This document shows, piece after piece, positions 1 through 64,000 of a stretch of 64,000 nt of DNA. The notes under the pieces were generated by a model. That model saw only the letters and a list, made by a program, of their open reading frames with translations. It had not been told where the DNA came from and searched no databases. Every line of letters starts with the position of its first letter. Within the stretch, counting starts at the first letter, position 1. The translations under genes and the position numbers were made by a program. The stretch is from a bacterium (GTDB taxonomy: Bacteria; Patescibacteriota; Patescibacteriia; Patescibacteriales; JAKAJF01). The stretch lies in assembly GCA_021788015.1 (NCBI GenBank), contig JAJYLD010000001.1, positions 209,581-273,580 on the forward strand. The letters run 5' to 3'.

Positions 1-2
1 CT

Positions 3-854
3 CAAGAACTCGAAGAATTCGTGCGAAGTCGCGAGGTCGACGAAATCATCCAGGCCGATCCAAACCTTTCCAAATCGGAAATTTTACGTATGTACGATTT
101 TGCCGACGAACATCATATTACGTTCAAATACGCCGCCGATTTACTCGGAACAAAAGTTCTGAAAACGGAAGTCGTCGAAATTGCCGGCATACCGATAGTG
201 GAGGTGAAAAAAACGCCCTTGGACGGATGGGGGAAAATCGCAAAAAGAATTTTTGACATAGTTGTGTCCGCGGCAACCATCGCCATTTTGAGCCCGATTT
301 ATTTGCTGGCGGCCCTTTTAATCAAATTGGATTCGCAAGGTCCCGTTTTTTTTTCGAAGCGCGATGACGGCAACCCTGTTTTTCGCGTAGGGCAAAACGG
401 GAAGTTGTTCAAGTATATGAAATTCAGATCCATGGTCCCGGGTACCGACAGCATGCGCTACAATGAATTGGCCGAAAATAATTTAAGAGCGGGAACGCCG
501 ATGGTTAAAATAAAAGACGATCCGCGAATAACGCGATTCGGAAAATTTATAAGGCGTTGGAGCATAGACGAACTTCCCGAATTCTTTTTGGTTCTAAAAG
601 GAGACATGAGCTTGGTTGGTCCGCGTCCGCACCTTCCCGAGGAAGTGGCGAGATACGAAAGCAGACATAAAAAAGTCCTAACCTTGAAACCGGGCATAAC
701 CGGCATGGCTCAAGTTTCGGGACGTAGCGATTTAAATTTTGAAGACGAAGTAAAATTGGATACCTACTATATCGAAAATTGGTCTTTATTATTGGATTTG
801 ATTATTTTATTAAGAACGCCCTTGGCGGTATTAAGAGAAAGAGAAACTTATTAA
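3..854 (+). CDS. Polyprenyl-phosphate sugar-1-phosphate transferase (bacterial sugar transferase, WbaP/PglC-type catalytic domain); 5' end outside window
   Basis: The frame is open from base 3 to the stop at 852-854. A TM segment (ATIAILSPIYLLAALLI) is followed by family hallmarks KFRSM, DELPEF, VLKGDMSLVGPRP and PGITGMAQV. Confidence 0.85.
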   Translation, partial: QELEEFVRSREVDEIIQADPNLSKSEILRMYDFADEHHITFKYAADLLGTKVLKTEVVEIAGIPIVEVKKTPLDGWGKIAKRIFDIVVSAATIAILSPIYLLAALLIKLDSQGPVFFSKRDDGNPVFRVGQNGKLFKYMKFRSMVPGTDSMRYNELAENNLRAGTPMVKIKDDPRITRFGKFIRRWSIDELPEFFLVLKGDMSLVGPRPHLPEEVARYESRHKKVLTLKPGITGMAQVSGRSDLNFEDEVKLDTYYIENWSLLLDLIILLRTPLAVLRERETY

Positions 855-855
855 T

Positions 856-956
856 ACGAATCCTGTTAAGGGGTGACTCCAGCGGGATTGGATTTATTTT
901 TTAAGAATTAATCTATGCGGATCAAATTTTTTTGATTGCGATCTGCTTCTAACGGG
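856..956 (+). repeat. SCAIR element (start-codon-abutting inverted repeat), short form, copy 1
   Basis: The left arm ACGAAT-CCTGTTAAGGGG (856-873) is imperfectly complementary to the right arm TCTGCTTCTAACGGG (942-956). The right arm ends one base before ATG 957. The 3' part TTTTTGATTGCGATCTGCTTCTAACGGGATGAAA closely matches 44713-44745. Confidence 0.7.
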
Positions 957-2069
957 ATGAAAGTAGCATTGGTTCATGATCATTTGGCCCAGGACGGCGG
1001 AGCTGAAAAAGTTTTAAAAACTTTGACAGAAATTTTTCCCGACGCGCCGATTTTTACTTTGCTTTACGATAAAAAAGTCGTCGAGAATAACTATAAGGAC
1101 AAAAAAATAGAAGTTTCCATAATTCAGAAATTGCCCGGCGGAGTTAAATTTTACAAATGGTACATGCCGTTTATGCCCATGGCTGTTGAATTTTTTGACC
1201 TAAGTGAATTTGATTTGGTCATTTCGGATGCCAGCGCTTTTGCAAAAGGCGTAATTACGCCCTCAAAGACTCTGCATATATGCTATTGTCACACCCCCAC
1301 GCGATATCTATGGGACTATACTCACCAATACATTAATGAACTGCACTACAACAAATATCTTAAAAAAATAATCTCATTAATTTTGAATTATGTCCGCATG
1401 TGGGATAAATTGGCGGCCGATCGCGTCGATGTTTTTATCGCCAATTCAAAATTAGTGCAAAAAAGAATCGAAAAATATTATCGTCGCGGCTCGAAAGTGA
1501 TTTATCCGCCGGTCGAAATAAATGAATTTAAAGTTTCCGAGAAGACAGAGGATTATTTCCTTATCGGGGGACGTTTGGCTCCCTATAAACGTGTTGACCT
1601 CGCCATTGAAGCGTTTAAAAATACCGATTTGAAATTGAAGATTTACGGCGACGGCGTTGATTTAAAAAGGCTCAAAAAGATAGCCGGAGACGCTAAGAAC
1701 ATTGAATTCTTGGGCAGGATTACAGACCCGGAAAAAGCGGAGCTCTATACAAAATGTTTGGCGTTCTTAAATCCCCAGGAAGAAGATTTCGGCATCACTA
1801 TCGTCGAATCCATGGCCTCGGGAAGGCCGGTAATCGCTTTCGCGAAAGGCGGCGCTTTGGAAACGGTTATCCCGGGAGTGACGGGAGAATTTTTTTACAA
1901 GCAAACCCCGGAAGCACTTTATGAAGTGATAAAAAAATTTGATTCTTCGCATTATGATTCAAAAAGAATTCGCGAGCATGCGGAAAATTTTTCATCCGAA
2001 AGATTTAAAAACGAAATAAAAGAGTTTATTGAAACGGAATATAATAGATTTAACGCATTGGCGCCTTAA
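957..2069 (+). CDS. Glycosyltransferase family 4 (GT-B, retaining)
   Basis: Starts MKVALVHDHLAQDGGAEKV, and the C-terminal half has the EEDFGITIVESMASGRPVIA motif typical of GT4. The ATG at 957 is preferred to the alternative-codon start at 936, which lies inside the repeat. Confidence 0.85.
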   Translation: MKVALVHDHLAQDGGAEKVLKTLTEIFPDAPIFTLLYDKKVVENNYKDKKIEVSIIQKLPGGVKFYKWYMPFMPMAVEFFDLSEFDLVISDASAFAKGVITPSKTLHICYCHTPTRYLWDYTHQYINELHYNKYLKKIISLILNYVRMWDKLAADRVDVFIANSKLVQKRIEKYYRRGSKVIYPPVEINEFKVSEKTEDYFLIGGRLAPYKRVDLAIEAFKNTDLKLKIYGDGVDLKRLKKIAGDAKNIEFLGRITDPEKAELYTKCLAFLNPQEEDFGITIVESMASGRPVIAFAKGGALETVIPGVTGEFFYKQTPEALYEVIKKFDSSHYDSKRIREHAENFSSERFKNEIKEFIETEYNRFNALAP

Positions 2070-2091
2070 ATACGAAATCATTTTTCACAGA

Positions 2092-3471
2092 ATGAAAAAA
2101 AATCGCATCATATTATGGTTGGGTTTGATTTTAACCATTTTTTTTATTTTAGGGATGGCGATTGTTCCGTATGGAAAAATAAGTTACGCGTATACTCCCG
2201 GCAACCCCAATTTTTTTATCGGCAAATTGACTCCGGAAGAAAGAGTCGCTTCGGCGCAAAACGGTGAAGAAAAGATTACCGGCAACCCGGTTTATTTTTC
2301 CTTGCGCACCCCTAGAAAATTCGACGATGCGAAAATTACTTTGGTTTACAAAAGCGATTCGCCGGTAATCGAGCTTGGCGTTTTAAAGGACAAGGCGGTT
2401 TGGCGTTACGATTTGAAACCGGTCGAAAACAAATATTTGGACAATCTCAATACTTGGACGAAACTTGAAAAAAATGGAACGGAATTGTTCGAAAAGAACG
2501 GAAAATTCAAAAGCATAGAAGATTTCTTAAACAATCTTCCGCCGCGATCGGAAATCGCTTTATACAATTATGTTTTGCCGAATGAAAATTTTCGCATTTC
2601 GAATTATAAAGCGCAATCAAATTTTAGCTTGATCAATCCGGAGCCGATTCGCGGGCCTTATCAATTTTATACTTACATCAAAAACGAAACTCTTGATTTT
2701 AAATTTAATTTTTCCGATGAAAATAAAAATTTGGGAGCCGATCCGGTCGAAATCGATGTTTACAAGGGAAATAAAATTATAAAATTGGAAACTTTGGCCG
2801 ACAAGACGGCGAATGATGACGGTGAAATAAAAAATTTTGATTCGGAAATAAAAATTCCCGATTTGACGGAAGGCGTCTATAAAATCGAAATCAAAGCGGG
2901 GAACGATATTGTAACGAATAAAATCGTGTCGTCCCAGACAAAAATCGCTTTCGTGAATAAAATTTGGATTGGCGAGGCGGAGAATGTTAATTTAGTAACC
3001 GATTCGGAAGCGATCTACGCGCAGACAAGCGAGCCAGCCGATTTGCAGGACATAAAAATAGATCAGGGGTTGATAAATTTGAATAAGACCTATCAGCAAT
3101 TTAAATTTAGCGATGGCAACATTTTAAAATTAATAAATTTGAAAAGGGGAGAGGTAATTTTGTCCGGGGACGGCGTATTTTCTTTTAATCAAACCATGTT
3201 TTTCGAACCAGATTTTAAAACTATCGATGCCGATACGAACATAAAAAATGACGGAATAAATTATATTTTGGCCGATTACAATTCACCCGATGAAGAAAAT
3301 GGATGGAAAATTTCCCAAGCCGAATTTGATATTAAAGACGCTTATCGTGAAAATCAAAAATACAGCTTTTTGATTTCCATTCCCGAAAATGACGGGTTTG
3401 TCTTAAAAGGAATTCGAGTCGATCTGTCGGGGAAAACTTTATTTGATTATTTGAAAAACAAATTAAAATGA
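2092..3471 (+). CDS. Hypothetical membrane-anchored extracytoplasmic protein
   Basis: Long ORF. The ATG at 2092 gives MKKNRIILWLGLILTIFFILGMAIV (one N-terminal TM) followed by about 430 aa of hydrophilic sequence. No family recognised. Confidence 0.6.
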   Translation: MKKNRIILWLGLILTIFFILGMAIVPYGKISYAYTPGNPNFFIGKLTPEERVASAQNGEEKITGNPVYFSLRTPRKFDDAKITLVYKSDSPVIELGVLKDKAVWRYDLKPVENKYLDNLNTWTKLEKNGTELFEKNGKFKSIEDFLNNLPPRSEIALYNYVLPNENFRISNYKAQSNFSLINPEPIRGPYQFYTYIKNETLDFKFNFSDENKNLGADPVEIDVYKGNKIIKLETLADKTANDDGEIKNFDSEIKIPDLTEGVYKIEIKAGNDIVTNKIVSSQTKIAFVNKIWIGEAENVNLVTDSEAIYAQTSEPADLQDIKIDQGLINLNKTYQQFKFSDGNILKLINLKRGEVILSGDGVFSFNQTMFFEPDFKTIDADTNIKNDGINYILADYNSPDEENGWKISQAEFDIKDAYRENQKYSFLISIPENDGFVLKGIRVDLSGKTLFDYLKNKLK

Positions 3472-3647
3472 ATAGAAAAATTATTTTAATTACACGCGAA
3501 TTGTTTTACGTTTTTACCGCGGCTTTGGTTATTTTCGCCGCCATGGAAACGGTTTGGCCCGGCGTAGTTTTGGCTTATATAAACATAAATTGGGTATTGA
3601 TTTTATGGCTCTTTTTTGGTATTATAGTATTAATTAATCAGATTTAA
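3468..3647 (+). CDS. Small hydrophobic protein (59 aa, two predicted TM segments), absent from the supplied ORF track
   Basis: ATG 3468-3470 overlaps the TGA stop 3469-3471 of the preceding gene (ATGA coupling). Translation: MNRKIILITRELFYVFTAALVIFAAMETVWPGVVLAYININWVLILWLFFGIIVLINQI. Confidence 0.5.
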   Translation: MNRKIILITRELFYVFTAALVIFAAMETVWPGVVLAYININWVLILWLFFGIIVLINQI

Positions 3648-3656
3648 TTAAATAAA

Positions 3657-4109
3657 ATGATTAAAGATATAATCATAAAAAAACTGGAAAAATTTGAGGA
3701 TGATCGAGGCTGGCTCGCGGAAATTTACCGTGACGACGAACTTAATTATCAGCCTGTCATGGGATATGTAAGCGTAACCAAACCGGGAATAATTCGCGGA
3801 CCGCACGAGCACGTTGAGCAATCCGATTGTTTTGTTTTTTTGGGACCGGGCAGTTTTGAATTGCACCTTTGGGATCGAAGAGAAGCCAGCGAAACCAACG
3901 GCGAGTATTTAAAGATGAAAGTCGGGGAAAATAATCCGACAATGGTTATCGTCCCGCCCGGAGTCGTGCACGGATACAAATGCATCGGCGAAAAAGACGC
4001 TTATAGCATAAATCTGCCTAATAAACTTTATAAAGGCAAAAACAAAGCCGATGATGTCGACGAAATCAGATGGGAAAAAGATTCGGAATCGCCGTATAAA
4101 ATCGCATAA
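3657..4109 (+). CDS. rfbC: dTDP-4-dehydrorhamnose 3,5-epimerase-like cupin (RmlC family, short form)
   Basis: FEDDRGWLAEIY near the N-terminus, a HEH motif, PPGVVHGY, and position inside the rml operon. Confidence 0.75.
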   Translation: MIKDIIIKKLEKFEDDRGWLAEIYRDDELNYQPVMGYVSVTKPGIIRGPHEHVEQSDCFVFLGPGSFELHLWDRREASETNGEYLKMKVGENNPTMVIVPPGVVHGYKCIGEKDAYSINLPNKLYKGKNKADDVDEIRWEKDSESPYKIA

Positions 4110-4141
4110 CTCATATCGCGTATCGCGTAACGCACAAAAAT

Positions 4142-4555
4142 ATGGATTGTATTTTTTGTAAAATCGTAAATAAAGAAATCAGAAGTTACATGATTTATGA
4201 AGACGAGTTTACCGTCGCTTTTCTGGATATAAATCCGGTAAGTCATGGCCATACTCTTGTTGTCCCCAAAAAACATTTTATGAATATGGAAGAAATTCCG
4301 AGTGATGAACTGTGCCACGTCATAGAAGCCGTGAAAAAAGTGGGCGGAGCCTTGAAAAAGACTTTTGACTTTGACAGTTATAATATTCAAGTCAATAACG
4401 GAGCAACCGCCGGTCAGGTTATTGAGCATCTTCATTTTCATGTAATTCCCAGGCATATTGGCGATGGGCTCGAGTTATGGCCGCAGGGTAAATATGAGGA
4501 AGGAATCCCCGAGGAACTCACCAATATTTTAAGAAAAGAGTTGGGGCAAGAATAA
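4142..4555 (+). CDS. HIT family (histidine triad) nucleotide hydrolase/transferase
   Basis: N-terminal CIFCKI and the histidine triad HLHFHVIPR. Confidence 0.85.
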   Translation: MDCIFCKIVNKEIRSYMIYEDEFTVAFLDINPVSHGHTLVVPKKHFMNMEEIPSDELCHVIEAVKKVGGALKKTFDFDSYNIQVNNGATAGQVIEHLHFHVIPRHIGDGLELWPQGKYEEGIPEELTNILRKELGQE

Positions 4556-4557
4556 AT

Positions 4558-5568
4558 ATGAAAATTTTAATCACAGGCGGAGCCGGATTCATGGGCTCTA
4601 ATTTTATAAAACACATTTTAAACAAGTATCCTGATTATCAAATTATAAATCTGGATAAATTGACTTACGCCGGAAATTTGGAAAATTTGAAAGAAGTTGA
4701 AAATGATTCCCGCTACACTTTTGTCAAAGGAGATATCGCCGATGAAAATGATGTCGACAAAGCCATCGGCGAGGGCGTGGATGTAATCATAAACTATGCC
4801 GCGGAAACTCATGTCGATCGTTCCATTTTGGACCCCAAAGCTTTTTTAGAAACGGATATCCTGGGAACTTTTAATTTGCTCGAGGCGGTTCGCGCGGGAA
4901 AGGCAAAAAAAATGATTCAAATATCGACCGATGAAGTCTTCGGCATGGTCCATGAAATGGGAGAGGAATTTACCGAAGAATCGCGGTTTGATCCGTCAAG
5001 CCCGTACAGCGCTTCAAAAGCCGGCGGCGACCATATGTGCGGAGCGTATTTTAAAACTTACGACACCCCGATTATCGTTACGCACAGTTGCAACTTTTTT
5101 GGCCCTAACCAATATCCGGAAAAGTTAATCTCATTGGCGATTACAAATTTACTGGAAGACAAAAAAGTTCCGGTTTACGGAGAGGGGAATCAATTTCGAG
5201 AATGGATTTTTACGGAAGATCACTGCAATGCGATTGATACTATTTTGCACAAAGGAGAAATGGGCGAGGTATATAATATCGGAACAAGACAGAGAAGGAA
5301 GAATATTGATGTAATAAAAACATTACTTAAATTCATGGGTAAAGATGAAAATAATATTGAAAAAGTAAAAGACAGGCCCGGCCATGATTTTGGTTACGCG
5401 ATTAATCCCGATAAATTAATGGGCGAGTTGGGCTGGAAGCCTGCCGTTTCTTTTGAAGAGGGTTTGCAAAAAACAATAGACTGGTACAAGGAAAATCAAG
5501 ATTGGTGGAAAAAAATTAAAAGCGGCGAATATAAGGAGTATTACGCGAAGCAATATAAAAATGTATGA
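4558..5568 (+). CDS. rfbB: dTDP-glucose 4,6-dehydratase
   Basis: MKILITGGAGFMGSNF Rossmann motif, a YSASK catalytic motif, extended SDR length and operon context. Confidence 0.9.
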   Translation: MKILITGGAGFMGSNFIKHILNKYPDYQIINLDKLTYAGNLENLKEVENDSRYTFVKGDIADENDVDKAIGEGVDVIINYAAETHVDRSILDPKAFLETDILGTFNLLEAVRAGKAKKMIQISTDEVFGMVHEMGEEFTEESRFDPSSPYSASKAGGDHMCGAYFKTYDTPIIVTHSCNFFGPNQYPEKLISLAITNLLEDKKVPVYGEGNQFREWIFTEDHCNAIDTILHKGEMGEVYNIGTRQRRKNIDVIKTLLKFMGKDENNIEKVKDRPGHDFGYAINPDKLMGELGWKPAVSFEEGLQKTIDWYKENQDWWKKIKSGEYKEYYAKQYKNV

Positions 5569-6437
5569 AAATTCTAATTTTAGGAGCGCGCGGCAATTTA
5601 GGCGGGCAGCTTGTCAAAGTTTTTGAAAAAGACAGCGAGGTGATCGCTTGGGACCGAAGCGAAGTCGATATCACCGATAAAGATTTAATCACAAAAAAAA
5701 TTTTGGAAATAAAACCGGACGCAATAATCAATGCCGCCGCCTATAACGCCGTCGATAAATGTGAAGAAAGTGAGGAAGAATTTGAAAAAGCGAAAAAAAT
5801 AAACGGACAAGCCGCCGGATATTTGGCAGACGCGGCGATAAGCGTGGGCGCAATTTTAATACGCTACTCGAGCGATTATGTTTTCGACGGTGAAAATAAA
5901 AACGGCTACAAGGAAGACGACGTCCCCGATAATCCCGTCGATAAATACGGCGAATCACAGCTTGCTGGCGAAAAAGAAATAATTTCAAGAAGCGGCAAAG
6001 GTTTAAAATGGTATTTGATAAGAACATCAAAACTATTCGGGCCAAAAGGGGAAAGCGAGGCAGCGAAACCGAGTTTTTTCGATATAATACTCAAATTAAG
6101 CAAAGAAAAAAGTGAACTTAACGTGGTTAATGAGGAAGTAAGTTGTTTTGCCTATACACCGGATTTGGCAAAAGCGACAAAAGAAATTTTGGCAAGCGGG
6201 AAGGGATACGGAATTTATCATATCGTAAACGGTTCGCCTTGCACCTGGTACGAAGCGGCTTTGGAATTATTCAAACTTGCGAACACAAATGTAAAAGTGA
6301 ACGCCGTTTCAAGCGAACAATTTCCCAGGCTGGCGAAAAGACCGAAATTCTCCGTGCTTTTGAACACGAAATTGGAGCCGATGCGCAGCTACAAAGAAGC
6401 GTTAAAAGAATATTTAAATTTGAATCAGGAATTATGA
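5565..6437 (+). CDS. rfbD: dTDP-4-dehydrorhamnose reductase
   Basis: MKILILGARGNLG, a YGESQLAGE catalytic region, a 4-nt overlap with rfbB, and typical length. Confidence 0.85.
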   Translation: MKILILGARGNLGGQLVKVFEKDSEVIAWDRSEVDITDKDLITKKILEIKPDAIINAAAYNAVDKCEESEEEFEKAKKINGQAAGYLADAAISVGAILIRYSSDYVFDGENKNGYKEDDVPDNPVDKYGESQLAGEKEIISRSGKGLKWYLIRTSKLFGPKGESEAAKPSFFDIILKLSKEKSELNVVNEEVSCFAYTPDLAKATKEILASGKGYGIYHIVNGSPCTWYEAALELFKLANTNVKVNAVSSEQFPRLAKRPKFSVLLNTKLEPMRSYKEALKEYLNLNQEL

Positions 6438-6489
6438 ATTAAGAATCATGGTATTTTGCCATAATTCATAATTCATAATTCATAATTCC
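6428..6489. repeat. AT-rich word hairpin containing (CATAATT)x4
   Basis: GGAATTATGAATTA (6428-6441, spanning the rfbD stop) is the exact reverse complement of TAATTCATAATTCC (6476-6489). Four tandem CATAATT units occupy 6460-6487. Confidence 0.8.
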
Positions 6490-6491
6490 CT

Positions 6492-7217
6492 ATGCGTGGC
6501 ATAATATTATCAGGAGGCCTGGCGACAAGATTGCGTCCATGCACAAAAATAACAAGCAAACAATTACTTCCGGTTTATAACCGGCCCATGATTTATTATC
6601 CTTTAAACACGCTTATCAAGGCGGGGATCAAGGAAATTTTGATCATCGTCGCGCCGGAGAGAGCCGGCGATTATTTGAATTTGCTCGGAAGCGGAAAGGA
6701 ATTTGGAGTGAAATTCACTTATGAAATCCAGGATAAGCCGACCGGAATCGCTGAAGCTTTTTTGATTGGCGAAAATTTTATCGATCAAGACGATGTGACC
6801 TTAATTTTAGGCGATAACATTTTCGAAGACGATTTAAGCGAAGAAATTAAGAATTTTAAAGCGGGCGCGAAAGTTTTTGCGAAAAAAGTTCATGATCCGG
6901 AGAGATTCGGGGTGGTTAAATTCAACGGAAACATGAGAGCGGAAAAAATCATCGAAAAGCCGAAAGAGTGGATAAGCGATTACGCGGTAACCGGTCTTTA
7001 TATTTACGACAATAAAGTCGTGGAGATTTCCAAAAATCTGAAGCCCAGCGACCGCGGAGAATTGGAAATCACGGATGTCAATAAGGTTTATTTGGAAAAA
7101 GGAGAATTGGAAGTGGCGGTTGTCGAAAACGAATGGATTGATGCCGGAACTTTCGACAGTCTGCTTCGCGCCCAGATTTTGGCCAAAGAAAAATTGCAAG
7201 ATAAATTGTTAATTTAA
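6492..7217 (+). CDS. rfbA: Glucose-1-phosphate thymidylyltransferase (short form)
   Basis: MRGIILSGGLATRLRPCTKITSKQLLPVYNRPMIYYPL nucleotidyltransferase signature in rml operon context. Confidence 0.85.
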   Translation: MRGIILSGGLATRLRPCTKITSKQLLPVYNRPMIYYPLNTLIKAGIKEILIIVAPERAGDYLNLLGSGKEFGVKFTYEIQDKPTGIAEAFLIGENFIDQDDVTLILGDNIFEDDLSEEIKNFKAGAKVFAKKVHDPERFGVVKFNGNMRAEKIIEKPKEWISDYAVTGLYIYDNKVVEISKNLKPSDRGELEITDVNKVYLEKGELEVAVVENEWIDAGTFDSLLRAQILAKEKLQDKLLI

Positions 7218-8249
7218 ATGAGCGAAAATAAAAAAAAATTGGCAATCGGTTTTATTACTTATGGCAAATCCACTTCGAAATATTTGCCATATTTTTTGTC
7301 TAGTCTGAAAAAACAAAGTTTTACGGATTTTGAAATTTTGGCCGTTGATAATTCGGAAGAACGAGAAAATGAAAATTCAGGGTTTATTAAAGAAAATTAT
7401 CCCGAAATCAAATTGGAATGGACGGGAAAAAATATCGGATTCGGAAGAGCCTTTAATTTGATGATTAATAAATCCATGGGCAATGGCGCTGAATTTTTTC
7501 TGGCTCTTAATCCCGATATGCTTCTTGAGCCTGACGCCGTCGAAGAAATGATAAAAAAAATCAATGAAAACAAAAAAACCGGAGCCGTTCAAGCTAAAAT
7601 TTTAAAATGGGATTTCCCCGATAAAGAAACAAATATAATCGACAGTTACGGAATACTTTGCGATAGGTATTTTAGATTTAGAGATAACGGGCAGGGCGAA
7701 AGAGACAGAGACAATTTTTTAAAAGGACGGGACGAGATATTCGGGTTTACCGGAGCGGCCGTCCTATTAACAAAAGATTGTCTTCTTGATGTCGCTTTCG
7801 ATAATGGTCATACTAAGGAATATTTTGACGAATTGATGTTCATGTATAAAGAAGATTGCGATTTATCTTTGCGATTGCGCCTGCAAGGATGGAAGATTAG
7901 TCTGTCTGAAAAAGCGGTCATTTATCACGACCGCACGGCCAGTCGCATGGGTGACAGTATGTGGGCCATTATTCAAAACAGAAAAGGGAAAAAACGGAAT
8001 ATTAAAAAATGGTCTTTTTTGAATCAATGGATCATTGTTTTAAAATTCACCGGACTTCCTTTTTCTTCAACGGTAAAATTTTCGGTTTATTGGTACCAGT
8101 TTAAAATTTTGCTTTTTAGTATATTATTTGAGCAATATCTCCTTTTTGAATTTTTGAAACTTTGGAAAATTGGAGACAAAATAAAAGAAAGAAAAAAACA
8201 AATCAGACTAAGAGTCAGTCCTAAGGAGATTGAAAATCTAATGAGCTAA
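7218..8249 (+). CDS. Glycosyltransferase family 2 (rhamnosyltransferase-like), paralog 1 of 4
   Basis: GT-A motifs AVDNS, NIGFGRAFN, LNPDM and YKEDCDLSLRL, plus a hydrophobic C-terminal tail. Confidence 0.8.
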   Translation: MSENKKKLAIGFITYGKSTSKYLPYFLSSLKKQSFTDFEILAVDNSEERENENSGFIKENYPEIKLEWTGKNIGFGRAFNLMINKSMGNGAEFFLALNPDMLLEPDAVEEMIKKINENKKTGAVQAKILKWDFPDKETNIIDSYGILCDRYFRFRDNGQGERDRDNFLKGRDEIFGFTGAAVLLTKDCLLDVAFDNGHTKEYFDELMFMYKEDCDLSLRLRLQGWKISLSEKAVIYHDRTASRMGDSMWAIIQNRKGKKRNIKKWSFLNQWIIVLKFTGLPFSSTVKFSVYWYQFKILLFSILFEQYLLFEFLKLWKIGDKIKERKKQIRLRVSPKEIENLMS

Positions 8250-8253
8250 ATTT

Positions 8254-9132
8254 ATGGATTTATCGATTATTATCGTTTCTTGGAATGTAGAAAATTTGCT
8301 TCGAAAAAATTTAAAAGCGATTTTTAAAAATTCATCGAACATAAGTTTCGAAATATTTGTTGTTGACAACGCTTCGAAAGACGGAACGGCGGAAATGATT
8401 AAAACCGAATTTCCGCAAGTGAAACTTATAGTGAATGAAAGAAATTTCGGTTTTGCCAAAGCGAATAACGAAGCTATTAGATACGCAAGCGGGCGGTATG
8501 TTCTCCTTTTGAACCCGGACATGCGAGTTTTACCGGATACGCTTGAAAATATGGTATCATGGATGGATAATCATCAAGAAGCGGGAATCGCCGGCTGCCG
8601 TTTAATCAAAGAAAACGGAAAAACAATTCCGCATGTCCGAAAATTTCCGACTCTTTTCGACCAACTCGCGGTTGTTTTAAAATTGCCATATATATTTCCG
8701 ACAATTTTAAACAAATATTTGATGAACGATTTTGATTATTTGAAAGAGGCCGAAGTTGACTCGATCCGCGGCTCCTTTTTTACGATTCGAAACGAAGTAA
8801 TAGAAAAAATCGGGGAACTCGATGAAAGATTTTTTATCTGGTTTGAGGAAGTCGATTATTGCAAACGGGCCCGCGCGGCCGGCTTTAAAATTTTTTATAC
8901 GCCAGCGGCCAAATGCGTCGATTATGTCGGCAAAAGTTTTTCTCAAGTGCCGCGAGGGAAAACACAAAAATATTTTCGCGACAGCATGTTAAAATATTTT
9001 AAAAAATGGCATTCGGGACTGTCGTATTGGATTTTAAAAATAGCCTGGCCGTTTGGAATTTTACTGGCGATGATTTTCGGAGGATTAAAAAATGATAAGA
9101 CGGATTTAAAATTAGTCAAAAAATATGGATAA
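8254..9132 (+). CDS. Glycosyltransferase family 2, paralog 2 of 4
   Basis: Motifs SIIIVSWN, VVDNASKDGT, NFGFAKANN, LLNPDM and FEEVDYCKRA. Confidence 0.8.
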   Translation: MDLSIIIVSWNVENLLRKNLKAIFKNSSNISFEIFVVDNASKDGTAEMIKTEFPQVKLIVNERNFGFAKANNEAIRYASGRYVLLLNPDMRVLPDTLENMVSWMDNHQEAGIAGCRLIKENGKTIPHVRKFPTLFDQLAVVLKLPYIFPTILNKYLMNDFDYLKEAEVDSIRGSFFTIRNEVIEKIGELDERFFIWFEEVDYCKRARAAGFKIFYTPAAKCVDYVGKSFSQVPRGKTQKYFRDSMLKYFKKWHSGLSYWILKIAWPFGILLAMIFGGLKNDKTDLKLVKKYG

Positions 9133-10183
9133 AAAAATTGCGATTATTCTGGTTAATTATAAAGATTACGCGAAAAAATTTTTGGCCGAATGCCGAGACG
9201 GTTTGCGAAAACAGAATTATCCGAAAGAATTATTCATGGTTTACATTGTCGACAATGATTCGTCGGAAGAATCAAAAAATTTTTTAAATGAAAATTACCC
9301 GGAAGCGAAAATTATCCCCAGGGTCGACGGGAATTACGCAGCCGCGAATAATGCCGGAATAAAAAAAGGCATAGAAGACGGTTGCGAATTTTTTGTAATC
9401 GCCAATATGGACACGAAATTCGAGGAAAATTGGCTTTTAGAGCTGATGAACGCCGTTGAAAGCGAAAAAGAAATTGGCATTGCCCAGTCAAAAATCCTTC
9501 TTTATTCGAAATCGGGTGAAAAGAAAATAAACACATTGGGGAATTTAATTGACTTTTTAGGGTTCGGGTTTACAAGCGCTTATAACGAAAACGACCGAGA
9601 GATTAACGGTCTTCCCGAAATTACCTATGCGAGCGGCTGTTCGTTCATTGTAAAAAAAGAAGTTTTGGAAAAAATAGGCTTGTACAATGAAGAATATTAT
9701 ATGTACCATGACGATATGGAGATCGGTTGGCGGGCGAAGTTGGCGGGATATAAAATAGTTTTGGCGCCAAAATCGGTCGTTTATCACAAATACGAATTTT
9801 CGCGAAGCGTAAAAATGATTTATTTCATGGAACGAAACAGATACATGGCCATTTTTTCGTTTTATAGAATTCCGACCTTGATTTTAATTTTTCCGGCCCT
9901 CTTATTTATGGATTTGGGCATACTTTTTTATTCATTTCTAAACGGATGGTATCGGGAAAAAATTAAAGTTTATTTATATTTTTTAAATTTGGAAAGTTGG
10001 AAAAAAATTATCGAAACAAGAAAAAACGTCCATAGATACAGAAAAATCAACGATAAGAGCATTGTAAAAAATTTTTTGGGGAAAATCGGCTTTCAAGAAA
10101 TTTCCAATCCTGTTCTCGATTATTTTGCCAACCCGATTTTTAATCTGTATTGGAAAATAGCAAAAAGGATTATTTCTTGGTAA
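9125..10183 (+). CDS. Glycosyltransferase family 2, paralog 3 of 4
   Basis: Motifs AIILVNYKDY, IVDNDSSEES, AAANNAGI and YHDDMEIGWRAKL. It overlaps the previous gene by 8 nt. Confidence 0.8.
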   Translation: MDKKIAIILVNYKDYAKKFLAECRDGLRKQNYPKELFMVYIVDNDSSEESKNFLNENYPEAKIIPRVDGNYAAANNAGIKKGIEDGCEFFVIANMDTKFEENWLLELMNAVESEKEIGIAQSKILLYSKSGEKKINTLGNLIDFLGFGFTSAYNENDREINGLPEITYASGCSFIVKKEVLEKIGLYNEEYYMYHDDMEIGWRAKLAGYKIVLAPKSVVYHKYEFSRSVKMIYFMERNRYMAIFSFYRIPTLILIFPALLFMDLGILFYSFLNGWYREKIKVYLYFLNLESWKKIIETRKNVHRYRKINDKSIVKNFLGKIGFQEISNPVLDYFANPIFNLYWKIAKRIISW

Positions 10184-10223
10184 AATAGATGCAGCGGATG
10201 CATCACATACCGCAATTTATTGT

Positions 10224-11000
10224 ATGAATTTAAGTATTGTAGTTGTAAATTATAAAAGCAGAGATCAGATAGAAAGATGCTTGGCTCACGTTAAAAATTC
10301 CGATTTAAAAGGAATTGAATCGGAAATTTTTCTTATTGATAACGCTTCCGGAGATAATTTGGAAAATATTTTAAAAGCCAATCCGGAGATTAAATTTATT
10401 AAAAGCGACAAGAATCTTGGTATGGGCGGCGGAAATAATTTGGGTATTCGCCATTCAAGAGGGGAATTTGTTTTAATTCTCAACCCCGACACCTATCCGC
10501 AACCCGATGCGATTAAGACGCTTTATAATTATATAAAAGGGCGTTCCGAAATCGGCATAATTGGTCCTAAATTACTTAATTCTGACGGAACTTTGCAATA
10601 CTCTTGCATGCATTTCCCAAAGTTTTATATGCCTTTATTGCGTCGAACGTTTCTGGGACGATATGCGCGAGGGTCGGTTAATCATTTTTTAATGGCGGAT
10701 TACGACCATAATTCCGTAAGAGACGTCGATTGGCTCATGGGTTCGAGTTTGTTTATCAGACGCTCGGCTCTAGAAAAAATTGGCGGAGGGTTTGATGAAA
10801 AATTTTTTATGTACTTTGAGGATACGGATTTATGCCGCAGGATGCATGAGGCCGGCTATAAGGTAATTTACCTTCCCGCAGCGATAGTTATTCATGATCA
10901 TGCCCGTCAGAGCGCAAAGGAGCCTTGGTATTACGCGCTTTTTACAAATAAATTGGCGCGGGAGCATCTCAAATCTTGGTTTAAATATTTTTTAACCTAA
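10224..11000 (+). CDS. Glycosyltransferase family 2, paralog 4 of 4
   Basis: Motifs SIVVVNYKS, LIDNASGD, NLGMGGGNN, ILNPDT and YFEDTDLCRRM. Confidence 0.8.
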   Translation: MNLSIVVVNYKSRDQIERCLAHVKNSDLKGIESEIFLIDNASGDNLENILKANPEIKFIKSDKNLGMGGGNNLGIRHSRGEFVLILNPDTYPQPDAIKTLYNYIKGRSEIGIIGPKLLNSDGTLQYSCMHFPKFYMPLLRRTFLGRYARGSVNHFLMADYDHNSVRDVDWLMGSSLFIRRSALEKIGGGFDEKFFMYFEDTDLCRRMHEAGYKVIYLPAAIVIHDHARQSAKEPWYYALFTNKLAREHLKSWFKYFLT

Positions 11001-11036
11001 TTCGCGGTTTTATATCGGCGGATCGGTTTTACATTT

Positions 11037-11900
11037 ATGCAAAAAATTAAAAAAGCGATTGTGGCGGTGGCCGGGTCGGGAACGCGGCTTCTGCCGGCGA
11101 CAAAATCGATGCCCAAGGAAATGCTGCCGATTGTCGACAAGCCCATTATTCAATTGGTTGTCGAAGAGTTGGTGGCCGGAGGAATCGAAGATATTATTTT
11201 GGTCACAAAATGGGACAAGAAACCGCTCGAAGACCATTTTGACAACAGCTTGGCTTTGGCCAACGAATTGAAGAGCGCGGGCAAAGATCATCTTGCCGAA
11301 GAAATCAAAAAGATTTCCGAGATGGCCAACTTTATCTATGTTCGTCAGAAAGGCCCGTACGGAAACGGGACGCCGGTGTTGTCCGCGGCCAGTTTGATAA
11401 AAAACGAGCCGTTTGTTTTCGCCTTCGGCGACGATTTGGTTAAATCAAAAGTTTCTTTTACGAAGCAAATGATAGATGATTACGAAAAAAACGACAGTCC
11501 GATGATTGCGGTCCAGGAAGTGCCCCTTGAAGTGGTGAACAGATACGGAATAGTAAAACTTCGCGACAATACCATGGAAGTTGAAGATATAATCGAGAAA
11601 CCGACTGTCGAAGAAGCGCCGTCGAGACTTGCCGATTTTGGGCGCATGATTTTAAATCAGGAAATCGTCGATATTCTGAAGTCTACTGCTTTAGGCAAGG
11701 GAAATGAACTTTGGATTGTCGATGCCATCAGAACTTACGTGAAAAACGGCGGCAAATTTTTGGCAAAAGCCGTGGAGGGCGGCGAATGGCTTACTACCGG
11801 AGACCCTTTGAACTACATAAAAACGATTTTAAAATACGCTGCCGAGAGGGAAGATATGAATGGAGAACTGAAAAAAATTGCGAAAGAGTTGTTAAAATAA
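11037..11900 (+). CDS. galU: UTP--glucose-1-phosphate uridylyltransferase
   Basis: KAIVAVAGSGTRLLPATKSMPKEMLPIVDKPIIQ is the canonical GalU N-terminus, and 287 aa is the expected length. Confidence 0.9.
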   Translation: MQKIKKAIVAVAGSGTRLLPATKSMPKEMLPIVDKPIIQLVVEELVAGGIEDIILVTKWDKKPLEDHFDNSLALANELKSAGKDHLAEEIKKISEMANFIYVRQKGPYGNGTPVLSAASLIKNEPFVFAFGDDLVKSKVSFTKQMIDDYEKNDSPMIAVQEVPLEVVNRYGIVKLRDNTMEVEDIIEKPTVEEAPSRLADFGRMILNQEIVDILKSTALGKGNELWIVDAIRTYVKNGGKFLAKAVEGGEWLTTGDPLNYIKTILKYAAEREDMNGELKKIAKELLK

Positions 11901-11960
11901 CGCTTAGTCTCCGTCCCTAAACCCCGAGGCGGTTTTAAAACGAAAAAATTAAAGTATTTT

Positions 11961-11989
11961 AAAAGAGTCCGTAAATCGAGGACTCTTTT
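11961..11989. terminator. Bidirectional intrinsic terminator between convergent genes
   Basis: AAAAGAGTCC (11961-11970), a 9-nt loop, then GGACTCTTTT (11980-11989), with A and T runs on either side. Confidence 0.75.
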
Positions 11990-12005
11990 AAAATTTAAAA
12001 TCGGT

Positions 12006-13367
12006 TTATTGCAGCATCAGTTTATACAAAGCCTCTTTATTTCCGATTTTTCCTTCAAAATAAACCGAGCCGCTGTCACTATTGAAAAACGGAACGGAAA
12101 TTTTATCGAGTTTAACGAGTTCCAAAGTGTTTCTTTTGTCGCGGTCGTCCAATTCCAGGGAATTTACGGAGTTGTCCGTTGTGTAAAAAATATAGTTATT
12201 GCTCGGATGCCAAAAAACGGATATGATGGGCGTACTGACGCGAGTAAAGAGATTTTGGGCTTGGCTGTTTTTGTCATAAAGCCAAATCTCGAAATCATTG
12301 AAGTACAGCAATCTGTTGTTATCAATCCAAATCGCGTTTTTCACATTGTGAATTTCGTCTTGCAACGCAAAATTATTTAGAGGATCGACCAAATAAAGCG
12401 TTTCGAGATCGGGGTTATACAAATTTATGAGGCTATTTTCGGGATTGATGAATTTATAATGCGAAAATTTAAGCAGAGGGGAACCGGAGACAAGCTTGCC
12501 GCCGCTGTAAATATTAAATTTTACGTTATTTCCATTCTGAACAATGACGTAAGCGACGCCGTTTTTAATCAAGTAGTCTTGAAGATTTTGGAAAAGCAGC
12601 AGCTCTTTTTTTTGCAGGCTGTTCAAATCGAGACTCGTGATTATCATTTTTTTATTTTTGGGATTGATGAAATAAATGACATTGGAATCGCTTAAATCCC
12701 ATTTTAAAGCGGCCGCTTGCGGATTGATTAAAATATTCAAATCGGTGGTTTTACCCGAATCCAAATCATATATATAGTGGCCAGCCATAATTTTTCTTGA
12801 ATCGGGAGACCAGAGAAAGGAATTGATTTTGGGATCTATATTTATTTTTTGAATTTCATCGTTTGCGGTCGAAAGTAAATCGATTTCCTCGCCGTTTTTA
12901 TTGAAAACCATGTGATTTTTATCGGGAGACATGGACAAGCCCTTGATTGTTCCGGTCGTAATTTCAATCGGTAAGTTGTCGCGAAAAAGATAAATATTTT
13001 CGGCGAACGTCGACTCCCCCGGATTTATTTTTAATTTTTTTTCCCAGGGCCAGTAACCGTCTTCTTCTATTTTTACGTCATATTCGCCGGGAACGAGATC
13101 TTTTATTTTTGCCGGAGTGGTTATAAAACCGTTTCCGCCCCCAAAGAATGGATTAAAAAATTGCCTCTGCGGAATGTTATTTATGTAGATTTTCGCTCCT
13201 TCCGGGTTGGAATCCAAAACCAACATGCCGGTTTTTTGGATAAAAAAGGGGCCGGTCAGACTAAAACTGATTTTATATCCGGCCGCGGAAGAAATAATAA
13301 GGGGAGTTATGATTAAAAAAGCCAAGATGAAAATGATGTATAGAAATCGTCTGAAACGCAAAGTCAT
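12006..13367 (-). CDS. Membrane-anchored PEGA-domain protein with a probable beta-propeller C-terminal region
   Basis: N-terminal TM (FLYIIFILAFLIITPLII) and a PEGA motif (SNPEGAKIYINN). The long C-terminal part has TolB/WD40-like periodicity (WSPDS, FWHPSNNYIFYTT). Confidence 0.6.
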   Translation of the reverse strand: MTLRFRRFLYIIFILAFLIITPLIISSAAGYKISFSLTGPFFIQKTGMLVLDSNPEGAKIYINNIPQRQFFNPFFGGGNGFITTPAKIKDLVPGEYDVKIEEDGYWPWEKKLKINPGESTFAENIYLFRDNLPIEITTGTIKGLSMSPDKNHMVFNKNGEEIDLLSTANDEIQKINIDPKINSFLWSPDSRKIMAGHYIYDLDSGKTTDLNILINPQAAALKWDLSDSNVIYFINPKNKKMIITSLDLNSLQKKELLLFQNLQDYLIKNGVAYVIVQNGNNVKFNIYSGGKLVSGSPLLKFSHYKFINPENSLINLYNPDLETLYLVDPLNNFALQDEIHNVKNAIWIDNNRLLYFNDFEIWLYDKNSQAQNLFTRVSTPIISVFWHPSNNYIFYTTDNSVNSLELDDRDKRNTLELVKLDKISVPFFNSDSGSVYFEGKIGNKEALYKLMLQ

Positions 13368-13517
13368 ATAAATTTGTTACATGGTTAATCGGTTAAAACT
13401 TTTACATAATCCAAATCTGCAAATATCCGAATTCGCGTATCTCATATCTAAACCGCGTATCGCTTTAATTCAGATACAATGCGCGATACGAGATATGAGA
13501 AAAATTATTTCGCTTAT

Positions 13518-14789
13518 TTATAAGTTTAAAGTGCCTATCCGTTTTATATCGGCTCCCAGAGCGCGCAGCCGGCCGTCGATGTTTTCATACCCGCGATCGA
13601 TTTGGTAGATGTTGTCGATTTCGGTTTCGCCGCGTGCGATGAGGGCCGCGATAATTATGGCTATGCCGGCGCGCAGATCGGGACTGGTTAATTTTTTGCC
13701 GTAAAGAGTCGTCGGTCCGTTCACAACTATGCGATGGGGATCGCACATAATTATATCCGCGCCCATTTGCGAAAGCATGTCGGAGAAAAGAAGTCGCCGG
13801 TCCCAAATAACTTCATGGATCAAGGACGCTCCTTGAGCTTGAGTCATTAGAACCGTGTAGGGCGACTGCAAATCGGTGGGGAATCCGGGATATTCATGAG
13901 TTCGAATATTGTATGATCGGAAATTCCGCGATGGAATAATTTTAAGCCAGTCATTTCCTTTTTCAAATTCGATTCCTTGTTTTTTGAAGATATTAAGAAG
14001 CGATTCGATATGTCCGGGATTGCATTTCGTGATTTTTATTTCCGATTTTGTCGCCGCGGCCATTATGGCAAAAGTGCCGGTTTCGATTCTGTCTGGTATT
14101 ATTTCAAACTCTCCCGCGTTAACGCTCTCCACCCCTTCGATTGTAATCGTCGGCGTGCCCGCTCCTTTTATTTTTGCTCCTTGCGCGTTAAGATAATCGG
14201 CCAGGGCTTCGATTTCCGGCTCCATGGCGCAGTTTTTCAGAACTGTCGTGCCCGAGGCCAAAACGGCGGTCATCATCAAGGCTTCCGTTCCGGTAACGCT
14301 TACGGTTGTAAAAAAATATTCGCAAGCTTTTAATTTTTTCGCTTTCAGTTCATAGAATCCGTCACTCCAGTTTATCTCCGCTCCCATAGCTTTGAATCCT
14401 TCAAGAAATAGATCGATCGGCCTCGCGCCGGCTCCGATGACGCAGCCGCCCGGATGGGGGAATTTCACTTCGCCCGTTCTCGCGAGTAGCGGACCGACGA
14501 ACATGACGGACGCGCGCAGTTTATTCGCGAATTTAGGATTTAAAATGTTTGTTTTAAAATTTTCAATTTGAATCTCGCAGGAGTCTTTTTCTCTTTTGAC
14601 CGTTCCGCCCAGGTCTTCCATAAGTTCCATCGATCTCGAAACATCTTCAATGTTGGGCAAATTTTTAATTTTAATTTTCTCTTTCGACAAAATGGCCGCG
14701 GGGATAATTTTTAACGCGGCGTTTTTCGCGCCCTTGACTTCTATTTCTCCATGTAATTTCGCTTGGCCTTGAATTATGAATTTTGACAT
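13518..14789 (-). CDS. murA: UDP-N-acetylglucosamine 1-carboxyvinyltransferase
   Basis: MSKFIIQGQAKLHGEIEVKGAKNAALKIIPAA, with GGCVIGARPIDL around the active-site Cys. The 423-aa length fits. Confidence 0.95.
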   Translation of the reverse strand: MSKFIIQGQAKLHGEIEVKGAKNAALKIIPAAILSKEKIKIKNLPNIEDVSRSMELMEDLGGTVKREKDSCEIQIENFKTNILNPKFANKLRASVMFVGPLLARTGEVKFPHPGGCVIGAGARPIDLFLEGFKAMGAEINWSDGFYELKAKKLKACEYFFTTVSVTGTEALMMTAVLASGTTVLKNCAMEPEIEALADYLNAQGAKIKGAGTPTITIEGVESVNAGEFEIIPDRIETGTFAIMAAATKSEIKITKCNPGHIESLLNIFKKQGIEFEKGNDWLKIIPSRNFRSYNIRTHEYPGFPTDLQSPYTVLMTQAQGASLIHEVIWDRRLLFSDMLSQMGADIIMCDPHRIVVNGPTTLYGKKLTSPDLRAGIAIIIAALIARGETEIDNIYQIDRGYENIDGRLRALGADIKRIGTLNL

Positions 14790-14874
14790 AAAATAAAAAT
14801 AAAATGGATTTTTCGACCGAATCTGACTTTAGCATACCCTAAAAAACCAATATTTTCAATAGTTTGGGTTTTAT

Positions 14875-14903
14875 TTGTCATGACACACGAAATATGATAA
14901 AAT
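14875..14903 (+). promoter_or_regulatory. Sigma-70-type promoter upstream of SCAIR copy A
   Basis: TTGTCA (14875-14880), a 17-nt spacer ending in TGa, then TAAAAT (14898-14903). Confidence 0.5.
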
Positions 14904-14925
14904 AAAACATAATTGTGATCAAATT

Positions 14926-15247
14926 ATGGATCCCGTTGGAAGCCGCGATCGCGCTTCCGGGGGGAGAATAAGAATAACCAAGAGAATCTAAAGATATAAT
15001 TTAGGCGGCTATGCAATATATCTTTTTGATCGCGATCCCGACACCGCAAGTCCTATCGGATTCGGCCACGGGACAAGTTCTGCCGCACAAAATTTATTAT
15101 TAACCACGTCTCGCCCCGTAGTCACCGAATTTACGAGGCGTACCCCGTTAGAAATCTTTGGGATAAACCAAAGTAGAAATTTTTTCAAGGACATATCAGT
15201 CCGGATGGAACTTCTAACGGGGTGTACTACAGGGGCATTCTAACGGG
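14926..15247 (+). repeat. SCAIR element, long form, copy A (carries a nested small copy)
   Basis: The left arm is ATGGAT-CCCGTTGGAAGC (14926-14943) and the right arm CATTCTAACGGG ends at 15247, before ATG 15248. The core from TTGATCGCGATCCCGA onward aligns with 49522-49665 and 54048-54188. Confidence 0.8.
15143..15222 (+). repeat. Nested mini-SCAIR inserted in the core of copy A
   Basis: CCCCGTTAGAA (15143-15153) is complementary to TTCTAACGGGG (15212-15222). It interrupts GAGG-TGTA-CTAC, which is contiguous in copies B and C, and is flanked by CGTA on the left and TGTA on the right. Confidence 0.7.
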
Positions 15248-16501
15248 ATGGATAATGAAACAAAAAAATTTGGGAAACCGATCATAAGGACGATTATCAT
15301 AATCGTTCTTATGTTATTGAGTTTCGGCGCGGGACTTTATCTTCCGGGGAAAAGCGAAGTAATGCGCAATCTGTCCGCGAACGAGGCGGAATACGCCGGC
15401 AAAGTTTTAGGCCAATACGGCTTGCCGCCTGGCGGAACGATTTCCAACGATGTCAATTTCAACATGTTTTGGGATGTTTGGGACGCTCTAAAAAGCAAGT
15501 ACGTCGACCATAATAAATTAAGCGACAAGGAGATGTTTTATGGCGCTTTAAAGGGGTTGGCGGAGTCGACGGGAGATCCCTATACAGTTTTTATGGACCC
15601 CAAAGACGCCCAGAGTTTTTCAAATGATTTGGCCGGGACTTTTGAAGGCATCGGAGCCGAAATTGGAATCAAAAACAATATTTTAACCGTTGTTTCTCCT
15701 CTTGCCGGGTCGCCCGCGGACAAGGCGGGTCTTAAAGCGGGAGATAAGATTTACGCCATTAACGACGTTTCGACGGCCGGCATTTCCGTGGACGACGCGG
15801 TAGCGGAAATTCGCGGCCAGAAAGGCACGACGGTAAAATTAACCGTAATTCGCGAAGGCGTGGACAAACCCATGGATTTTGAAATTACCCGGAATACGAT
15901 TATCGTAAAGAGCGTTGATACGAAAATGGATAAGGGAATTTTTGTCATAACCATAAACAGTTTTAATGACGATACCCAGGATTTATTCGATAAAGCCGTG
16001 GAAGACGCCGTAAAAGCGAAACCGAAGGGAATCATTCTTGATTTAAGGAATAACCCGGGCGGGTACTTGGAAACTGCCATTGACGTGGCCAGCGCCTGGA
16101 TAAAAAATGGAGTCATCGTGACAGAAAAATTTTCCGACACGAAAAAGACGGATTTTCAAGCCAAGGGCGTGGCTCCTTTGGACGGTTATAAAACGGTCGT
16201 TCTTGTCAATCAGGGCAGCGCCTCCGCGTCGGAAATCGTCGCCGGAGCGTTAAAAGACGACGGCAAGGCAACTCTGGTCGGAGAAAAAACTTTCGGCAAA
16301 GGTTCTGTCCAGGATTTGGAAGATTTGCCGGACGGTTCGGAATTGAAAATAACCGTGGCGAAATGGCTGACTCCGAAAGGATACAACATCAATGAACAGG
16401 GGATAGAACCTGACGTCAAAGTGGACTTAACGCAAAAAGATTACGACGCGGGCAAAGATCCGCAAATGGACAAAGCGATTCAAATCATTAACCAAAAATA
16501 A
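15248..16501 (+). CDS. S41 family C-terminal processing peptidase
   Basis: N-terminal TM, a PDZ region (GIGAEIGIKNNILTVVSPLAGSPADKAGLKAGDKI), LDLRNNPGG, and the catalytic GSASASEI ... KTFGKGSVQ. Confidence 0.9.
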   Translation: MDNETKKFGKPIIRTIIIIVLMLLSFGAGLYLPGKSEVMRNLSANEAEYAGKVLGQYGLPPGGTISNDVNFNMFWDVWDALKSKYVDHNKLSDKEMFYGALKGLAESTGDPYTVFMDPKDAQSFSNDLAGTFEGIGAEIGIKNNILTVVSPLAGSPADKAGLKAGDKIYAINDVSTAGISVDDAVAEIRGQKGTTVKLTVIREGVDKPMDFEITRNTIIVKSVDTKMDKGIFVITINSFNDDTQDLFDKAVEDAVKAKPKGIILDLRNNPGGYLETAIDVASAWIKNGVIVTEKFSDTKKTDFQAKGVAPLDGYKTVVLVNQGSASASEIVAGALKDDGKATLVGEKTFGKGSVQDLEDLPDGSELKITVAKWLTPKGYNINEQGIEPDVKVDLTQKDYDAGKDPQMDKAIQIINQK

Positions 16502-16513
16502 AAAAAGCGTTGG

Positions 16514-16840
16514 TTACGCTTTAGGAAAATTTTTGTCGGCGCAGATTTTTTTAAGAGAAGCATTGATTTTTCGTTGTCTGTATCCGTGCCTTAGAGACGA
16601 GGTAATCATTATAATTATCATTGTAGAAAGAGCGAAGAGCATCCCCCATGCCAGTTGTTGGCGCAGGAAAGGTCTTAGGAAAATCATGTCCGTGGAGACG
16701 AAAATAAGTATGGAGACGGGCCAGAGCAAGACGAGGAAGCAGAACAAGGCCTTTCTTTTAAGAATAAAGTCCAGCAAGTCTTTTAAAAGATACGCCAATA
16801 AACCCAGTGTAACAATTGCGAAATCACAGATTTTTTTCAT
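16514..16840 (-). CDS. Hypothetical small membrane protein
   Basis: 108-aa ORF with three hydrophobic segments, occupying the gap between convergent and divergent neighbours. No family recognised. Confidence 0.4.
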   Translation of the reverse strand: MKKICDFAIVTLGLLAYLLKDLLDFILKRKALFCFLVLLWPVSILIFVSTDMIFLRPFLRQQLAWGMLFALSTMIIIMITSSLRHGYRQRKINASLKKICADKNFPKA

Positions 16841-16890
16841 TTAAGACCCCCTTTGTTTTAAGCATAAAAAAACATTTTAATATAGTCAAT

Positions 16891-18621
16891 ATGCCAAAAT
16901 CCCCAGCCAAAAAAAGAAAAAAAATCTCCACTAAATTTATTTTTGTCGTCGGCGGCGTCATGTCCGGCGTCGGCAAAGGCGTTACCACCGCTTCCATCGC
17001 GCGAATTTTGACAAGCAAAGGCTACAAGGTAAGCGCGATCAAAATGGATCCTTATATTAATGTCGATGCCGGGACCATGAATCCCATCGAGCATGGCGAA
17101 GTGTTTGTGACGGAAGACGGAGATGAAACCGATCAGGATATCGGCAATTATGAGAGGTTTTTGAATGAAAATATCTACCGCGAAAATTACATGACGACCG
17201 GCAGGGTTTACCAAAACGTAATTCAGCGGGAGAGAAATCTTGAGTATGAAGGCAAATGTGTAGAGGTCGTGCCGCACATACCCATGGAAATACGAGATAG
17301 AATCAATAAAGCGGTAAAAAAGACCGGCGCGGAAATTATGATCATTGAAATCGGCGGAACCGTCGGGGAATACCAAAATTTATTGTTTCTCGAAGCGGCT
17401 CGCATGATGAAACTTTATCATCCCGAAGACGTCTTGTTCGTAATGGTCAGTTATTTGCCCATTCCGGCCAAAGTGGGGGAGATGAAAACAAAGCCCACTC
17501 AGCATGCCATACGTTCTTTAAATTCGGCCGGAATTCAGCCGGATTTTATCGTCGCCAGATCCGTGGTCGGAGTCGATGAGCCGCGAAGAAAAAAAATTGC
17601 CATTAATTGCAATATTAACAGGGAAGACGTGATTTCCGCTCCCGATGTGAAATCGATTTACGAAATTCCGATAAATTTTGAAAAAGACAATTTGGGAAAC
17701 AGAATCTTGGAAAAATTCGGACTTAAGCCGAAGAAAAAAGATTTGGTGGATTGGCGAAAGATGGTGGCAAAAATGAACAATTCGAAAAATGAAGTTACAA
17801 TCGGTATTGTCGGCAAATATTTCTCAACCGGTGATTTCACTTTATCCGACTCCTATATTTCCGTTATCGAGGCTTTAAAGCACGCCGGGATGGCCAATCG
17901 GACAAAAGTAAATATGAAATGGATTAACACGGAAGAAGTGGAAAAAAACGGAACATCCCTTCTTAGAAAATACGACGGTGTAATCGTACCTCAGGGCTGG
18001 GGTTCGCGAGGCAGCGAAGGCAAAATTAAAACCATCGAATACTGCCGAAAAAACAAAGTGCCGTATTTCGGCCTCTGTTACGGCATGCAGATGGCCGTAA
18101 TCGAGTTCGCGAGAAATGTTTTAAAATTCGACAGGGCCAATTCCGAAGAAGTCGATCCGAAAACACCTTATCCGGTTATCCATATCATGCCTGGGCAAAA
18201 AGAATTGATAGCGAAAAAACAATACGGCGGAACGATTCGTTTGGGCGGATGGCCGTGCAAAATCATTCCAAAAACCCATCTCTCCAGAGCTTACAAAAAA
18301 TTCGGAAAAGAAGGAATTGTTTCCGAGCGCCATAGACATAGATACGAATTCAATAATAAATACCGCGAAAATTATGAAAAAGCCGGTTTGAAAATTTGCG
18401 GAACCTCTCCGGATGGAAAAATCGTCGAAGCGGTTGAAATCAAGGACCATCCTTTCTTTATTGGAACGCAATTTCATCCGGAATATATCTCCCGTCCGCT
18501 TAATCCGCATCCTCTGTTCGTGGAATTCGTAAAAGTTTGCGGGAATTTGAAAAAGAAAAGCAAGGGTGGATTTATGGTCCCGAAAGCAAAATTTATATCT
18601 GAACCACTGAAGATTAAATAA
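16891..18621 (+). CDS. pyrG: CTP synthase
   Basis: FIFVVGGVMSGVGKGVTTASIA, and a glutamine amidotransferase half with GLCYGMQ and the H-P-E motif in QFHPEY. The ATG at 16891 is preferred over the alternative-codon start at 16816. It has Lys-rich N- and C-terminal extensions. Confidence 0.95.
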   Translation: MPKSPAKKRKKISTKFIFVVGGVMSGVGKGVTTASIARILTSKGYKVSAIKMDPYINVDAGTMNPIEHGEVFVTEDGDETDQDIGNYERFLNENIYRENYMTTGRVYQNVIQRERNLEYEGKCVEVVPHIPMEIRDRINKAVKKTGAEIMIIEIGGTVGEYQNLLFLEAARMMKLYHPEDVLFVMVSYLPIPAKVGEMKTKPTQHAIRSLNSAGIQPDFIVARSVVGVDEPRRKKIAINCNINREDVISAPDVKSIYEIPINFEKDNLGNRILEKFGLKPKKKDLVDWRKMVAKMNNSKNEVTIGIVGKYFSTGDFTLSDSYISVIEALKHAGMANRTKVNMKWINTEEVEKNGTSLLRKYDGVIVPQGWGSRGSEGKIKTIEYCRKNKVPYFGLCYGMQMAVIEFARNVLKFDRANSEEVDPKTPYPVIHIMPGQKELIAKKQYGGTIRLGGWPCKIIPKTHLSRAYKKFGKEGIVSERHRHRYEFNNKYRENYEKAGLKICGTSPDGKIVEAVEIKDHPFFIGTQFHPEYISRPLNPHPLFVEFVKVCGNLKKKSKGGFMVPKAKFISEPLKIK

Positions 18622-18626
18622 AAGTT

Positions 18627-18998
18627 ATGTCATCTGAAAAATTTCAAGATTGGTTGAAACATTTGGGCGAAGCATGGTCCAATCTTGATGCTGAAAGCGC
18701 CGCAAATCTTTTTTCCAAAGACGTTGAGTATTATGAATCCGCTTTGGCGAATCCATGTGAAAATTGGGATAAAGTGTATGAATTATGGAAAGTCATCCCA
18801 ATCAATCAAAAAGAAGTAAATTTTGATTTCAACATACTCGCCACTTCGGATAATTTATGTGTTGCGAATTGGCGGATTAAAAGAACTTTGCTTCCGCAAA
18901 ATACGAAGCAAAAAATCGACGGTATTTTTGTATTTAAACTAAACGAAAATGGTCTGTGCAATTATTTCAAGCAATGGAGAACGGTCGAAATATACTAA
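18627..18998 (+). CDS. NTF2/SnoaL-like fold protein (hypothetical)
   Basis: 123 aa. The N-terminal W..L..AW...DAESAANLFSKDVEYYES pattern is typical of SnoaL-like/DUF4440 proteins. Confidence 0.5.
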   Translation: MSSEKFQDWLKHLGEAWSNLDAESAANLFSKDVEYYESALANPCENWDKVYELWKVIPINQKEVNFDFNILATSDNLCVANWRIKRTLLPQNTKQKIDGIFVFKLNENGLCNYFKQWRTVEIY

Positions 18999-19050
18999 TT
19001 GAAAAAAGGAGGAGCAAATGGACGCTCTTTGATATTTTGTTAAAAGAATT

Positions 19051-19299
19051 ATGGGAATCAGAATTAAATCGCGAGTCGGTTATTTTCTCTTTGCGCTCAA
19101 AGAAAACAATCGTCCACTAGGCGGTGTGCATTTAATTGTGAACATTGTCAATGACAATATGACTACTTTTGACATTGATAATGCCACCATTTTTCCCGAG
19201 CCTGCGTTAGGACCGTTAAACTTTCCTGTTAACAAAATTCTGGTTTTCCGGACATATGATGAGGCCAAAAGAAAACATAAAAAATTACGATTAAAATAA
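19051..19299 (+). CDS. Hypothetical protein (possibly a gene remnant)
   Basis: 82-aa ORF with no recognisable family. A strong Shine-Dalgarno motif plus a 4-codon ORF lies just upstream in another frame (19006-19032). Confidence 0.3.
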   Translation: MGIRIKSRVGYFLFALKENNRPLGGVHLIVNIVNDNMTTFDIDNATIFPEPALGPLNFPVNKILVFRTYDEAKRKHKKLRLK

Positions 19300-19322
19300 A
19301 GAGGAAGCCGCCTCTTTTTTTC
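19299..19322 (+). terminator. Intrinsic terminator
   Basis: AAGAGG, loop AAGCCG, CCTCTT, followed by a T run. Confidence 0.7.
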
Positions 19323-19328
19323 TTGTAT

Positions 19329-19364
19329 AACAGTAAAGACGCGGCATGCCGCGTCTTTACTGTT
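19329..19364 (-). terminator. Perfect palindromic hairpin downstream of rpmA
   Basis: AACAGTAAAGACGCGGCA / TGCCGCGTCTTTACTGTT is an 18-bp self-complementary stem centred at 19346/19347, with flanking T/A runs. Confidence 0.75.
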
Positions 19365-19384
19365 TTCGAATTGTTTGAGAGTTT

Positions 19385-19666
19385 TTATTTTTCCGCCAAG
19401 ACATTTATGATCGTAGTTGTCTTTAGGTGGTTATCGAATTTTCTAAGCTTTTTCGTTTGGAATTTGACCAAACCGGAAATCTTCGCGAAGAGAGTGTCAT
19501 CCTTGCCTTTTAAAACGTTTGTGCCCGGATGGTATTTTGTTCCGCGCTGTCTGATTAAAATCGCGCCCGCTTTGGCGTATTGTCCGTCCTGGATTTTTAC
19601 GCCGAGGCGTTTACTTGCCGAATCGCGGCCCAATGCTGTCGAGCCCGCGGCTTTTTTATGTGCCAT
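19385..19666 (-). CDS. rpmA: 50S ribosomal protein L27
   Basis: [24 protein letters not shown] ... [16 protein letters not shown] is the canonical L27 sequence. Confidence 0.97.
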
Positions 19667-19757
19667 ATTGCAATTTCAGATTTTAGAATTTCGATTTCAG
19701 ATGTTTGACTGAAATTTATCGATAATCTATAAATCCCGATAAATTATTACTTTTATC

Positions 19758-19786
19758 ATATTAGCAAGTAAATGAGTTAAAGTCAA
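19758..19786 (-). promoter_or_regulatory. Sigma-70-type promoter for rpmA
   Basis: On the minus strand: TTGACT (19786-19781), a 17-nt spacer, then TAATAT (19763-19758). Confidence 0.55.
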
Positions 19787-19839
19787 GAATAAAAAAAGAA
19801 GCCGCCAGGAATAAACCCCGCGACTTTTAAGAATAATTC

Positions 19840-20475
19840 TTACCCCCTCTTTTTAAAGGTATTTTTAAGGATTTTGCCAAGAGAGCGCCAGCGTTCGCCG
19901 ACGCCTCTCTTTTGTTCGGTTATTTTTTTTCTCCAATGGGCGAGAGTGTTTCGGACGACATCGCCCAGCGTAAGCGGTGTTACGCTCGAGTAGTTGGGAA
20001 GCTGAAATGACTTATACCCCCCGAGATCCTCTGGCATGGCTTCGATAGTGACCCCGAGGTACTTTAAGGTGAAGTTTAGGACATCGTGAGGGTCCTTGCC
20101 CCAAACCACGATCGCTCTCTTTTTGGGGATTATCGTGATAAAGCCATCGGTTATGGGTTGGGTTATATTTTTATCTTCGACCTCAATTAAAACAGAAGCA
20201 GCCGTTGTCCATGAGTCCTTACAGATCTCCTGGAAAATGTCCCCGTGGAAAGGCAAAAGGCCGATGAGGTTCGCGATTTTCATATCGATATAGTAGGCTC
20301 CCGGAATTGTCGGATCGCTTATACATCTTCTGTATACCCCATGCCATAGTCCGTAATCATTGCCTTTATTGGGATCATCGAAATGGATTTGGATGCCTAC
20401 CTCACCGATTCTGTCCAGAATTCGCCTTCCCTCATTGCTCCCATTTTCCCGTTCTAACAAGCTGCTACCCTTCAT
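19840..20475 (-). CDS. Hypothetical protein, visibly GC-richer than its surroundings
   Basis: ATG at 20475 (MKGSSLLERENG...) is preceded by AAAGGAGAG with a 7-nt spacing, which is rare in this window. The ORF track extends to 20583 but no start signal supports that. No family recognised. Confidence 0.6.
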   Translation of the reverse strand: MKGSSLLERENGSNEGRRILDRIGEVGIQIHFDDPNKGNDYGLWHGVYRRCISDPTIPGAYYIDMKIANLIGLLPFHGDIFQEICKDSWTTAASVLIEVEDKNITQPITDGFITIIPKKRAIVVWGKDPHDVLNFTLKYLGVTIEAMPEDLGGYKSFQLPNYSSVTPLTLGDVVRNTLAHWRKKITEQKRGVGERWRSLGKILKNTFKKRG

Positions 20476-20606
20476 AAACACTCTCCTTTGGGCTTTGGTA
20501 CCGCTGTTTTTCAATCGGTCCGCCCGATGGATTTCCTTGTCCAATGACAAGGTACCGCAAAGATCAATAGCTAAAAATAACACGGAATATTAATCATGTC
20601 AAGTAT

Positions 20607-20634
20607 TTGACACAATTTATTGTCATGGTATAAT
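20607..20634 (+). promoter_or_regulatory. Sigma-70-type promoter with extended -10 for the Fe-S operon
   Basis: TTGACA (20607-20612), a 16-nt spacer ending in TGg, then TATAAT (20629-20634). Confidence 0.65.
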
Positions 20635-20663
20635 AAAACCAACTAAATTAGTAGGAGATAATA

Positions 20664-20748
20664 ATACATCCCGTCAGAAGTCGTCGCTTTTGCGGGGTAA
20701 AAATTATTTTAATTTAGGCAGATTAATTAGAAGTCTGCTTCTAACGGG
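20664..20748 (+). repeat. SCAIR element, divergent short copy
   Basis: The left arm CATCCCGTCAGAAG (20667-20680) is complementary to the right arm CTTCTAACGGGATG, which ends at and includes ATG 20749. The right side carries the 19-mer GTCTGCTTCTAACGGGATG, identical to copies B and C. Confidence 0.7.
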
Positions 20749-21150
20749 ATGAAATTTTCGACAAAATCCACGTATGGCCTAAGGGCCATGATCAGGCTGG
20801 CGGAAAATTGGAAAAAAGAAAGTTTATCCTTATCGGTAATCGCAAAATCGGAAAACATTTCGCAAAAATACCTTGAAAGAATATTTGCTAGGTTAAAAAC
20901 AGCAAAATTGATCGAAAGTGAAAAGGGAGCGGGCGGCGGATATAAATTATCAAGATCTCCTTCTAAAATAAATATTTTGGAAATTATCGATGCATTGGAA
21001 GGAAAATTCGCGCCGTTTCATTGTTATACAAAAAGCGGAAAGGTTGTTTGTAGCACTTCCTGTAATTGCGGAGTTACTTTGGTTCTTAACCGCATTCAAA
21101 CCGGAATCGAAGATTCCTTAAGAAATATGAGCCTAAACCAGTTAAAATAA
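20749..21150 (+). CDS. Rrf2 family transcriptional regulator (IscR-like)
   Basis: MKFSTKSTYGLRAMIRLA winged-helix N-terminus, with C-terminal Cys residues (HCYTKSGKVVCSTSCNC). It lies at the head of the IscU/Nfu/desulfurase genes. Confidence 0.85.
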   Translation: MKFSTKSTYGLRAMIRLAENWKKESLSLSVIAKSENISQKYLERIFARLKTAKLIESEKGAGGGYKLSRSPSKINILEIIDALEGKFAPFHCYTKSGKVVCSTSCNCGVTLVLNRIQTGIEDSLRNMSLNQLK

Positions 21151-21151
21151 G

Positions 21152-21296
21152 AATCTCAAAACGCAAATCTCAAAACCAAAATTTAAAACCGAAAAACTGG
21201 ACAGAAAATACAATAAAAAATTTTTATTTTTATTCAAAGCAAAAATTTTTGAGATTTGAGTTATGGTTTTAAGTTTTGACATCTGAATTTTGAGAT
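21152..21296. repeat. AT-rich palindromic element (TCTCAAA word family), gene-less version
   Basis: 21153-21186 is identical to the reverse complement of 35378-35411 (34 nt). 21246-21296 resembles the reverse complement of 34981-35033. The two arms are mutually complementary. Confidence 0.75.
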
Positions 21297-21373
21297 CAAT
21301 GCTTGTAATTTTGTAAAAAATTCGTAATTTGTAGAAGAGGAAAATTAATATTAATTTTAATAAGCCAATACTT

Positions 21374-21751
21374 ATGTTATATTCAAAACAAGTCATAAAT
21401 CATTTCAAGAAGCCCCATAATCAAGGCTCGATTAAAAATGCCGACGCCGTCGGCGAGGCCGGCAATCCGATTTGCGGCGACGTCATGAAAATGTATTTAA
21501 AATTGTCCAAAAATAAAAAAGGACAAGATATTATAAAAGAGGTGAAGTTTGAAACTTTGGGCTGCGCGGCCGCCATCGCGGTTTCTTCGATTTTAACCGA
21601 TATGATCAAGGGTAAAACCTTGGATTACGCCCTGAAAATAAAAAAGGACGACATTGTGAAGGATTTGGGAGGGTTGCCTCCGGCAAAAATCCATTGCTCG
21701 ATGCTTGGCCTCGAAGCTTTGAAAACGGCGGTGGATAACCGGAATAAATAA
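21374..21751 (+). CDS. Fe-S cluster scaffold protein (IscU/NifU N-terminal domain)
   Basis: HFKKPHNQG, GNPICGDVM, ETLGCAAAIASS-like and HCSMLG, giving the three conserved Cys. Confidence 0.9.
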   Translation: MLYSKQVINHFKKPHNQGSIKNADAVGEAGNPICGDVMKMYLKLSKNKKGQDIIKEVKFETLGCAAAIAVSSILTDMIKGKTLDYALKIKKDDIVKDLGGLPPAKIHCSMLGLEALKTAVDNRNK

Positions 21752-21839
21752 TACCATGTACGGGACACGGAGTTTGGCATTCGAGGTAAAAAGTACCAAT
21801 CCTATATGCCGCGCTCCAAGCCTTGCGCTTTTAAATAAT

Positions 21840-22064
21840 ATGAATAAAAAAATTAAGAAAATACTCGAAGAAATCAGGCCGTCTTTGCAGATGGACGGGG
21901 GAGATGTCACTTTTGTCGCTTTTGACAAAAAAACGGGAGTTTTAAAAGTCGAACTCTTGGGTATGTGCGCCCATTGCCCAATGTCGCAAATAACTTTAAA
22001 ACAGGGGATTGAAGCGGAAATCAAAAAAGCCATCCCGGAGGTGAAAGAAGTTAAAACCGTATAA
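21840..22064 (+). CDS. NifU C-terminal (Nfu-type) domain protein
   Basis: The ATG at 21840 gives MNKKIKKILEEIRPSLQMDGGDVTFV ... GMCAHCPMS (CxxC). The upstream part of the tracked ORF (21756-21839) has no start signal. Confidence 0.8.
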   Translation: MNKKIKKILEEIRPSLQMDGGDVTFVAFDKKTGVLKVELLGMCAHCPMSQITLKQGIEAEIKKAIPEVKEVKTV

Positions 22065-22184
22065 TTTTAATTCTAGTTTTTAAATTATAATTTCTAATAA
22101 AATTTTCGTGAGAATAAACACATTCATAAATTTCAAATTTTATAATCATTTTACTAAATTACAATTTATAATTTAGTCATTTTT

Positions 22185-23423
22185 ATGAAACATATCTATT
22201 TCGACCATAGCGCCACCACGCCGGTGGATGGAAAAGTGCTCGCGGCCATGATGCCGTATTTTTCAAAGACTTACGGGAACCCCTCATCGATTCATAACTT
22301 TGGGCAAAACGCGGTCATGGCGGTGGATGAAGCGAGAGAAAGTGTCGCCAAATTTTTGAACTGCGTTCCGGAAGAAGTAATTTTCACTTCGGGATCTACC
22401 GAATCTGACAATTTGGCCATTCGCGGAGCGATCAAGGCTTTGTTAAAAAAAGGCGTAAAAAAACCGCACGTTATCACGACGACGATTGAGCATCCCGCCG
22501 TTTTGGAACCGTGCGCCGAATTGCAACGCGGAGGCGTCGAGGTTACATATTTAAAAGTGAAACCGAACGGTGTCATTGCTTCGAATGATTTAAAAAAAGC
22601 GATAAAAGACAGTACTGTCCTAATTTCCGTGATGTACGTGAACAGTGAGGTGGGTAGCATTCAACCGATCAAGGAAATCGGCAAAATGATCAAAAAAATA
22701 AACGAGAACCGTTTCAAAACCTGGCGCGAAGCCGATCTGAAAACTCGCGGCGATAAACCGATGCCGATTCTTTTTCATACCGACGCGACTCAAGCGCTAA
22801 ATTTTTTGGATTGTGATGTGCAAAAAAACAATATTGATTTACTAAGCATGTCCGGCCATAAAATCTATGGTCCAAAAGGAGTGGGAGCGTTATTTGTTAG
22901 GACCGGAACCCCGCTTCGCGCTTTGCAGCTTGGCGGCCATCACGAGAATAATTTCAGGAGCGGGACATTGAACGTCACGGGGATCGTCGGTCTCGGAGCC
23001 GCCGTCCGGGAATTGTCGCGGAAAAAAGTCGATGTCAATAATAAAAAAATCGCGAGACTGAGAGACACTTTGGTCAAGGGAATTATGAAAAATATTCCCG
23101 ATGTCGTTTTGAATACGGACAGAGACAACGCGACGCCTTCCCACGCCCATTTTTCCTTTCTCGGAGTTGAAGGGGAGTCGGCTTTGATTTCTCTGGATCT
23201 GGCTGGTATCGCGGTTTCGACCGGTTCGGCTTGCGCGTCCGGAAGTTTAAAACCATCTCATGTGCTTCTGGCCATGGGGATAAAGCAGGAAGTCGCCCAT
23301 AATTCGATAAGGTTTACTTTGGGGAAAAACAACACGATGGAAGAAATAAAAAAAGCGATAAAAGTTTTACCGCCGATTATACGAAAATTAAGAAAAATGA
23401 ATCCATTAAAAAAAGCGGAATAA
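22185..23423 (+). CDS. Cysteine desulfurase (NifS/IscS class I)
   Basis: MKHIYFDHSATTP, SGHKIYGPKGVGALF (PLP lysine) and the catalytic loop STGSACASG. Confidence 0.93.
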   Translation: MKHIYFDHSATTPVDGKVLAAMMPYFSKTYGNPSSIHNFGQNAVMAVDEARESVAKFLNCVPEEVIFTSGSTESDNLAIRGAIKALLKKGVKKPHVITTTIEHPAVLEPCAELQRGGVEVTYLKVKPNGVIASNDLKKAIKDSTVLISVMYVNSEVGSIQPIKEIGKMIKKINENRFKTWREADLKTRGDKPMPILFHTDATQALNFLDCDVQKNNIDLLSMSGHKIYGPKGVGALFVRTGTPLRALQLGGHHENNFRSGTLNVTGIVGLGAAVRELSRKKVDVNNKKIARLRDTLVKGIMKNIPDVVLNTDRDNATPSHAHFSFLGVEGESALISLDLAGIAVSTGSACASGSLKPSHVLLAMGIKQEVAHNSIRFTLGKNNTMEEIKKAIKVLPPIIRKLRKMNPLKKAE

Positions 23424-23437
23424 ATTCCGCTTTTTTT
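23410..23437. terminator. Bidirectional intrinsic terminator
   Basis: AAAAAGCGGAAT-AA-ATTCCGCTTTTT overlaps the desulfurase stop, between convergent genes. Confidence 0.75.
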
Positions 23438-23714
23438 AATGGAACGGATTGTTCAAACCGTCGATGTTACGAATGTATGTTTTTTGGTTTATTTTTTTTA
23501 TTATACCGTTGAATTTATTTATATCGAAAGTTTCGGTGGCGACTTCATTTTTTAACACCAAAACAATTTCAGATTGCGTAACCGATTCGTAAAAATTATT
23601 ATAAAGAAAGATGACGTCGAAATACAAAACGAAAATTATAAGCAAGACCAAAAGAAAATAAGTCGCCCCAGAAATTTTTCGGAATGAAATTTTTATTTTC
23701 CCCGCTATACGCAT
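23436..23714 (-). CDS. Small membrane-anchored protein at the distal end of the pilus operon
   Basis: 92 aa with one N-terminal TM (ATYFLLVLLIIFVLYFDVIFL). Its ATG directly follows a SCAIR right arm. Confidence 0.55.
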   Translation of the reverse strand: MRIAGKIKISFRKISGATYFLLVLLIIFVLYFDVIFLYNNFYESVTQSEIVLVLKNEVATETFDINKFNGIIKKINQKTYIRNIDGLNNPFH

Positions 23715-23807
23715 CCGTTAGAAGCGGATTTCAATCATTTTTGATTATACAAATCCGCATAAATAATGATTAAATTTTATCCCGGTCGAAGCGTGCTTCT
23801 AACGGGG
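23715..23807 (-). repeat. SCAIR element, short divergent copy on the minus strand
   Basis: Read on the minus strand: CCCCGTTAGAAGC (23807-23795) ... CCGCTTCTAACGG (23727-23715), immediately followed by ATG (23714-23712). The internal hairpin is GCGGATTT/AAATCCGC. Confidence 0.7.
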
Positions 23808-23813
23808 TAAATG

Positions 23814-24371
23814 TTATTTCCAATAAGTATCCGCGGTAATTTGCATCACCACGTCGTTTTTACCGGTATCATTGCTTTTAACGATATCAAGGTTGTTTAT
23901 GTTTATGTAATAATTCAAAGACTCCATGTCGATAAGATAATTTAAAATGCTCGGGAAATCTCCTTCGACCATGACTTGCAAAGGTATTTTTTTATAGACG
24001 GAATATTCCACGGCGTTATCAGTCATCAAATTGATTTTTTGACTTACATTATTTTTAGCGGCGATTCCCTCAAGAGTGGTCACAAATTCTAGGGCTCGGT
24101 TCTGATCGATAAAAACATTGTTCAGGGTGGTCAATTGCGGTTCCGTCTTTTTTAAATTTTCGCTTAATCTTCTCAAACTTTGCCCCTGGAGATATTTTTT
24201 TTCAAGGTCGTGTCTTTGCTGATTGATGGCGTCTTTCATGTTTAATATATCGGATATGGTGGGCATGATGATAAAATAAGACAAGATCGCAAAAAAGCCG
24301 ATTAACAAGACCACAAGGATGATTATTTTGTTTTTTAGGCCGATTTTTTTTGAATTATCGATTTTTGGCAT
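23814..24371 (-). CDS. pilO: Type IV pilus assembly protein PilO-like
   Basis: N-terminal TM plus a coiled-coil segment, 185 aa, immediately downstream of the pilM/pilN homologs. Confidence 0.65.
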   Translation of the reverse strand: MPKIDNSKKIGLKNKIIILVVLLIGFFAILSYFIIMPTISDILNMKDAINQQRHDLEKKYLQGQSLRRLSENLKKTEPQLTTLNNVFIDQNRALEFVTTLEGIAAKNNVSQKINLMTDNAVEYSVYKKIPLQVMVEGDFPSILNYLIDMESLNYYININNLDIVKSNDTGKNDVVMQITADTYWK

Positions 24372-24918
24372 ATTTTGTTATTAAATCGGACAGATCGGTG
24401 TTAATCTCCGCCTTTATGTCGAAATTTATATTGCTCTCCTCCAATATATTTTGCAAAGGGAAATTCACGTTGTTGAAATCATCGGAATTTTGCAAGTAAT
24501 CGTTCAATTTTAACAAGTCGGAACGCAACTGGGCCAAGCCGCTTATCTTCACGGTTTTGTCGGCATTGTTTATGCGTAAACTGGAAAAAGCGACATCGGA
24601 AGGAGTGTTTGAAGCCATGTCTTCGATTAAAAACGACCAAGGGAAAAAGTCATTTTGAATCCCGGAAACCGCGTTCAGTTGTTGATTTATCTCTCTGACC
24701 CTATCGTTATAAGATTGGGAATTTTTTGTTATCAAAGTGGTTTCGGCAACGATTTGATTAAAGCTTTCCTGCAAAAAATACTTTGCCAAAAGCAAACTTA
24801 TCGTGGAAATTAAAACTAAAAGAACCAAAATAAGACCGGCCGTTTTGATTAGGTTGTAAGCATGCTTTAATTTTACTTCATTTTTTAATTCCTGCGAGAT
24901 CAGGTTCAATTGCATCAT
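24355..24918 (-). CDS. pilN: Type IV pilus assembly protein PilN-like
   Basis: NLISQELKNE ... followed by a single TM (LILVLLVLISTISLLLA), the typical PilN N-terminus. It overlaps pilO by 17 nt. Confidence 0.7.
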   Translation of the reverse strand: MMQLNLISQELKNEVKLKHAYNLIKTAGLILVLLVLISTISLLLAKYFLQESFNQIVAETTLITKNSQSYNDRVREINQQLNAVSGIQNDFFPWSFLIEDMASNTPSDVAFSSLRINNADKTVKISGLAQLRSDLLKLNDYLQNSDDFNNVNFPLQNILEESNINFDIKAEINTDLSDLITKYAKNR

Positions 24919-24919
24919 A

Positions 24920-26044
24920 TCAATCGTCGTTATTTACGAATAAATTTCTTAAACCAAGTCCGATGGCGGTGGCGTAAGTCGTTCCCGAATCCCCGTTTAT
25001 TTTTTTTAGTTTATTTTTTGTCACTTGGTTGACAATTTTTTTAAAATCGGAATTGATCACATGTCTCGCCGCATTCCCGACGGAAGTCGGTATCTGGGTC
25101 GCGACGTTGATTACGGATCCCAAATTTTTAATATTGGCTCCGCCGCCGCAAAGGATAATCTCGGTAATGGGTCCGTGTTCGGGGAAATGAGTTGAATAAA
25201 ATTCGATGGCATTATTGATTTTTTTAATCAGATCTTCTATAACGTCAGACAGAATGTTTCTGACCACGCCCTTGGCCTTACTTTCGTCAAAACCGCAAAT
25301 AAGCTTAGCCTTCTCGGCCTGATTAAGTTCAATTTTTAAAATATCGGATATTTGTTTGGTGATTTCGGTTCCGGAAATCGGAACTCCCATCGTAAAAAGG
25401 ATTGCATTCTTCGCATAAAACGTCAGACTTGTTTTTATGGCGCCGATATCTATGATAATGTAATTTTTATCAAACGGCCCTTTGTATTTGCCATTTTCTT
25501 CAGAAAGGAGCGATCGGCAAACGGCCACGGGTTCGATTTCCAGGGCGACAACCGAAAGGCCCGCTTCCGATAGTATTTTCGCGTATTGATCGACGATATT
25601 TTTCGCGGCCGCGCCTATCAGGACGTGGTAATGATTTTGCGATGTGTCTATCAGCTGCCAATCGTAATAGATGTCGTTTAAAGACATGGGAACATGCTTT
25701 TCAATTTCGAATTCAATGACATTTTCAAGATTATTCGGCCCTTTTTCGATATCAATATATTTTATAAAAGTTTTATTTTCCGGCAAACAAGCGACGACTT
25801 CGTTCGATGTGATTTTTCCGAACTGAGGATTCTCCAATAAATTTTTTATCACCTTAAGCAACTCGTTCTTATTTATGACTTCCCCTTGCCTTAAAACGCC
25901 TTCATTTAAATTAACTCTTCCCAGGGCTTGAATTTTAATTCTGTCGACTATTTTATTGAGCTGCGTGACTTTGAGAGAAGTGTCGGAAATGTCCAGACCG
26001 ACAGGATAATTGGAATTATAGTTAAACATAGTTATATTATACAA
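24920..26044 (-). CDS. pilM: Type IV pilus assembly protein PilM (actin-like ATPase fold)
   Basis: VGLDISDTSLKV, IIDIGAIKTS and LCGGGANIKNL match the PilM/FtsA-like phosphate and adenosine motifs. Confidence 0.85.
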   Translation of the reverse strand: MYNITMFNYNSNYPVGLDISDTSLKVTQLNKIVDRIKIQALGRVNLNEGVLRQGEVINKNELLKVIKNLLENPQFGKITSNEVVACLPENKTFIKYIDIEKGPNNLENVIEFEIEKHVPMSLNDIYYDWQLIDTSQNHYHVLIGAAAKNIVDQYAKILSEAGLSVVALEIEPVAVCRSLLSEENGKYKGPFDKNYIIIDIGAIKTSLTFYAKNAILFTMGVPISGTEITKQISDILKIELNQAEKAKLICGFDESKAKGVVRNILSDVIEDLIKKINNAIEFYSTHFPEHGPITEIILCGGGANIKNLGSVINVATQIPTSVGNAARHVINSDFKKIVNQVTKNKLKKINGDSGTTYATAIGLGLRNLFVNNDD

Positions 26045-26213
26045 TATTTTGATTTTTAGGTGAACAGTTTTAACAAATAATCCTAAATCCTAATTTCTAA
26101 ATCACAAACAAATCCAAAATTATAAATTCCAGTGACAAAAAATTTTGAATTTTTAATTTTTTTATCATTTGAATTCGTTTAGAAATTAAATATCAGGATT
26201 CGAATTTTTTAAT

Positions 26214-27446
26214 TTAATATTCTTCTTCCCAATGCTCTACGGTGATTGTAGGAGAAAAGGTTGTGGAACCGAGAATGTCGGACAAATAGTTACTGTTAAA
26301 AGTTATGTTAATCGGTTGCCAAACGCTCGTAATGGTAAGCATTCGGCTTATCAATCCTCCGACTTCGGTAAAATTTCCGCCCAAGGGCAAACTTATGATA
26401 TTCAGTTGATCATCCGCGTAAATAACCCCATTCGCGTTTACATTTCCCGTCCACAGTTCAAAATCAACCTTTCCTTTGGCCAAGATCCCGGCGGGCGTAC
26501 CGCTTGCGTAATTAACAATCAAATTATTTGTCCCGCACCTGAAACCGCGGCATAAACTATGACCGTCTATAAAGTCCTTATCCACAACCAGAAGGCCGTT
26601 AAGAGTTAAAGTCTGCCCGCCTTTTAACTCCACATTGCCGTTTACGAAAGTAATCGGATTATTCAAGGTCAAATTTTGATTATTTTGCATGAGATTGTCA
26701 AATTGAGACGAAGTGTAAACGGCGGTGGCTCTGTTTTCGTACGAAGTTGAAGCGTTTGAATCAAAATCGATCGCGGGCATAGGGACTTGGGCGGCGGCGG
26801 GAGGATGATTCGCCGCATGTATCGCTCCGCTTGTGCTCGCCGTTGAAATGTCTTGAACAAGAAAATTTCCCGTCGCGTTGACATCGCCTTCTATATTGAC
26901 AGTACTGCCGCCGTTAATAATGATATTGCCATTGGACTGAATGCCCCCGGTATGAAAATTTACTTCACTGAAAGATATATTTATATTTCCGTTGGCGTAA
27001 GAGGCGTTATTGCCCGTACTGATATTCACACCTAAGGCTTTAAAAGCTTTTGTTTTAATGACTCTTTGCCCGATTCTTCCGTTTATATTTACATTTCCGG
27101 TTGAAACAATGTCTCCGGAAGCGAGATCGGTGTTGGCGATTGAAACCGTATACGAACCTGAATTCGGCCCGAACGGGTCGGTTCTCGTGAAAGACGTCGT
27201 CCAACTCGGGTTGGTTTGGAAATCATTTTGGTAAGCGGGATCATTTTTTAATTTCCAGATCATTTCCGCGATTCCGGATTCGGCCAAGTAATATGCCTTT
27301 TCTCCCGTAATCTGGCTGTTTGAAATTTGCATTTCAGATAAAGAAAAGTTCAAAAAATATAAAGACAAAATCAAAACCAAGGTCATAAGCATAACCGCGA
27401 GTATCAAGGCGATTCCTTTGTTGTTTAATTTTGGTTTGATTGCCAT
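26214..27446 (-). CDS. PilX-N-like pilus-associated protein with a repetitive beta-helix-like body
   Basis: The N-terminal KGIALILAVMLMTLVLILSLYF resembles the PilX N domain. The body has repeated GN(I/V)N(I/A)xG segments (GNVNINGRIG, NGNINISF, NGNIIINGGSTVNIEGDVNATGN). Confidence 0.55.
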   Translation of the reverse strand: MAIKPKLNNKGIALILAVMLMTLVLILSLYFLNFSLSEMQISNSQITGEKAYYLAESGIAEMIWKLKNDPAYQNDFQTNPSWTTSFTRTDPFGPNSGSYTVSIANTDLASGDIVSTGNVNINGRIGQRVIKTKAFKALGVNISTGNNASYANGNINISFSEVNFHTGGIQSNGNIIINGGSTVNIEGDVNATGNFLVQDISTASTSGAIHAANHPPAAAQVPMPAIDFDSNASTSYENRATAVYTSSQFDNLMQNNQNLTLNNPITFVNGNVELKGGQTLTLNGLLVVDKDFIDGHSLCRGFRCGTNNLIVNYASGTPAGILAKGKVDFELWTGNVNANGVIYADDQLNIISLPLGGNFTEVGGLISRMLTITSVWQPINITFNSNYLSDILGSTTFSPTITVEHWEEEY

Positions 27447-27448
27447 AA

Positions 27449-28024
27449 TTAATTTCTTGGATAAACGCTTGTATCAAATTGCAAGGAACTGTTTCCTTTG
27501 GCAAAATCCATTGAAACGTTGACCAAGTCGCTTCCGGAAGACCAGAAGTTTAATTTTTGAAAATATTCGCCGACTATGCGATCTTCGAGCACCACTTCGG
27601 TGGGCGAATCTCCGAATTGATCGGTGCTGTTCCAATAAACATAAAGACTCGGATTGCTGTTAAAATAATAGGCGATTACGGATCTCATCAAATCGCCGTT
27701 GTTTAAATAGTAACGAATATAAGTGATGTTGCTTGTGTCATGGCCGTCTTGAAAAGTTATTTCATCCGACGGATTGGCAGAGTCGGTCGAAAGAGACGAA
27801 ATAATTTCCGGTGTCTGCCGTATTTCCCGAGACATTCTGTCCAATGAAACCCGTCCGTTTTGCGACAGCTCGTCCTCGTTTGAGCCGGCGCCGTATGATC
27901 TCTCGGCAAAAGAAAACATATTGCCCATGATTATGATAATAATCACAAACAGGGCCAAACTGACTATTATCTCAAGAAGAGAAAAACCGGCTGAATTTAT
28001 TTTTTTTCTTTTTTTACCCTTCAT
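27449..28024 (-). CDS. Prepilin-type N-terminal cleavage/methylation domain protein (minor pilin)
   Basis: The leader MKGKKRKKINSAG is followed by FSLLEIIVSLALFVIIIII (G/F cleavage motif with E5). Confidence 0.8.
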   Translation of the reverse strand: MKGKKRKKINSAGFSLLEIIVSLALFVIIIIIMGNMFSFAERSYGAGSNEDELSQNGRVSLDRMSREIRQTPEIISSLSTDSANPSDEITFQDGHDTSNITYIRYYLNNGDLMRSVIAYYFNSNPSLYVYWNSTDQFGDSPTEVVLEDRIVGEYFQKLNFWSSGSDLVNVSMDFAKGNSSLQFDTSVYPRN

Positions 28025-28437
28025 CTTTGGCTGATTAAAAGATTCAATGTATAGACTTTTTGATTTTTTAACGCATCCGCATAATACACGGAGGTTGAAA
28101 TTTTTTTCATTCCCGTTTCCGTCGCGCTTGGGTTTAAATTTCCGTCGACATATGAAATATCCGTTTCTCTTTGGAAATAATACATGTAATTCGACGTATT
28201 GTCGGAAAGCCGATGCAGTGTTTCAACCGTGCCCGTGGCTATATTGTTGTAACCTTCGGAAATTATGCTTTCAATTTCTCCTTGCGCGAGATAAGAAGCG
28301 ATAGACGCGTTTTCAGCTCCTTTGTTCAAGCCCAAAGAAATCGGGAAAGCCCCCATTAACGCGGTAAACGCGAAAGCGGTGATGGCAAAGGCCACCATGA
28401 TTTCGATTATAGTGAAACCGTTTTTATTTTTAAACAT
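28021..28437 (-). CDS. Prepilin-type N-terminal cleavage/methylation domain protein (minor pilin)
   Basis: The ATG at 28437 gives the leader MFKNKNG followed by FTIIEIMVAFAITAFAF. The tracked ORF extends to 28476, which would make the leader atypically long. Confidence 0.8.
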   Translation of the reverse strand: MFKNKNGFTIIEIMVAFAITAFAFTALMGAFPISLGLNKGAENASIASYLAQGEIESIISEGYNNIATGTVETLHRLSDNTSNYMYYFQRETDISYVDGNLNPSATETGMKKISTSVYYADALKNQKVYTLNLLISQR

Positions 28438-28498
28438 AAATTTAACTCGAGGATCGCAATTAATTTTAAAACTCAAATGTCAAATCCCAAAACAGTTT

Positions 28499-29014
28499 TT
28501 ATTGAGACAATTGAATATATCCTGACGGTTTGACATTAATAGTCTCGGTTTTGGTATTGTTTGACAAAACAATTGCTCCGGATTCATTTACGCCGCCAAA
28601 CGAATTAAAGATGACTTCGTTGTTCAGGACAGCATCGATTTGGCTGAATTCGACGCCCTGAGGCAGAGCAACCGATTTTATAGTCGTTGTCGCCGAACCC
28701 GTTTTAACAATCGAATAATTGTTCAGAGACGGATCGAGTTCGACTTCGTAAATATTTTGTTCAGAAATCGTCAATTGTTGGGCATAACGCAAATCGGAAG
28801 TCAAATTCTTCGCGGCTCCGTTAAGTTGAAGATCGGATTGGAACGCGTGCAGATACGGAGTCGAGATTGTCGTTAAAAGCGCGATAATGCCGATGCTTAT
28901 CAAAATATCAAGTAAAATCGCCCCTCTGTTATTCAGGTACCGACTGATTTTTATTGCTTTTTTTGTCATAATATTTGCGTTTTGGGTGTGAGACTTCTGC
29001 AAATTATAAATCAA
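28499..29014 (-). CDS. GspH/FimT-like minor pilin
   Basis: Hydrophobic pilin-like N-terminus (RGAILLDILISIGIIALLTT), then LQLNGAAKNLTSDLRYAQQL typical of GspH/FimT. The start may be the internal Met at 28969. Confidence 0.65.
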   Translation of the reverse strand: MIYNLQKSHTQNANIMTKKAIKISRYLNNRGAILLDILISIGIIALLTTISTPYLHAFQSDLQLNGAAKNLTSDLRYAQQLTISEQNIYEVELDPSLNNYSIVKTGSATTTIKSVALPQGVEFSQIDAVLNNEVIFNSFGGVNESGAIVLSNNTKTETINVKPSGYIQLSQ

Positions 29015-29026
29015 ATACCAAATTAA

Positions 29027-30166
29027 CTAAACCGCCGAAGTCAATGAATACATCGGCATGATAATGGCTATCGCCATGCCGCCGATGCCGCAACCCAGAA
29101 GAAGAATCAAAACCGGTTCAATTATGGCCGGAAGATTGGTCATAATTTGATCCACTTCTTCTTCGTAAAAAGAAGCCAATTCTTCGAGAATTGTATCCAG
29201 CTCGCCGGTTTGTTCGCCGACCGCGATCATTTGCCTGACCGTGGGCGGGAAAAGTTTTGGATACGCGCTTATAACTTCGTTTATTTGTCCGCCTTTTTTA
29301 ATTTTCTCTGCCATTTCGTCCATGGCTTTGCGATAATGCAGATTTCCAAGGACGTTGGCCGTAATCTGGAAACTTTTAATTATGGCGATATCGGTTTTTA
29401 AAAGCGAGCTTATGGTTCTGGCGAATTTGGCCAAATTGATTTTTTTGATGATATCCGAAAAAATCGGCAATTTAAGGAGAATGGAATGGAAGACGAATTT
29501 ACCTTTGTATGTGTGAAGAATTTTGTAAATTGCAGCGCAGACTACGATCAAAATAACAAGAGCAAGAATACCGTGTTGAACCAGGGCGTCGCTTACGGCG
29601 ATTAGAATTCTTGTTGCCAAAGGCATCTCCGCGTTAAAACTTTTCAGCATGTCCGTAATCTTGGGAACGACATAAATCATCATAAAAATGCCGATACCGC
29701 CCATGGCCGTGACGACTACAATCGGATATGTAAGGGCTCCTTTAACCTTTGAAATAAGTTCGTGCTGCTTTTTCAGCTGAATGAAAATCTGATGCAAAAC
29801 CTCCTCCAACTTACCGGAAATTTCGCCCGCCTCAACCATGCTTATAAAAAGGTCACCGAAAACTTTTCTGTGCGGCCTCAAACTCTCGGTAAAACTCACG
29901 CCGCGTTCGACATTTTTTGAAACATCGACAAGAATAAGTCTAAAGAACTTATTTTCCGTCTGCTCGGACAGAGTTTTTAAAGATATGGCCAGAGAAATGC
30001 CGGCCCTAAGCATGATGCCAAGATGCTGAACAAAAAATAACTTTTCCTTGATGGGAACCCCGGACAGTTTTATAAGAAGAAAATTGACTTTTTCGATAAA
30101 ATTTTTCTTTTCCTTGTCTTTTTCTTCTTCTTGGTTTGTTTTTTCCAAAACGAGATTGACCGGCAT
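29027..30166 (-). CDS. pilC: Type IV pilus platform protein PilC (T2SS F family)
   Basis: Duplicated T2SSF domains, three TM segments, and motifs such as GEISGKLEEVL and GEQTGELDTIL. Confidence 0.9.
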   Translation of the reverse strand: MPVNLVLEKTNQEEEKDKEKKNFIEKVNFLLIKLSGVPIKEKLFFVQHLGIMLRAGISLAISLKTLSEQTENKFFRLILVDVSKNVERGVSFTESLRPHRKVFGDLFISMVEAGEISGKLEEVLHQIFIQLKKQHELISKVKGALTYPIVVVTAMGGIGIFMMIYVVPKITDMLKSFNAEMPLATRILIAVSDALVQHGILALVILIVVCAAIYKILHTYKGKFVFHSILLKLPIFSDIIKKINLAKFARTISSLLKTDIAIIKSFQITANVLGNLHYRKAMDEMAEKIKKGGQINEVISAYPKLFPPTVRQMIAVGEQTGELDTILEELASFYEEEVDQIMTNLPAIIEPVLILLLGCGIGGMAIAIIMPMYSLTSAV

Positions 30167-30261
30167 ATGAGAAATTAAAAATTAAAAATGAAAAAATAAA
30201 AATAATTTGCGATCTTCAATTTTAGACATTGCGATTGCAATCGTAATTGAAAATTTTTAAT

Positions 30262-31470
30262 CTATTCAATTAACTTGCCTTCCGCGATCAATTCATCTTC
30301 GCATTTGTTGTCGATTAGTCGGAAGGCCGGATAAAGACTCAAGAAAATAATAAGAGCGAGCGCAAAAAATAGAACTCTGACCGGATAAAACAGAAGAATG
30401 AAAAAAGAAAGCGCCGAACCGAACAAATAAGCTATCGGGTTGGCCGTCCTGAAAAAATTATTCAAATCGACGTCGTGGCCGTCTATACGTTTATAAAAAT
30501 AAGAATCTCGGAGAGTTTGCAGAGAGGAAGCGCCTATTCTCGTAAAGACCAGAATCAGAATCCACAGTTTCAAACTCGGAACGGTCGTAAAAAAAACGGA
30601 CAAGGTGGCGATTCCCATAACAAAAAGCGCGGCAATCAGCAGTTCTTTTTCGCCCAATTTTTTGTCGGCGAGATAACCGATTGGGTAGGGCATAATGAGA
30701 AAAGGCACGAGCATGAAAGTAAAAATAATTCCGATTTGGCTCCAAGAAAATCCGATATCGCGAAGATAGATGGGGGAAAATATGACCATTATGGCAAAAA
30801 ATAATTCAAGAACGATGGAAACAGAATAAATTCGCATTATATTCGGTCTTTTTAATACTTTTTTCAGCAAGGCCTTTGTGCTTAATTTTTTATTGAATTT
30901 ATGATTAACTTGGCCCAACTTCAGAAGAGCGAGACTGAAAACGAAAACTACGATGATAAGCGCGGCGAAAAAAACATAGTGAAAACCGTATTTATTCAGG
31001 ATGTTCGTCGACAAAAACGGTCCTAAAACGTAGCCGCTTTCAAGGGCGATAATCTCCAATCCGCGAATTCGTCCGGAAAGTTTGTCGACTGAATATGATT
31101 CCAAAATAATATCAATAGCCACAGTGTCCAGAGGTACGAACATCATATAAACAAGCAAAAAGACTATGCTTGAAATTCCCGGTTTCAACATGACCAGAAA
31201 AAAGAGGGCAATGAGCTTTACTCCCAAAATTAAGAAAAGAGAATTTGATTTTCCGATCGATTTTACGATTTTATGGAGATTGAGCAATAAAACAAGCGCG
31301 ACGATACTTGTCCCAAAATAAAAAATACCCACGTTTTCGGTACCGATGGCGGCTTTAAAATAAGACGAGATCACATAAATTAAAACCGCTTGTGAAAATC
31401 CGATTAAAATCGAAATGAAATTGATAAAATTTATTTTTTTTCTGTTTAATTTTTCGTCGTGTTTTTTCAT
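30262..31470 (-). CDS. MFS transporter
   Basis: 402 aa and about 12 hydrophobic helices with a central loop. Substrate unknown. Confidence 0.7.
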   Translation of the reverse strand: MKKHDEKLNRKKINFINFISILIGFSQAVLIYVISSYFKAAIGTENVGIFYFGTSIVALVLLLNLHKIVKSIGKSNSLFLILGVKLIALFFLVMLKPGISSIVFLLVYMMFVPLDTVAIDIILESYSVDKLSGRIRGLEIIALESGYVLGPFLSTNILNKYGFHYVFFAALIIVVFVFSLALLKLGQVNHKFNKKLSTKALLKKVLKRPNIMRIYSVSIVLELFFAIMVIFSPIYLRDIGFSWSQIGIIFTFMLVPFLIMPYPIGYLADKKLGEKELLIAALFVMGIATLSVFFTTVPSLKLWILILVFTRIGASSLQTLRDSYFYKRIDGHDVDLNNFFRTANPIAYLFGSALSFFILLFYPVRVLFFALALIIFLSLYPAFRLIDNKCEDELIAEGKLIE

Positions 31471-31577
31471 ACGCGAACCTGCAAATTTAACGCGAATTTA
31501 CAAATATGCGAATTCGGCGCACCAATTTATTTAAAAAAATTTGCATATTTGTTATTTGATTTGTAATTCGTAGAAGT

Positions 31578-33320
31578 TTATTCTTTGGAAACGCGCATCA
31601 CTTCTTCGATACTCGTTATCCCGTTTTTCGCCTTGATAAATCCGTCTTCCGCCATGGTAACCATGCCCTGTTTTTCGGCCTGGGCTTTCAGTTCTTTGTC
31701 GGAGGCTCTTTTTAAAATCAACTCCGACATTTCTTCGGTGATTTCAAGAGTTTCGTAAATTCCGATGCGACCTTTGTATCCCGTATTATCGCATTGTTTG
31801 CATCCCTTGCCGCGATAGAAAAGCAAAGAATCGATGCCTTTTTCCGCGTCCATAATCACTTTGTTCGTTTCCAGCGTTTTTAAAATTTTATCGACATCGA
31901 ATTGTCCCTTCAATTCTTCTATATTCTTGCGGGTTAAATTGTAACTTTGAATGCAATTCGTGCATATTTTTCGGACAAGTCTTTGCGCGATAATGACGTT
32001 TGTCGTCGAGGCGACTAAAAAAGAAGCGATTCCCATATTAGACAAACGAGGCAGGGTGGTAATGGCGTCGTTGGTATGTAAGGTCGAAAGCACCAAATGG
32101 CCGGTCATGGCCGCATGAACAGCGATTTCGGCCGTTTCTTCGTCGCGAATTTCTCCAACCATGATAATATCGGGATCCTGGCGGAGAAGGGCGCGCAGGC
32201 CGGAAGCGAAAGTGAATCCGATTTTGGCGTTGACTTGCGACTGATTTACATGAGGCATGCGGTATTCGATCGGATCTTCGACGGTCGAAATGTTAACGCG
32301 AGGAGTATTAAGGATGTTCAAAATGGTATAAAGAGAAGTCGTTTTGCCGGAACCGGTCGGTCCGGTGACAAGTATCATCCCGTGGGGCTTGGCGATATTT
32401 CTTTTTATGGTTTCCAAGCTGTAAGGCTGAAGGCCAAGCTGTTCCAGAGTTAAAACCTGCGCTTTTTCGTTTAGAAGGCGCATAACGATTTTTTCTCCGT
32501 CAAAAGTGGGAATTATGGAAACGCGGAATGAAACTTGATATTCGGGATTGTTTATTTTGAACCGACCGTCCTGGGGCAACCTGTGCTCGTCCACCTTTAA
32601 ATTGGCCAAGATTTTTATGCGGGCGATAATTCCCGACTGCGCCGTTTTCGGCAAAGTCATAACATTGCGCAAAATGCCGTCTATGCGGTAACGGACGCTG
32701 ATTTCCTTTTCCCCCGGTTCGATATGAATGTCGCTGGCTCCTTCGAAAACGGCGTATTCGAGCAGTGTGTCGACAATCCTGACCACGGGCAAATCTTCCG
32801 CCATTTTTTTCAAATCCTGATCTCCTTCCGTTTCCGTCGAGCTTGCCCGATCATTATTTAAAGACAAAGAATTCAATTCCGCTTTTAGAGTTTTGTGATA
32901 TTGTTTGAGACCATCGCTTAAACTTTCCGGCGTAGTGAGGTATATCTCGGGTTCAAGCCCGGTCTTTTTCTTGATAAATTCGAATATTTCCAAATCCTCG
33001 CTGTCGAGAGTGGCGATTTTTATTTTCTTTGAATCGGCGTCAAAAGCGATTAGACTATGGGTTACGGCTATGGGTTCGGGAACGGAAAGAAGAACGTCTT
33101 TGCGGATTACCTGGTCTTTTAAGTTTATAAAAGGAACGTTAAAATAACCGGCGGCCGCTTCATACAAGGTAAGCTGGTTCGTTAATTTTTTTTCAATTAA
33201 GAATTCTTCAAGCCCCTTGCCGTTTTCTTCGGCCTCTTTAACCACTTTATTAAAATCTTTTTCGGATAAGATGTTGGCTTTGACGAGAATTTTTTTTAAT
33301 TGATCGTTATTTGCAAGCAT
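31578..33320 (-). CDS. pilB: Type IV pilus assembly ATPase PilB (GspE family)
   Basis: Walker A GPTGSGKTT, Asp/His boxes (VGEIRDEETA, GHLVLSTLHTN), a tetracysteine CTNC...CKQC, and an N-terminal GspE-N domain. Confidence 0.93.
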   Translation of the reverse strand: MLANNDQLKKILVKANILSEKDFNKVVKEAEENGKGLEEFLIEKKLTNQLTLYEAAAGYFNVPFINLKDQVIRKDVLLSVPEPIAVTHSLIAFDADSKKIKIATLDSEDLEIFEFIKKKTGLEPEIYLTTPESLSDGLKQYHKTLKAELNSLSLNNDRASSTETEGDQDLKKMAEDLPVVRIVDTLLEYAVFEGASDIHIEPGEKEISVRYRIDGILRNVMTLPKTAQSGIIARIKILANLKVDEHRLPQDGRFKINNPEYQVSFRVSIIPTFDGEKIVMRLLNEKAQVLTLEQLGLQPYSLETIKRNIAKPHGMILVTGPTGSGKTTSLYTILNILNTPRVNISTVEDPIEYRMPHVNQSQVNAKIGFTFASGLRALLRQDPDIIMVGEIRDEETAEIAVHAAMTGHLVLSTLHTNDAITTLPRLSNMGIASFLVASTTNVIIAQRLVRKICTNCIQSYNLTRKNIEELKGQFDVDKILKTLETNKVIMDAEKGIDSLLFYRGKGCKQCDNTGYKGRIGIYETLEITEEMSELILKRASDKELKAQAEKQGMVTMAEDGFIKAKNGITSIEEVMRVSKE

Positions 33321-33505
33321 GGGGATAAGTTTGTCGTATTTTTCTATTTAATTATAACACAAAAAAGCCATTTGCGAAAAGACGGGCTTTCTTCTTTCAA
33401 TATCAATGGCGATGTGATAAAATGGGATTAAGAAAATAAAAATTTTCAACTCGCAATTTTCAAACAATTTGCAATTTTTCAATTTTTAAATTTAGAATTC
33501 ATTTT

Positions 33506-33916
33506 ATGGATTTTACCAAAATATTAAATTACTTATACCTCACCCGCCAAAAGATTTTTGAAATCATCCCCGAAATTTTAAGTTTCGTTTATGTTAGAGT
33601 ATATTTGATTTTTATTTTCTTTTTCAACATTCTGTCTTGGGTTTTGGCGTATTTTATAAATTCGAAAGCCGGTCAAAATCCGATTATTTTTTTACATTAT
33701 AATGTCGATTTCGGAGCGAATCTTGTCGGCGATGTCGGCCAACTTTACACTTTGTCGGACCTTGGCCTGATCGTGTTTATTTTCAATTTCTTTTTATTTT
33801 TGAATTTTTACAAGAAGAATAAATTTATAAGCCATCTTCTTCTTTCGGCCGCGGTTTTGGTTAACGCCATTCTTGTTATAGCTTTATATTTAATTTATTT
33901 AGTTAATTTCCGATAA
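33506..33916 (+). CDS. Hypothetical integral membrane protein
   Basis: 136 aa with four hydrophobic segments, 3 nt upstream of mraY. Confidence 0.5.
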   Translation: MDFTKILNYLYLTRQKIFEIIPEILSFVYVRVYLIFIFFFNILSWVLAYFINSKAGQNPIIFLHYNVDFGANLVGDVGQLYTLSDLGLIVFIFNFFLFLNFYKKNKFISHLLLSAAVLVNAILVIALYLIYLVNFR

Positions 33917-33919
33917 TTT

Positions 33920-34975
33920 ATGCACAACGAATTGATTCGGATTCTATTTTTGACAACATTGTCTTTCGCGTTCGCGATGGGCTGGACGCCGCTTCTCGCG
34001 CATTTTCTTTATAAATATAAAATGGGGAAAAGGATCAGGAGCAATGGCGGAACTCCGATTTTCACGCAAATGCATGCTCATAAACAAGGGACGCCGGTCA
34101 TGGGCGGTCTCTTGGTCTGGGTTACCGTATTAATTTTCAGCTTGGTCTTTTTTTATTTGCCGAAAATATTTCATTCCGATTTCCTCAACTCTTTGAATTT
34201 TCTTTCCAGAAAAGAAACGCTTTTACCGTTGGGCGTTCTCGTAGCCACCGCCTTGGTCGGCCTTTTGGACGACTGGCTTGACATTACCGGCAATGGCGTT
34301 GCGGGCGGCGGAGGATTAAAAGTAAGGCATCGCCTTCTTATTTATACTCTTATCGCGATAGTGGGCGCTTGGTGGTTTTATTTTAAATTGGATTGGGATT
34401 TTTTTCATATCCCTTTTATCGGCAATTTTAAAATCGGTTGGTACTACATACTCATTTTTATTTTTGTGCTTGTCGCTACGGCCTTCTCGGTCAATGAAAC
34501 CGACGGCTTGGACGGTCTTTCCGGAGGCGTTTTACTTTCCTCATTCAGCGCCTATGCCGTAATCGCCTACGCTTTGGGCAAATATGATCTGGCCACTTTT
34601 TGCGGAATTATTGTCGGCGCCCTTCTCGCTTTTTTATGGTTCAATATCAATCCGGCGAGATTCTTTATGGGCGATACCGGATCCATGAGCCTTGGCATAA
34701 CTTTAGGCATAATTGCCATGCTCACGAACAGCGCTTTGATTTTGCCCATCATCGGCTTCGTTTTTGTTATTGAGTCACTGTCGGTTATCATTCAAATCAT
34801 TTCCAAAAAATTGCGCCACGGGAAAAAAGTTTTTCTTTCAAGCCCTTTGCACCATCATTTCGAAGCTAAAGGTTGGCCGGAGCCGAAAATCGTGATGCGA
34901 TTCTGGGTTATTGCCGGGGTAACTTCGGTTTTAGGTTTGATCATTTTTCTTTTGGACCAAACTACGAAAAGATAA
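33920..34975 (+). CDS. mraY: Phospho-N-acetylmuramoyl-pentapeptide transferase
   Basis: GLLDDWLDI, NETDGLDGL, FMGDTGSMSLG and PLHHHFE motifs. Confidence 0.95.
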   Translation: MHNELIRILFLTTLSFAFAMGWTPLLAHFLYKYKMGKRIRSNGGTPIFTQMHAHKQGTPVMGGLLVWVTVLIFSLVFFYLPKIFHSDFLNSLNFLSRKETLLPLGVLVATALVGLLDDWLDITGNGVAGGGGLKVRHRLLIYTLIAIVGAWWFYFKLDWDFFHIPFIGNFKIGWYYILIFIFVLVATAFSVNETDGLDGLSGGVLLSSFSAYAVIAYALGKYDLATFCGIIVGALLAFLWFNINPARFFMGDTGSMSLGITLGIIAMLTNSALILPIIGFVFVIESLSVIIQIISKKLRHGKKVFLSSPLHHHFEAKGWPEPKIVMRFWVIAGVTSVLGLIIFLLDQTTKR

Positions 34976-34980
34976 ATAAA

Positions 34981-35418
34981 ATCTCAAAACTCAAATGTCA
35001 AATCTCGAAACTGCAACTCAAAACCAAAAAACAGATGTAAAGATGAGAGCCTATCATTTTTCGATCCGTGTTATAAAGTTCATGGATTCTCTGCCGAATA
35101 AAAGAATTTTTGGATAATCGCAGGCCAACTATTAAGATCGGTAACCTCGATCGGAGCAAATATTATCGAAGCGAAATCGTCGTCATCGAAAAAAGATTTT
35201 ATTAAGTTTTATGAAATCGCTTTAAAATCGTCAAATGAAAGTAAGTATTGTTCGGATTATTGAGAGACGCCACGAATACAGACAAGGTAAAGTCAATGAA
35301 TTATTGCAAGAAACGAAAGAAATATCAAAAATACTCGGTGCCAGTCTGCTCACGCTTAAAAATAAAAGATTTTAGCTTTAAATTTTGGTTTTGAGATTTG
35401 CGTTTTGAGATTTGAGAT
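34981..35418 (+). mobile_element. Palindrome-flanked cassette carrying a degraded four-helix-bundle protein gene
   Basis: Arm 34981-35033 and arm 35378-35418 are mutually complementary TCTCAAA-word sequences. Both are shared, in inverted orientation, with the gene-less locus at 21152-21296. Confidence 0.5.
35043..35375 (+). pseudogene. Four-helix-bundle protein (23S rRNA intervening-sequence protein family), frameshifted
   Basis: Three frames together read MRAYHFSIRVIKFMDSLPNKRIF / IIAGQLLRSVTSIGANIIEAKSSSSKKDFIKFYEIALKSSNESKY / VNELLQETKEISKILGASLLTLKNKRF. This matches the family pattern (QL.RS..SIGANI.E....S.KDF) but needs at least two frameshifts. Confidence 0.7.
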
Positions 35419-35425
35419 TAATATC

Positions 35426-36571
35426 ATGTTCAAAAAAATAAAAAATTGGTTCACCAAACTCCTGCACCGCCAATCTTTCCAGCACAACCCTGATTATACT
35501 TTAATCGGGGTTATTTCGATAATTTTAGTTTACGGCTTGATTATGCTTTCGAGCGCGACAAGCGCGGTCGCTTACGCCAATCACGGAGACAGTTATTATT
35601 TTTTTAAGCATCAATTATTCGGAATCGCCATAGGCTTGGTCCTTTTTTATTTTCTCTCGCGAATCGATTATCATATTTGGAAAAAATACGCGGCCGGTTT
35701 TTTGTTTTTTTCCATTGCTTTATTGCTTCTTGTCTTTATTCCTCATCTCGGAGCGCATTATGGCAAGGCGCCGAGGTGGATTAATGTTTTAGGTTTTTCT
35801 CTTCAACCGTCGGAATTTGTAAAAATTTCTTTTCTTTTGTATTTAGCCGCTTGGCTTGAATCGAGAAAGTCAAAACTGCACGAATTCAATGCGGGCATAA
35901 AGCCGTTTTTAACGGCGCTCGGAGCGATTGCGATTTTAATGCTTATGCAGCCGGATTTGGGAACTTTGTCCATTATCGTAATCACCGCCCTTTCCGTATA
36001 CTTCGTCGGAGGCGGCAAAACCAAACATATAATTTACATCATTCTCGCCGGCGTAATCGCCATGATGATTTTGGTAAGAATAAAACCCTACCAGGCGGAC
36101 CGTTTTCGCTGTTACGCCGATCCGAACTACAGTCCCGACGATATCTGTTATCAACTTAATCAGTCGCTTATCGCCGTCGGATCGGGCGGAATTTGGGGCA
36201 GGGGACTGGGCGCGAGTCGGGAAAAATTCATGTATTTGCCGGAAGTGAGCGGCGATTCGATTTTTCCGATTATCGGCGAAGAAACCGGCTTTATTTTTAG
36301 CGTCGGCCTGATTTTGCTTTTTTTGCTTTTATTTTATCGGGGATATAAAATTTCTAAAAATGCGCCCGATCATTTCGGAAGAAATCTCGCTATCGGCATC
36401 GTAACCTGGATTGTCGCCCAGGCCTTGATTAATATCGGAAGCATGATCGATGCCATGCCCATGACCGGCGTGCCGTTGCCGTTTATAAGTTATGGCGGCA
36501 CAGCCATGATGTCGGCCTTAAGCGCGATCGGAGTGCTTGTTAATATAAGCAAACACACGAAAATTAATTAG
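35426..36571 (+). CDS. ftsW: Peptidoglycan glycosyltransferase FtsW/RodA (SEDS family)
   Basis: Ten TM segments, SEFVKI, MLMQPDLGT, GLGAS, PEVSGDSIF and PFISYGGT motifs. The ATG at 35426 is preferred to the alternative start at 35405 inside the repeat arm. Confidence 0.9.
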   Translation: MFKKIKNWFTKLLHRQSFQHNPDYTLIGVISIILVYGLIMLSSATSAVAYANHGDSYYFFKHQLFGIAIGLVLFYFLSRIDYHIWKKYAAGFLFFSIALLLLVFIPHLGAHYGKAPRWINVLGFSLQPSEFVKISFLLYLAAWLESRKSKLHEFNAGIKPFLTALGAIAILMLMQPDLGTLSIIVITALSVYFVGGGKTKHIIYIILAGVIAMMILVRIKPYQADRFRCYADPNYSPDDICYQLNQSLIAVGSGGIWGRGLGASREKFMYLPEVSGDSIFPIIGEETGFIFSVGLILLFLLLFYRGYKISKNAPDHFGRNLAIGIVTWIVAQALINIGSMIDAMPMTGVPLPFISYGGTAMMSALSAIGVLVNISKHTKIN

Positions 36572-36576
36572 ATTGA

Positions 36577-37689
36577 ATGTTTAAGATCAATCCTCAAAAT
36601 TATAGTGCGTTTATAAGAATTAAAGGCCGGGGCAAGGCAAAATGCCTGATGAATGAATTTTTGTTGAATGGTCCGCTTAAAAATGCCAATCCATTAATCA
36701 TAAATAATCAGGATTCTTGGGTTTTTTATATCGACAAGAGAAAGCAGAAAATTTGCGACAAGATTGGTTTCAATTTTTTTAAGAACGAGAAGAGATTTAA
36801 AAAGTACAGTTCTGATTTTGAAAAGTACGTAAATTTCGCACAGAAGAAATTGATTAAAAAGTATTCTTCAATACTTTCACGAATAAGTAAAGAAGAATTT
36901 AAAATTGCGGTTAAAAAATTGTCTGAATTTTGGAAATTTTACGGCTATACCGAATTTATTTTTCATGATTCTCCTTATGAAAGAATGCTTAAGACAAAAA
37001 ATAAAATTTTAAAGAAAAATTTAAAGAAATTGGACGCGCTTAAATTGGAAGGAAGAAAAATTTTTAATTTTTTTGTGCCGTACGGTGGAGTATTAAACAA
37101 TATTCTTTCTTCTATTTCAAAGCAATTTTTTCAAAATGAGGGGGACGGATATTTTCTCTATTATGACGAAATTATAAAATTGTTTAATGGTTTTAAAATT
37201 GATAAAAAAATAATAGCGCAAAGAAAAAGATTTTATGCTTTATCGGGAGGTAAAAAAATCAAGCATTTTAATTATACTGATTCGAAAAAAGTAGCGCGTA
37301 TTTTTTACAAATACGAAAAGAAGGAATTAAAAAATCAAACAAAAATGGGAATAAAAGGAGATATCGCAAATCCGGGAAAGGCGGTTGGTAAAATCGTAAT
37401 CGTTCCCATGATGGACGCAAAAGAAGCGGCGCATATTAAAATGAACAAAGGTGATATTTTAGTTGCACAAAGTACGAATCCTGATTTAATCAGTTTATGC
37501 ACTAAAGCCGGCGCTATCGTCGCCAACCAGGGCGGCATGCTTTCTCATGCCGCCATAATCAGTAGAGAATTAAATATACCTTGCATAGTCGGCACTACCA
37601 GTGCCACCAAAATTTTCAAAGATGGTGACCTGGTGGAGGTTGATGCCTTTCAGGGTATAATAAGAAAAATAAATGGAAATTATAAATAA
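36577..37689 (+). CDS. PEP-utilizing enzyme mobile (phosphohistidine swivel) domain protein
   Basis: C-terminal GKAVGKIVIV ... GDILVAQSTNPD ... GAIVANQGGMLSHAAIISRELNIPCIVG is the swivel domain with the catalytic His. The roughly 270-aa Lys-rich N-terminal region is unassigned. Confidence 0.7.
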   Translation: MFKINPQNYSAFIRIKGRGKAKCLMNEFLLNGPLKNANPLIINNQDSWVFYIDKRKQKICDKIGFNFFKNEKRFKKYSSDFEKYVNFAQKKLIKKYSSILSRISKEEFKIAVKKLSEFWKFYGYTEFIFHDSPYERMLKTKNKILKKNLKKLDALKLEGRKIFNFFVPYGGVLNNILSSISKQFFQNEGDGYFLYYDEIIKLFNGFKIDKKIIAQRKRFYALSGGKKIKHFNYTDSKKVARIFYKYEKKELKNQTKMGIKGDIANPGKAVGKIVIVPMMDAKEAAHIKMNKGDILVAQSTNPDLISLCTKAGAIVANQGGMLSHAAIISRELNIPCIVGTTSATKIFKDGDLVEVDAFQGIIRKINGNYK

Positions 37690-38746
37690 AAAAATACTTC
37701 TATCCGGCGGGGGCACGGGCGGTTCCGTATCGCCACTTTTGGCTATTTGTGAAAGTTTGAAAAAAGAATACGAATTTTTTTGGGTAGGCACAAAAAACGG
37801 CATCGAAAAGAAAATGGTCGGGGCCGAAAAGATACCTTATTATTCCGTTTCGAGCGGAAAATTCAGACGTTATTTTTCCATCCGTAATTTTATCGATCCG
37901 TTTTTTGTTTTAATCGGTTTTTTTCAATCCTTGGGGTTATTGCTTAATTTGAGACCGGACATGGTAATTACGGCCGGAAGTTTTGTCAGCGTGCCGGTCG
38001 TTTGGGCGGCCCGGCTTTTGCGCATTCCGGTTTTAGTACATCAGCAAGATATCAGGCCGGGACTTGCCAATAAACTGATGGCGCCGTTCGCAAAAGTCAT
38101 AACCGTTACTTTTGAAAAATCGTTAAAAGATTACGGCAAAAAAGCGGTTTTGACCGGAAGCCCGGCGAGGCAAAGTCTCCAAAATCCAAATTCAAAATTC
38201 CAAATTCCAAATGAATTTAGCGAAGGACTGCCTGTAATTTTTATTTTAGGCGGGGGCACGGGCGCGAAAGCTATAAATGATTTAGTTTATGAATCCATGT
38301 CGGAAATCACAAAATTTTGTAACGTAATTCATCAGACAGGAAAAAATAAAATCGCAAATCGCAAATCGCCGATTATCAATTGCGTTTCTTTCGATTTTCT
38401 CAATCCTCCCCAAATGGCTGCCGCATACGCCGAAGCCGACCTTGTCGTTTCCCGCGCCGGCATGGGAACTTTGACCGAACTTTCTTATTTCGGCAAACCG
38501 GCCATAATAATTCCCATGCCCGATTCGCATCAAGAAGAAAACGCCGAGATTTTAAAAAATGCGAACGCGGCGATTGTTTTGAATCAGAGAAAGTTGAGCT
38601 CGGATAAATTTATTTCGGAAATTAAAAAATTGCTCACAAATGATAATTTAAAATCGGAATTAAGCGCAAACATAAAAAAAATCATCCGCACGGACGCGGA
38701 TGAAATTATAAAAACAATAAAAGCTATAATACCAGCACAGTTATAA
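37673..38746 (+). CDS. murG: Undecaprenyldiphospho-muramoylpentapeptide beta-N-acetylglucosaminyltransferase
   Basis: ILLSGGGTGGSVSP, FILGGGTGAKAIN and VSRAGMGTLTELSYFGKPAIIIP motifs. It contains two in-frame AT-word repeat tracts. Confidence 0.9.
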   Translation: MEIINKKILLSGGGTGGSVSPLLAICESLKKEYEFFWVGTKNGIEKKMVGAEKIPYYSVSSGKFRRYFSIRNFIDPFFVLIGFFQSLGLLLNLRPDMVITAGSFVSVPVVWAARLLRIPVLVHQQDIRPGLANKLMAPFAKVITVTFEKSLKDYGKKAVLTGSPARQSLQNPNSKFQIPNEFSEGLPVIFILGGGTGAKAINDLVYESMSEITKFCNVIHQTGKNKIANRKSPIINCVSFDFLNPPQMAAAYAEADLVVSRAGMGTLTELSYFGKPAIIIPMPDSHQEENAEILKNANAAIVLNQRKLSSDKFISEIKKLLTNDNLKSELSANIKKIIRTDADEIIKTIKAIIPAQL

Positions 38747-39085
38747 GCTCTCAAAGTCTGCTTTTATTTTTTTTGCTTTATCAATAGCAACTTCTATTGA
38801 TTCTTTTAATTTAAATGCGTCCTCTTTCATTTTTAAACATCCCTTTATAAATTCATCCGTATCCTTAATTATTTTTGTGGAAAATTCTTTATCTTCGTCT
38901 TCAGAAAATTTTTCTAAGTATTTTTTTTCTTTTTCCGATTCTTCAATTTTTAATTCAATTTCGGTTATATATGCCATTATATCTTGAAGATCTCTTTCTA
39001 AAGACATTATTGTTTCTTCTATTTCTTCAAGATGGCGTCTTTTTTCACCTTCAAAGTCCGGTTCGTTTTTAAATTGTTCGTTCAT
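38741..39085 (-). CDS. Hypothetical acidic coiled-coil protein
   Basis: 114 aa, Glu/Lys-rich with heptad-like periodicity. Its start overlaps the stop of the upstream gene by 4 nt, and its stop overlaps the murG stop region. Confidence 0.45.
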   Translation of the reverse strand: MNEQFKNEPDFEGEKRRHLEEIEETIMSLERDLQDIMAYITEIELKIEESEKEKKYLEKFSEDEDKEFSTKIIKDTDEFIKGCLKMKEDAFKLKESIEVAIDKAKKIKADFESL

Positions 39086-40335
39086 ATTTTTGTGATTTTC
39101 CTCTGTAATTTCGAGGTTAAAATTAATTTATTTTTTGAAACATACCCGTTTATTTCCGATCGCATGCCGAATTTGTTTTCGAAATACAAACCCGGTTCGA
39201 TCGCAAAAGGAATATCCGGTTCCAAGGCTTTTTCATTCTTCGGCGAAAAAACAAAATGTTCGCCATGGCAGGATTTTGTGCCTAAACTATGACCGGTCGC
39301 GTGAATAAAATATTTGTCCAGCTTCAATTTTTTAAAATATCCGCGCGCCGCCCAATCGACTTTTTTATTTTGTATAGATTTTTTCTTCTTCAATTTTCTT
39401 TTTATGTAAGCCACGGATAAGTCGCGCGCCTTTACGATTAGCGCGAAGTTTTTTTCATATCCTTTCGGAATATTTTTTCCCGTGTAAAAAATCCAGCTCA
39501 AATCGCCGTAAATGGAACCTTTTTCTTGAAGTCGCGCCCAGATGTCGATTAAGAGCAGTTGATTCTCGTCGATGATTTTCGCCGTTTTCTTTTCGGGAAA
39601 ATAATGCGGAATGGCCGAATTTTCATTGACGGCGACAATCGGCTTGTCTTTGTCAGGAATCAAACCTTCTTTTTTAAATTCGCGCAAAATAAATCGCTTC
39701 AAATCATGCTCGGTGATTTTCCCGAGTTTTCTTTTCACTTCTTTCAAGACGCGATCGCGAATCATTTCCAGTTTTTTGACGGCGAGTTTATGGCTTGAGA
39801 TTAATTTTGGATTTTTCAGTTCCCGAACTATTTTTTTATGCTCATTTTTGTTGCGCAAGCAGTCTTTTTTGATTCCGGCAAAATATTTTTTAATGTCTTT
39901 TTCTGTTTCATTAATTAATTTTAAACCATTTGCAACCGAAAAATTATCTTCATTTATCATGCATCCGAAATTGTCCCGGGCATTTTTGGATTCATAAACG
40001 ATTTCGTCGTTCCTTATCCAAAACGGAAAAATTTTGCAGACAAGCGGCCGATTGTCGCCCAAAACGCAGCCCTCTCCGTCTTTCAGGAAAAAACATTTTC
40101 CGTTTATTTTTCTGACATTCAGTTTGTAAAATTTATCCTTTATTTTTATAAAACTTTTTCCCCACCAATCTTCGTCATTTTTATCAATTTTGTATTCGCT
40201 TGAAATGGCAAAGTCATAAAGATTAAAACCTTTCGCTATAATATTTTTAATATCGCGAACAGTAAAAGGAACTCTTGGCGAATCCGCGCAACATCCTTTT
40301 TTATTTTTTAAGCATGTTTTGCAAATGTTAAGCAT
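39082..40335 (-). CDS. Fusion of a YkgJ-type Cys-cluster domain and an M24 metallopeptidase (Xaa-Pro aminopeptidase-like)
   Basis: N-terminal CKTCLKNKKGCC ... CFFL..GEGC ... C pattern (UPF0153/YkgJ type). The C-terminal half has HATGHSLG, IEPGLY and SEINGYV, typical of the M24 pita-bread fold. Confidence 0.65.
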   Translation of the reverse strand: MLNICKTCLKNKKGCCADSPRVPFTVRDIKNIIAKGFNLYDFAISSEYKIDKNDEDWWGKSFIKIKDKFYKLNVRKINGKCFFLKDGEGCVLGDNRPLVCKIFPFWIRNDEIVYESKNARDNFGCMINEDNFSVANGLKLINETEKDIKKYFAGIKKDCLRNKNEHKKIVRELKNPKLISSHKLAVKKLEMIRDRVLKEVKRKLGKITEHDLKRFILREFKKEGLIPDKDKPIVAVNENSAIPHYFPEKKTAKIIDENQLLLIDIWARLQEKGSIYGDLSWIFYTGKNIPKGYEKNFALIVKARDLSVAYIKRKLKKKKSIQNKKVDWAARGYFKKLKLDKYFIHATGHSLGTKSCHGEHFVFSPKNEKALEPDIPFAIEPGLYFENKFGMRSEINGYVSKNKLILTSKLQRKITKI

Positions 40336-40339
40336 GTTA

Positions 40340-40367
40340 TTGACAAAGATTTTTTAAATGCTAATAT
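40340..40367 (+). promoter_or_regulatory. Sigma-70-type promoter
   Basis: TTGACA (40340-40345), a 16-nt spacer, then TAATAT (40362-40367). Confidence 0.55.
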
Positions 40368-40426
40368 CGGATTAAACTTATCGAACGTTTTTAATTTAAA
40401 TAAATTCTAAAAAGGATGGTGATTTC

Positions 40427-40756
40427 ATGAAGCTGGACAAAATGGATTCCGGCGCAAAGCTGGAGCTCAACTTCGTTATTCGGAAATTTCTTGAATTACC
40501 CGGGGCGGAAAAAGAACGGCTCTATGTCCTCACTCAAATCGGCGGCGAAGATTCAATGGATGAAGCGGGGACAGCCCTACTTGCCTTGTTAGTAAATAAT
40601 CGCGAGGAAATGGCCAAATTCGCCGGACAGCCACCTTTCAAATTGTGGGCGGTATTTCCCGAGGACGCTCCCTGCAAAGCCGTGCTGTTCTGGCAATATT
40701 TTAAAGACAATCTTACAAAAAGGAACGGGGATATTCGCATCGCCTCCGCGACCTAA
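40427..40756 (+). CDS. Hypothetical protein, visibly GC-richer than its surroundings
   Basis: 109-aa ORF preceded by AAAGGATGGTGA (Shine-Dalgarno-like). No family recognised. Confidence 0.55.
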   Translation: MKLDKMDSGAKLELNFVIRKFLELPGAEKERLYVLTQIGGEDSMDEAGTALLALLVNNREEMAKFAGQPPFKLWAVFPEDAPCKAVLFWQYFKDNLTKRNGDIRIASAT

Positions 40757-40804
40757 CTCTATGTGTGTTACATGGAGTTTTTTATTTTTGTTTATTGTCT
40801 ATAA

Positions 40805-40832
40805 CGTCATTCCCGCGAAAGCGGGGATCCAG
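40805..40832. repeat. GC-rich CGTCATTCC-type hairpin repeat
   Basis: CGTCATTCCCGCGAAAGCGGGGATCCAG has a CCCGC/GCGGG stem with a GAAA loop, between convergent genes. It shares its first 9 nt with the element at 41362. Confidence 0.65.
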
Positions 40833-40837
40833 AAAAA

Positions 40838-41194
40838 TTATTCTGCCCAGGAATTTTTTCTTGTAATTATTTCGTTTTCTTTAAACCAAGGAGGAGTAAT
40901 AATCAAAAGTAAATCCATTGTCCCCGCATAAGTATATTCAACTTTTGAAGGTACGTCTACCAACATTCCGGCTTTAACATTTATTTTTTTATTGTCAATA
41001 ATAAAATATCCTTTTCCGGTGAGAACAAAATAAATGTGTGAACATTTTTTACTGATTATAAATGTATCATGGCCCCTTTTGACTTTTATAAAGTAAATCT
41101 CAAAATTTTTATTTTGAACGGGGAATAGATAACCGCTAAGGCCGATTTGTGTAAATGTCGCTTTTTGGGGCAACTTTTTTATGTATTTATTCAT
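40838..41194 (-). CDS. Cupin domain protein
   Basis: 118 aa. The beta-barrel pattern (H.YFVLTGKGYFIIDNKKINVKAGMLVDVPSKVEY) is typical of small cupins. Confidence 0.65.
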   Translation of the reverse strand: MNKYIKKLPQKATFTQIGLSGYLFPVQNKNFEIYFIKVKRGHDTFIISKKCSHIYFVLTGKGYFIIDNKKINVKAGMLVDVPSKVEYTYAGTMDLLLIITPPWFKENEIITRKNSWAE

Positions 41195-41362
41195 AATGTT
41201 ATAAATTCATTATAATAAAAAGTTTTTAATGTCGATAATATATTTTCTGGTAACATAATTTAAACTTGCTTTTTTCTCTAAAATTCAGTAAAATTTTTTT
41301 ATCCTTTAAGTTGATTTCAGTTTATCATGGTTTGTTTAAAGTTAGCAAACCGAAATAAAACC

Positions 41363-41459
41363 GTCATTCCGGAGTGCGGCATAGCAGGGGAGCGACAGAA
41401 TCTCGTGAATTTCTCGAGATCCTATCGGTCGCTCATAAATTCGCTCCCTCCAGGATGAC
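41363..41459 (+). other. GC-rich structured element in the murC leader (candidate cis-regulatory RNA or MITE)
   Basis: The outer helix is GTCATTCCGGAG / CTCCAGGATGAC (12 positions: 10 Watson-Crick, 1 G-U, 1 mismatch). Inside, GAGCGAC can pair with GTCGCTC, or GGGAGCGA with TCGCTCCC. The apical helix is ATCTCG/CGAGAT. It ends 8 nt before ATG 41468. Confidence 0.45.
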
Positions 41460-41467
41460 AATTTAAT

Positions 41468-42877
41468 ATGGACCTATCCAAAATCAAAAAAATTTACATG
41501 ATCGGAATTAAGGGAGTGGGTATGACCATGCTCGCCCAGTTTTTGGCCGCGCAAAAAATCGAAATTATCGGATCGGACACAGAAGAAAAATTTATGACTG
41601 ATGAAGTTTTAAAAAGGGCCGGCGTCAAAGTGATAGAGCGTTTTCATGAAAACAATGTTCCGGCCGATGCCGATTTGATTATTTATTCGACCGCGTACAA
41701 CGTCGAGCGGAATGTCGAAGTGGCGAAAGCTTTGAATCAAAATAAAATAAGAGTGCTTACCTATGCGCAGGCTTTGGGTGAAATTTTTAATGAAAAATAC
41801 GGCATAGCGGTGGCCGGTTCGCACGGAAAAACGACGACAACCGCCTGGCTCGCGTTCGTTATGCAAAAATCCGGTCTCGAACCTAATGCCATGGTCGGTT
41901 CGACCGTGCCGCAATTCGAAGGACCGAGCATAACGGGAAATTCCGATTATCTTGTCGTCGAAGCGGACGAATATCAGAACAAGCTTCAATATTTCAATCC
42001 GAAAATCGCGCTTTTGAACAATATCGATTACGATCATCCGGATTTTTTTTCAAGCTTTCTCGATTATGTCGATGTGTTTTTGAAATTCATTCAAAAAATT
42101 CCGAAGAAAGGATTTTTAGTCGCCAATTTTGATGACCCCGTTATTCGCAAATACGCGGGAGTAAATTGTGTTTGCGAGGTTGTAAGTTACGGTGTGGAAA
42201 CGCACCGCGGTGATTCTCTAAAAAATTATGATTTTATCGCTTACGACTTGAATGAAGAACATGGCCGGCAATACTTCAAAGTAAAAATGCAAAATGATGA
42301 AAATTATGAAGAGCTGGGTCAATTCAACATAACTCTGCCCGGAGTTCATAACGTCTACAATGCGCTTGCCGTTATCGCCGCCTGCGTAAATTTGGAAATT
42401 CCATTATTGTCCCTTAGAACAAGTTTGGCGGAATTTTCCGGAACAAAGCGAAGGATGGAGATAATGGGTGAATTCAACAAAGCCGTGATTATCGACGATT
42501 ACGCTCATCACCCGACAGAAATCAAAGCGACCCTGAACGGCATCCGCCAAATGTACCCGAATAATAAATTAACCGTTGTCTTCCACCCCCATACTTTTAC
42601 GCGCACAAAAGTATTGCTTGATGACTTTGCCGCCAGCTTCGATCGCGCCGATGAGATAATCATTTTGGACATTTACGGATCGGCGAGAGAAAAACAAGGC
42701 GGAGTGCACAGCCGCGATCTCGTTGAGAAAATCCGAACGCGCAAAAAAGACGCGAAATATATTTCAACTTTATCCGAATGCGAAAATTATCTTCGCCAAA
42801 ACGCGGGCCGCGAGGAAGTGATTCTTCTCATGGGCGCGGGTGACGTTTTCAGAGTGGGAGAAAATTTGATCAAATAA
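41468..42877 (+). CDS. murC: UDP-N-acetylmuramate--L-alanine ligase
   Basis: IYMIGIKGVGMTMLAQ, VAGSHGKTTTTAW, DYDHPD and DDYAHHPTEI motifs. Confidence 0.93.
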   Translation: MDLSKIKKIYMIGIKGVGMTMLAQFLAAQKIEIIGSDTEEKFMTDEVLKRAGVKVIERFHENNVPADADLIIYSTAYNVERNVEVAKALNQNKIRVLTYAQALGEIFNEKYGIAVAGSHGKTTTTAWLAFVMQKSGLEPNAMVGSTVPQFEGPSITGNSDYLVVEADEYQNKLQYFNPKIALLNNIDYDHPDFFSSFLDYVDVFLKFIQKIPKKGFLVANFDDPVIRKYAGVNCVCEVVSYGVETHRGDSLKNYDFIAYDLNEEHGRQYFKVKMQNDENYEELGQFNITLPGVHNVYNALAVIAACVNLEIPLLSLRTSLAEFSGTKRRMEIMGEFNKAVIIDDYAHHPTEIKATLNGIRQMYPNNKLTVVFHPHTFTRTKVLLDDFAASFDRADEIIILDIYGSAREKQGGVHSRDLVEKIRTRKKDAKYISTLSECENYLRQNAGREEVILLMGAGDVFRVGENLIK

Positions 42878-42923
42878 ACCCGGGATGAGATTAAAGAGTT
42901 CCAAAGAGACGGCATGCAGAGAG

Positions 42924-42952
42924 TTGAAAAAAATAACAAGTCATGGTATTAT
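42924..42952 (+). promoter_or_regulatory. Sigma-70-type promoter with extended -10
   Basis: TTGAAA (42924-42929), a 17-nt spacer ending in TGg, then TATTAT (42947-42952). Confidence 0.55.
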
Positions 42953-43059
42953 AAATACGCAAGCAGGATTTAAGATAAATAAAGGCAAATTCCGACCGAA
43001 AGAACGGTTTTTTTAATTCGAAAGATCGGTGAAACAAAAGCCTTTTTTAATTAATATCT

Positions 43060-44598
43060 ATGGCGATAATCTTTATTTTTTTGCTTATTTTGGTCGCTTC
43101 CGTCTTCACTCCCCAGTATATTTTATTTTTATTGGTTCTAAATCTTTTCGCCGGACTTTTTCTGTCTCTCTCCCAAATAATAATCGCTTTGCTGCCGCAC
43201 GCAAAGCCTCTTCATAAACAATTGAATTCGCAACCGTTCGTTTCGATTTTCGTTCCCGCCTATAACGAACCTCCAGCGATTTTGATGCAAACGCTGGAAA
43301 CCCTTTCAAAATTGAGATATGACAATTTTGAAGTTTTGGTCATAGACAATAACACCGAAGATCCGGATATTTGGAAACCGGTGGAAGCGTTTACAAAAAC
43401 GCTCGGAGAAAAGTTTCGTTTCTTTCATGTCGATCGCCTTTCCGGTTTTAAAGCCGGCGCGCTCAATTACCTTATAAAATACATGGAAAAGAAATCGGAA
43501 TATGTGGCCGTAATCGACGCCGATTATCTCGTCCATTCCTATTTTTTGACAACCGCTTTGTCATATTTCACGAATAAAGACATAGCTCTCGTGCAATTTC
43601 CGCAGCAATACCGCAATCGCATCAAAAAGAATCAGGCCATAGCCGACGAATACAGACATTTTTTCGGTATTTACATGAATATGGCCAATCATCTCGACTG
43701 CGTTCCCTCGACCGGTACCGTAAGTATTTATAAGTCGAACGTTTTGCGCCAAATCGGCGGTTTTCGGGGCGAGGCGCTTACGGAAGACGCCGATATCGGA
43801 CTTAGAATTTACGGAGCGGGTTATCGCGGGATATTTGTCGACCGACCGATCGGTTACGGTTTGATGCCTTACGACCTTGAAGCTTACCGGAAGCAAAAAT
43901 GGAGATGGGCGTTCGGAAACGCGCAATCGATAAAAACTCTTTTTTCTCTGTTTGGGAAAATTCCGTTCAGGTCCTGGCTAGGATTTCTTATCCATCTTAC
44001 GGCATGGGATCATTTGAATTTCTTACCATTCGCCGTTTTGGCCGCTTATTCCGTCGTTTTGCTGCCGAACATTCCGGTAACGCCCACGCATAGGCTTCTG
44101 CTTGAAATCGCTTCTTTGTCGATTTTTGTCACCTTGATATCCAAATTGATTCTTATTCGAGTGGCTTTGCGGAACCAGCCGAATTCTTTATCGCGTTCTT
44201 TGCGGGCTTTCGGAGTCCATATCGGCATGACTTTTTTGTATTCCGAAGCATGGCTTACCTATATTCTGCGCATGAAATTCACTTTTGAACGAACAAACAA
44301 ATTTATTTTTGCGAAAATGCCGAGCCTTTTGAAAAATTCGTACAAAGAGCTTGTCCTGGGATTATGGTTTTTGATCGGGATGGTTGAGGCTATCTTCTGG
44401 GGTACAAGAATAATAACGGTCGTCGCTTATTTTGTCTCGTCGATAATTTTATTTTCCGTTTACTACGTGTATTGGAAAATTTATCCGACAAAATCATATT
44501 CGAAAAAAATATTTGAAAACACGGAAAAGAAATATCTTCCTTATATCAAGTCAACGACTCACAATGTAAATTACGAATTAACCGAAGCAAGATTATGA
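43060..44598 (+). CDS. Membrane-embedded processive GT2 synthase (cellulose/chitin/hyaluronan-synthase-like)
   Basis: N-terminal TMs, a GT-A core (VIDNNTED, DADY, TEDADIG), then the QxxRW motif (RKQKWRWAFGN) followed by about six TM helices. Confidence 0.8.
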   Translation: MAIIFIFLLILVASVFTPQYILFLLVLNLFAGLFLSLSQIIIALLPHAKPLHKQLNSQPFVSIFVPAYNEPPAILMQTLETLSKLRYDNFEVLVIDNNTEDPDIWKPVEAFTKTLGEKFRFFHVDRLSGFKAGALNYLIKYMEKKSEYVAVIDADYLVHSYFLTTALSYFTNKDIALVQFPQQYRNRIKKNQAIADEYRHFFGIYMNMANHLDCVPSTGTVSIYKSNVLRQIGGFRGEALTEDADIGLRIYGAGYRGIFVDRPIGYGLMPYDLEAYRKQKWRWAFGNAQSIKTLFSLFGKIPFRSWLGFLIHLTAWDHLNFLPFAVLAAYSVVLLPNIPVTPTHRLLLEIASLSIFVTLISKLILIRVALRNQPNSLSRSLRAFGVHIGMTFLYSEAWLTYILRMKFTFERTNKFIFAKMPSLLKNSYKELVLGLWFLIGMVEAIFWGTRIITVVAYFVSSIILFSVYYVYWKIYPTKSYSKKIFENTEKKYLPYIKSTTHNVNYELTEARL

Positions 44599-44739
44599 AT
44601 TCCATTAGAAGCTCAGCCGGAAACGGACGAGCGCGATTGCTTCGTTGGAAAGACAATAGAAATAAAAAATAAAGGATTAAAGATTAACTCGAGCGGATAA
44701 GCAGTTCAAACTTTTTGATCGCGATTCGCTTCCAATGGG
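44595..44739 (+). repeat. SCAIR element, short form, with compensated arm variants
   Basis: The left arm is ATGAAT-TCCATTAGAAGC (44595-44612) and the right arm GCTTCCAATGGG (44728-44739) ends before ATG 44740. The internal TTTTTGATCGCGAT matches the start of the long-form core. Confidence 0.7.
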
Positions 44740-45777
44740 ATGAAAATAGCTCTCCTTGCTCCGCTTTGGAAAAAAATTCCTCCCGAGAAATACGGCGGAT
44801 CGGAATTGGTTGTCGCCAATTTGGCAAAAGGATTAACCGAACTCGGGCATGATGTGACAACCTTGGCCTGCGGCGGATCAGAAGTATCCGGCAAACTTAT
44901 TCCTGTTATTGAAAAGCCGATGTATGATCTCGTTGGCGGTTTCGATTGGAGCGGAATCAAGCAATATGAATTTTTGTCTTTTTTTGAATTGGGCAAGCGA
45001 ATAAAAGATTTCGATATCGTTCATAACCACATGGGTTTTCATCCAATCGCTCTCGCTCCGTTTCTGGATATTCCGTTTGTCACGACGCTCCATAGCAGTT
45101 TGCCGCCGGATTTTCCGTTTTTGGCCGAAGCTTTTCGCGAATATCCGTTTGTCTCAATCAGCGAGGCGCAAAGAAGATTGGCGCCAGACTTGAATTATGT
45201 CGGAACGGTATATCACGGCATCGACGTGAAATCCTTTCGGCCGCGACCTGATGGCGACGGGAACGGTTTTGTCTTTATGGGCACCATGTCTCGCAATAAA
45301 GGCATCGATATCGCGGTCAAAGCCGCTCGCGCGCTCGGAGTAAAATTGACTATCGCGGGAGAAATAAGAGAAAGCGACGGGTCCTTTCTTGAAAAGGAAG
45401 TTTTTCCCTATGTTGACGGGAAAAACATACAACTTGTCGGAGAAGTCGATCATGAAGAAAAAAATCGTTTGTTTGCCGAGGCCGACGGCGTTCTTTTTCC
45501 ATCACGCTGGAACGAAGCCTTCGGATTGGTTATGGCGGAGGCGCTCGCTTGCGGCACGCCCGTTGTTGCGCTAAACAACGGAGCGGTTCCGGAAGTTATT
45601 AGAAACGGAAAAACGGGTTTTATCGTCGAAAACGAGCGGGAATTCACGGAAGCGATGGAAAAAGTCGGCAAAATTTCAAGAGAAGTTTGCCGCTCCGAAG
45701 CGGAACGGCGCTTCGATATTTCCGCGATGGCGGAAAATTATGATTACGTATATAAAAAATTAATCCAAACAAAATGA
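44740..45777 (+). CDS. Glycosyltransferase family 4
   Basis: MKIALLAPLWKKIPPEKYGGSELVV, and C-terminal PSRWNEAFGLVMAEALACGTPVVA. Confidence 0.85.
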   Translation: MKIALLAPLWKKIPPEKYGGSELVVANLAKGLTELGHDVTTLACGGSEVSGKLIPVIEKPMYDLVGGFDWSGIKQYEFLSFFELGKRIKDFDIVHNHMGFHPIALAPFLDIPFVTTLHSSLPPDFPFLAEAFREYPFVSISEAQRRLAPDLNYVGTVYHGIDVKSFRPRPDGDGNGFVFMGTMSRNKGIDIAVKAARALGVKLTIAGEIRESDGSFLEKEVFPYVDGKNIQLVGEVDHEEKNRLFAEADGVLFPSRWNEAFGLVMAEALACGTPVVALNNGAVPEVIRNGKTGFIVENEREFTEAMEKVGKISREVCRSEAERRFDISAMAENYDYVYKKLIQTK

Positions 45778-46925
45778 AAATAGCAATTGTCACGCCGGTA
45801 ATGGTAACGGTTCCTCCAAAAAAGTATGGAGGAATCGAGCTTATAGTAGATGAATTAGCGCGCGGTTTGGCCAAGCGCGGCCACGATGTTTCGGTATTTT
45901 GCGCCGGCGGTTCCAAAATCGATGGTAAAAATTTACATAGAGTCGAATCTTCTCCTTATCCAACAGGAAGACACCTTGAAGAGAACAGGTTATGGGAATT
46001 GCATCAACTTTTATCCGTGCTAAGCCGACAAAATGAATTCGATATCATTCATTTAAATTATGAACCGCTCGTATGCCGATTCAATGCGGATGGCATAAAT
46101 ACAAACCTGCTTGATTTCTTCACCGTTCCGGCAGTATCAACTTTTCATAACACAACCGCAATCCCTAAAAATATAAAATATTACCAAGATGCGCATTCGT
46201 TAAATAAGCACACTTTTGTTTTTGTTAGCGAAAACCAACGCAAGCGATTATCTTTCTTTCCTAGAACAAAAGTGATTTATAATTCAGTGAAAATTGAGCA
46301 ATTTTCCGTGGAGAGAAAGAAAGATGATTATCTTATGTTTCTCGGAAGAATCGCACCGGTTAAAGGCATAATTGAGGCGATCGTCATTGCCCAAAAAACA
46401 CAGATACCTCTTATAATCGCCGGCAAGATTGATCCGACCGATCGCGAATTCTATGAAAAAAAAGTAAAACGGCTTATCGACGGAAAACTAATCCGTTATG
46501 TCGGAGAAAAAAACTCTGTCGAAAAAGTTAAACTTTTGAAGCGAGCCAAATGCCTTTTGTTTCCTATTCTTTGGGAAGAACCGTTCGGCCTGGTTATGGT
46601 GGAAGCGCTCGCTTGCGGAACTCCTGTTGTCGCATTCAGGCGCGGATCCGTTCCGGAAATTATTAAAAATGGCGTCAATGGCTTTATTGTAAATACAATT
46701 GATGAAATGGCGGAAGCGGTGAAGAAAATAGAAAAAATTGATCTTTCGGCATGTCGCGAAAGTGTTGAAAAACGTTTCTCGGTGGAACGCATGGTCGGAG
46801 AATATGAAAATTTATTTAAAAAAATTATTAATGATTCAAAAAATAAAAAAGAAGTGGTAAAATATAATCATGATCGAAGAGAAAATAAAAGAAAACGTAA
46901 ATTTATCCCCGCTCTCAAGTTTTAA
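45774..46925 (+). CDS. Glycosyltransferase family 4 (paralog of the previous gene)
   Basis: MKIAIVTPVMVTVPPKKYGGIELIV and PILWEEPFGLVMVEALACGTPVVA. A basic C-terminal tail overlaps the murB start by 56 nt. Confidence 0.85.
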   Translation: MKIAIVTPVMVTVPPKKYGGIELIVDELARGLAKRGHDVSVFCAGGSKIDGKNLHRVESSPYPTGRHLEENRLWELHQLLSVLSRQNEFDIIHLNYEPLVCRFNADGINTNLLDFFTVPAVSTFHNTTAIPKNIKYYQDAHSLNKHTFVFVSENQRKRLSFFPRTKVIYNSVKIEQFSVERKKDDYLMFLGRIAPVKGIIEAIVIAQKTQIPLIIAGKIDPTDREFYEKKVKRLIDGKLIRYVGEKNSVEKVKLLKRAKCLLFPILWEEPFGLVMVEALACGTPVVAFRRGSVPEIIKNGVNGFIVNTIDEMAEAVKKIEKIDLSACRESVEKRFSVERMVGEYENLFKKIINDSKNKKEVVKYNHDRRENKRKRKFIPALKF

Positions 46926-47796
46926 AATCGGAGGAACGGCCAGATTTTTTGTCGAAGTGAAGAACAAAGAAGATTTGCGAGAAGCGATAAAATGGGCGAA
47001 AGAAAGGAAAGAGCTTGCTTATATTTTGGGCGGAGGCAGCAATATTTTAATAAATGACTCGGGCGTCGAAGGTCTGGTCCTGAAAATAGAAAATGAAGAA
47101 TTCGGCATCAAGGGGGATCGTATCGAGGCGGGAGCCGGAGTTTTGCTCGCGAAAGCCATGGTTTCCGCCAACGGCCGCGAACTTTCCGGTTTTGAATGGG
47201 CGGTCGGCATCCCGGGAACAGTCGGCGGGGCCGTTCGCGGCAACGCGGGAAATATCGGAGAAATTATCGAAACGGTTGAGGTTTATGATTCCAAAAAAGA
47301 TCGCTTTGAAAATTTCAGCCGCAAAGATTGCGAATTCGCATACCGTGAAAGCGTATTCAAGGAAAAGAAAAATCTTATCGTTTGGAAAACCGTTTTTAAG
47401 TTGGGCAAGGCGAACGCGAAAGAAATCAAAAAAACCGTTGAAAAATTTTTAAGCGCGAGAAAGGGCCAGCCCAATCTTCCGAGCGCGGGCAGCGTTTTTA
47501 AGAATGTGCCGCTTAAAACCGTTCGAACGAACAACAACGAGCTTGCCGAGCTGGCCTTAACGGAAAATAAGGTCGTTGATGAAAAAATTCCGGCGGGGTG
47601 GCTTATCGATTACCTGGGCTTGAAAGGCAAAATAATGGGCGGAGTAAAAATAAGCTTGGAACACGCGAATTTTATCGTTAATACCGGGAATGGAAAAACC
47701 GAAGACGTTATTATGCTCATAAGCTATATAAAACAGCAAGTTCGAGACAAATTAGGGATACAGCTGACGGAGGAAATCCAATATTTTGGAATTTAG
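46870..47796 (+). CDS. murB: UDP-N-acetylenolpyruvoylglucosamine reductase
   Basis: LSSFKIGGTARFF, ILGGGSNIL, GIPGTVGGAVRGNAG and PSAGSVFKN motifs. Confidence 0.92.
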   Translation: MIEEKIKENVNLSPLSSFKIGGTARFFVEVKNKEDLREAIKWAKERKELAYILGGGSNILINDSGVEGLVLKIENEEFGIKGDRIEAGAGVLLAKAMVSANGRELSGFEWAVGIPGTVGGAVRGNAGNIGEIIETVEVYDSKKDRFENFSRKDCEFAYRESVFKEKKNLIVWKTVFKLGKANAKEIKKTVEKFLSARKGQPNLPSAGSVFKNVPLKTVRTNNNELAELALTENKVVDEKIPAGWLIDYLGLKGKIMGGVKISLEHANFIVNTGNGKTEDVIMLISYIKQQVRDKLGIQLTEEIQYFGI

Positions 47797-47808
47797 TTTC
47801 GATTTAAT

Positions 47809-47867
47809 AAAACACAAAATTTTATTTAGAGCAAGTGGCTAAATTAAAATTTTGTGTTTTTATTTTT
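47809..47867 (+). terminator. Long perfect hairpin plus T tract downstream of murB
   Basis: AAAACACAAAATTTTA (47809-47824) is the exact reverse complement of TAAAATTTTGTGTTTT (47845-47860), followed by TATTTTT. Confidence 0.75.
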
Positions 47868-47917
47868 CTCTAAAATTGGCGTAAATTTAATTATAAAATA
47901 ATTACCATTGACTAATT

Positions 47918-47946
47918 AAAAAATTTATGTTATATTAATATAAATT
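47918..47946 (+). promoter_or_regulatory. Sigma-70-type promoter with extended -10
   Basis: TTGACT (47918-47923), a 17-nt spacer ending in TGt, then TATATT (47941-47946). Confidence 0.6.
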
Positions 47947-47990
47947 TTTAAAACATTAAATATTTAGTTCCATGCTTCTACAGAACTAAT

Positions 47991-49199
47991 ATGGAAAATA
48001 ATTCAATTCTTGACCAAATTATTTCAAACCAAAAGGCCGAAGAAATCGCCAAACTTAACGCCGTGGAGATTATCGGCAATATTTTCAGCAATTTAAACGA
48101 GCGCGAACGCGATGTTCTCAGCCGGAGATTCGGCTTGCGCGGAAACGGAAAAGAAACTTTGGAAAATATCGGCAAGGCGCATAATCTAACTCGCGAACGC
48201 ATCCGCCAAATTGAAATTTCCGGAATTAAAAAACTGCGCCAGCTCGATGAATTGGAAGATTACATAAAAGGCTTGCGCCATGTCATCACCCAGCTTTTGG
48301 AAGAACACGGCGGAGTCATGGAAAAAAATTATTTATTGAACAATTTGGTGAATTTTTCCGTTGACGGAGCCAAATCGGAAAATGTCGAAGAAATACATAA
48401 AAATCATCTCGATTTTCTTATCGCCAAACTTTTGCATAATGAATTCGAAGAAGTTCTCGATTCCGAATATTTCAAGGAATCGTTCAAATTGAAATATCAG
48501 ACTCTCGATCACCTTGAAGCACTGGCGAAAGAGTTGCTTGAAAAAATCCGTGAGATGAAACAAATTTTCTATACCCACGATCTTATCAATTTGGCCAAAG
48601 AACTTGATGGCTATAAAAATAACGAGGAAAAACTTAAAACTCCGAACAATATCGATATTTCCAGCGCTCTTAAAAGCGAATTGTTTGAAGAAGACTCCGA
48701 ACTTATTAATGAAAACAAATCTCTTTATTCTTTGCTCCGAGCCTTGAAACGGATTGAACAAAATAAATTCGGATATTGGGGCATCGAAGAATGGCGCGAA
48801 ATAAAACCGAAGACGATCAATGATAAAATTTATTTGATTCTTAAAAATAACGGTAAGCCCATGCATTTCGCCGAAATCGCCGCGAAGATCAACGAAATCG
48901 GTTTTGACGAAAAAAAAGCGAATCCGGCAACGGTCCATAATGAACTTATTCTCGACAAAAAATACATTCTTGTGGGACGCGGCCTCTACAGTCTTAAAGA
49001 ATGGGGGTATAAAAACGGCACGGTCGCGGACGTAATCGTCGATTTATTGAAAGAAAGTCCCGACGGCCTGACAAGGGATGAAATTATTAACAAAGTATTC
49101 GAACAGAGAATGGTAAAAAAGGCGACCGTAATTTTGGCTTTGATGGACAAAAATAAATTCGAACGGACGGAAAACGGGAAATATAAATTAAAAAGTTAA
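47991..49199 (+). CDS. Sigma-70 region 4-like HTH protein with a C-terminal HARE-HTH-like domain
   Basis: ERERDVLSRRFGL...ETLENIGKAHNLTRERIRQIEISGIKKLR is region 4. The C-terminal KIYLILKNNGKPMHFAEIAAKI...LVGRGLYSLKEWGY resembles the RpoE(delta)/HARE-HTH module. No region 2 was seen. Confidence 0.65.
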   Translation: MENNSILDQIISNQKAEEIAKLNAVEIIGNIFSNLNERERDVLSRRFGLRGNGKETLENIGKAHNLTRERIRQIEISGIKKLRQLDELEDYIKGLRHVITQLLEEHGGVMEKNYLLNNLVNFSVDGAKSENVEEIHKNHLDFLIAKLLHNEFEEVLDSEYFKESFKLKYQTLDHLEALAKELLEKIREMKQIFYTHDLINLAKELDGYKNNEEKLKTPNNIDISSALKSELFEEDSELINENKSLYSLLRALKRIEQNKFGYWGIEEWREIKPKTINDKIYLILKNNGKPMHFAEIAAKINEIGFDEKKANPATVHNELILDKKYILVGRGLYSLKEWGYKNGTVADVIVDLLKESPDGLTRDEIINKVFEQRMVKKATVILALMDKNKFERTENGKYKLKS

Positions 49200-49222
49200 A
49201 AGAAGCACTCAAAAATATAGAC

Positions 49223-49247
49223 AAAAAGACCTTGAAAAGGTTTTTTT
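49223..49247 (+). terminator. Weak intrinsic terminator
   Basis: AAAAAGACCTT-GAA-AAGGTTTTTTT, a short stem with one bulge followed by a T run. Confidence 0.45.
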
Positions 49248-49265
49248 GTTTTAAGTAGAGGTATT

Positions 49266-49348
49266 AATCTCAAATCTCAAAAAGCAAAAATTAAAACTGT
49301 AACTTAAAACTAAAAAGTTTTGAGATTTGCCATTTGAGTTTTGAGATT
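49266..49348. repeat. AT-rich palindromic element (TCTCAAA word family), third locus
   Basis: AATCTCAAATCTCAAAAAGC ... GCCATTTGAGTTTTGAGATT form complementary arms, using the same words as 21152-21296 and 34981-35418. Confidence 0.65.
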
Positions 49349-49402
49349 TTTTTTCTCAGCCAGATTTTATGTCCCGGTTCTGTTTGACGGATTGCAAGAA
49401 TG

Positions 49403-49432
49403 CCTCAAATTATGTTAAAATAAATTCATGAA
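49403..49432 (+). promoter_or_regulatory. Sigma-70-type promoter with extended -10 just upstream of SCAIR copy B
   Basis: TTGCAA (49403-49408), an 18-nt spacer ending in TGt, then TAAAAT (49427-49432). The predicted start lies within a few nt of the element's left edge at 49439. Confidence 0.55.
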
Positions 49433-49438
49433 TCCCGT

Positions 49439-49665
49439 TTTAGAAGCCGCGGTAGCTTTCACGGGAAGAATAGGTCTGATGTGAAATAAATTAAAATTTT
49501 TAACTTAGCAGATATAAATCAAATTTGATCGCGATCCCGATACAACAAATCCTGTCGGATTTGGCTACGGGACAAGTTCTATCGCACAAAACTTATTTTT
49601 AACCACGTCTCGCCCCGTAGTCACCGAGTTCACGAGGTGTACTACGGGGGTCTGCTTCTAACGGG
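49439..49665 (+). repeat. SCAIR element, long form, copy B
   Basis: The left arm is ATGAAT-CCCGTTTTAGAAGC and the right arm GTCTGCTTCTAACGGG ends at 49665, before ATG 49666. The core at 49522-49665 is nearly identical to 54048-54188. Confidence 0.8.
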
Positions 49666-51129
49666 ATGAATATCACCATTGATTTTAGCGCCATAAATAA
49701 TTTCTTAAACCAGCCGCTCGGCCCGTTGATGTGGCAAATTTTTTATACGATAGGATGGATTCCCGCCGTTTTTATCATGCTTTGGGGATTCAAGGAAATG
49801 TGGGTTGAGTATATACATAATCGTTGGGCGGGAGCGCAGAAAAAGATTTTATTGGCCATAGACATACCGCGCGGCAATACGCAATCTCCGCGAGCGGTCG
49901 AGAATATGTTCGCTTACCTCGCCGGCGCTCATGGCACCATCAATTTGGTTGAAAATTATTGGGAAGGGAAAATCCAGCTTTCTTTCAGCTTTGAAATCGT
50001 CAGCATAGACGGATATACTCAGTTTATAATCCGCACGCCCGAAGTTTTTCGCCATCTTGTCGAAACCGCGATTTATTCGCAATATCCGGACGCGGAAATC
50101 ACGGAAGTGAACGACTATATCGAAGGCATGCCGAAGAAATTCCCGGACGAAGAATACGACATGTGGGGGACGGAATTCATTCAGGCGAAAAACGAGGCCT
50201 ACCCCATTAAATTATATACGGAATTCGAGCACCAGATGGGCCCGGTGGAAACTTTTTATCGCGATCCCATGGCGGCATTGATGGATTTGTGCAGCAGTTT
50301 GCGCAAGGGGGAACAGCTTTGGTTCCAGATTATCGTCAAGCCCATCGACATGAACGAGTGGACAAAAATAGGGGACAAGGAGGCGGCGAAAATATTAAAA
50401 GAGAAGCCGGCGGAAGCCAAAGGAATTCTGCCTGGCATCGAAAAGGGTTTTTTTGGATTCTTTTCCGTATTGAGCGATATGATGGGATCCATGTTCGGCT
50501 ATGCTCCGGCGGAAAAGCAAAAGGAAGAAAAAAAGGATGAATCTCTCAAGATGATGCAGTTGAAACCGAAGGAGAGGAAACAGGTCGAGGCCGTTCACGC
50601 CAAAATTGGGAAAATCGGCTTTCATTGCAAATTTAGGTTTGTCTATATCGCGAAAAAGGACGTTATGAACAAACCGAAAGTCGTAAACGGTTTCGTGGGC
50701 TTCATGAAACAATTCGCGGCCATGGATTTGAACAATTTAAAACCGGATATGAAAAAAACCGCCACATCCGTTCATTATTTTTTTAAAAACTATCGCTTAA
50801 ACGGAAGGAAAAAAAGAGTAATAAGAAACTACATTGCCAGGGACGGAGGCAAAGGAAGGAAAATGGGTATTTTCACGACAGACGAATTGGCGACAGTTTG
50901 GCACTTCCCGGTCGAAAGCGTGGTCAAAGCCCCGATGATCCAGAAAGCGCCGGGAAGAAAGGCGGAGCCGCCATCAAGCCTTCCCATCGATATCGAACCG
51001 GCAAGCGAAGCCGTCTTCGAGCCGCGATTCCGAGAAGAAGTTCTCGGTCAAAAACCGAAGCAGATGCAGGAAGAAAAAATAAAAGAAGAAGAAAAAGGTT
51101 CGCCGCCGGACAATTTACCGTTTATTTAG
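49666..51129 (+). CDS. Hypothetical membrane-anchored protein, partner of the downstream TraD/VirD4-like ATPase
   Basis: 487 aa. One N-terminal TM (LMWQIFYTIGWIPAVFIMLWGF), a large soluble body and a Lys/Glu-rich C-terminus. No family recognised. Confidence 0.6.
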   Translation: MNITIDFSAINNFLNQPLGPLMWQIFYTIGWIPAVFIMLWGFKEMWVEYIHNRWAGAQKKILLAIDIPRGNTQSPRAVENMFAYLAGAHGTINLVENYWEGKIQLSFSFEIVSIDGYTQFIIRTPEVFRHLVETAIYSQYPDAEITEVNDYIEGMPKKFPDEEYDMWGTEFIQAKNEAYPIKLYTEFEHQMGPVETFYRDPMAALMDLCSSLRKGEQLWFQIIVKPIDMNEWTKIGDKEAAKILKEKPAEAKGILPGIEKGFFGFFSVLSDMMGSMFGYAPAEKQKEEKKDESLKMMQLKPKERKQVEAVHAKIGKIGFHCKFRFVYIAKKDVMNKPKVVNGFVGFMKQFAAMDLNNLKPDMKKTATSVHYFFKNYRLNGRKKRVIRNYIARDGGKGRKMGIFTTDELATVWHFPVESVVKAPMIQKAPGRKAEPPSSLPIDIEPASEAVFEPRFREEVLGQKPKQMQEEKIKEEEKGSPPDNLPFI

Positions 51130-51317
51130 TGACAAAAATAAAATTTTAAATTCTAATTTCTCAATCCTAAATTTATAGATCCAAATTACCAAAACGTTTT
51201 GAATTTTTATTTTTTGTCATCCGATATCGTTTGGAGTTTAGATATTATAAATTTTAGAATTTCAATTTGAGTTTTAGATTTTAATATTGCTTCGAATTTA
51301 GAATTTAAAATCATTTT

Positions 51318-53108
51318 ATGGATAACGAAATAACAGTATTCGCGGAAACGACTTTCCGCAATCATCATCGAAAATTCGGAATAAAAATCGACGATCGTCG
51401 CCGACATATGTATTTGATCGGGAAAACCGGTATGGGCAAATCGACCATTTTGGAAAATATGATTGTCGAGGACATCCGGGCCGGAAAAGGCGTCGCCGTA
51501 GTCGATCCGCATGGCGATTTGGCGGAAAAAATTATCGAGTTCATTCCCTCCGGCCGCGTCAATGACGTCGTTTATTTCAACCCCGCGGACATGGAATTCC
51601 CGATCGCTTTTAACGTTGTCGAACATGTCGAGCCACACTTGAGACATCTCGTCGCTTCCGGGCTTTTGGGAGTCTTTCAAAAATTATGGGCTGATTCATG
51701 GGGTCCTCGTTTGGAATATATTTTGCGCAACGCCATTTTGGCGATTCTTGATTATCCTGGCTCCACGCTTCTCGCCGTTACCAGAATGCTTTCCGATAAA
51801 GCCTTCAGAAAAAAGGTTATTGAAAAAATTCAGGATCCGGTCGTTAAAGCTTTTTGGGTCAATGAATTCGCCGGCTATGCCGACAAGTTCGCTTCCGAAG
51901 CGGTTTCTCCTATCCAAAACAAGGTCGGACAATTTTTGTCGAGTTCTTTGATTCGCAATATCGTCGGTCAAGTAAAATCCTCGATCGACGTCAGAAAAAT
52001 AATGGACGAAGGAAAAATTTTGATCATGAATTTAAGCAAAGGAAGAATCGGAGAAGATAACTCGGCGCTTTTGGGCTCTATGATGATCACAAAAATCCAG
52101 CTCGCGGCCATGAGCCGGGTCGATTTGCCGGAAAAGGACAGAAAAGATTTTTATCTTTATGTCGATGAATTTCAAAATTTCGCGACGGACAGTTTTGCCA
52201 ATATTCTTTCCGAAGCGAGAAAGTACCGTTTGAACTTGATCATGGCTCATCAATACATCGAACAGCTCGGCGAAAAAGTCAAGCCGGCCGTTTTCGGCAA
52301 TGTCGGCACTCTGATTGTTTTTAGGGTCGGAGCGGTCGACGCCGAAGAATTGGTAAAAGAATTTACGCCGACTTTTATGGAAGAAGACATCGTCAATTTG
52401 CCCAAATATGAATTTTATATAAAACTGATGATTGACGGGGTCGCTTCAAACCCGTTTTCCGCGCGCGGTTTGCCGCCTCTTGAAGAGGATGAAAAAACCG
52501 GCAATATCGAAAAGATCATAAAAGTTTCGCGTGAGCGTTATGCGAAAAAACGATCCGAGGTTGAAGAAAAAATCGCCCGTTGGCATATGAGCATAGAAGA
52601 AACGGAAGTAAAAAATTCGGCCGCGACAAAAGATAAAAGGAGAGAAGAAAAAGAACCTTGGAAAGAAAAAAACAAAAAAGTCGAATATTTGAAGCCAAAG
52701 ACCGAATTCGGGCGGGAAGAAAGAAAGACGGAAAGAAGCGATCGGGACAAGACGAATAAAAAGGAGGACGCTTTTCAATACGCGGCCGTTTGTTCACGAT
52801 GCGGAAAGGAAACGAAAATTTCTTTCGTGCCCGACGGTATTCGGCCGATATTTTGTAAAGATTGTCTCGCGATCGCGAAAAAAGAAAAACAATCGGAAGT
52901 CGAAACAAGAAAAAAAATGAAAATGAGGGAACTTGAAAAAATATCCCCGGCGGAAATCGATTCTCGGCCCGAGATGTCTCTGTCCCAACTTTCAAAGGAC
53001 AATATTGTAAGTTTTAAATCGGACAAAGATGGTTCGGCTCCGAAAATTGCCGATCCAAAAGCATTCGAGGGAAAATTAGAAGATGGTAAAGAGGTTAATT
53101 TTGAATAA
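51318..53108 (+). CDS. TraD/VirD4/HerA-like P-loop ATPase with a Lys/Glu-rich tail and a C-terminal CxxC...CxxC zinc ribbon
   Basis: Walker A GKTGMGKST, DPHGD, Walker B-like FYLYVDEFQNF, RKYRLNLIMAHQ, and the C-terminal CSRCGKETKISFVPDGIRPIFCKDC (52791-52865). Confidence 0.75.
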   Translation: MDNEITVFAETTFRNHHRKFGIKIDDRRRHMYLIGKTGMGKSTILENMIVEDIRAGKGVAVVDPHGDLAEKIIEFIPSGRVNDVVYFNPADMEFPIAFNVVEHVEPHLRHLVASGLLGVFQKLWADSWGPRLEYILRNAILAILDYPGSTLLAVTRMLSDKAFRKKVIEKIQDPVVKAFWVNEFAGYADKFASEAVSPIQNKVGQFLSSSLIRNIVGQVKSSIDVRKIMDEGKILIMNLSKGRIGEDNSALLGSMMITKIQLAAMSRVDLPEKDRKDFYLYVDEFQNFATDSFANILSEARKYRLNLIMAHQYIEQLGEKVKPAVFGNVGTLIVFRVGAVDAEELVKEFTPTFMEEDIVNLPKYEFYIKLMIDGVASNPFSARGLPPLEEDEKTGNIEKIIKVSRERYAKKRSEVEEKIARWHMSIEETEVKNSAATKDKRREEKEPWKEKNKKVEYLKPKTEFGREERKTERSDRDKTNKKEDAFQYAAVCSRCGKETKISFVPDGIRPIFCKDCLAIAKKEKQSEVETRKKMKMRELEKISPAEIDSRPEMSLSQLSKDNIVSFKSDKDGSAPKIADPKAFEGKLEDGKEVNFE

Positions 53109-53213
53109 AAAATGTCTAAATTATAATTTCCAATTTCTAAATTTAGGAATTGGGAATTTTATTAGACCTTATAATTTAGAAATTAGAAATTTTTGTCATT
53201 ACTCTCGCCTATT

Positions 53214-54017
53214 ATGAAAATCAAAGCCAGTTTACATATTCATACCAAAGAAGATAAAAAAGAGGGTTTTTTTATAAGCTACTCGATTTATGATTTAATT
53301 GATCATGCGAAATTGTTAGGCTTCAGGGTCTTGGCCTTGACGACCCATAAAACTTTTGTTTATAAGGAAGAGTACGGAAAGTACGCGGAAGAGAAAGGCA
53401 TTTTACTAATCCCCGGAATCGAACTTGATATGCATGCGCCGTTTTTAAAACGATGCCATATTCTCGTTTTAAATTGCGAAAAAGACATCGAGAAAGTAAA
53501 AACATTTTCTGATCTGAAAAAATACAAAAAAAAGAATCCGAAAATTTTTATCATCGCCCCTCATCCCAATTTCGACTATTTCAATTCGATGGGCATGCGC
53601 AATTTGAAAAAATATATCGGACTTTTTGACGCGATCGAACATTCTTGGTTTTTTTCAACATTCTTGAATTTTAACAGACGCGCGGGAAGAATCGCAAAAA
53701 AATTCAAAAAGCCCTTTATCGCCACGGCCGATTGTCATACCCTTGATTTTTTCAATTCCGATTACATAACCCTTGACTTAAAAAAAATGGACGCCGATTC
53801 CGTATTCAAAAAATTAAGAGAAAGAAAGTTTGAAAATGTGACCAAACGAAAAAAATTCTTGAAAATAATTTTTTATTATCTTAAAGAATTTATCTTTAAA
53901 TATTACGGATTGCTTTTGATCGTAAAAATTAAGAACATTTTAGAAAAAGATACGAATCCCGTTAGAAGCCGCGATCGCTTTAATGGGGAAAAAATAAAAC
54001 ATGAAAAAATTTCATAA
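53214..54017 (+). CDS. PHP family metal-dependent phosphoesterase
   Basis: The ATG at 53214 gives MKIKASLHIHTKED (HxH motif), with later TTH, APHP and ADCH metal-ligand motifs. The last 22 codons run through the left arm of SCAIR copy C. Confidence 0.7.
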   Translation: MKIKASLHIHTKEDKKEGFFISYSIYDLIDHAKLLGFRVLALTTHKTFVYKEEYGKYAEEKGILLIPGIELDMHAPFLKRCHILVLNCEKDIEKVKTFSDLKKYKKKNPKIFIIAPHPNFDYFNSMGMRNLKKYIGLFDAIEHSWFFSTFLNFNRRAGRIAKKFKKPFIATADCHTLDFFNSDYITLDLKKMDADSVFKKLRERKFENVTKRKKFLKIIFYYLKEFIFKYYGLLLIVKIKNILEKDTNPVRSRDRFNGEKIKHEKIS

Positions 54018-54188
54018 TAATATGCAGATTATAGAATCAAAATTTTTTTTGATCGCGATCCCGATACAACAAATCCTGTCGGATTTGGCTACGGGACAAG
54101 TTCTATCGCACAAAACTTATTTTAACTACGTCTCGCCCCGTAGTCACCGAGTTTACGAGGTGTACTACCGGGGTCTGCTTCTAACGGG
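53952..54188 (+). repeat. SCAIR element, long form, copy C
   Basis: The left arm ACGAAT-CCCGTTAGAAGC lies inside the 3' end of the PHP gene, and the right arm GTCTGCTTCTAACGGG ends at 54188, before ATG 54189. Confidence 0.8.
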
Positions 54189-55745
54189 ATGGATTATCTA
54201 AAAATTGGAAAAGCCACGGATCTCGATGGCGGGGATAAAAAATTATACCGGTTTTTGGAAATTCTTCCCGGCTCGCTTTCCTGGGCGACTTTAATCATTT
54301 TAACTTTGGCATCTTATCTCTGGCCGGTATGGGCGGCTTATTTTATTATCGCCTTTGACGTTTATTGGCTCTTATTGGTCGCTTTTCTTGGAATTCATTT
54401 GATTGTCAGTTATCGCAAATTGACGCAAAACAAAAAAGTGAATTGGGAAAAGGAATGTGAAAAAATCGATCTTTCCGATTCCGGTTTCAGTTTCGATTCC
54501 TGGCGAGACGTTTATCATCTCATAATTTTCCCGACCTATAACGAGAGCCTGGAAATTATCCGCCCCAGCATAGAAAGCGTTTTAAACGACGGCTATCCTT
54601 TGGATAAAATTATTCTGGTTTTGGCGATTGAAGAACGCGGCGGTCCCGAAGCTTTGGAGCGCGCGAAAACGATCGAGCGAGAATACGGAAATAAATTCGG
54701 ACATTTTTTAATTACCACCCATCCCGATGGAATTGTCGGAGAACTTAAAGCAAAGGGCGCGAACCAAGCATGGGCGGCCCGAGAGGTCAAAGAAAAAATT
54801 ATCGACAAAGAGGGGATCGATTACGATCGTATACTTGTGAGCGTTTTTGATATCGATACGATTGTGGATAAAGGTTATTTTTTCCGTCTGACCCAAAAAT
54901 TTTTAACTTCAAAAAATCCTTATCGCGCCAGTTATCAGCCGGTTCCTGTTTATTTCAACAATCTTTGGGAAGCGCCTTTTTTCGCGCGCGTGGCCGCATC
55001 CTCGAACACTTTTTGGCAAATGATGCAACAGATCAGGGAAGAAAAATTGGCGACGTATTCATCTCACTCTATGACATGGAAAGCTTTGGTTGAAATAGGA
55101 TTTTGGTCGACAAGTATGGTTAGCGAGGACTCAAGAATTTTTTGGCATTGTTTTTTGTATTATAACGGCGATTATCGAGTGGAACCGCTTTATTTTCCGG
55201 TATCGATGGACGTTACCATGGATGAAAGCTTTAAAAAAACCATGATCAATTTGTACAAACAGCAAAGGAGATGGGGCTGGGGCGTGGAAAATTTGCCCTA
55301 TCTTATGTTTAATACGATAAAAAGATGGAAAATTTTGCCAAAAAAAGGAAAAATGATCAATCGCATTTCGGTTCAACTTTATGGATTTCACTCCTGGGCG
55401 ACAAACGCCCTTATTATCGGTATTATCGGTTGGTTTCCCGTTCTTCTTGGGGGGGGGCGGTTTAATTCCACCGTGCTCTCCGGAAATTTACCTTATATAA
55501 GTCGAACGTTAATGACCTTGGCTATGGGCGGCATGGTTTTATCGGCCGTCGTTTCAACATTGCTTTTGCCCGAAAGACCGAAAAGATACGGATTTATAAA
55601 AAATATTATCATGTTTTTTCAATGGTTGATTCTGCCATTGAGCATAATTATTTTCGGATCCATCCCCGGGTTGGAGGCGCAGACTCGCTTGATGTTGGGC
55701 AAATATATGGGTTTCTTTGTTACGCCGAAAGCGAGAAAAAGTTAG
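54189..55745 (+). CDS. Membrane-embedded GT2-like synthase with a QxxRW motif
   Basis: N-terminal TMs, a GT-A-like core (IIFPTYNESLE, VFDIDT, SEDSRIF), YKQQRRWGWG, and C-terminal TM helices. Confidence 0.75.
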   Translation: MDYLKIGKATDLDGGDKKLYRFLEILPGSLSWATLIILTLASYLWPVWAAYFIIAFDVYWLLLVAFLGIHLIVSYRKLTQNKKVNWEKECEKIDLSDSGFSFDSWRDVYHLIIFPTYNESLEIIRPSIESVLNDGYPLDKIILVLAIEERGGPEALERAKTIEREYGNKFGHFLITTHPDGIVGELKAKGANQAWAAREVKEKIIDKEGIDYDRILVSVFDIDTIVDKGYFFRLTQKFLTSKNPYRASYQPVPVYFNNLWEAPFFARVAASSNTFWQMMQQIREEKLATYSSHSMTWKALVEIGFWSTSMVSEDSRIFWHCFLYYNGDYRVEPLYFPVSMDVTMDESFKKTMINLYKQQRRWGWGVENLPYLMFNTIKRWKILPKKGKMINRISVQLYGFHSWATNALIIGIIGWFPVLLGGGRFNSTVLSGNLPYISRTLMTLAMGGMVLSAVVSTLLLPERPKRYGFIKNIIMFFQWLILPLSIIIFGSIPGLEAQTRLMLGKYMGFFVTPKARKS

Positions 55746-55924
55746 AGACGGAAAAACAGACGGCGGATGACACGATTTAAATCTTAAACGAAACGTTTTA
55801 GATTGCCAAATTGTTGATAAATTTATGAAAAGCGATTTGACAATTCGACAATTTAGCAATTTTACACAAAATTTATTTCCCGTCGTTCCGTTACCCGTTG
55901 TCTATTTTGTGGTATAATGTTGAC

Positions 55925-56350
55925 ATGGCGCGCGAAGGAAAAAATTTTAAAGCATTTTTATTCAATCAAAGAACTTTGGCCATTTTAGGCTTAGCCGTAC
56001 TTATTTTGATTGCGCTTCCCTTATTTCGCAATATTTCCCAGAGGTACGAAATAAGCAAAGAAATAAAAGACACACAAAACGAAATAAATAAAATTGAAAA
56101 CAAAAATAACGATTTGAAAAATTTGATCGATTATTTGGGATCAAAACAATATTTAGAAGAAAAAGCAAGGCTGAATTTCGGTTTGGAAAAACCGGGAGAG
56201 CAAGTTGTCGTTGTTGAAAATTCGGGGCAAAATCAATCAAGCAGTTCCGATAATAACGCGATTTTCAGTTTGCCGAAAAATCAAATTCAACCCGCTTCCG
56301 CCGGAAAGAATAACGTCGATAGATGGATAAGTTATTTTTTTAAGAAATAA
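55925..56350 (+). CDS. ftsB: Septum formation initiator family protein (FtsB/DivIC-like)
   Basis: Short cytoplasmic tail, one TM (LAILGLAVLILIALPLF), a coiled coil (EIKDTQNEINKIENKNNDLKNLI), and YLEEKARLNFGLEKPGE. Confidence 0.75.
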   Translation: MAREGKNFKAFLFNQRTLAILGLAVLILIALPLFRNISQRYEISKEIKDTQNEINKIENKNNDLKNLIDYLGSKQYLEEKARLNFGLEKPGEQVVVVENSGQNQSSSSDNNAIFSLPKNQIQPASAGKNNVDRWISYFFKK

Positions 56351-56407
56351 AGCAACCATTTTCGTTATTGCCGAAAGTTACATGGGTGCCCCGCCTGCCA
56401 TCGCCAA

Positions 56408-56478
56408 AGCCCTCTGTCAGAATCGAACTGACGTATGTGGTTTACGATACCACTGTTCTGCCACTGAACTAAGAGGGC
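56408..56478 (-). tRNA. tRNA-Thr (anticodon CGU)
   Basis: Minus-strand cloverleaf: acceptor GCCCTCT/AGAGGGC, D arm GTTC-AGTGGCA-GAAC, anticodon arm GTGGT-ATCGTAA-ACCAC, T arm GTCAG-TTCGATT-CTGAC. CCA is not encoded. Confidence 0.9.
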
Positions 56479-56531
56479 TCAAGCCATGGCGGGCAAGGCG
56501 GGCGGGAATCGGTTTCTGCATCGCCGGAATG

Positions 56532-56602
56532 AGCAGGATACGAGAATCGAACTCGCGCCCTCTGCTTGGGAAGCAGACATACTGCCACTGTACTAATCCT
56601 GC
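56532..56602 (-). tRNA. tRNA-Gly (anticodon CCC)
   Basis: Minus-strand cloverleaf: acceptor GCAGGAT/ATCCTGC, D arm GTAC-AGTGGCA-GTAT, anticodon arm TCTGC-TTCCCAA-GCAGA, T arm GCGAG-TTCGATT-CTCGT, discriminator U. CCA is not encoded. Confidence 0.9.
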
Positions 56603-56657
56603 CGAATCACATTCGCGAAAACATTTATTATTATATTCAAATTTTTAACTAAAGTCA

Positions 56658-58208
56658 ATGCGAAATTTTAAAAAAAATTTAATCTTTATCGTTCTCGGCG
56701 CTTTGGTTATAAACGGTTTCGCTTATGCCGACCTCAATAAAGACGAGGTAAAAACTTATAAGATTACGGCAAACAATCCCGAGCCGATCGCGGACGCGCT
56801 TAATAATTTTAAAGTACTTCTTCTCCCGAAAACGTTTTCTTCGAGTAATGAGCTCAACTTGATAGACATAAACGAACCGATGAATTTTCCCTGGAAATTG
56901 GAAAAGTTGAGCGATGTTTACCAATTCGATTTTGAAAATAAAAATGCGTACGCGAAGAACAAGCCTATCTATATTCAAATCGGATACGACAAAAAATCAA
57001 ATTATTTAAAAAAAGTTTACTACTTTAACAGATTTACCGACACATGGAAATCATTGCCGACAAGGGATTATCCGAAGCAAAATTATGTAATTGCGCAGGT
57101 GCCGTTTCTTTTCGCGCGATTGGCCGTATTCGCCGACCCCGATTTTATGGCCGTGGGAGACGCGAGTTGGTACAGATACGAATACGGACTTTTCGCCGCT
57201 TCGCCCGATTATTCGATGGGAACGAAATTGCGCGTTTACAATTTGGATAATAACAAATCGGTCGAAGTTACGGTCAATGATTTCGGACCGGACAGAAACG
57301 CGTATCCGACAAGAGTCGTCGACTTGGACATCCAGGCTTTCAAAAAAATCTCATCTCCCAGCGCCGGCATAGCTAACGTCTTGGTGGAACCGATTGGAAT
57401 TACCGAATCAATTGAATCTCCCGACATAAAAATAAAAGCGAAATCGGCGGAAATTTTTGATTCTAAAACCGGAGAAGTTGTTTACAGTAAAAATCCCAAT
57501 GAAGTCAGACCATTGGCCAGTTTGACAAAGTTGGTCGCGGCCGATGTTTTTCTAAATACTCATCCGGATATGAATAAAATCGTAAAATATAGCGTGCGGG
57601 ATGAAAATTATAATTATAAATATGTCGATTACAAATGGCAGGTGGAACGTTTAAGAGTAAAGGATGGCGATACTTTAAGCATACAAGATTTATTTGACTC
57701 GGCCTTAATCGGTTCGGAAAATAACGCGGTTGAAAGCTTGGTTCGCGTAAGCGGCTTATCAAGATCGGAATTTATAGATAAAATGAATCAAACGGTCGCT
57801 TCATGGGGAGCCACTTCCACGCATTTTGAAGAACCGACCGGCCTTTCTCCGAAAAACGTGAGTTCGGCTCATGATTATGCTATAATAGCGGATGAGGTTT
57901 TAAACAATCCGATAATCCGAAAAACGAGCACCATGACCGAGTACCGATTTACGACTCGGAACACGAAAAAACTTCACATAGTGAGAAATACCGATAATTT
58001 GCTTTTAAGTCCCGACTTTAAAATTACGGGATCGAAAACCGGTTACCTCGATGAAGCCGGTCATTGTCTGATGATCGGTGCGCAAGCGAAAAATGGCGAC
58101 CAAATCATAGTGGTGACGCTCGGAGAAAAAACAAAAGACGACAGTTTGAAAGAAACGGATGATTTGATGCGTTACGGGATAAACAAAATAAACGACAATA
58201 ATTTATGA
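56658..58208 (+). CDS. Fusion of an RlpA-like DPBB domain and a D-alanyl-D-alanine carboxypeptidase (S11, PBP5-like)
   Basis: Signal/anchor sequence. The middle part, GDASWYRY...GTKLRVYNLDNNKSVEVTVNDFGP, is the RlpA double-psi beta-barrel. The C-terminal part has SLTK (SxxK), SEN (SxN) and KTG motifs. Confidence 0.75.
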   Translation: MRNFKKNLIFIVLGALVINGFAYADLNKDEVKTYKITANNPEPIADALNNFKVLLLPKTFSSSNELNLIDINEPMNFPWKLEKLSDVYQFDFENKNAYAKNKPIYIQIGYDKKSNYLKKVYYFNRFTDTWKSLPTRDYPKQNYVIAQVPFLFARLAVFADPDFMAVGDASWYRYEYGLFAASPDYSMGTKLRVYNLDNNKSVEVTVNDFGPDRNAYPTRVVDLDIQAFKKISSPSAGIANVLVEPIGITESIESPDIKIKAKSAEIFDSKTGEVVYSKNPNEVRPLASLTKLVAADVFLNTHPDMNKIVKYSVRDENYNYKYVDYKWQVERLRVKDGDTLSIQDLFDSALIGSENNAVESLVRVSGLSRSEFIDKMNQTVASWGATSTHFEEPTGLSPKNVSSAHDYAIIADEVLNNPIIRKTSTMTEYRFTTRNTKKLHIVRNTDNLLLSPDFKITGSKTGYLDEAGHCLMIGAQAKNGDQIIVVTLGEKTKDDSLKETDDLMRYGINKINDNNL

Positions 58209-58885
58209 TTCGATTACAAAATGTAACAAAAATTTATCATCCCGACATCAAAGCTCTGAACAAAGTCAATTTACATATCCGACCGGGAGAATTCGTTTCC
58301 ATTGTCGGCCAATCGGGAACCGGTAAAACGACTTTGGTCAAAACTTTGATCGGCGAAGAAAAAGTTTCGGGCGGAAAAGTGATAGTGGGCGGTTGGGACA
58401 TAACTCGTATCGGCCAATCGGAAATTCCGGTTTTGCGCCGGCAGATCGGAGTGGTTTTTCAAGACTTTAAATTGTTGCCCAAAAAAACTTTATTCGAAAA
58501 TGTTTCTTTCGCTTTGCAGGTTTGCGGTTACCCGGTTAAAAAAATAAAGAGTATCGTCCCGCAAGTGATGAAAATCGTCGGACTCGAAGGGAAAATGAAT
58601 CGTTACCCCCAGGAAGTTTCCGGTGGGGAACAACAAAGGACCGTTATAGCAAGATCTCTCGTTCATCGTCCGAAAATCCTTTTGGCCGACGAGCCGACCG
58701 GAAATCTCGATTCGATAAATACGAATGAAATTATCGACTTGCTTTTGAAAATCAACAAATTCGGAACGACGGTTGTTTTGGTTACTCACAATCGTGAAGT
58801 GGTCAATCAATTGCGCAAACGCGTTATCACTGTGGAAAATGGCATTATTGTAAGCGATCAAGCGGTTGGAAAGTATGTGCTTTAA
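58205..58885 (+). CDS. ftsE: Cell division ATP-binding protein FtsE
   Basis: MIRLQNVTKIY, GQSGTGKTT, the LSGGEQQR-like VSGGEQQR, and LLADEPTGNLD. It is adjacent to ftsX. Confidence 0.9.
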   Translation: MIRLQNVTKIYHPDIKALNKVNLHIRPGEFVSIVGQSGTGKTTLVKTLIGEEKVSGGKVIVGGWDITRIGQSEIPVLRRQIGVVFQDFKLLPKKTLFENVSFALQVCGYPVKKIKSIVPQVMKIVGLEGKMNRYPQEVSGGEQQRTVIARSLVHRPKILLADEPTGNLDSINTNEIIDLLLKINKFGTTVVLVTHNREVVNQLRKRVITVENGIIVSDQAVGKYVL

Positions 58886-59057
58886 ACAGAAAGAACGGAA
58901 TTACATATAAAATTTCTAATTTCTAAATCGTAATTCCCAATAAAAATTCCAAGTTTTAATTTTGATTTTTTTAGCATTGGATATTTTATTGGAAATTAGA
59001 AATTATAATTTAGGCATTTTCTTATATTTTTTTGATTTATATTTTAATTTTTTTAAC

Positions 59058-59972
59058 ATGTTTATTGTTTCATTTCTTCGCGTAATAAAATTCAGCATAC
59101 AGGACATAGCCCGAAATATTTGGTTATCGATAGCCACAATTATGATTCTTATTTTGGCCCTATTCTCGGTGAATATGCTTTTAACCGTCGATTTGGTGAG
59201 TAAGGCGGCGATCGAGTCGATTCGAAACAAAATCGACGTTAATTTATACATAAATCCGAGCGCCGATGAAAACGCGATTTTGGCTTTAAAGGCGGAAATA
59301 AGCAACATAAATCAAGTCAAGGACGTGACTTACATTTCAAAAGACGAGGCCATGAATATTTTTCAACAAAGACACCAAAACAATCCGGAAATTTTGGAAG
59401 CTTTGCGCGAATTGGGAGAAAATCCTTTGACTCCGGCCTTGGTAATCAAGCCGAAAAACATAGATCAGTACGATTCTCTGATTAACGCTTTAAATGCGAT
59501 TGATAACCCGATCATCCAGTCGAGAAATTTCGAAGATCATAAAGCTTTATTGGAAAAAGTGAATAACATTTCCCATAAAGTCAGCGAAGCCGGATTGATT
59601 ATAAGCGGTATTTTTATTTTAATAACCTTGTTGGTCGTTTATAACGCTATTCGCGTCGCCATTTACACTCATCGTAAAGAAATTGGAATTATGCGGCTTG
59701 TCGGCGCTTCGAATTGGTTCGTTCGCGCGCCCTTCCTTTTTTCAAGTGTCATTTACGCGTTTATAGGCGTTCTTGCCATAATTTTGATTTTTTATCCGTT
59801 CTTGTCCTTGCTTCAACCTTATCTCGAGGCGTTCTTTATAGATTACCAAATTAATTTGATTTCTTTCTTTAATTCTCATTTTCTCTATATTTTCGGCCTT
59901 GAATTCTTGGGGGCGGTAGCGATAAACGGAATTGCCAGCTTAATAGCCGTGGGGAAGTATTCGCGAGTTTAA
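59058..59972 (+). CDS. ftsX: Cell division permease FtsX
   Basis: The ATG at 59058 (MFIVSFLRVIKFSIQDIARNIWLS), one TM, a periplasmic domain, then three TMs, with the FtsX motif EIGIMRLVGASNWF. Confidence 0.85.
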   Translation: MFIVSFLRVIKFSIQDIARNIWLSIATIMILILALFSVNMLLTVDLVSKAAIESIRNKIDVNLYINPSADENAILALKAEISNINQVKDVTYISKDEAMNIFQQRHQNNPEILEALRELGENPLTPALVIKPKNIDQYDSLINALNAIDNPIIQSRNFEDHKALLEKVNNISHKVSEAGLIISGIFILITLLVVYNAIRVAIYTHRKEIGIMRLVGASNWFVRAPFLFSSVIYAFIGVLAIILIFYPFLSLLQPYLEAFFIDYQINLISFFNSHFLYIFGLEFLGAVAINGIASLIAVGKYSRV

Positions 59973-60005
59973 AAAATAAAAAAATACAAGATTCTTTTGG
60001 AACTT

Positions 60006-60125
60006 GGTTTAATTTCTAATTTTTAATTTTAATGTTTGTAACCAGAAGCCGATCTTTTCTAATTTAAAATTAAAATCATTAAAAATTGTTTAAAAATTAA
60101 AAATTATAAAATTAGAAATTAAACC
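60006..60125. repeat. AT-rich long hairpin (TTCTAAT word family) between ftsX and mnmA
   Basis: GGTTTAATTTCTAATTTT (60006-60023) is the exact reverse complement of AAAATTAGAAATTAAACC (60108-60125). The interior is also self-complementary AT words. Confidence 0.8.
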
Positions 60126-60166
60126 GACTTGTGTTTAATCCCATTCGGTGCTAGACTTTTTCCGAT

Positions 60167-61333
60167 ATGCCCAGAAAAAACAAAAAAATTATTGTCGCCA
60201 TGTCCGGAGGTGTTGATTCTTCGGTCGCGGCCGGACTTTTGAAAAACCAGGGGTATGAACCGACTGGTATTTTTTTGCATTTCTGGAAAGAAGACATCGA
60301 AGGCGAGAGCAGTGAAAATAAGTGCTGTTCGATTAGCTCTTTAATGGACGCGCGAAGAGTTTGCCAGCGCATGGGCATTCCTTTGTATACATTCAATTTT
60401 TCTCAACCGTTTAAGAAAAAAATTGTCGATGATTTTTTGCATGAATATAAAATTGGACATACGCCCAACCCTTGTGTTCGTTGCAATAAATATGTAAAAC
60501 TGGGGATGCTGATCGAGCGCGCGAAAAAATTGGGCTATGGCCATGTCGCAAGCGGACATTACGCGAGAATCAAAAAAACCGATCTCGCCGGCGGGCGGGC
60601 AAAAAATCAAAAAGGCAAGAAAACAAAAATTATCTATAAATTGTATCGCGCCAAAGATAAAGACAAGGATCAGTCTTATTTTTTGTATACATTTACCCAA
60701 GACGAATTAAAACATTTACTTTTCCCGCTCGGCGATTACGCAAAACCGCAAGTTCGCGCTTTGGCAAAAAAATATAAATTTAGTGTGGCGGAAAAAAAGG
60801 AAAGTCAAGAAATTTGCTTCGTCTCGGGAAAATCTCATAATGATTTTTTAAAAAGACATTTGAAATTAAAAAAGGGTCCGATAAAACTTCTTTCCAATTC
60901 TCTTTCTAGTCCTCTCCTAATTAGGACAGGGAATAAGGGTGAGGTTGTAGGTGAACACGGAGGTTTGCCTCTTTACACAATCGGACAAAGGAAAGGCGTG
61001 GAAATAGGCGGCATCGGACCATTTTATGTCGCCAAAACCGATCACAAAACAAATACATTATATGTGGTTGCCGATGGGAATAACCCGATTCTTTTCAGGG
61101 ATCACCTTTGGGCGAAAAATATAAACTGGATTTCCGGCAAAACGCCAAAAATGCCATTTTCGTGCGCAGCCGTCATAAGGTATCGCCATAAACCCGTGAA
61201 ATGCCAAATTAAAAAAGAAAATAACCAATATTACATAAAATTTATTGAACCACAACGCGCCGTAACCCCGGGTCAAAGTATTGTCTTTTACAAAGGCGAA
61301 GAGGTTTTAGGCGGAGGAATTATTGTAAGATAA
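60167..61333 (+). CDS. mnmA: tRNA 2-thiouridine(34) synthase MnmA
   Basis: IIVAMSGGVDSSVAA PP-loop, NPCVRCN, DQSYFL and YTIGQRKG. It contains two extra segments relative to the usual family layout. Confidence 0.9.
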   Translation: MPRKNKKIIVAMSGGVDSSVAAGLLKNQGYEPTGIFLHFWKEDIEGESSENKCCSISSLMDARRVCQRMGIPLYTFNFSQPFKKKIVDDFLHEYKIGHTPNPCVRCNKYVKLGMLIERAKKLGYGHVASGHYARIKKTDLAGGRAKNQKGKKTKIIYKLYRAKDKDKDQSYFLYTFTQDELKHLLFPLGDYAKPQVRALAKKYKFSVAEKKESQEICFVSGKSHNDFLKRHLKLKKGPIKLLSNSLSSPLLIRTGNKGEVVGEHGGLPLYTIGQRKGVEIGGIGPFYVAKTDHKTNTLYVVADGNNPILFRDHLWAKNINWISGKTPKMPFSCAAVIRYRHKPVKCQIKKENNQYYIKFIEPQRAVTPGQSIVFYKGEEVLGGGIIVR

Positions 61334-61491
61334 GAGAAAAAAATAAATTTGACACGCAAAATTAAGTTTTTGTGTGTTTTTTTATTGTTTCTTTATTTTT
61401 TCTATATCAAGATGTGGTACGGTTGTTTGTTTCCATTTTGGAAACAAAGTTTAGGGCGTCTGTAGTGGTGGCTATAGATTTTATCAAACTA

Positions 61492-61519
61492 TTGACAAAA
61501 CGGGAGGGTATGTTAATGT
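61492..61519 (+). promoter_or_regulatory. Sigma-70-type promoter with extended -10
   Basis: TTGACA (61492-61497), a 16-nt spacer ending in TGt, then TAATGT (61514-61519). Confidence 0.55.
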
Positions 61520-61552
61520 GCTTTGTCTGGCCAATCTATAAGGGGGTGCAAC

Positions 61553-62431
61553 ATGGTATGCCTAAAAGTTCTTCCCGATATTCCGTCGGCTCCGGTGCTT
61601 AACGCATTGTCTGACCCGACTCATGTGTTCTTGATTATTCAAGGCATGAAAGGAATTTGGAGGAATGAGGCCAGTCTTATGGCGTTTGGGCGGGCGGGGC
61701 TCAAATGTCATGAATTTTTGTTCGGACATCCGTCGGTTTGCCGGGATTGCCCGATCGAGTACGTTTTTGAAACGGGGGAAACCCAGACAAAACGTATTAG
61801 ACGAGGGCAAAAAATTTTCGACGTGACTTATCGTTTATTCCTTGGCAAGACATTGGGAGTCTTGGCCAAATTCGAAGACGCGACGGATAAAGTCCGGCTT
61901 TCCGCCAAATGCCGTACCGACCTTTCGACGGGACTTCTTAACAAAGTGGGTTTTCTTGAAACCGTCGCCCAGGAAGCCTGCAACGTCGAGAGGTATGGAT
62001 ATCCGTCAAGCATTATCATGGCGGATTTTGACAACTTCAAAATTATCAATGATGACCATGGTCATGACGTGGGTGACCAAGTACTCCTGAAATTCGCCGA
62101 AATTTTAAAAGGCGTTCTCCGGAGGGGCGATGTCGCCAGCCGATTCGGCGGCGATGAATTCAATGTCCTTTTAAAGAACACGGATATCCATAAAGCGCAT
62201 GAAACCGCCGAAAGAATCCGCAGGGACACTCAGGAGGTAATCCTCCGGGAAATGGGCATCGAAACGTCTATCAGTGTCGGAGTGCACGAAATAGACGGGC
62301 TGGCTCGCGACCCGCATTATTATATAAAAAAATTAAGTCAGCAAGTCAAGCTCTCTAAAGAGGGGGGAAAGAACCGGGTTTCGGTCGCGCCCGGTCAACT
62401 CGCATTTTCATTCGGAATGGCGGCAGTATAG
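61553..62431 (+). CDS. GGDEF domain diguanylate cyclase with a Cys-rich N-terminal sensor-like domain
   Basis: The ATG at 61553 is preceded by AGGGGG at a 6-nt spacing. The RFGGDEF active-site motif, DFDNFKIINDDHGHDVGD, and N-terminal C..H....H....C..C are present. Confidence 0.8.
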   Translation: MVCLKVLPDIPSAPVLNALSDPTHVFLIIQGMKGIWRNEASLMAFGRAGLKCHEFLFGHPSVCRDCPIEYVFETGETQTKRIRRGQKIFDVTYRLFLGKTLGVLAKFEDATDKVRLSAKCRTDLSTGLLNKVGFLETVAQEACNVERYGYPSSIIMADFDNFKIINDDHGHDVGDQVLLKFAEILKGVLRRGDVASRFGGDEFNVLLKNTDIHKAHETAERIRRDTQEVILREMGIETSISVGVHEIDGLARDPHYYIKKLSQQVKLSKEGGKNRVSVAPGQLAFSFGMAAV

Positions 62432-62444
62432 CCATTCCTTTTTT
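62414..62444 (+). terminator. Intrinsic terminator overlapping the GGDEF stop codon
   Basis: GGAATGGC (62414-62421), a 9-nt loop, GCCATTCC (62431-62438), then TTTTTT. Confidence 0.8.
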
Positions 62445-62625
62445 ATTGCCAAAAAACTTTTTTTTCTTTATACTTAAAAAAACACAAAGTGGAACGGATA
62501 GGCACGCGAATAAAAACGAAAGATAGTGCGAACTTCGATTTCTGGACAGTGTTTTTAATAAATTTAAAGCTAGTTTTTAATTCGTTAAGTTTCGTGATCA
62601 TATTCGTTTAATTCGTGTTTAATAT

Positions 62626-64000
62626 ATGAAAGCTCAAGAATTGCGTCAAAAATATTCGGAATTTTTTAAATCAAAAGGGCACGCGATAATATCGAGCTCT
62701 TCTTTGATTCCGGAAAATGATCCGACCGTTTTATTTACCACGGCGGGCATGCATCCTTTGGTTCCGTATTTGATGGGCGAAAAGCATCCTTTGGGCAAGC
62801 GTCTGGCCGATGTGCAAAAATGCATCCGCACGACGGATATCGATGAAGTTGGGGACGCCACTCATCATACTTTTTTCGAGATGCTCGGAAATTGGTCTTT
62901 GGGCGATTATTTTAAGAAAGAAGCGATCGAATGGAGCTGGGAATTCTTGACTTCGCCGGAATGGCTTGGCTTGGACAAGAATAGGCTGGCGGTCTCGGTT
63001 TTTGCCGGAGATGAAGACGCTCCCTTTGACGAAGAAGCGTTCGATATCTGGAAGGGATTGGGCATAAGCGAAAAAAGAATTGCAAGACTTCCAAAAAAAA
63101 GTAATTGGTGGGGGCCGGCCGGCGAAACGGGGCCGTGCGGCCCGGATACGGAAATGTTTTATTGGGTGGGAAGCCCAAGCGAAATCCCGGCAGAATTTAA
63201 TGACGACAATTCGCTTTGGGTGGAAATATGGAATGATGTTTTTATGCAATTCAACAAGCGGGAAGACGGCCAATACGAACTTCTGGCACAAAAAAATGTC
63301 GACACCGGAATGGGGCTGGAAAGAACGTTGGCGGTTTTAAACGGCCTTGATGATAATTATAAAACGGAATTGTTCATAAATTTAATCCATAAGATTGAAC
63401 GGCTTTCAAATAAAAAATACGGAGAATCTTCTGAAATTACCCGCGCCATGCGCATTATCGCCGATCATTTGAAGGCCGCGACTTTTATCATGGGCGGCGA
63501 TAAAGGAGTAACGCCTTCGAATACGGATCAGGGATACGTCGTTCGCCGCTTAATCAGACGCGCGATCCGCTACGGCAAGCAAATGGGTATAGAAGAGGAA
63601 TCATGGACAAAAGAAGTCGCCAAAATCGTTGTTCATGACTACGCTTACGTTTATCCCGAATTGCCAAAAAACGTTAATTTTGTAATCGAACGCTTAAAAG
63701 AAGAAGAGGCAAAATTTAAAAAAACATTGGAACACGGCTTAAAAGAATTTAATGAACTGGAAAACAAACGACAAACGACGGACGACAGAATAAACGGGAA
63801 AACGGCTTTTGATTTATATCAAACCTATGGCTTTCCTTTGGAAATGACCGTTGAGCTTGCGAAAGAAAAAGGTTTGCGGGTCGATGTCGAAGAATTTAAT
63901 AAAGAATTGGAAAAGCACCAGGAGCTTTCGCGGACCGCTTCGGCTGGAATGTTTAAGGGCGGACTGGCGGACGCGAGCGAAGAATCGAAAAAATTGCATA
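62626..64000 (+). CDS. alaS: Alanine--tRNA ligase, 3' end outside window (absent from the ORF track because it is unterminated)
   Basis: The ATG at 62626 gives MKAQELRQKYSEFFKSKGHAIISSSSLIPENDPTVLFTTAGMHPLVPYL ... THHTFFEMLGNWSLGDYFK ... GPCGPDTEMFY, the canonical AlaRS. The frame stays open to base 64000. Confidence 0.93.
   Translation, partial: MKAQELRQKYSEFFKSKGHAIISSSSLIPENDPTVLFTTAGMHPLVPYLMGEKHPLGKRLADVQKCIRTTDIDEVGDATHHTFFEMLGNWSLGDYFKKEAIEWSWEFLTSPEWLGLDKNRLAVSVFAGDEDAPFDEEAFDIWKGLGISEKRIARLPKKSNWWGPAGETGPCGPDTEMFYWVGSPSEIPAEFNDDNSLWVEIWNDVFMQFNKREDGQYELLAQKNVDTGMGLERTLAVLNGLDDNYKTELFINLIHKIERLSNKKYGESSEITRAMRIIADHLKAATFIMGGDKGVTPSNTDQGYVVRRLIRRAIRYGKQMGIEEESWTKEVAKIVVHDYAYVYPELPKNVNFVIERLKEEEAKFKKTLEHGLKEFNELENKRQTTDDRINGKTAFDLYQTYGFPLEMTVELAKEKGLRVDVEEFNKELEKHQELSRTASAGMFKGGLADASEESKKLH

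Follow-up and report, generated by a model that had tools for sequence, protein, structure and literature searches.

A probable MITE-like palindromic repeat at start codons of Patescibacteria, with two competing partners for its left arm

Positions 53952-54193 of a 64-kb stretch of DNA (64,000 nucleotides, called the window below) hold a structured repeat, here named copy C, that lies against the start codon of a glycosyltransferase gene. On balance, copy C is read here as a non-autonomous, MITE-like palindromic mobile element of a kind that is abundant in some Patescibacteria (CPR bacteria), and its three-strand design as a constitutive kinetic competition. We found no description of the element family in Rfam or in the literature searched. 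Rfam searches of the whole window at gathering thresholds, of 18 further loci, and of copy C with E values up to 10 returned only tRNAs and one RNase P, none of them on the element. Full-text literature searches with the arm sequences, for CPR repeats, and for MITEs together with start codons found no description of it.

The left arm of copy C, CCCGTTAGAAGC (53958-53969), is followed by CGCGATC (53970-53976) and then by a local complement, GCTTTAATGGGG (53977-53988). The distal arm, GCTTCTAACGGG (54177-54188), is the exact reverse complement of the left arm and abuts the ATG at 54189. The same geometry, one left arm with two mutually exclusive partners, is found in all seven copies in the window, and in all seven the right arm directly adjoins an ATG that opens a real ORF. 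An earlier note on this DNA, which had proposed the three-part pairing, quoted strings from copies A (14932) and C, from the minus-strand copy at 23807 and from the copy at 44601; all are present as described. Table 1 lists the parts of copy C together with the other copies.

Table 1. Parts of copy C and other copies of the element in the window.
Positions	Strand	Feature	Details
53952..53956	+	Copy C: degenerate left copy of the start region	ACGAA, compared with ATGGA at 54189-54193
53957..53969	+	Copy C: left terminal inverted repeat (left arm)	T-CCCGTTAGAAGC; pairs with 54177-54190 in the minimum-energy fold
53970..53976	+	Copy C: second helix, 5' strand	CGCGATC; partner GATCGCG at 54051-54057
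53977..53988	+	Copy C: local complement of the left arm	GCTTTAATGGGG
53989..54050	+	Copy C: AT-rich variable interior	ATG at 54001 opens a 66-codon frame to 54201, out of the gene frame
54051..54057	+	Copy C: second helix, 3' strand	GATCGCG
54060..54173	+	Copy C: long-form extra module	About 115-120 nt; repeat family D1; two hairpins
54174..54176	+	Copy C: unpaired YCU 5' of the right arm	Conserved; CCT/TCT in nearly all copies
54177..54188	+	Copy C: right terminal inverted repeat	GCTTCTAACGGG; family D4; TAA stop 4 nt before the ATG
54189..55745	+	518-aa membrane glycosyltransferase (Glyco_trans_2_3)	Native ATG adjoins the element
856..956	+	Copy before GT4 gene (ATG 957)	Left arm degenerate, CCTGTTAAGG; left repeat ACGAA; 33.7 bits
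14926..15247	+	Copy A, long form, before S41 peptidase gene (ATG 15248)	ATGGA on both sides
15144-15221		Nested copy inside copy A	78 nt; flanked by G(C/T)GTAC; 27.6 bits
20663..20748	+	Short copy before Rrf2 regulator gene (ATG 20749)	43.1 bits
23715..23813	-	Copy before 92-aa membrane ORF (ATG 23714-23712)	31.2 bits
44594..44739	+	Copy before GT4 gene (ATG 44740)	Left repeat ATGAA; 29.4 bits
49428..49665	+	Copy B, long form, before 487-aa ORF of unknown function (ATG 49666)	ATGAA on both sides

In folding calculations, a 5' local hairpin that uses the left arm forms in every window copy (7 of 7; dG -10.1 to -22.6 kcal/mol, z -1.3 to -4.5). The hairpin of copy C (53958-53988) is among the weaker ones, at -11.8 kcal/mol with z -1.7, and 10 of 200 shuffled sequences do as well; that of the short copy at 20663..20748 reaches -15.8 kcal/mol with z -4.5. 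When whole copies are folded to minimum energy, six of the seven pair the distal arm with the left arm, and this pairing spans the 12-14 nt before the AUG as well as its A and U. The copy at 44601 carries a G-to-A change in the left arm, and each of the two partners, local complement and distal arm, has the matching U, so that its variant arms are compensated (TTCCATT / CAATGGG). The local complement of copy C (53977..53988) looks like a degenerate copy of the right arm. Across the 64-kb window, the arm motif occurs 15 times at up to two mismatches, against an expected 3.45, and none of 100 shuffles reaches 15.

Conservation of the element is concentrated in its closing helices. The arms are conserved in their outer part, TCCCGTTAGA, and covary from copy to copy in the inner 3-4 bp; alternative complements at the inner three pairs include AGC/GCT, AGT/ACT, AAT/ATT, GAC/GTC, GAT/ATC, GGC/GCC, AAG/CTT and AAA/TTT. 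Near-perfect arm pairing is also seen in 39 copies that were found with a covariance model and not selected by a sequence word (the 17-mer described below). In the second helix, CGCGRTC/GAYCGCG, the variable pair is AU in 33 cases, GC in 30 and GU in 5. Because the inner stem covaries, the hairpin itself is maintained. In an 86-copy alignment the interior is not conserved, and covariation is confined to the closing helices.

Wobble pairs and A-C mismatches number about 14 and 10 overall, with no clear bias to the sense strand, so the stem could be maintained at the DNA level. Strand-specific selection was set aside, the counts being small and contradictory: 4 versus at least 7 among pattern-selected copies, and about 10 versus 3 among unselected ones.

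The general anatomy is that of a miniature transposable element. The element is 70-330 nt long, arm-to-arm distances cluster at 100-120 nt and, secondarily, at 60-80 nt, and it contains short ORFs only and no transposase gene. Its termini are inverted repeats, TCCCGTTAGA(NNN) and the complement (TCCCGTTAGA...TCTAACGGGA); the 14-bp arms are perfect or near-perfect in almost all copies, and a second helix of 7 bp comes next. A direct repeat of 4-6 bp, typically 5 bp, flanks it and in most copies consists of the start codon and the next two bases, giving the arrangement ATGNN / T-CCCG...CGGG / ATGNN. The marks of a MITE are thus found together: short length without a transposase, terminal inverted repeats, target duplication, and dispersed copies with differences in presence and absence.

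Evidence for the duplication of the start codon can be obtained by comparing the two sides of each copy. Among the matches listed, 62 of 106 copies have an ATG exactly 6 nt ahead of CCCG, and in 55 of these 62 the left ATGNN agrees with that of the gene at nt 4-5; the permuted mean is 24.6, and 0 of 10000 permutations reach 55. In copy C, ACGAA at 53952..53956 is a relic of the direct repeat flanking it. For the copy at 44594..44739, the left repeat includes the TGA stop of an upstream GT2 gene, so that an ATGA stop/start overlap was ancestral. The minus-strand copy at 23715..23813 sits downstream of the preceding minus-strand ORF (23814-24371). Repeats of 5-6 bp also flank insertions away from an ATG, namely G(C/T)GTAC around the nested copy in copy A, and CAGGC (nested) and GTCGA in a locus of another genome, L046.

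The GTCGA-flanked insertion of this locus is a 78-nt copy that forms 26 codons in frame inside a ribD-like ORF and encodes PVRSRPPTAVGVTTGTSGRLASNG, both arms being open in the gene frame (PVRS / ASNG). A copy in L144 probably lies inside a TraG-like ORF. Such in-frame intragenic insertion belongs to a short, GC-rich minority subfamily; copy C lies outside the glycosyltransferase ORF.

Within about 1.2 Mb, made up of the window and 194 loci, no ORF large enough for a transposase lies between a pair of arms. An autonomous parent was also sought among arm pairs 0.6-4 kb apart at all loci, and these enclose ordinary genes, not transposases. Elements of the IS200/IS605 or REP type do not fit, since they have neither terminal inverted repeats nor target duplications. 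The spread of repeat lengths, 4-6 bp, is unusual for a single transposase.

The distribution of the family can be followed with an exact 17-mer from the right end, CTGCTTCTAACGGGATG, which includes the ATG. It has at least 118 matches in at least 113 genome stretches, almost all of them labelled Patescibacteria. Among the matches listed, 106 have a left arm upstream, mostly about 100-120 nt off, and the ATG opens a frame of 100 codons or more, with native-looking N-termini, in 103 of the 112 cases that could be evaluated. Several copies can occur per 8-kb locus in other genomes, and the window holds seven plus nested ones (7-9 per 64 kb). The genes behind them are unrelated, both in the window (GT4, S41 peptidase, Rrf2, a small membrane protein, GT2) and in other genomes (ssb, ruvC, murG, mreB, and genes for aminoacyl-tRNA synthetases and ribosomal proteins).

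About 80% or more of unselected copies, that is, those not chosen by the 17-mer, stand at a start codon. The unpaired YCU gives the element an asymmetry from which its orientation can be told, and this orientation is fixed relative to the downstream gene: the YCU bulge and the interior are always gene-proximal. The preference for start codons is strong. A near-exclusive position at start codons in a fixed orientation is not expected for an ordinary DDE-type MITE with loose target choice; such a placement would call for a mechanism of targeting or else for strong selection.

None of 78 orthologues of the glycosyltransferase gene is preceded by the element, and these orthologues begin with the same ATGGATTAT. 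In a syntenic relative (L123), the neighbouring genes are separated by a 9-nt gap from which the element is absent, and 309 kb from relatives gives a handful of weak model matches, one of which is a different palindromic element. Since the element is missing at orthologous and syntenic sites, it was inserted at the start codon of the glycosyltransferase gene and did not evolve as its regulator.

Copies A, B and C are the only ones in the window with the long-form module, which in copy C includes a conserved hairpin, CCCCGTAGTCACCGAG...GAGGTGTACTACCGGGG, at 54136-54173. The module has the identical position within the element in L036 and L111, loci from other CPR genomes. A coding role for it was considered and rejected: copies A and B have a frame in common, and copy C is frameshifted relative to them, so the module is not coding.

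How could such an element be tolerated at a start codon? If the element is transcribed as an mRNA leader, its two ends could pair as a 21-bp helix, in which the 14 nt ahead of the AUG would be buried. This burial would be a problem because ordinary host genes use AT-rich leaders free of Shine-Dalgarno (SD) sequences. Of 38 ordinary genes, 2 have an SD-like tetramer, and GC over positions -25 to -1 averages 0.24 in ordinary genes versus 0.50 in element-bearing ones. On the nascent transcript, the local complement and a counterpart hairpin on the 3' side may occupy the left arm. Such occupation would delay or weaken closure, so that the start codon could be used as it emerges. The three-strand design would then be the element's built-in tolerability at a start codon, and would operate constitutively, without a ligand or a change in temperature. 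In other subfamilies, a small internal ORF that stops at the TAA of the right arm, 4 nt before the AUG, may act by termination and reinitiation.

At equilibrium, folding favours the start-occluding helix over the local form by 8.5-15.2 kcal/mol in six of seven copies. The earlier note had offered two folds, one leaving the start codon free and one occluding it, and had made the idea depend on neither being always strongly disfavoured; by that measure an equilibrium switch is not supported. After this test, only a kinetic, co-transcriptional competition would be left as possible for the element. In model transcripts that end before the right arm exists, the CCCG of the left arm is paired locally in 5 of 6 copies, and in copy C its partner is 53977..53988. 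Estimated refolding barriers are 7-14 kcal/mol. That of copy C is only about 7 kcal/mol, so its kinetic trap may last well under a second.

Local complements exceed those of shuffled sequences across the family, with p about 1e-3 on the 5' side and p about 1e-13 on the 3' side, in statistics that count related copies as independent. A strong 5' local complement is present in about a third of copies family-wide (35% of 96); the earlier note's supposition that homologous copies keep it thus holds for a subset only. The 5' hairpin is strong in 60% of copies without an internal ORF, versus 17% of copies with one (p 9e-5, again with related copies counted as independent). From these models and counts we only infer that the local hairpin may have a role in opening the start.

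Alternatively, the long terminal helix may be a site for RNase III, a double-strand-specific RNase. Once cleaved, the transcript would have lost the left arm and would keep a short, unstructured leader before the AUG, the local hairpins being incidental. The helix is near-perfect over 21 bp with a 4-nt bulge, is maintained by covariation, is always co-oriented with the gene and forms at equilibrium, and processing would explain why the genes continue to be translated. Correia elements of Neisseria are a precedent, being RNase III sites (compare the review PMC3184786). However, the strong sequence conservation in the outer 10 bp is not needed for RNase III, and processing leaves unexplained both the enrichment of local complements and their anticorrelation with an internal ORF. 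The copy at 856-956, whose left arm now pairs locally only, has lost the long helix, and its gene persists. Cleavage of the element would be an analogy with these, and the proposal is judged unlikely.

Translational coupling is another way in which the right arm could be opened: ribosomes on an internal ORF, or ones that began at the left ATG, would melt it, stop at the TAA and reinitiate. An ATG-initiated ORF of at least 15 codons ends at this TAA in 55 of 100 copies, compared with 3 and 6 of 100 in the other frames, and this frame runs on for 20 codons or more in 60% of copies versus 27% of interior shuffles. By eye, GGGAG can be seen 6-9 nt before the internal ATG in some lineages that use SD sequences. 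These counts overstate independence, though, as the copies are related by descent, and the peptides are not conserved. Copy A alone among the window copies has a TAA-ending ORF, 12 codons long with its start in the nested insertion; coupling therefore does not carry over to copy C. As an account of the element it is given a low probability, lower than that of RNase III processing.

It is about as improbable as coupling that the element is purely selfish DNA, its repeats and complements serving transposition only (as protein sites or single-stranded DNA hairpins) and its RNA folds being by-products. The terminal inverted repeats, the flanking repeats, the nesting and the patchy distribution would all be accounted for, as would the lack of a clear G-U excess over A-C on the sense strand. 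The fixed orientation, and the location of some 80% or more of unselected copies at a start codon, speak against this and point to constraints from gene expression. Moreover, a 21-bp helix against the AUG would hardly be neutral where leaders are unstructured and AT-rich.

More doubtful still is a portable leader that homes to start codons, in which the duplicated AUGNN would let ribosomes cross the base of the helix to the AUG of the gene. Such ribosomes would come either from initiation in the original start context, at a leaderless 5' end or by way of an upstream signal, or, in operons, from termination at that place, a supposition to which we give no greater weight. Comparable structured inserts between identical take-off and landing codons are found in the hop of T4 gene 60, in yeast mitochondrial 'byp' elements and in CaMV shunting. 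In the mitochondrial case, the flanking codons derive from the target duplication of the insert, and here AUGNN is duplicated around a compact hairpin; bypassing at the element itself is not indicated. Several window copies have a decayed left ATG (ACG at 53953 and 857), an argument against its being required.

The least probable alternative is a dedicated translational switch (a riboswitch, leader attenuator or RNA thermometer) whose interior senses a signal and flips the left arm, as the earlier note had supposed. The element does share with translational riboswitches, thermometers and attenuators a competition of three strands in which one fold sequesters the translation start: the pairings are mutually exclusive in 7 of 7 window copies, the distal one spans the region before the AUG, and the stems covary. 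The topology proposed is therefore real. The sensing domain is not supported, since the interior is AT-rich and variable and the stems alone are conserved. The switch reading is already largely refuted by distribution: the genes it precedes are unrelated, it is missing from all 78 of the orthologous leaders, and the hallmarks of a mobile element are present.

The individual classes of switch fare no better. A riboswitch is not indicated, as the element has no conserved pocket-like core or aptamer, no Rfam match, no functional coherence among the genes it precedes and no conservation in orthologous leaders. RNA thermometers use a weak hairpin with mismatches that melts within the physiological range, whereas the pairing here is almost perfect and a 14+7 bp helix is far too stable. 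Its closed state has an advantage of 8.5-15 kcal/mol, and up to 15 kcal/mol would be needed at 37 C to open the right arm. A leader-peptide transcription attenuator was rejected: a search for a terminator-like site, within and behind the element and beside copy C, gave none, and no U-run follows the hairpins of the window copies. A known self-cleaving ribozyme or a tRNA-like structure for end processing has no support from Rfam. We know of no obvious complementarity of the arms to the 3' end of 16S rRNA or to initiator tRNA.

The nearest known systems are other short bacterial repeats. Correia elements (NEMIS/CREE) of Neisseria and the MITEs RUP and ERIC/IRU are likewise short (about 100-160 bp), non-coding and dispersed in many copies, with terminal inverted repeats and target duplications. 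Transcripts of neighbouring genes often include them, and in such mRNAs the repeats form a long hairpin. The target that Correia elements duplicate is TA, and these elements have no tie to start codons or orientation, whereas the element described here usually duplicates ATGNN, abuts the native start and has a fixed orientation. It also differs in that no parent insertion sequence is known and that its hosts are CPR bacteria. Rickettsia palindromic elements (RPE) lie in frame and without stops inside coding genes, as does the copy in L046. They are mostly intragenic, with no reported preference for start codons, while the present element is mostly AT-rich, contains stops and lies outside the ORF at its ATG.

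Integron attC sites resemble the element in their sizes and in being imperfect palindromes that carry bulged bases, with boxes like GTTRRR / YYYAAC (here GTTAGA / TCTAAC). However, when folded, the attC strand carries the inverse core RYYYAAC at 5' and the core GTTRRRY at 3', and the order is reversed here on both strands (GTTAGAA at 5', TTCTAAC at 3'). Flanking duplications and nesting also misfit cassette recombination, and the element lies before an ATG and not after a cassette ORF. It was therefore rejected as an attC site.

If the reading favoured here, a mobile element with a constitutive competition for its left arm, is correct, CPR bacteria harbour a widespread repeat family that targets start codons, or survives only there. 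Insertion would duplicate the start codon and set a stable hairpin against the AUG of many essential-looking genes, among them ssb, murG, ruvC and those for ribosomal proteins. This would be relevant to translation initiation in bacteria where many genes look leaderless or SD-free, and to the question of how a selfish element stays harmless at the most sensitive position of a gene. Should the element instead act as a portable leader, it would serve, in some CPR genomes, perhaps one gene in ten and would be a bacterial counterpart of ribosome shunting or of bypassing at the stage of initiation, with local hairpins or internal ORFs as alternative means of tuning. In either case it would offer a concrete system for start-codon accessibility, reinitiation and RNA processing in CPR bacteria.

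Genome annotation at sites of the element may also be affected. For instance, an upstream PHP ORF in the window is lengthened by about 20 codons of element-derived sequence. Promoter-like sequences can be seen near two copies: TTGACA-17-TATAAT lies about 40 nt upstream of the copy at 20663..20748, and a -10-like TAAAAT stands 6 nt before the left ATG of copy B.

The unit in front of the glycosyltransferase gene, copy C, belongs to a family of MITE-like palindromic mobile elements, most copies of which stand at start codons. Its arm 12-mer occurs at 15 sites in the window at two mismatches or fewer (3.45 expected; 15 reached by 0 of 100 shuffles), which represent seven elements and nested copies. 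In all seven, an ORF-opening ATG abuts the right arm.

Evidence for insertion can be found in a direct repeat. Its usual form is ATGNN/T-CCCG...CGGG/ATGNN, in which a second ATG and the gene's first bases stand immediately left of the element. Among the matches listed, the left ATG lies 6 nt from CCCG in 62 copies, 5 nt in 14 and 7 nt in 8, while 22 have no such ATG; in 55 of the 62, bases 4-5 agree between the two sides (permuted mean 24.6; 55 reached by 0 of 10000 permutations). In copy C and copy 856-956, the ATG of the left repeat has degenerated to ACG.

Some copies lie at other sites. A 78-nt family member nested in copy A (15144-15221) has G(C/T)GTAC on both flanks, at a site that is not a start codon. 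L046, a locus from another genome, has short GC-rich copies within its coding sequence (minus strand, 1273-1357 and 859-1014). One copy there is nested within another, with CAGGC on both flanks; a 78-nt GC-rich copy with GTCGA on both flanks makes exactly 26 codons, in frame and stop-free, of a ribD-like ORF (...KKRVD[PVRSRPPTAVGVTTGTSGRLASNG]VDLARAL...). A further copy (L144, 134-254) is apparently inside a TraG-like ORF. Such intragenic in-frame copies resemble Rickettsia palindromic elements. Tandem copies occur in L004, L030, L045, L050 and L090. Nearly all insertions stand at a start codon and share a single orientation; the 5-bp repeats at other sequences indicate that target choice is loose. 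An autonomous partner was not found in the window or in 194 other loci.

A metagenome scan for the glycosyltransferase gave 80 orthologous loci of 63-75% identity. The element is present in 0 of the 78 evaluable orthologues, where ordinary AT-rich leaders precede ATGGATTAT instead. In syntenic relatives such as L123, the neighbouring TraG-like gene lies 9 nt from the glycosyltransferase start. A covariance model of the element gave a handful of weak matches in 309 kb of these relatives, versus 7-9 copies in the 64-kb window. Because the orthologous and syntenic sites are empty, copy C is a lineage-specific insertion and not an inherited regulator of this gene. One weak match in a relative's locus (L159, 3405-3541) comes from another kind of palindromic element, whose arms are TTCCCGCGCAGGCGGGAATC...GATTCCCGCCTGCGCGGGAA and whose interior is AT-rich.

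The left part of copy C (53955-54017) encodes the final ~20 codons of the PHP-domain ORF that lies upstream (53193-54017; ending ...NPVRSRDRFNGEKIKHEKIS before the stop), so the called C-terminus is probably a consequence of the insertion. In copy 44601, the left repeat ATGAA (44595-44598) includes the TGA with which the upstream GT2 gene ends, so the ancestral state was an ATGA stop/start overlap, later split by the insertion.

Features of copy C, ends of the window elements, and sites of associated repeats (window positions unless a locus is named)
Feature	Position	Strand	Remark
Left arm, copy C	53958-53969	+	CCCGTTAGAAGC
Segment after left arm, copy C		+	CGCGATC, then local complement
Local complement of left arm, copy C	53977-53988	+	GCTTTAATGGGG; able to pair back onto arm
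Right arm, copy C	54177-54188	+	GCTTCTAACGGG; exact reverse complement of left arm
Glycosyltransferase gene, 518 aa	ATG at 54189		abuts right arm of copy C
Element end	956	+	GT4 downstream
Element end	15247	+	S41 peptidase downstream
Element end	20748	+	Rrf2 regulator downstream
Element end	23715	-	92-aa membrane ORF downstream
Element end	44739	+	GT4 downstream
Element end	49665	+	487-aa ORF, unknown, downstream
Element end	54188	+	GT2 downstream
Long-form module	54060-54173, 49537-49650, 15038-15143 (and continuation after nested copy); L036 1-112; L111 ~3780-3900 (minus)
AATCTCAAAAC-like repeat	21138-21209, 28462-28498, 34971-35030, 35364-35423, 49262-49357
AAAATGTCTAAATTATAATTTCCAATTTCTAA-like repeat	53108-53193, 58909-59020, 22071-22184

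The family is widespread. Scanned against one genome per species, the element's exact right end joined to the start codon (CTGCTTCTAACGGGATG) gave at least 118 matches in at least 113 stretches. Among the matches listed, nearly all stretches are labelled Patescibacteria/CPR, with a few others; the CPR labels comprise Saccharibacteria, Paceibacteria, and Nomura-, Kaiser-, Levy-, Kerfeld-, Moran- and Microgenomates-type MAGs. Among these same matches, the left arm lies upstream in 106 of 118, mostly at ~100-120 nt, and the frame from the ATG is open for at least 100 codons in 103 of 112 evaluable cases. The downstream proteins listed are unrelated and have native-looking N-termini; they include SSB (four times), MurG, RuvC, MreB-like proteins, glycosyltransferases and aminoacyl-tRNA synthetases. 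Genuine copies in L018, L063, L064 and L075 are on contigs from MAGs that carry a Gammaproteobacteria or Omnitrophota label, and reflect either binning errors or transfer outside CPR. An Rfam search of the window, copy C and other loci gave no family covering the element, and no description was found in the literature searched. The element is of a known kind, that of bacterial MITEs or palindromic elements; what is unusual, and apparently unreported, is how closely it is tied to start codons across CPR bacteria.

An alignment of 86 copies among the matches listed shows an invariant outer stem, TCCCGTTAGA/TCTAACGGGA, a covarying 7-bp second helix, CGCGRTC/GAYCGCG (AU 33, GC 30, GU 5), an unpaired YCU just 5' of the right arm, and an AT-rich, variable interior. 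The covariance model built from it found 39 additional copies, chosen independently of the exact 17-mer. Their arm pairing is near-perfect, and the inner three pairs vary with compensation (AGC/GCT, AGT/ACT, AAT/ATT, GAC/GTC, GAT/ATC, GGC/GCC, AAG/CTT, AAA/TTT; also CACG/CGTG and TTCGAA variants), which indicates that the hairpin as such is maintained. A start codon and open frame directly follow ~30 of the 39, and all 39 have the same orientation relative to the gene. G-U versus A-C mismatch counts do not decide for selection on the sense RNA. Long-form copies carry an extra module of ~115-120 nt, always between the second helix and the right arm. It has two hairpins, with CCCCGTAGTCACCGAG...GAGGYGTACTAYNGGGG highly conserved among distant CPR genomes, and its ends (CCCGATAC...GTACTACGGGG) are similar to the element's own arms; the module has no Rfam match.

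The left arm can pair with two alternative partners, as the earlier note had described. A 5' local hairpin using this arm is predicted in all seven window copies (-10.1 to -22.6 kcal/mol, z -1.3 to -4.5), and the long-range helix is in the full-length minimum-energy fold of six. Copy 44601 has A in place of G at one position of its left arm, and both partners carry a matching U. The three-strand layout is part of the element's architecture in this genome. The note had further proposed a switch between the two folds. In copy 945, where the left arm is decayed, forcing the right arm and the AUG open takes 4.9 kcal/mol; in the other six, the closed state is favoured by 8.5-15.2 kcal/mol, so an equilibrium two-state switch is implausible. 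The geometry holds, and the sensor idea is contradicted by these energetics, by the unrelated downstream genes and by the empty orthologues. On the transcript prefix preceding right-arm synthesis, the left-arm CCCG is locally paired in five of six copies; the direct-path estimate of the open-to-closed barrier is 6.8-13.8 kcal/mol (copy C 7.2). A kinetic delay of closure, perhaps short, is possible under this model.

In other genomes the local complement is kept in part. Among the matches listed, 35% of 96 copies have, no more than 34 nt past the left arm, a segment strongly complementary to the arm's 5' half; treating related copies as independent, the 5' local duplex averages -4.6 kcal/mol versus -3.1 in shuffles (p ~1e-3), and a matching local hairpin using the 3' strand of the second helix is found in 42% (p ~1e-13).

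Many copies carry an internal ORF instead, the two features being anticorrelated across the matches listed: the strong 5' hairpin is in 60% of copies without the ORF versus 17% with it (p 9e-5). Among those matches, 55 of 100 copies have an ORF that starts at an ATG, runs for at least 15 codons and terminates exactly at the right-arm TAA, 4 nt before the gene ATG (other frames 3 and 6 of 100), and this frame stays free of stops over at least 20 codons in 60% of copies versus 27% of shuffles. ORFs of ~20-25 codons occur in L033 4932-5062, L017 6118-6247, L074 3242-3371, L021 6257-6379 and ~50 other loci (e.g. MKxNIEKINNxKYQIRELIAICF); the frame is strongly enriched, the peptide sequence not conserved. 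The window copies belong to the hairpin class; a TAA-ending ORF is present in copy A alone, where it has 12 codons and starts in the nested insertion.

These features suggest that the terminal helix would mask the gene start. Local hairpins in the window subfamily may keep the gene translatable, and in other subfamilies the internal ORF ending at TAA could be an alternative way of doing so. The three-strand design would then be a constitutive property of the element, not a sensor. Alternatively or additionally, the terminal helix may be trimmed by an RNase III-type activity, as occurs in Correia elements; by this analogy, trimming is conceivable here but unlikely. A purely DNA-level role for the repeats is less likely still, since the maintained hairpin and single orientation point to a gene-expression constraint beyond transposition alone. 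Least probable of these mechanisms is that ribosomes pass from one duplicated AUG to the other across the base of the hairpin.

Mean GC at -25 to -1 is 0.24 in ordinary window genes and 0.50 in element-bearing genes. Shine-Dalgarno-like tetramers (GGAG, GAGG, AGGA at -25 to -4) precede 2 of 38 ordinary window genes. Among the matches listed, 27 of 84 left ATGs are preceded, at a distance of 5-10 nt, by a -10-like hexamer (TATAAT-like); examples are L114, L091, L070, L096, L059, L068, L109 and window 49410-49433. A -10 box at such a distance from the ATG is the arrangement of leaderless mRNAs. This spacing suggests leaderless transcription of many host genes; the element would then stand at the 5' terminus of those transcripts.

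Two other intergenic repeats are found in the window. Units of the unrelated AATCTCAAAAC-like family are direct and inverted between sites, up to 60 nt long and 82-93% complementary. An AT-rich AAAATGTCTAAATTATAATTTCCAATTTCTAA-like repeat, in inverted orientation at three intergenic sites beside gene starts, may be a shared promoter or terminator module.

Follow-up and report, generated by a model that had tools for sequence, protein, structure and literature searches.

The two nearly identical non-coding repeats on either side of a VirD4-like ATPase block, copies B and C, belong to a lineage-restricted family of Parcubacteria (CPR) whose members are small, modular, non-coding, and interspersed; of these, B and C look the youngest. 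Seven such elements and one nested copy, defined by paired repeats, were identified in the analyzed stretch of DNA (64,000 nt, hereafter the window). The elements are probably MITE-like, modular leaders that are co-transcribed with the gene that follows, with a closing helix that buries the start codon, and the likeness of B and C probably reflects recent copying or gene conversion. The three long members and the nested copy are located as follows:

49432..49667, plus strand: copy B, whole element, ending in the DUF8128 start codon (49666-49668); left inverted repeat (IR-L) 49432-49447 with a UU bulge, local hairpin to 49465, linker, core 49524-49653, right inverted repeat (IR-R) 49654-49667.
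53956..54190, plus strand: copy C, whole element, its last AT being the AT of the GT2 start codon (54189-54191); IR-L 53956-53969, 5' hairpin to ~53988, AT-rich linker 53989-54047, core 54048-54176, IR-R 54177-54190.
14930..15249, plus strand: copy A, whole element, ending in the S41 peptidase start codon (15248-15250); IR-L 14930-14943, core from 15025, IR-R 15236-15249.
15143..15220, plus strand: mini-element of ~78 nt, nested in the 3' hairpin of copy A.

The original prediction placed three copies at these sites, with about four differences between B and C including a 1-nt indel, and exact counting bore this out. Alignment of B (49524-49668) with C (54048-54191) gave 141 identical positions out of 145 (97.2%), with three substitutions and one indel; the differences (TTTTT/TTTT, the 1-nt indel; AACCACG/AACTACG; GTTCAC/GTTTAC; ACTACG/ACTACC) are those already read by eye. 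Copy A is more diverged, as had been stated: with the nested insert taken out, its core is 84.1% identical to both B and C, compared with 97.2% for B/C. Equal near-identity of all copies, which had been named as contrary to a functional RNA, was not observed. Outside the core, the 5' hairpins of A, B, and C are 72-79% identical, and the AT-rich linkers (54-60%) do not differ from shuffled controls (54-57%), in agreement with the earlier remark that this segment varies among copies. Identity is thus a mosaic, with the 5' hairpin at 78.6% where the core stands at 97.2% and the linker at the level of shuffled sequence. The downstream genes (S41 peptidase, DUF8128 membrane protein, GT2 glycosyltransferase) are unrelated and the core is non-coding, both as proposed; indels in the cores of A, B, and C differ from copy to copy, and an ORF begins only at the terminal ATG. 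An 18-mer, TCTCGCCCCGTAGTCACC, occurs three times in the window (0.02 expected).

Four further members, 83-143 nt in size, lack the ~112-nt two-hairpin core:

860..958, plus strand: short member ending in the start codon of a GT4 glycosyltransferase gene (ORF 957-2069); its first base lies 5 nt past the stop codon of the preceding sugar transferase gene.
20668..20750, plus strand: short member ending in the start codon of an Rrf2 regulator (ORF 20749-21150).
23713..23808, minus strand: short member ending in the start codon of a 92-aa membrane ORF (23436-23714, minus strand).
44599..44741, plus strand: short member ending in the start codon of a GT4 gene (ORF 44740-45777); its IR-L begins at the stop codon of the preceding GT2 gene.

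A 14-nt inverted repeat, ATCCCGTTAGAAGC ... GCTTCTAACGGGAT, marks both ends of every element, so that the 5' and 3' ends of a copy are reverse complements of one another. The repeat is perfect in C and carries one to five mismatches in the other members. The element ends can also be written as CCCGTTAGAAG. A search with CTTCTAACGGGATG gave 18 matches at three or fewer mismatches, against 4.2 expected. In the minimal form, the 5' hairpin is followed by an AT-rich linker that is specific to the locus, then by (T)TGATCGCGATC and the right repeat; A, B, and C, the long form, have the additional ~112-nt two-hairpin module between GCGATC and TGCTTCTAAC. The mini-element nested in copy A has its own inverted repeat (CCCCGTTAGAA / TTCTAACGGGG) and is flanked by GCGTAC and GTGTAC. 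Element sizes span 83-320 nt, and coding potential is limited to short, non-conserved upstream ORFs.

The position of the elements relative to genes is strict. The last two bases of each are the AU of the AUG of the downstream gene, and orientation and ATG junction are the same in ten of ten loci, i.e., the seven window elements and three loci of a second genome (GWA2_45_30-type), which has at least three. Each element lies between the start codon and, upstream of it, either the promoter proper to that gene or the preceding gene's stop codon. The start codons of DUF8128, GT2, and BipA are backed by orthologs; the N-terminus of the GT2 ortholog (MDYLKIGKA) agrees with the GT2 start, and homologs span 100% of the 487-aa DUF8128 ORF. 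The public 466-aa DUF8128 model is mis-started, 21 codons too late, and the element explains the mis-call. The downstream genes are mostly envelope-related (two GT4 genes, GT2, S41 peptidase, DUF8128, and a secreted protein); BipA and the Rrf2 regulator are the others. Three neighboring features bear on transcription and on reading into the elements:

49392..49433, plus strand: native DUF8128 promoter, TTGCAA-18-TAAAAT (49392-49421), left of copy B.
14875..14931, plus strand: promoter-like sequence, TTGTCA-17-TAAAAT (14875-14903), left of copy A.
53193..54017, plus strand: PHP-domain ORF, which at its 3' end continues across the IR-L of copy C to a stop codon in the linker.

Promoter scan matches were found upstream of the left repeat of copies A and B. 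A TTGACA-16-TGgTATAAT promoter-like site (20607-20635) was noted by eye, without a scan, upstream of the IR-L of the Rrf2 copy. A consensus scan inside the linkers detected no promoter above threshold. TATAAT-like boxes are visible by eye in the linkers, at variable distances. Left of copy B, the motif ATGAAT (49428-49433) stands 6 nt past the -10 box and is found again at the DUF8128 gene start; left of copy A, ATGGAT (14926-14931) recurs at the S41 gene start. Short upstream ORFs begin at these left ATGs of A and B. Shine-Dalgarno (SD)-like motifs precede only five of the 55 window genes. We rejected an SD-like role for the 3' end of the element on this low count and on the absence of a GGAGG-like motif at that end.

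Relatives of the window genome revealed empty sites. In L018 and L020, the genes for DUF8128, the VirD4-like ATPase, and the PHP protein are followed by GT2 in the same order as in the window and without any element, inside a MurC-MurB-sigma...DivIC-PBP-FtsEX cell-wall/division cluster. The DUF8128 orthologs of both have a leaderless-type promoter, with the ATG 6-7 nt past the -10 box; the same promoter type and the motif ATGAAT are retained left of copy B in the window. In L020 the PHP gene overlaps the GT2 start, with no element between them. The element is thus missing from the DUF8128 and GT2 orthologous sites (DUF8128 identity ~63%), and it is also missing before BipA in L023-L026 (84-87% BipA identity). 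Strict conservation of orthologous positions, which had been named as evidence against mobility, was therefore not observed, and this favors dispersal over a conserved positional riboswitch. The empty sites come from relatives of at most 87% protein identity; the close pair L004/L014 has a copy in common, and strain-level presence/absence polymorphism of the family was not observed.

Several of the features by which MITEs are recognized were found: a size below ~500 bp without coding capacity, terminal inverted repeats, multiple dispersed copies, and empty orthologous sites. Perfect 6-nt direct repeats flank copies A (ATGGAT/ATGGAT) and B (ATGAAT/ATGAAT), and five of six positions agree at the 44.6-kb copy (ATGAAT/ATGAAA) and at the nested copy (GCGTAC/GTGTAC). 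Such repeats are poor at C, at the 0.9-kb and 20.7-kb copies, and at L004 and L012; in about half of the copies they are imperfect or missing. At copy C, the PHP reading frame is compatible with a duplication of 2 nt or with a longer one, not with one of 6 nt. Homology of the PHP C-terminus there (FIFKYYGL vs. FLFKIYGL) suggests a complicated history for this site. Long target duplications were rejected, as local alignment of left and right flanks was not significant at any copy (best at C, p ~0.09). The flanking direct repeats and the nested copy point to transposition-like insertion as a possible mode of spread. Transposase or recombinase domains were not detected in the ~45 window ORFs scanned; nor was an autonomous element found that shares these ends, and no repeat pair in the window encloses a large ORF. 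Two Logan contigs (L017 and L022) start inside the element, as would be expected if assembly had broken at a repeat. Searches with proteins from the window edges yielded short Logan contigs at most. The 11+11-nt repeat was matched independently in three IMG/VR contigs, including one with a terminase; viral-contig scans with spacers of 51-80 and 195-225 nt gave no match, nor did blastn against INPHARED phages. The presence of the repeat on phage-like contigs hints at a possible route between lineages. Neutral mobility does not account for the whole pattern: a symmetrical-ended element would be expected in both orientations and away from start codons. The strict start-codon junction therefore calls for selection or for some targeting mechanism.

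Paralogous cores within one genome appear to undergo concerted evolution. In the second genome, the cores of L011, L012, and L013 do not differ from one another, whereas ~10 nt separate them from L004, the orthologous copy of a sister genome; the flanks in the L004 comparison are ~93% identical (by eye). This homogenization, together with the empty sites in relatives, suggests that the 97% identity of B and C, which ends at the core boundaries, arose by recent copying of the core module or by gene conversion across 4.5 kb. Recent duplication or gene conversion had been offered beforehand as one explanation of the B/C likeness, and it agrees with the confinement of identity to the core, with the unrelated linkers, and with the homogenized cores of the second genome. 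We infer that neither selection on a conserved riboswitch nor descent from the two ends of a composite transposon made B and C alike.

Every member of the family is predicted to fold with the terminal repeats as a closing stem, at energies below those of shuffled controls (z from -2.5 to -9.3). In the closing helix, four double compensatory changes were counted along with ten mismatches; one G-C to A-U change of this kind is found in the 44599..44741 member. One-sided changes produce G-U pairs seven times on the plus strand vs. four times on the minus strand, with no clear strand preference. A local 5' hairpin is retained in seven of seven window copies by means of different 3' arms. The two core hairpins are almost invariant in three lineages, and the region between them varies. 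Covariation analysis of the core with RNAalifold returned no compensatory change in 32 predicted pairs, in sequences too similar for a firm negative. At the gathering threshold, Rfam matched two tRNAs only in the whole window, and copy B at E<10 gave chance matches only. A tRNA-like nature of the elements was rejected, as the only tRNAs that ARAGORN detected (tRNA-Thr and tRNA-Gly) do not lie at the elements. Ribozyme readings, the hammerhead and group I introns among them, were rejected for want of Rfam support and because the short members are much too small. The consensus boxes of integron attC sites are GTTRRRY / RYYYAAC. A resemblance to attC was also set aside, because the element boxes (GTTAGAA / TTCTAAC) seem to stand in the reverse order.

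Fixed orientation and the fixed start-codon junction leave room for a role at the RNA level, and RNA-level regulation or processing is plausible. The element would be transcribed together with the gene as its 5' leader, because recognizable promoters lie upstream of the left repeat. In this transcript the terminal repeats may pair in a predicted 12-14-bp closing helix, with the insert looped out, and the helix would take up the A and U of the start codon. The local 5' hairpin would compete for the left repeat. By analogy with Correia elements, the closing helix would most plausibly be a translation gate or a processing site for a double-strand RNase. In a host without SD use and with some leaderless-type promoters, the AUG would in this way be kept under control or made accessible again.

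A more specific form of this mechanism is doubtful but worth stating. A mobile 5' leader cassette might insert at the first bases of genes and turn partly leaderless genes into leadered ones with a helix-gated AUG, building an envelope regulon with phages as vectors. The host would start translation without SD sequences, in part on leaderless mRNAs. Translation of the mini-ORF left at the 5' terminus might open the helix, or a double-strand RNase cut might regenerate a leaderless mRNA, and the ~112-nt two-hairpin core would add a sensor.

Alternatively, the repeats could be a genuine cis-regulatory RNA of a cell-envelope regulon, either a riboswitch or a leader bound by a protein, and be kept alike by purifying selection; we consider this unlikely. 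The ~145-nt core would be the sensor. The expression platform would lie in the choice of the left repeat between two partners, the local one and the region of the start codon. The AUG junction and orientation, fixed at all ten loci, speak for such an RNA, but the position upstream of the DUF8128, GT2, and BipA orthologs is not kept in relatives. Stable folding and the three-segment alternative-pairing architecture, with its local hairpin in all seven copies, fit it as well; however, Rfam is without a match even at E<10 and the core has no covarying pairs. Two hairpins are almost invariant over three lineages around a variable region, yet the core is wholly missing from short members and the 3' hairpin of A is broken by the nested copy. 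The downstream genes are mostly envelope-related, but BipA and the Rrf2 regulator are among them too. Identity that ends at module boundaries and homogenized paralogs are, moreover, typical of repeats.

An invertible promoter switch (inverton) is very improbable. The 14-nt repeats would be invertase sites that flip an AT-rich promoter segment and phase-vary surface and glycosyltransferase genes; the same repeat does flank AT-rich segments of 80-320 bp before several such genes, and the by-eye TATAAT-like boxes lie in the linkers. However, one orientation was found throughout, including five independent assemblies of one locus (L004, L005, L013, L014, and L016), and the best promoter matches are outside the repeats, upstream of the left one. 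The right repeat would separate an internal promoter from the AUG, no recombinase was found in the window, and the conserved 112-nt module would be unexpected. Finally, a composite mobile unit with B and C as terminal direct repeats around DUF8128/ATPase/PHP, a possibility put forward earlier for checking, can be set aside: the direct repeats are 97% identical and 4.5 kb apart and the ATPase is VirD4/TrwB-like, but the B-to-C genes are syntenic without repeats in the cell-wall/division cluster of L018 and L020, so that the interval is not a composite transposon and the ATPase block is ordinary conserved synteny, while the repeats encode nothing, no transposase was found, and the family also precedes unrelated genes elsewhere in the window.

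The MITE-like leader elements resemble several known repeat families. In Neisseria, the terminal-repeat hairpin of Correia elements (CREE/NEMIS) is bound or cut by RNase III and gene expression is altered (PMC2649163; PMC10969869). Both groups are small, non-coding, dispersed intergenically beside genes, and bounded by terminal inverted repeats that fold into a hairpin; both have long and short size classes set apart by an internal segment and are co-transcribed with their neighbors, which for the window elements is inferred. The sequences are not similar, and the 26-bp repeats, TA duplication, IHF site, and promoter-forming ends of CREE were not seen in the window elements. CREE occur in both orientations with no systematic end at start codons, whereas the window elements have one orientation and end in the start codon. 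Cleavage by RNase III is known for Correia and is a hypothesis for the window elements, for which a 12-14-bp closing helix is predicted. Effects on the expression of neighboring genes have also been proposed for BOX, RUP, ERIC, and bacterial MITEs (PMC3049150; PMC2229807; PMC10969869), which are likewise modular with optional internal modules, form stable RNA structures, and are multi-copy and lineage-restricted. The present family differs in its Parcubacteria (CPR) host without SD use, in giving the AU of the AUG, in strictly fixed orientation, in the occurrence of the repeat in phage-like contigs, and in having no known parent IS. Rickettsia palindromic elements insert where gene function continues and become fused to the coding sequence (PMC10969869). 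The PHP ORF that reads into copy C and the short ORFs from the left ATG of A and B are reminiscent of this; those elements, however, lie inside ORFs and are translated in frame, whereas the window elements precede ORFs and stay outside the main protein. A start codon in a helix whose partner can form a local hairpin is also a feature of RNA thermometers, riboswitch expression platforms, and ermC-type leaders. This likeness comes from the predicted helix, and unlike leaders that sequester the start codon or SD sequence, the window elements are not conserved in position and are absent from Rfam.

The element family explains the three long "conserved non-coding" repeats of this region and the breaks in short-read contig assemblies. 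CPR/Parcubacteria genomes are tiny, and mobile repeats are considered rare in them. In the present case, a CPR repeat family sits exactly on start codons in one orientation, shows signs of concerted evolution, and has its repeat in common with phage contigs. If the RNA-level role is true, the family would bear on the control of initiation without SD sequences and on the building of regulons by mobile elements. If the elements are mobile leader cassettes, their dispersal may have wired envelope genes (glycosyltransferases, S41 peptidase, DUF8128, and secreted proteins) into a post-transcriptional regulon.

A repeat search of the window recovered the three long copies of the element (A, B, and C) at the places where the original prediction had put them; the 18-mer TCTCGCCCCGTAGTCACC is present at three places in the window (0.02 expected). 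The cores (two-hairpin 3' sections) of B and C had been described as nearly identical, and the exact pairwise alignment called for at that time was run. The observation holds: the two cores are 97.2% identical (141/145), and the three substitutions and one single-base indel lie where they had been named. The core of A is 84.1% identical to that of B or C when its internal insert is taken out. The likeness of B and C ends at module boundaries and affects the core alone. Identity of the 5' hairpins was 78.6% (72-76% for A versus B or C), and that of the AT-rich linkers between hairpin and core was 58.7%, compared with 56.6% for a shuffled control (54-60% for A versus B or C). The genes 3' of the copies encode an S41/CtpA-type peptidase (A), a DUF8128 membrane protein (B), and a GT2 glycosyltransferase (C).

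Each copy begins with a 14-nt sequence (ATCCCGTTAGAAGC) and ends in its reverse complement (GCTTCTAACGGGAT), and the terminal AT is the AT of the downstream ORF's ATG. In a rough list of genes that included their upstream regions, GCTTCTAACGGG-ATG was found to precede further window genes. A mismatch-tolerant repeat search detected 18 matches in the window (4.2 expected), and pairing of left and right repeats gave seven elements. The earlier description of three copies stands for the long form; the inverted repeat, the ATG junction, and the shorter members had lain beyond its view.

Elements in the window, with the cores of copies B and C
860-958, plus strand, short element abutting a GT4 gene
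14930-15249, plus strand, copy A, abutting the S41 peptidase gene
15143-15220, nested mini-element of ~78 nt, bounded by CCCCGTTAGAA/TTCTAACGGGG ends of its own and lying in A's 3' hairpin
20668-20750, plus strand, short element abutting an Rrf2 regulator gene
23808-23713, minus strand, short element abutting a 92-aa membrane ORF
44599-44741, plus strand, short element abutting a GT4 gene
49432-49667, plus strand, copy B, abutting the DUF8128 gene
49524-49668, plus strand, core of copy B by alignment
53956-54190, plus strand, copy C, abutting the GT2 gene
54048-54191, plus strand, core of copy C by alignment

In short members a 5' hairpin is followed by an AT-rich linker and then by (T)TGATCGCGATC, fused straight to TGCTTCTAACGGGATG; long members carry an additional two-hairpin module of ~112 nt at the TGATCGCGATC/TGCTTCTAACGGGATG joint. 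Internal orientation relative to the abutted gene is identical in all members. A GC(A/G)GAT motif recurs in the linkers 15-25 nt 5' of TTGATCGCGATC (window 49469-49523, 53992-54047, 900-930, and 44690-44710; ~2480 in the IMG/VR contig L030). It is complementary to (G)UCUGC immediately 5' of the right repeat, and there are apparently compensatory variants (GCGGAU/AUUCGC, GCGGAUC/GAUCUGC). The motif could be part of a second helix or of a promoter.

It had been suggested that B and C bracket an ATPase module, possibly a composite element; the interval contains the DUF8128, VirD4-like ATPase, and PHP genes. Two relatives fetched via DUF8128 homologs (~63% identity), L018 (JGI metagenome) and L020 (NCBI CAYHWE01), share the order MurC - MurB - sigma-r4/HARE-HTH - DUF8128 - VirD4-like ATPase - PHP or DUF1361 - GT2 - DivIC - PBP - FtsE/X. 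The window order around the interval matches both, and neither contains the element, so the interval does not behave as a unit and the composite reading is not supported. Both L018 and L020 have a terminator and a promoter in the spacer between the sigma and DUF8128 genes; 6-7 nt separate the end of the promoter's -10 box, TAAAAT, from the ATG, a leaderless arrangement. A promoter of like kind (TTGCAA-18-TAAAAT) is retained in the window; 6 nt on stands ATGAAT, then the left repeat of B, and at the right end of B ATGAAT reappears, there marking where the gene truly starts. At the GT2 site of L020, the PHP gene, whose product ends in ...FLFKIYGLSKNWKSG, overlaps the GT2 start. The PHP-domain ORF of the window (53193-54017) crosses the left repeat of C and terminates within the linker, so that the element encodes the final ~20 residues of the protein; FIFKYYGL lies 15 codons 5' of the repeat. 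Given the promoter and ATGAAT left of B and the PHP overlap in L020, the DUF8128 and GT2 sites appear to be insertion sites within a conserved cluster, and the site of C suggests a rearrangement more complex than plain insertion. At a third site, next to BipA, the element's place is taken by a promoter and a small GGCCnnnnGGCC-U7 hairpin in relatives whose BipA is 84-87% identical.

The gene starts at the junctions were compared with orthologs. The DUF8128 ORF that starts at the element's ATG (49666-51129, 487 aa) is 100% covered by homologs and, since they span its full length, is likely the true gene; the public gene model (P0001, 466 aa) begins 21 codons 3' of the element-end ATG, i.e., too late. 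The GT2 N-terminus is MDYLKIGKAGDL in the L020 ortholog versus MDYLKIGKATDL in the window. In a second genome, of the GWA2_45_30 type, the first 59 nucleotides of BipA are the same as in the L023 ortholog.

The long form was sought elsewhere by exact-pattern scans. Matches were few: the Parcubacteria MAG GW2011_GWA2_45_30 with matching Rifle groundwater contigs, and a Sungiibacteriota MAG. The second genome has three loci with the long form, 5' of the genes for a signal-peptide protein and BipA/TypA and of an ORF with no assigned function, each ATG-terminated. A core profile search found no more copies in any other fetched locus. In the GenBank MAG contig LCKU01000005 (L005:3465-3600, versus L014), ~118 nt present in the metagenome contigs are missing; the gap spans the element's 3' part and the beginning of the downstream gene, where its signal peptide is encoded, and may reflect either a deletion variant or an error of assembly. 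A Nomurabacteria MAG carries a partial copy, the 3' hairpin of the core only (L003:1690-1830 = L009:1150-1345, L010), adjoining a tRNA gene on the opposite strand. This tRNA reads as Arg, anticodon GCG, and an 18-nt direct repeat, CCGTTGAACGACGGGATC, which is the complement of the tRNA 5' end, lies on either side of the partial copy. The bare inverted repeat was found in Nomurabacteria as a 66-nt three-way-junction element 51 nt 5' of a start codon, and in three IMG/VR contigs as tight hairpins with CCCGTTAGAAG/CTTCTAACGGG arms, between a stop codon and SD+ATG. INPHARED phages gave no match.

Tight hairpins in IMG/VR contigs
L028:2296-2355, beginning at the upstream stop codon, followed by SD and ATG; large terminase on the contig, glycosyl/methyl-transferase-like gene 3' of the hairpin
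L029:4875-4944, beginning at the upstream stop codon, followed by SD and ATG
L030:2494-2587, two hairpins in tandem, one with a compensatory AGAGG/CCUCU change

SD-like motifs precede 5 of 55 window ORFs (background 6%), and a -10-like box lies 5-10 nt before the ATG of five genes (e.g., 55925, 24920-26029 on the minus strand, and 46870), which suggests SD-independent, partly leaderless initiation. For A and B (scan) and for the Rrf2 copy (read by eye), the best promoter-like sites lie 5' of the left repeat; from their position, the entire element should be a 5' leader. In the predicted fold of every member the two terminal repeats form the closing stem (energies well below shuffled controls, z -2.5 to -9.3), in which the start codon's A and U are base-paired. 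All seven window copies also allow a local hairpin between the left repeat and an adjacent copy-specific partner. When the copies are compared, the closing helix has four double compensatory changes and six plain mismatches, with seven changes to G-U on the plus strand and four G-U only on the minus strand; these are suggestive of selection for pairing and do not decide the strand. The core shows zero covariation, and the element has no match in Rfam. A conserved positional functional RNA is disfavoured. The closing helix may gate the AUG or serve as a double-strand RNase site; in the Correia elements of Neisseria, RNase III acts at paired ends (PMC2649163, PMC10969869). Upstream ORFs from the left ATG of A (14926-14991, 21 codons) and B (49428-49484, 18 codons) cross the left repeat. 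That of B starts 6 nt after the -10 box and may represent a leaderless mini-ORF; a 2-nt indel shifts the frame, so the two peptides lack conservation.

Duplication or gene conversion, as originally proposed for B and C, is supported by the restriction of identity to the core and by the same pattern in the second genome. There, the three paralogous cores show at most three differences or none, and their linkers are unrelated. In the sister genome (L004), the orthologous copy has ~10 mid-core differences from them; its flanks are ~93% identical by eye. The pattern is one of concerted evolution, arising either when paralogs undergo gene conversion or when the core module is inserted repeatedly, and this explanation fits B and C, which lie 4.5 kb apart in direct orientation. 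Purifying selection alone is insufficient, because paralogs would not become more alike than orthologs.

Several features count for mobility: terminal inverted repeats, small size, and multiple copies; GCGTAC/GTGTAC flanking the nested copy in A; direct repeats of 6 nt on both sides of A (ATGGAT), of B (ATGAAT), and, with 5/6 matching, of the 44.6-kb copy; empty orthologous sites in relatives; and the repeat in phage-like contigs. Two Logan contigs (L017 and L022, SRR13170411) start within the element, 65 and 25 nt 5' of the ATG, as would be expected if assembly broke at a repeat with several copies. Against mobility, flanking direct repeats are weak or absent at the remaining copies. The PHP reading frame at C fits a duplication of 2 nt or longer, but not of 6 nt. 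No transposase or recombinase was found among ~45 window ORFs, and no strain-level polymorphism of the start-codon family was seen. A related Parcubacteria contig lacking the element encodes an IS200/IS605-type Y1 transposase (PF01797; L026:20983-21675), to which no link was found. Fixed orientation and the start-codon junction are unlike random insertion of a symmetrical MITE and require selection or targeting. An unrelated 255-nt element in the sister genome (L004:6982-7236), with 12-nt terminal inverted repeats (AGACCTCCTGCA ... TGCAGGAGGTCT), is inserted 3' of a TATACT -10 box and 5' of the start of a gene for a small membrane protein; it provides GGAGG and then a new ATG at its right end. 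It is missing at the orthologous site of L014 (flanks ~93% identical by eye), a clean presence/absence polymorphism; gene-start insertions thus do happen and persist in these genomes.

The family is MITE-like rather than a proven MITE. Its nearest known relations are MITE-like bacterial repeats co-transcribed with genes, i.e., Correia, BOX, ERIC, RUP, and RPE (PMC2229807, PMC3049150, PMC10969869). Its distinctive traits are a start-codon AU supplied by the element, fixed orientation, a modular nested build, concerted core evolution, CPR hosts without SD sequences, and a repeat common to phage-like contigs.
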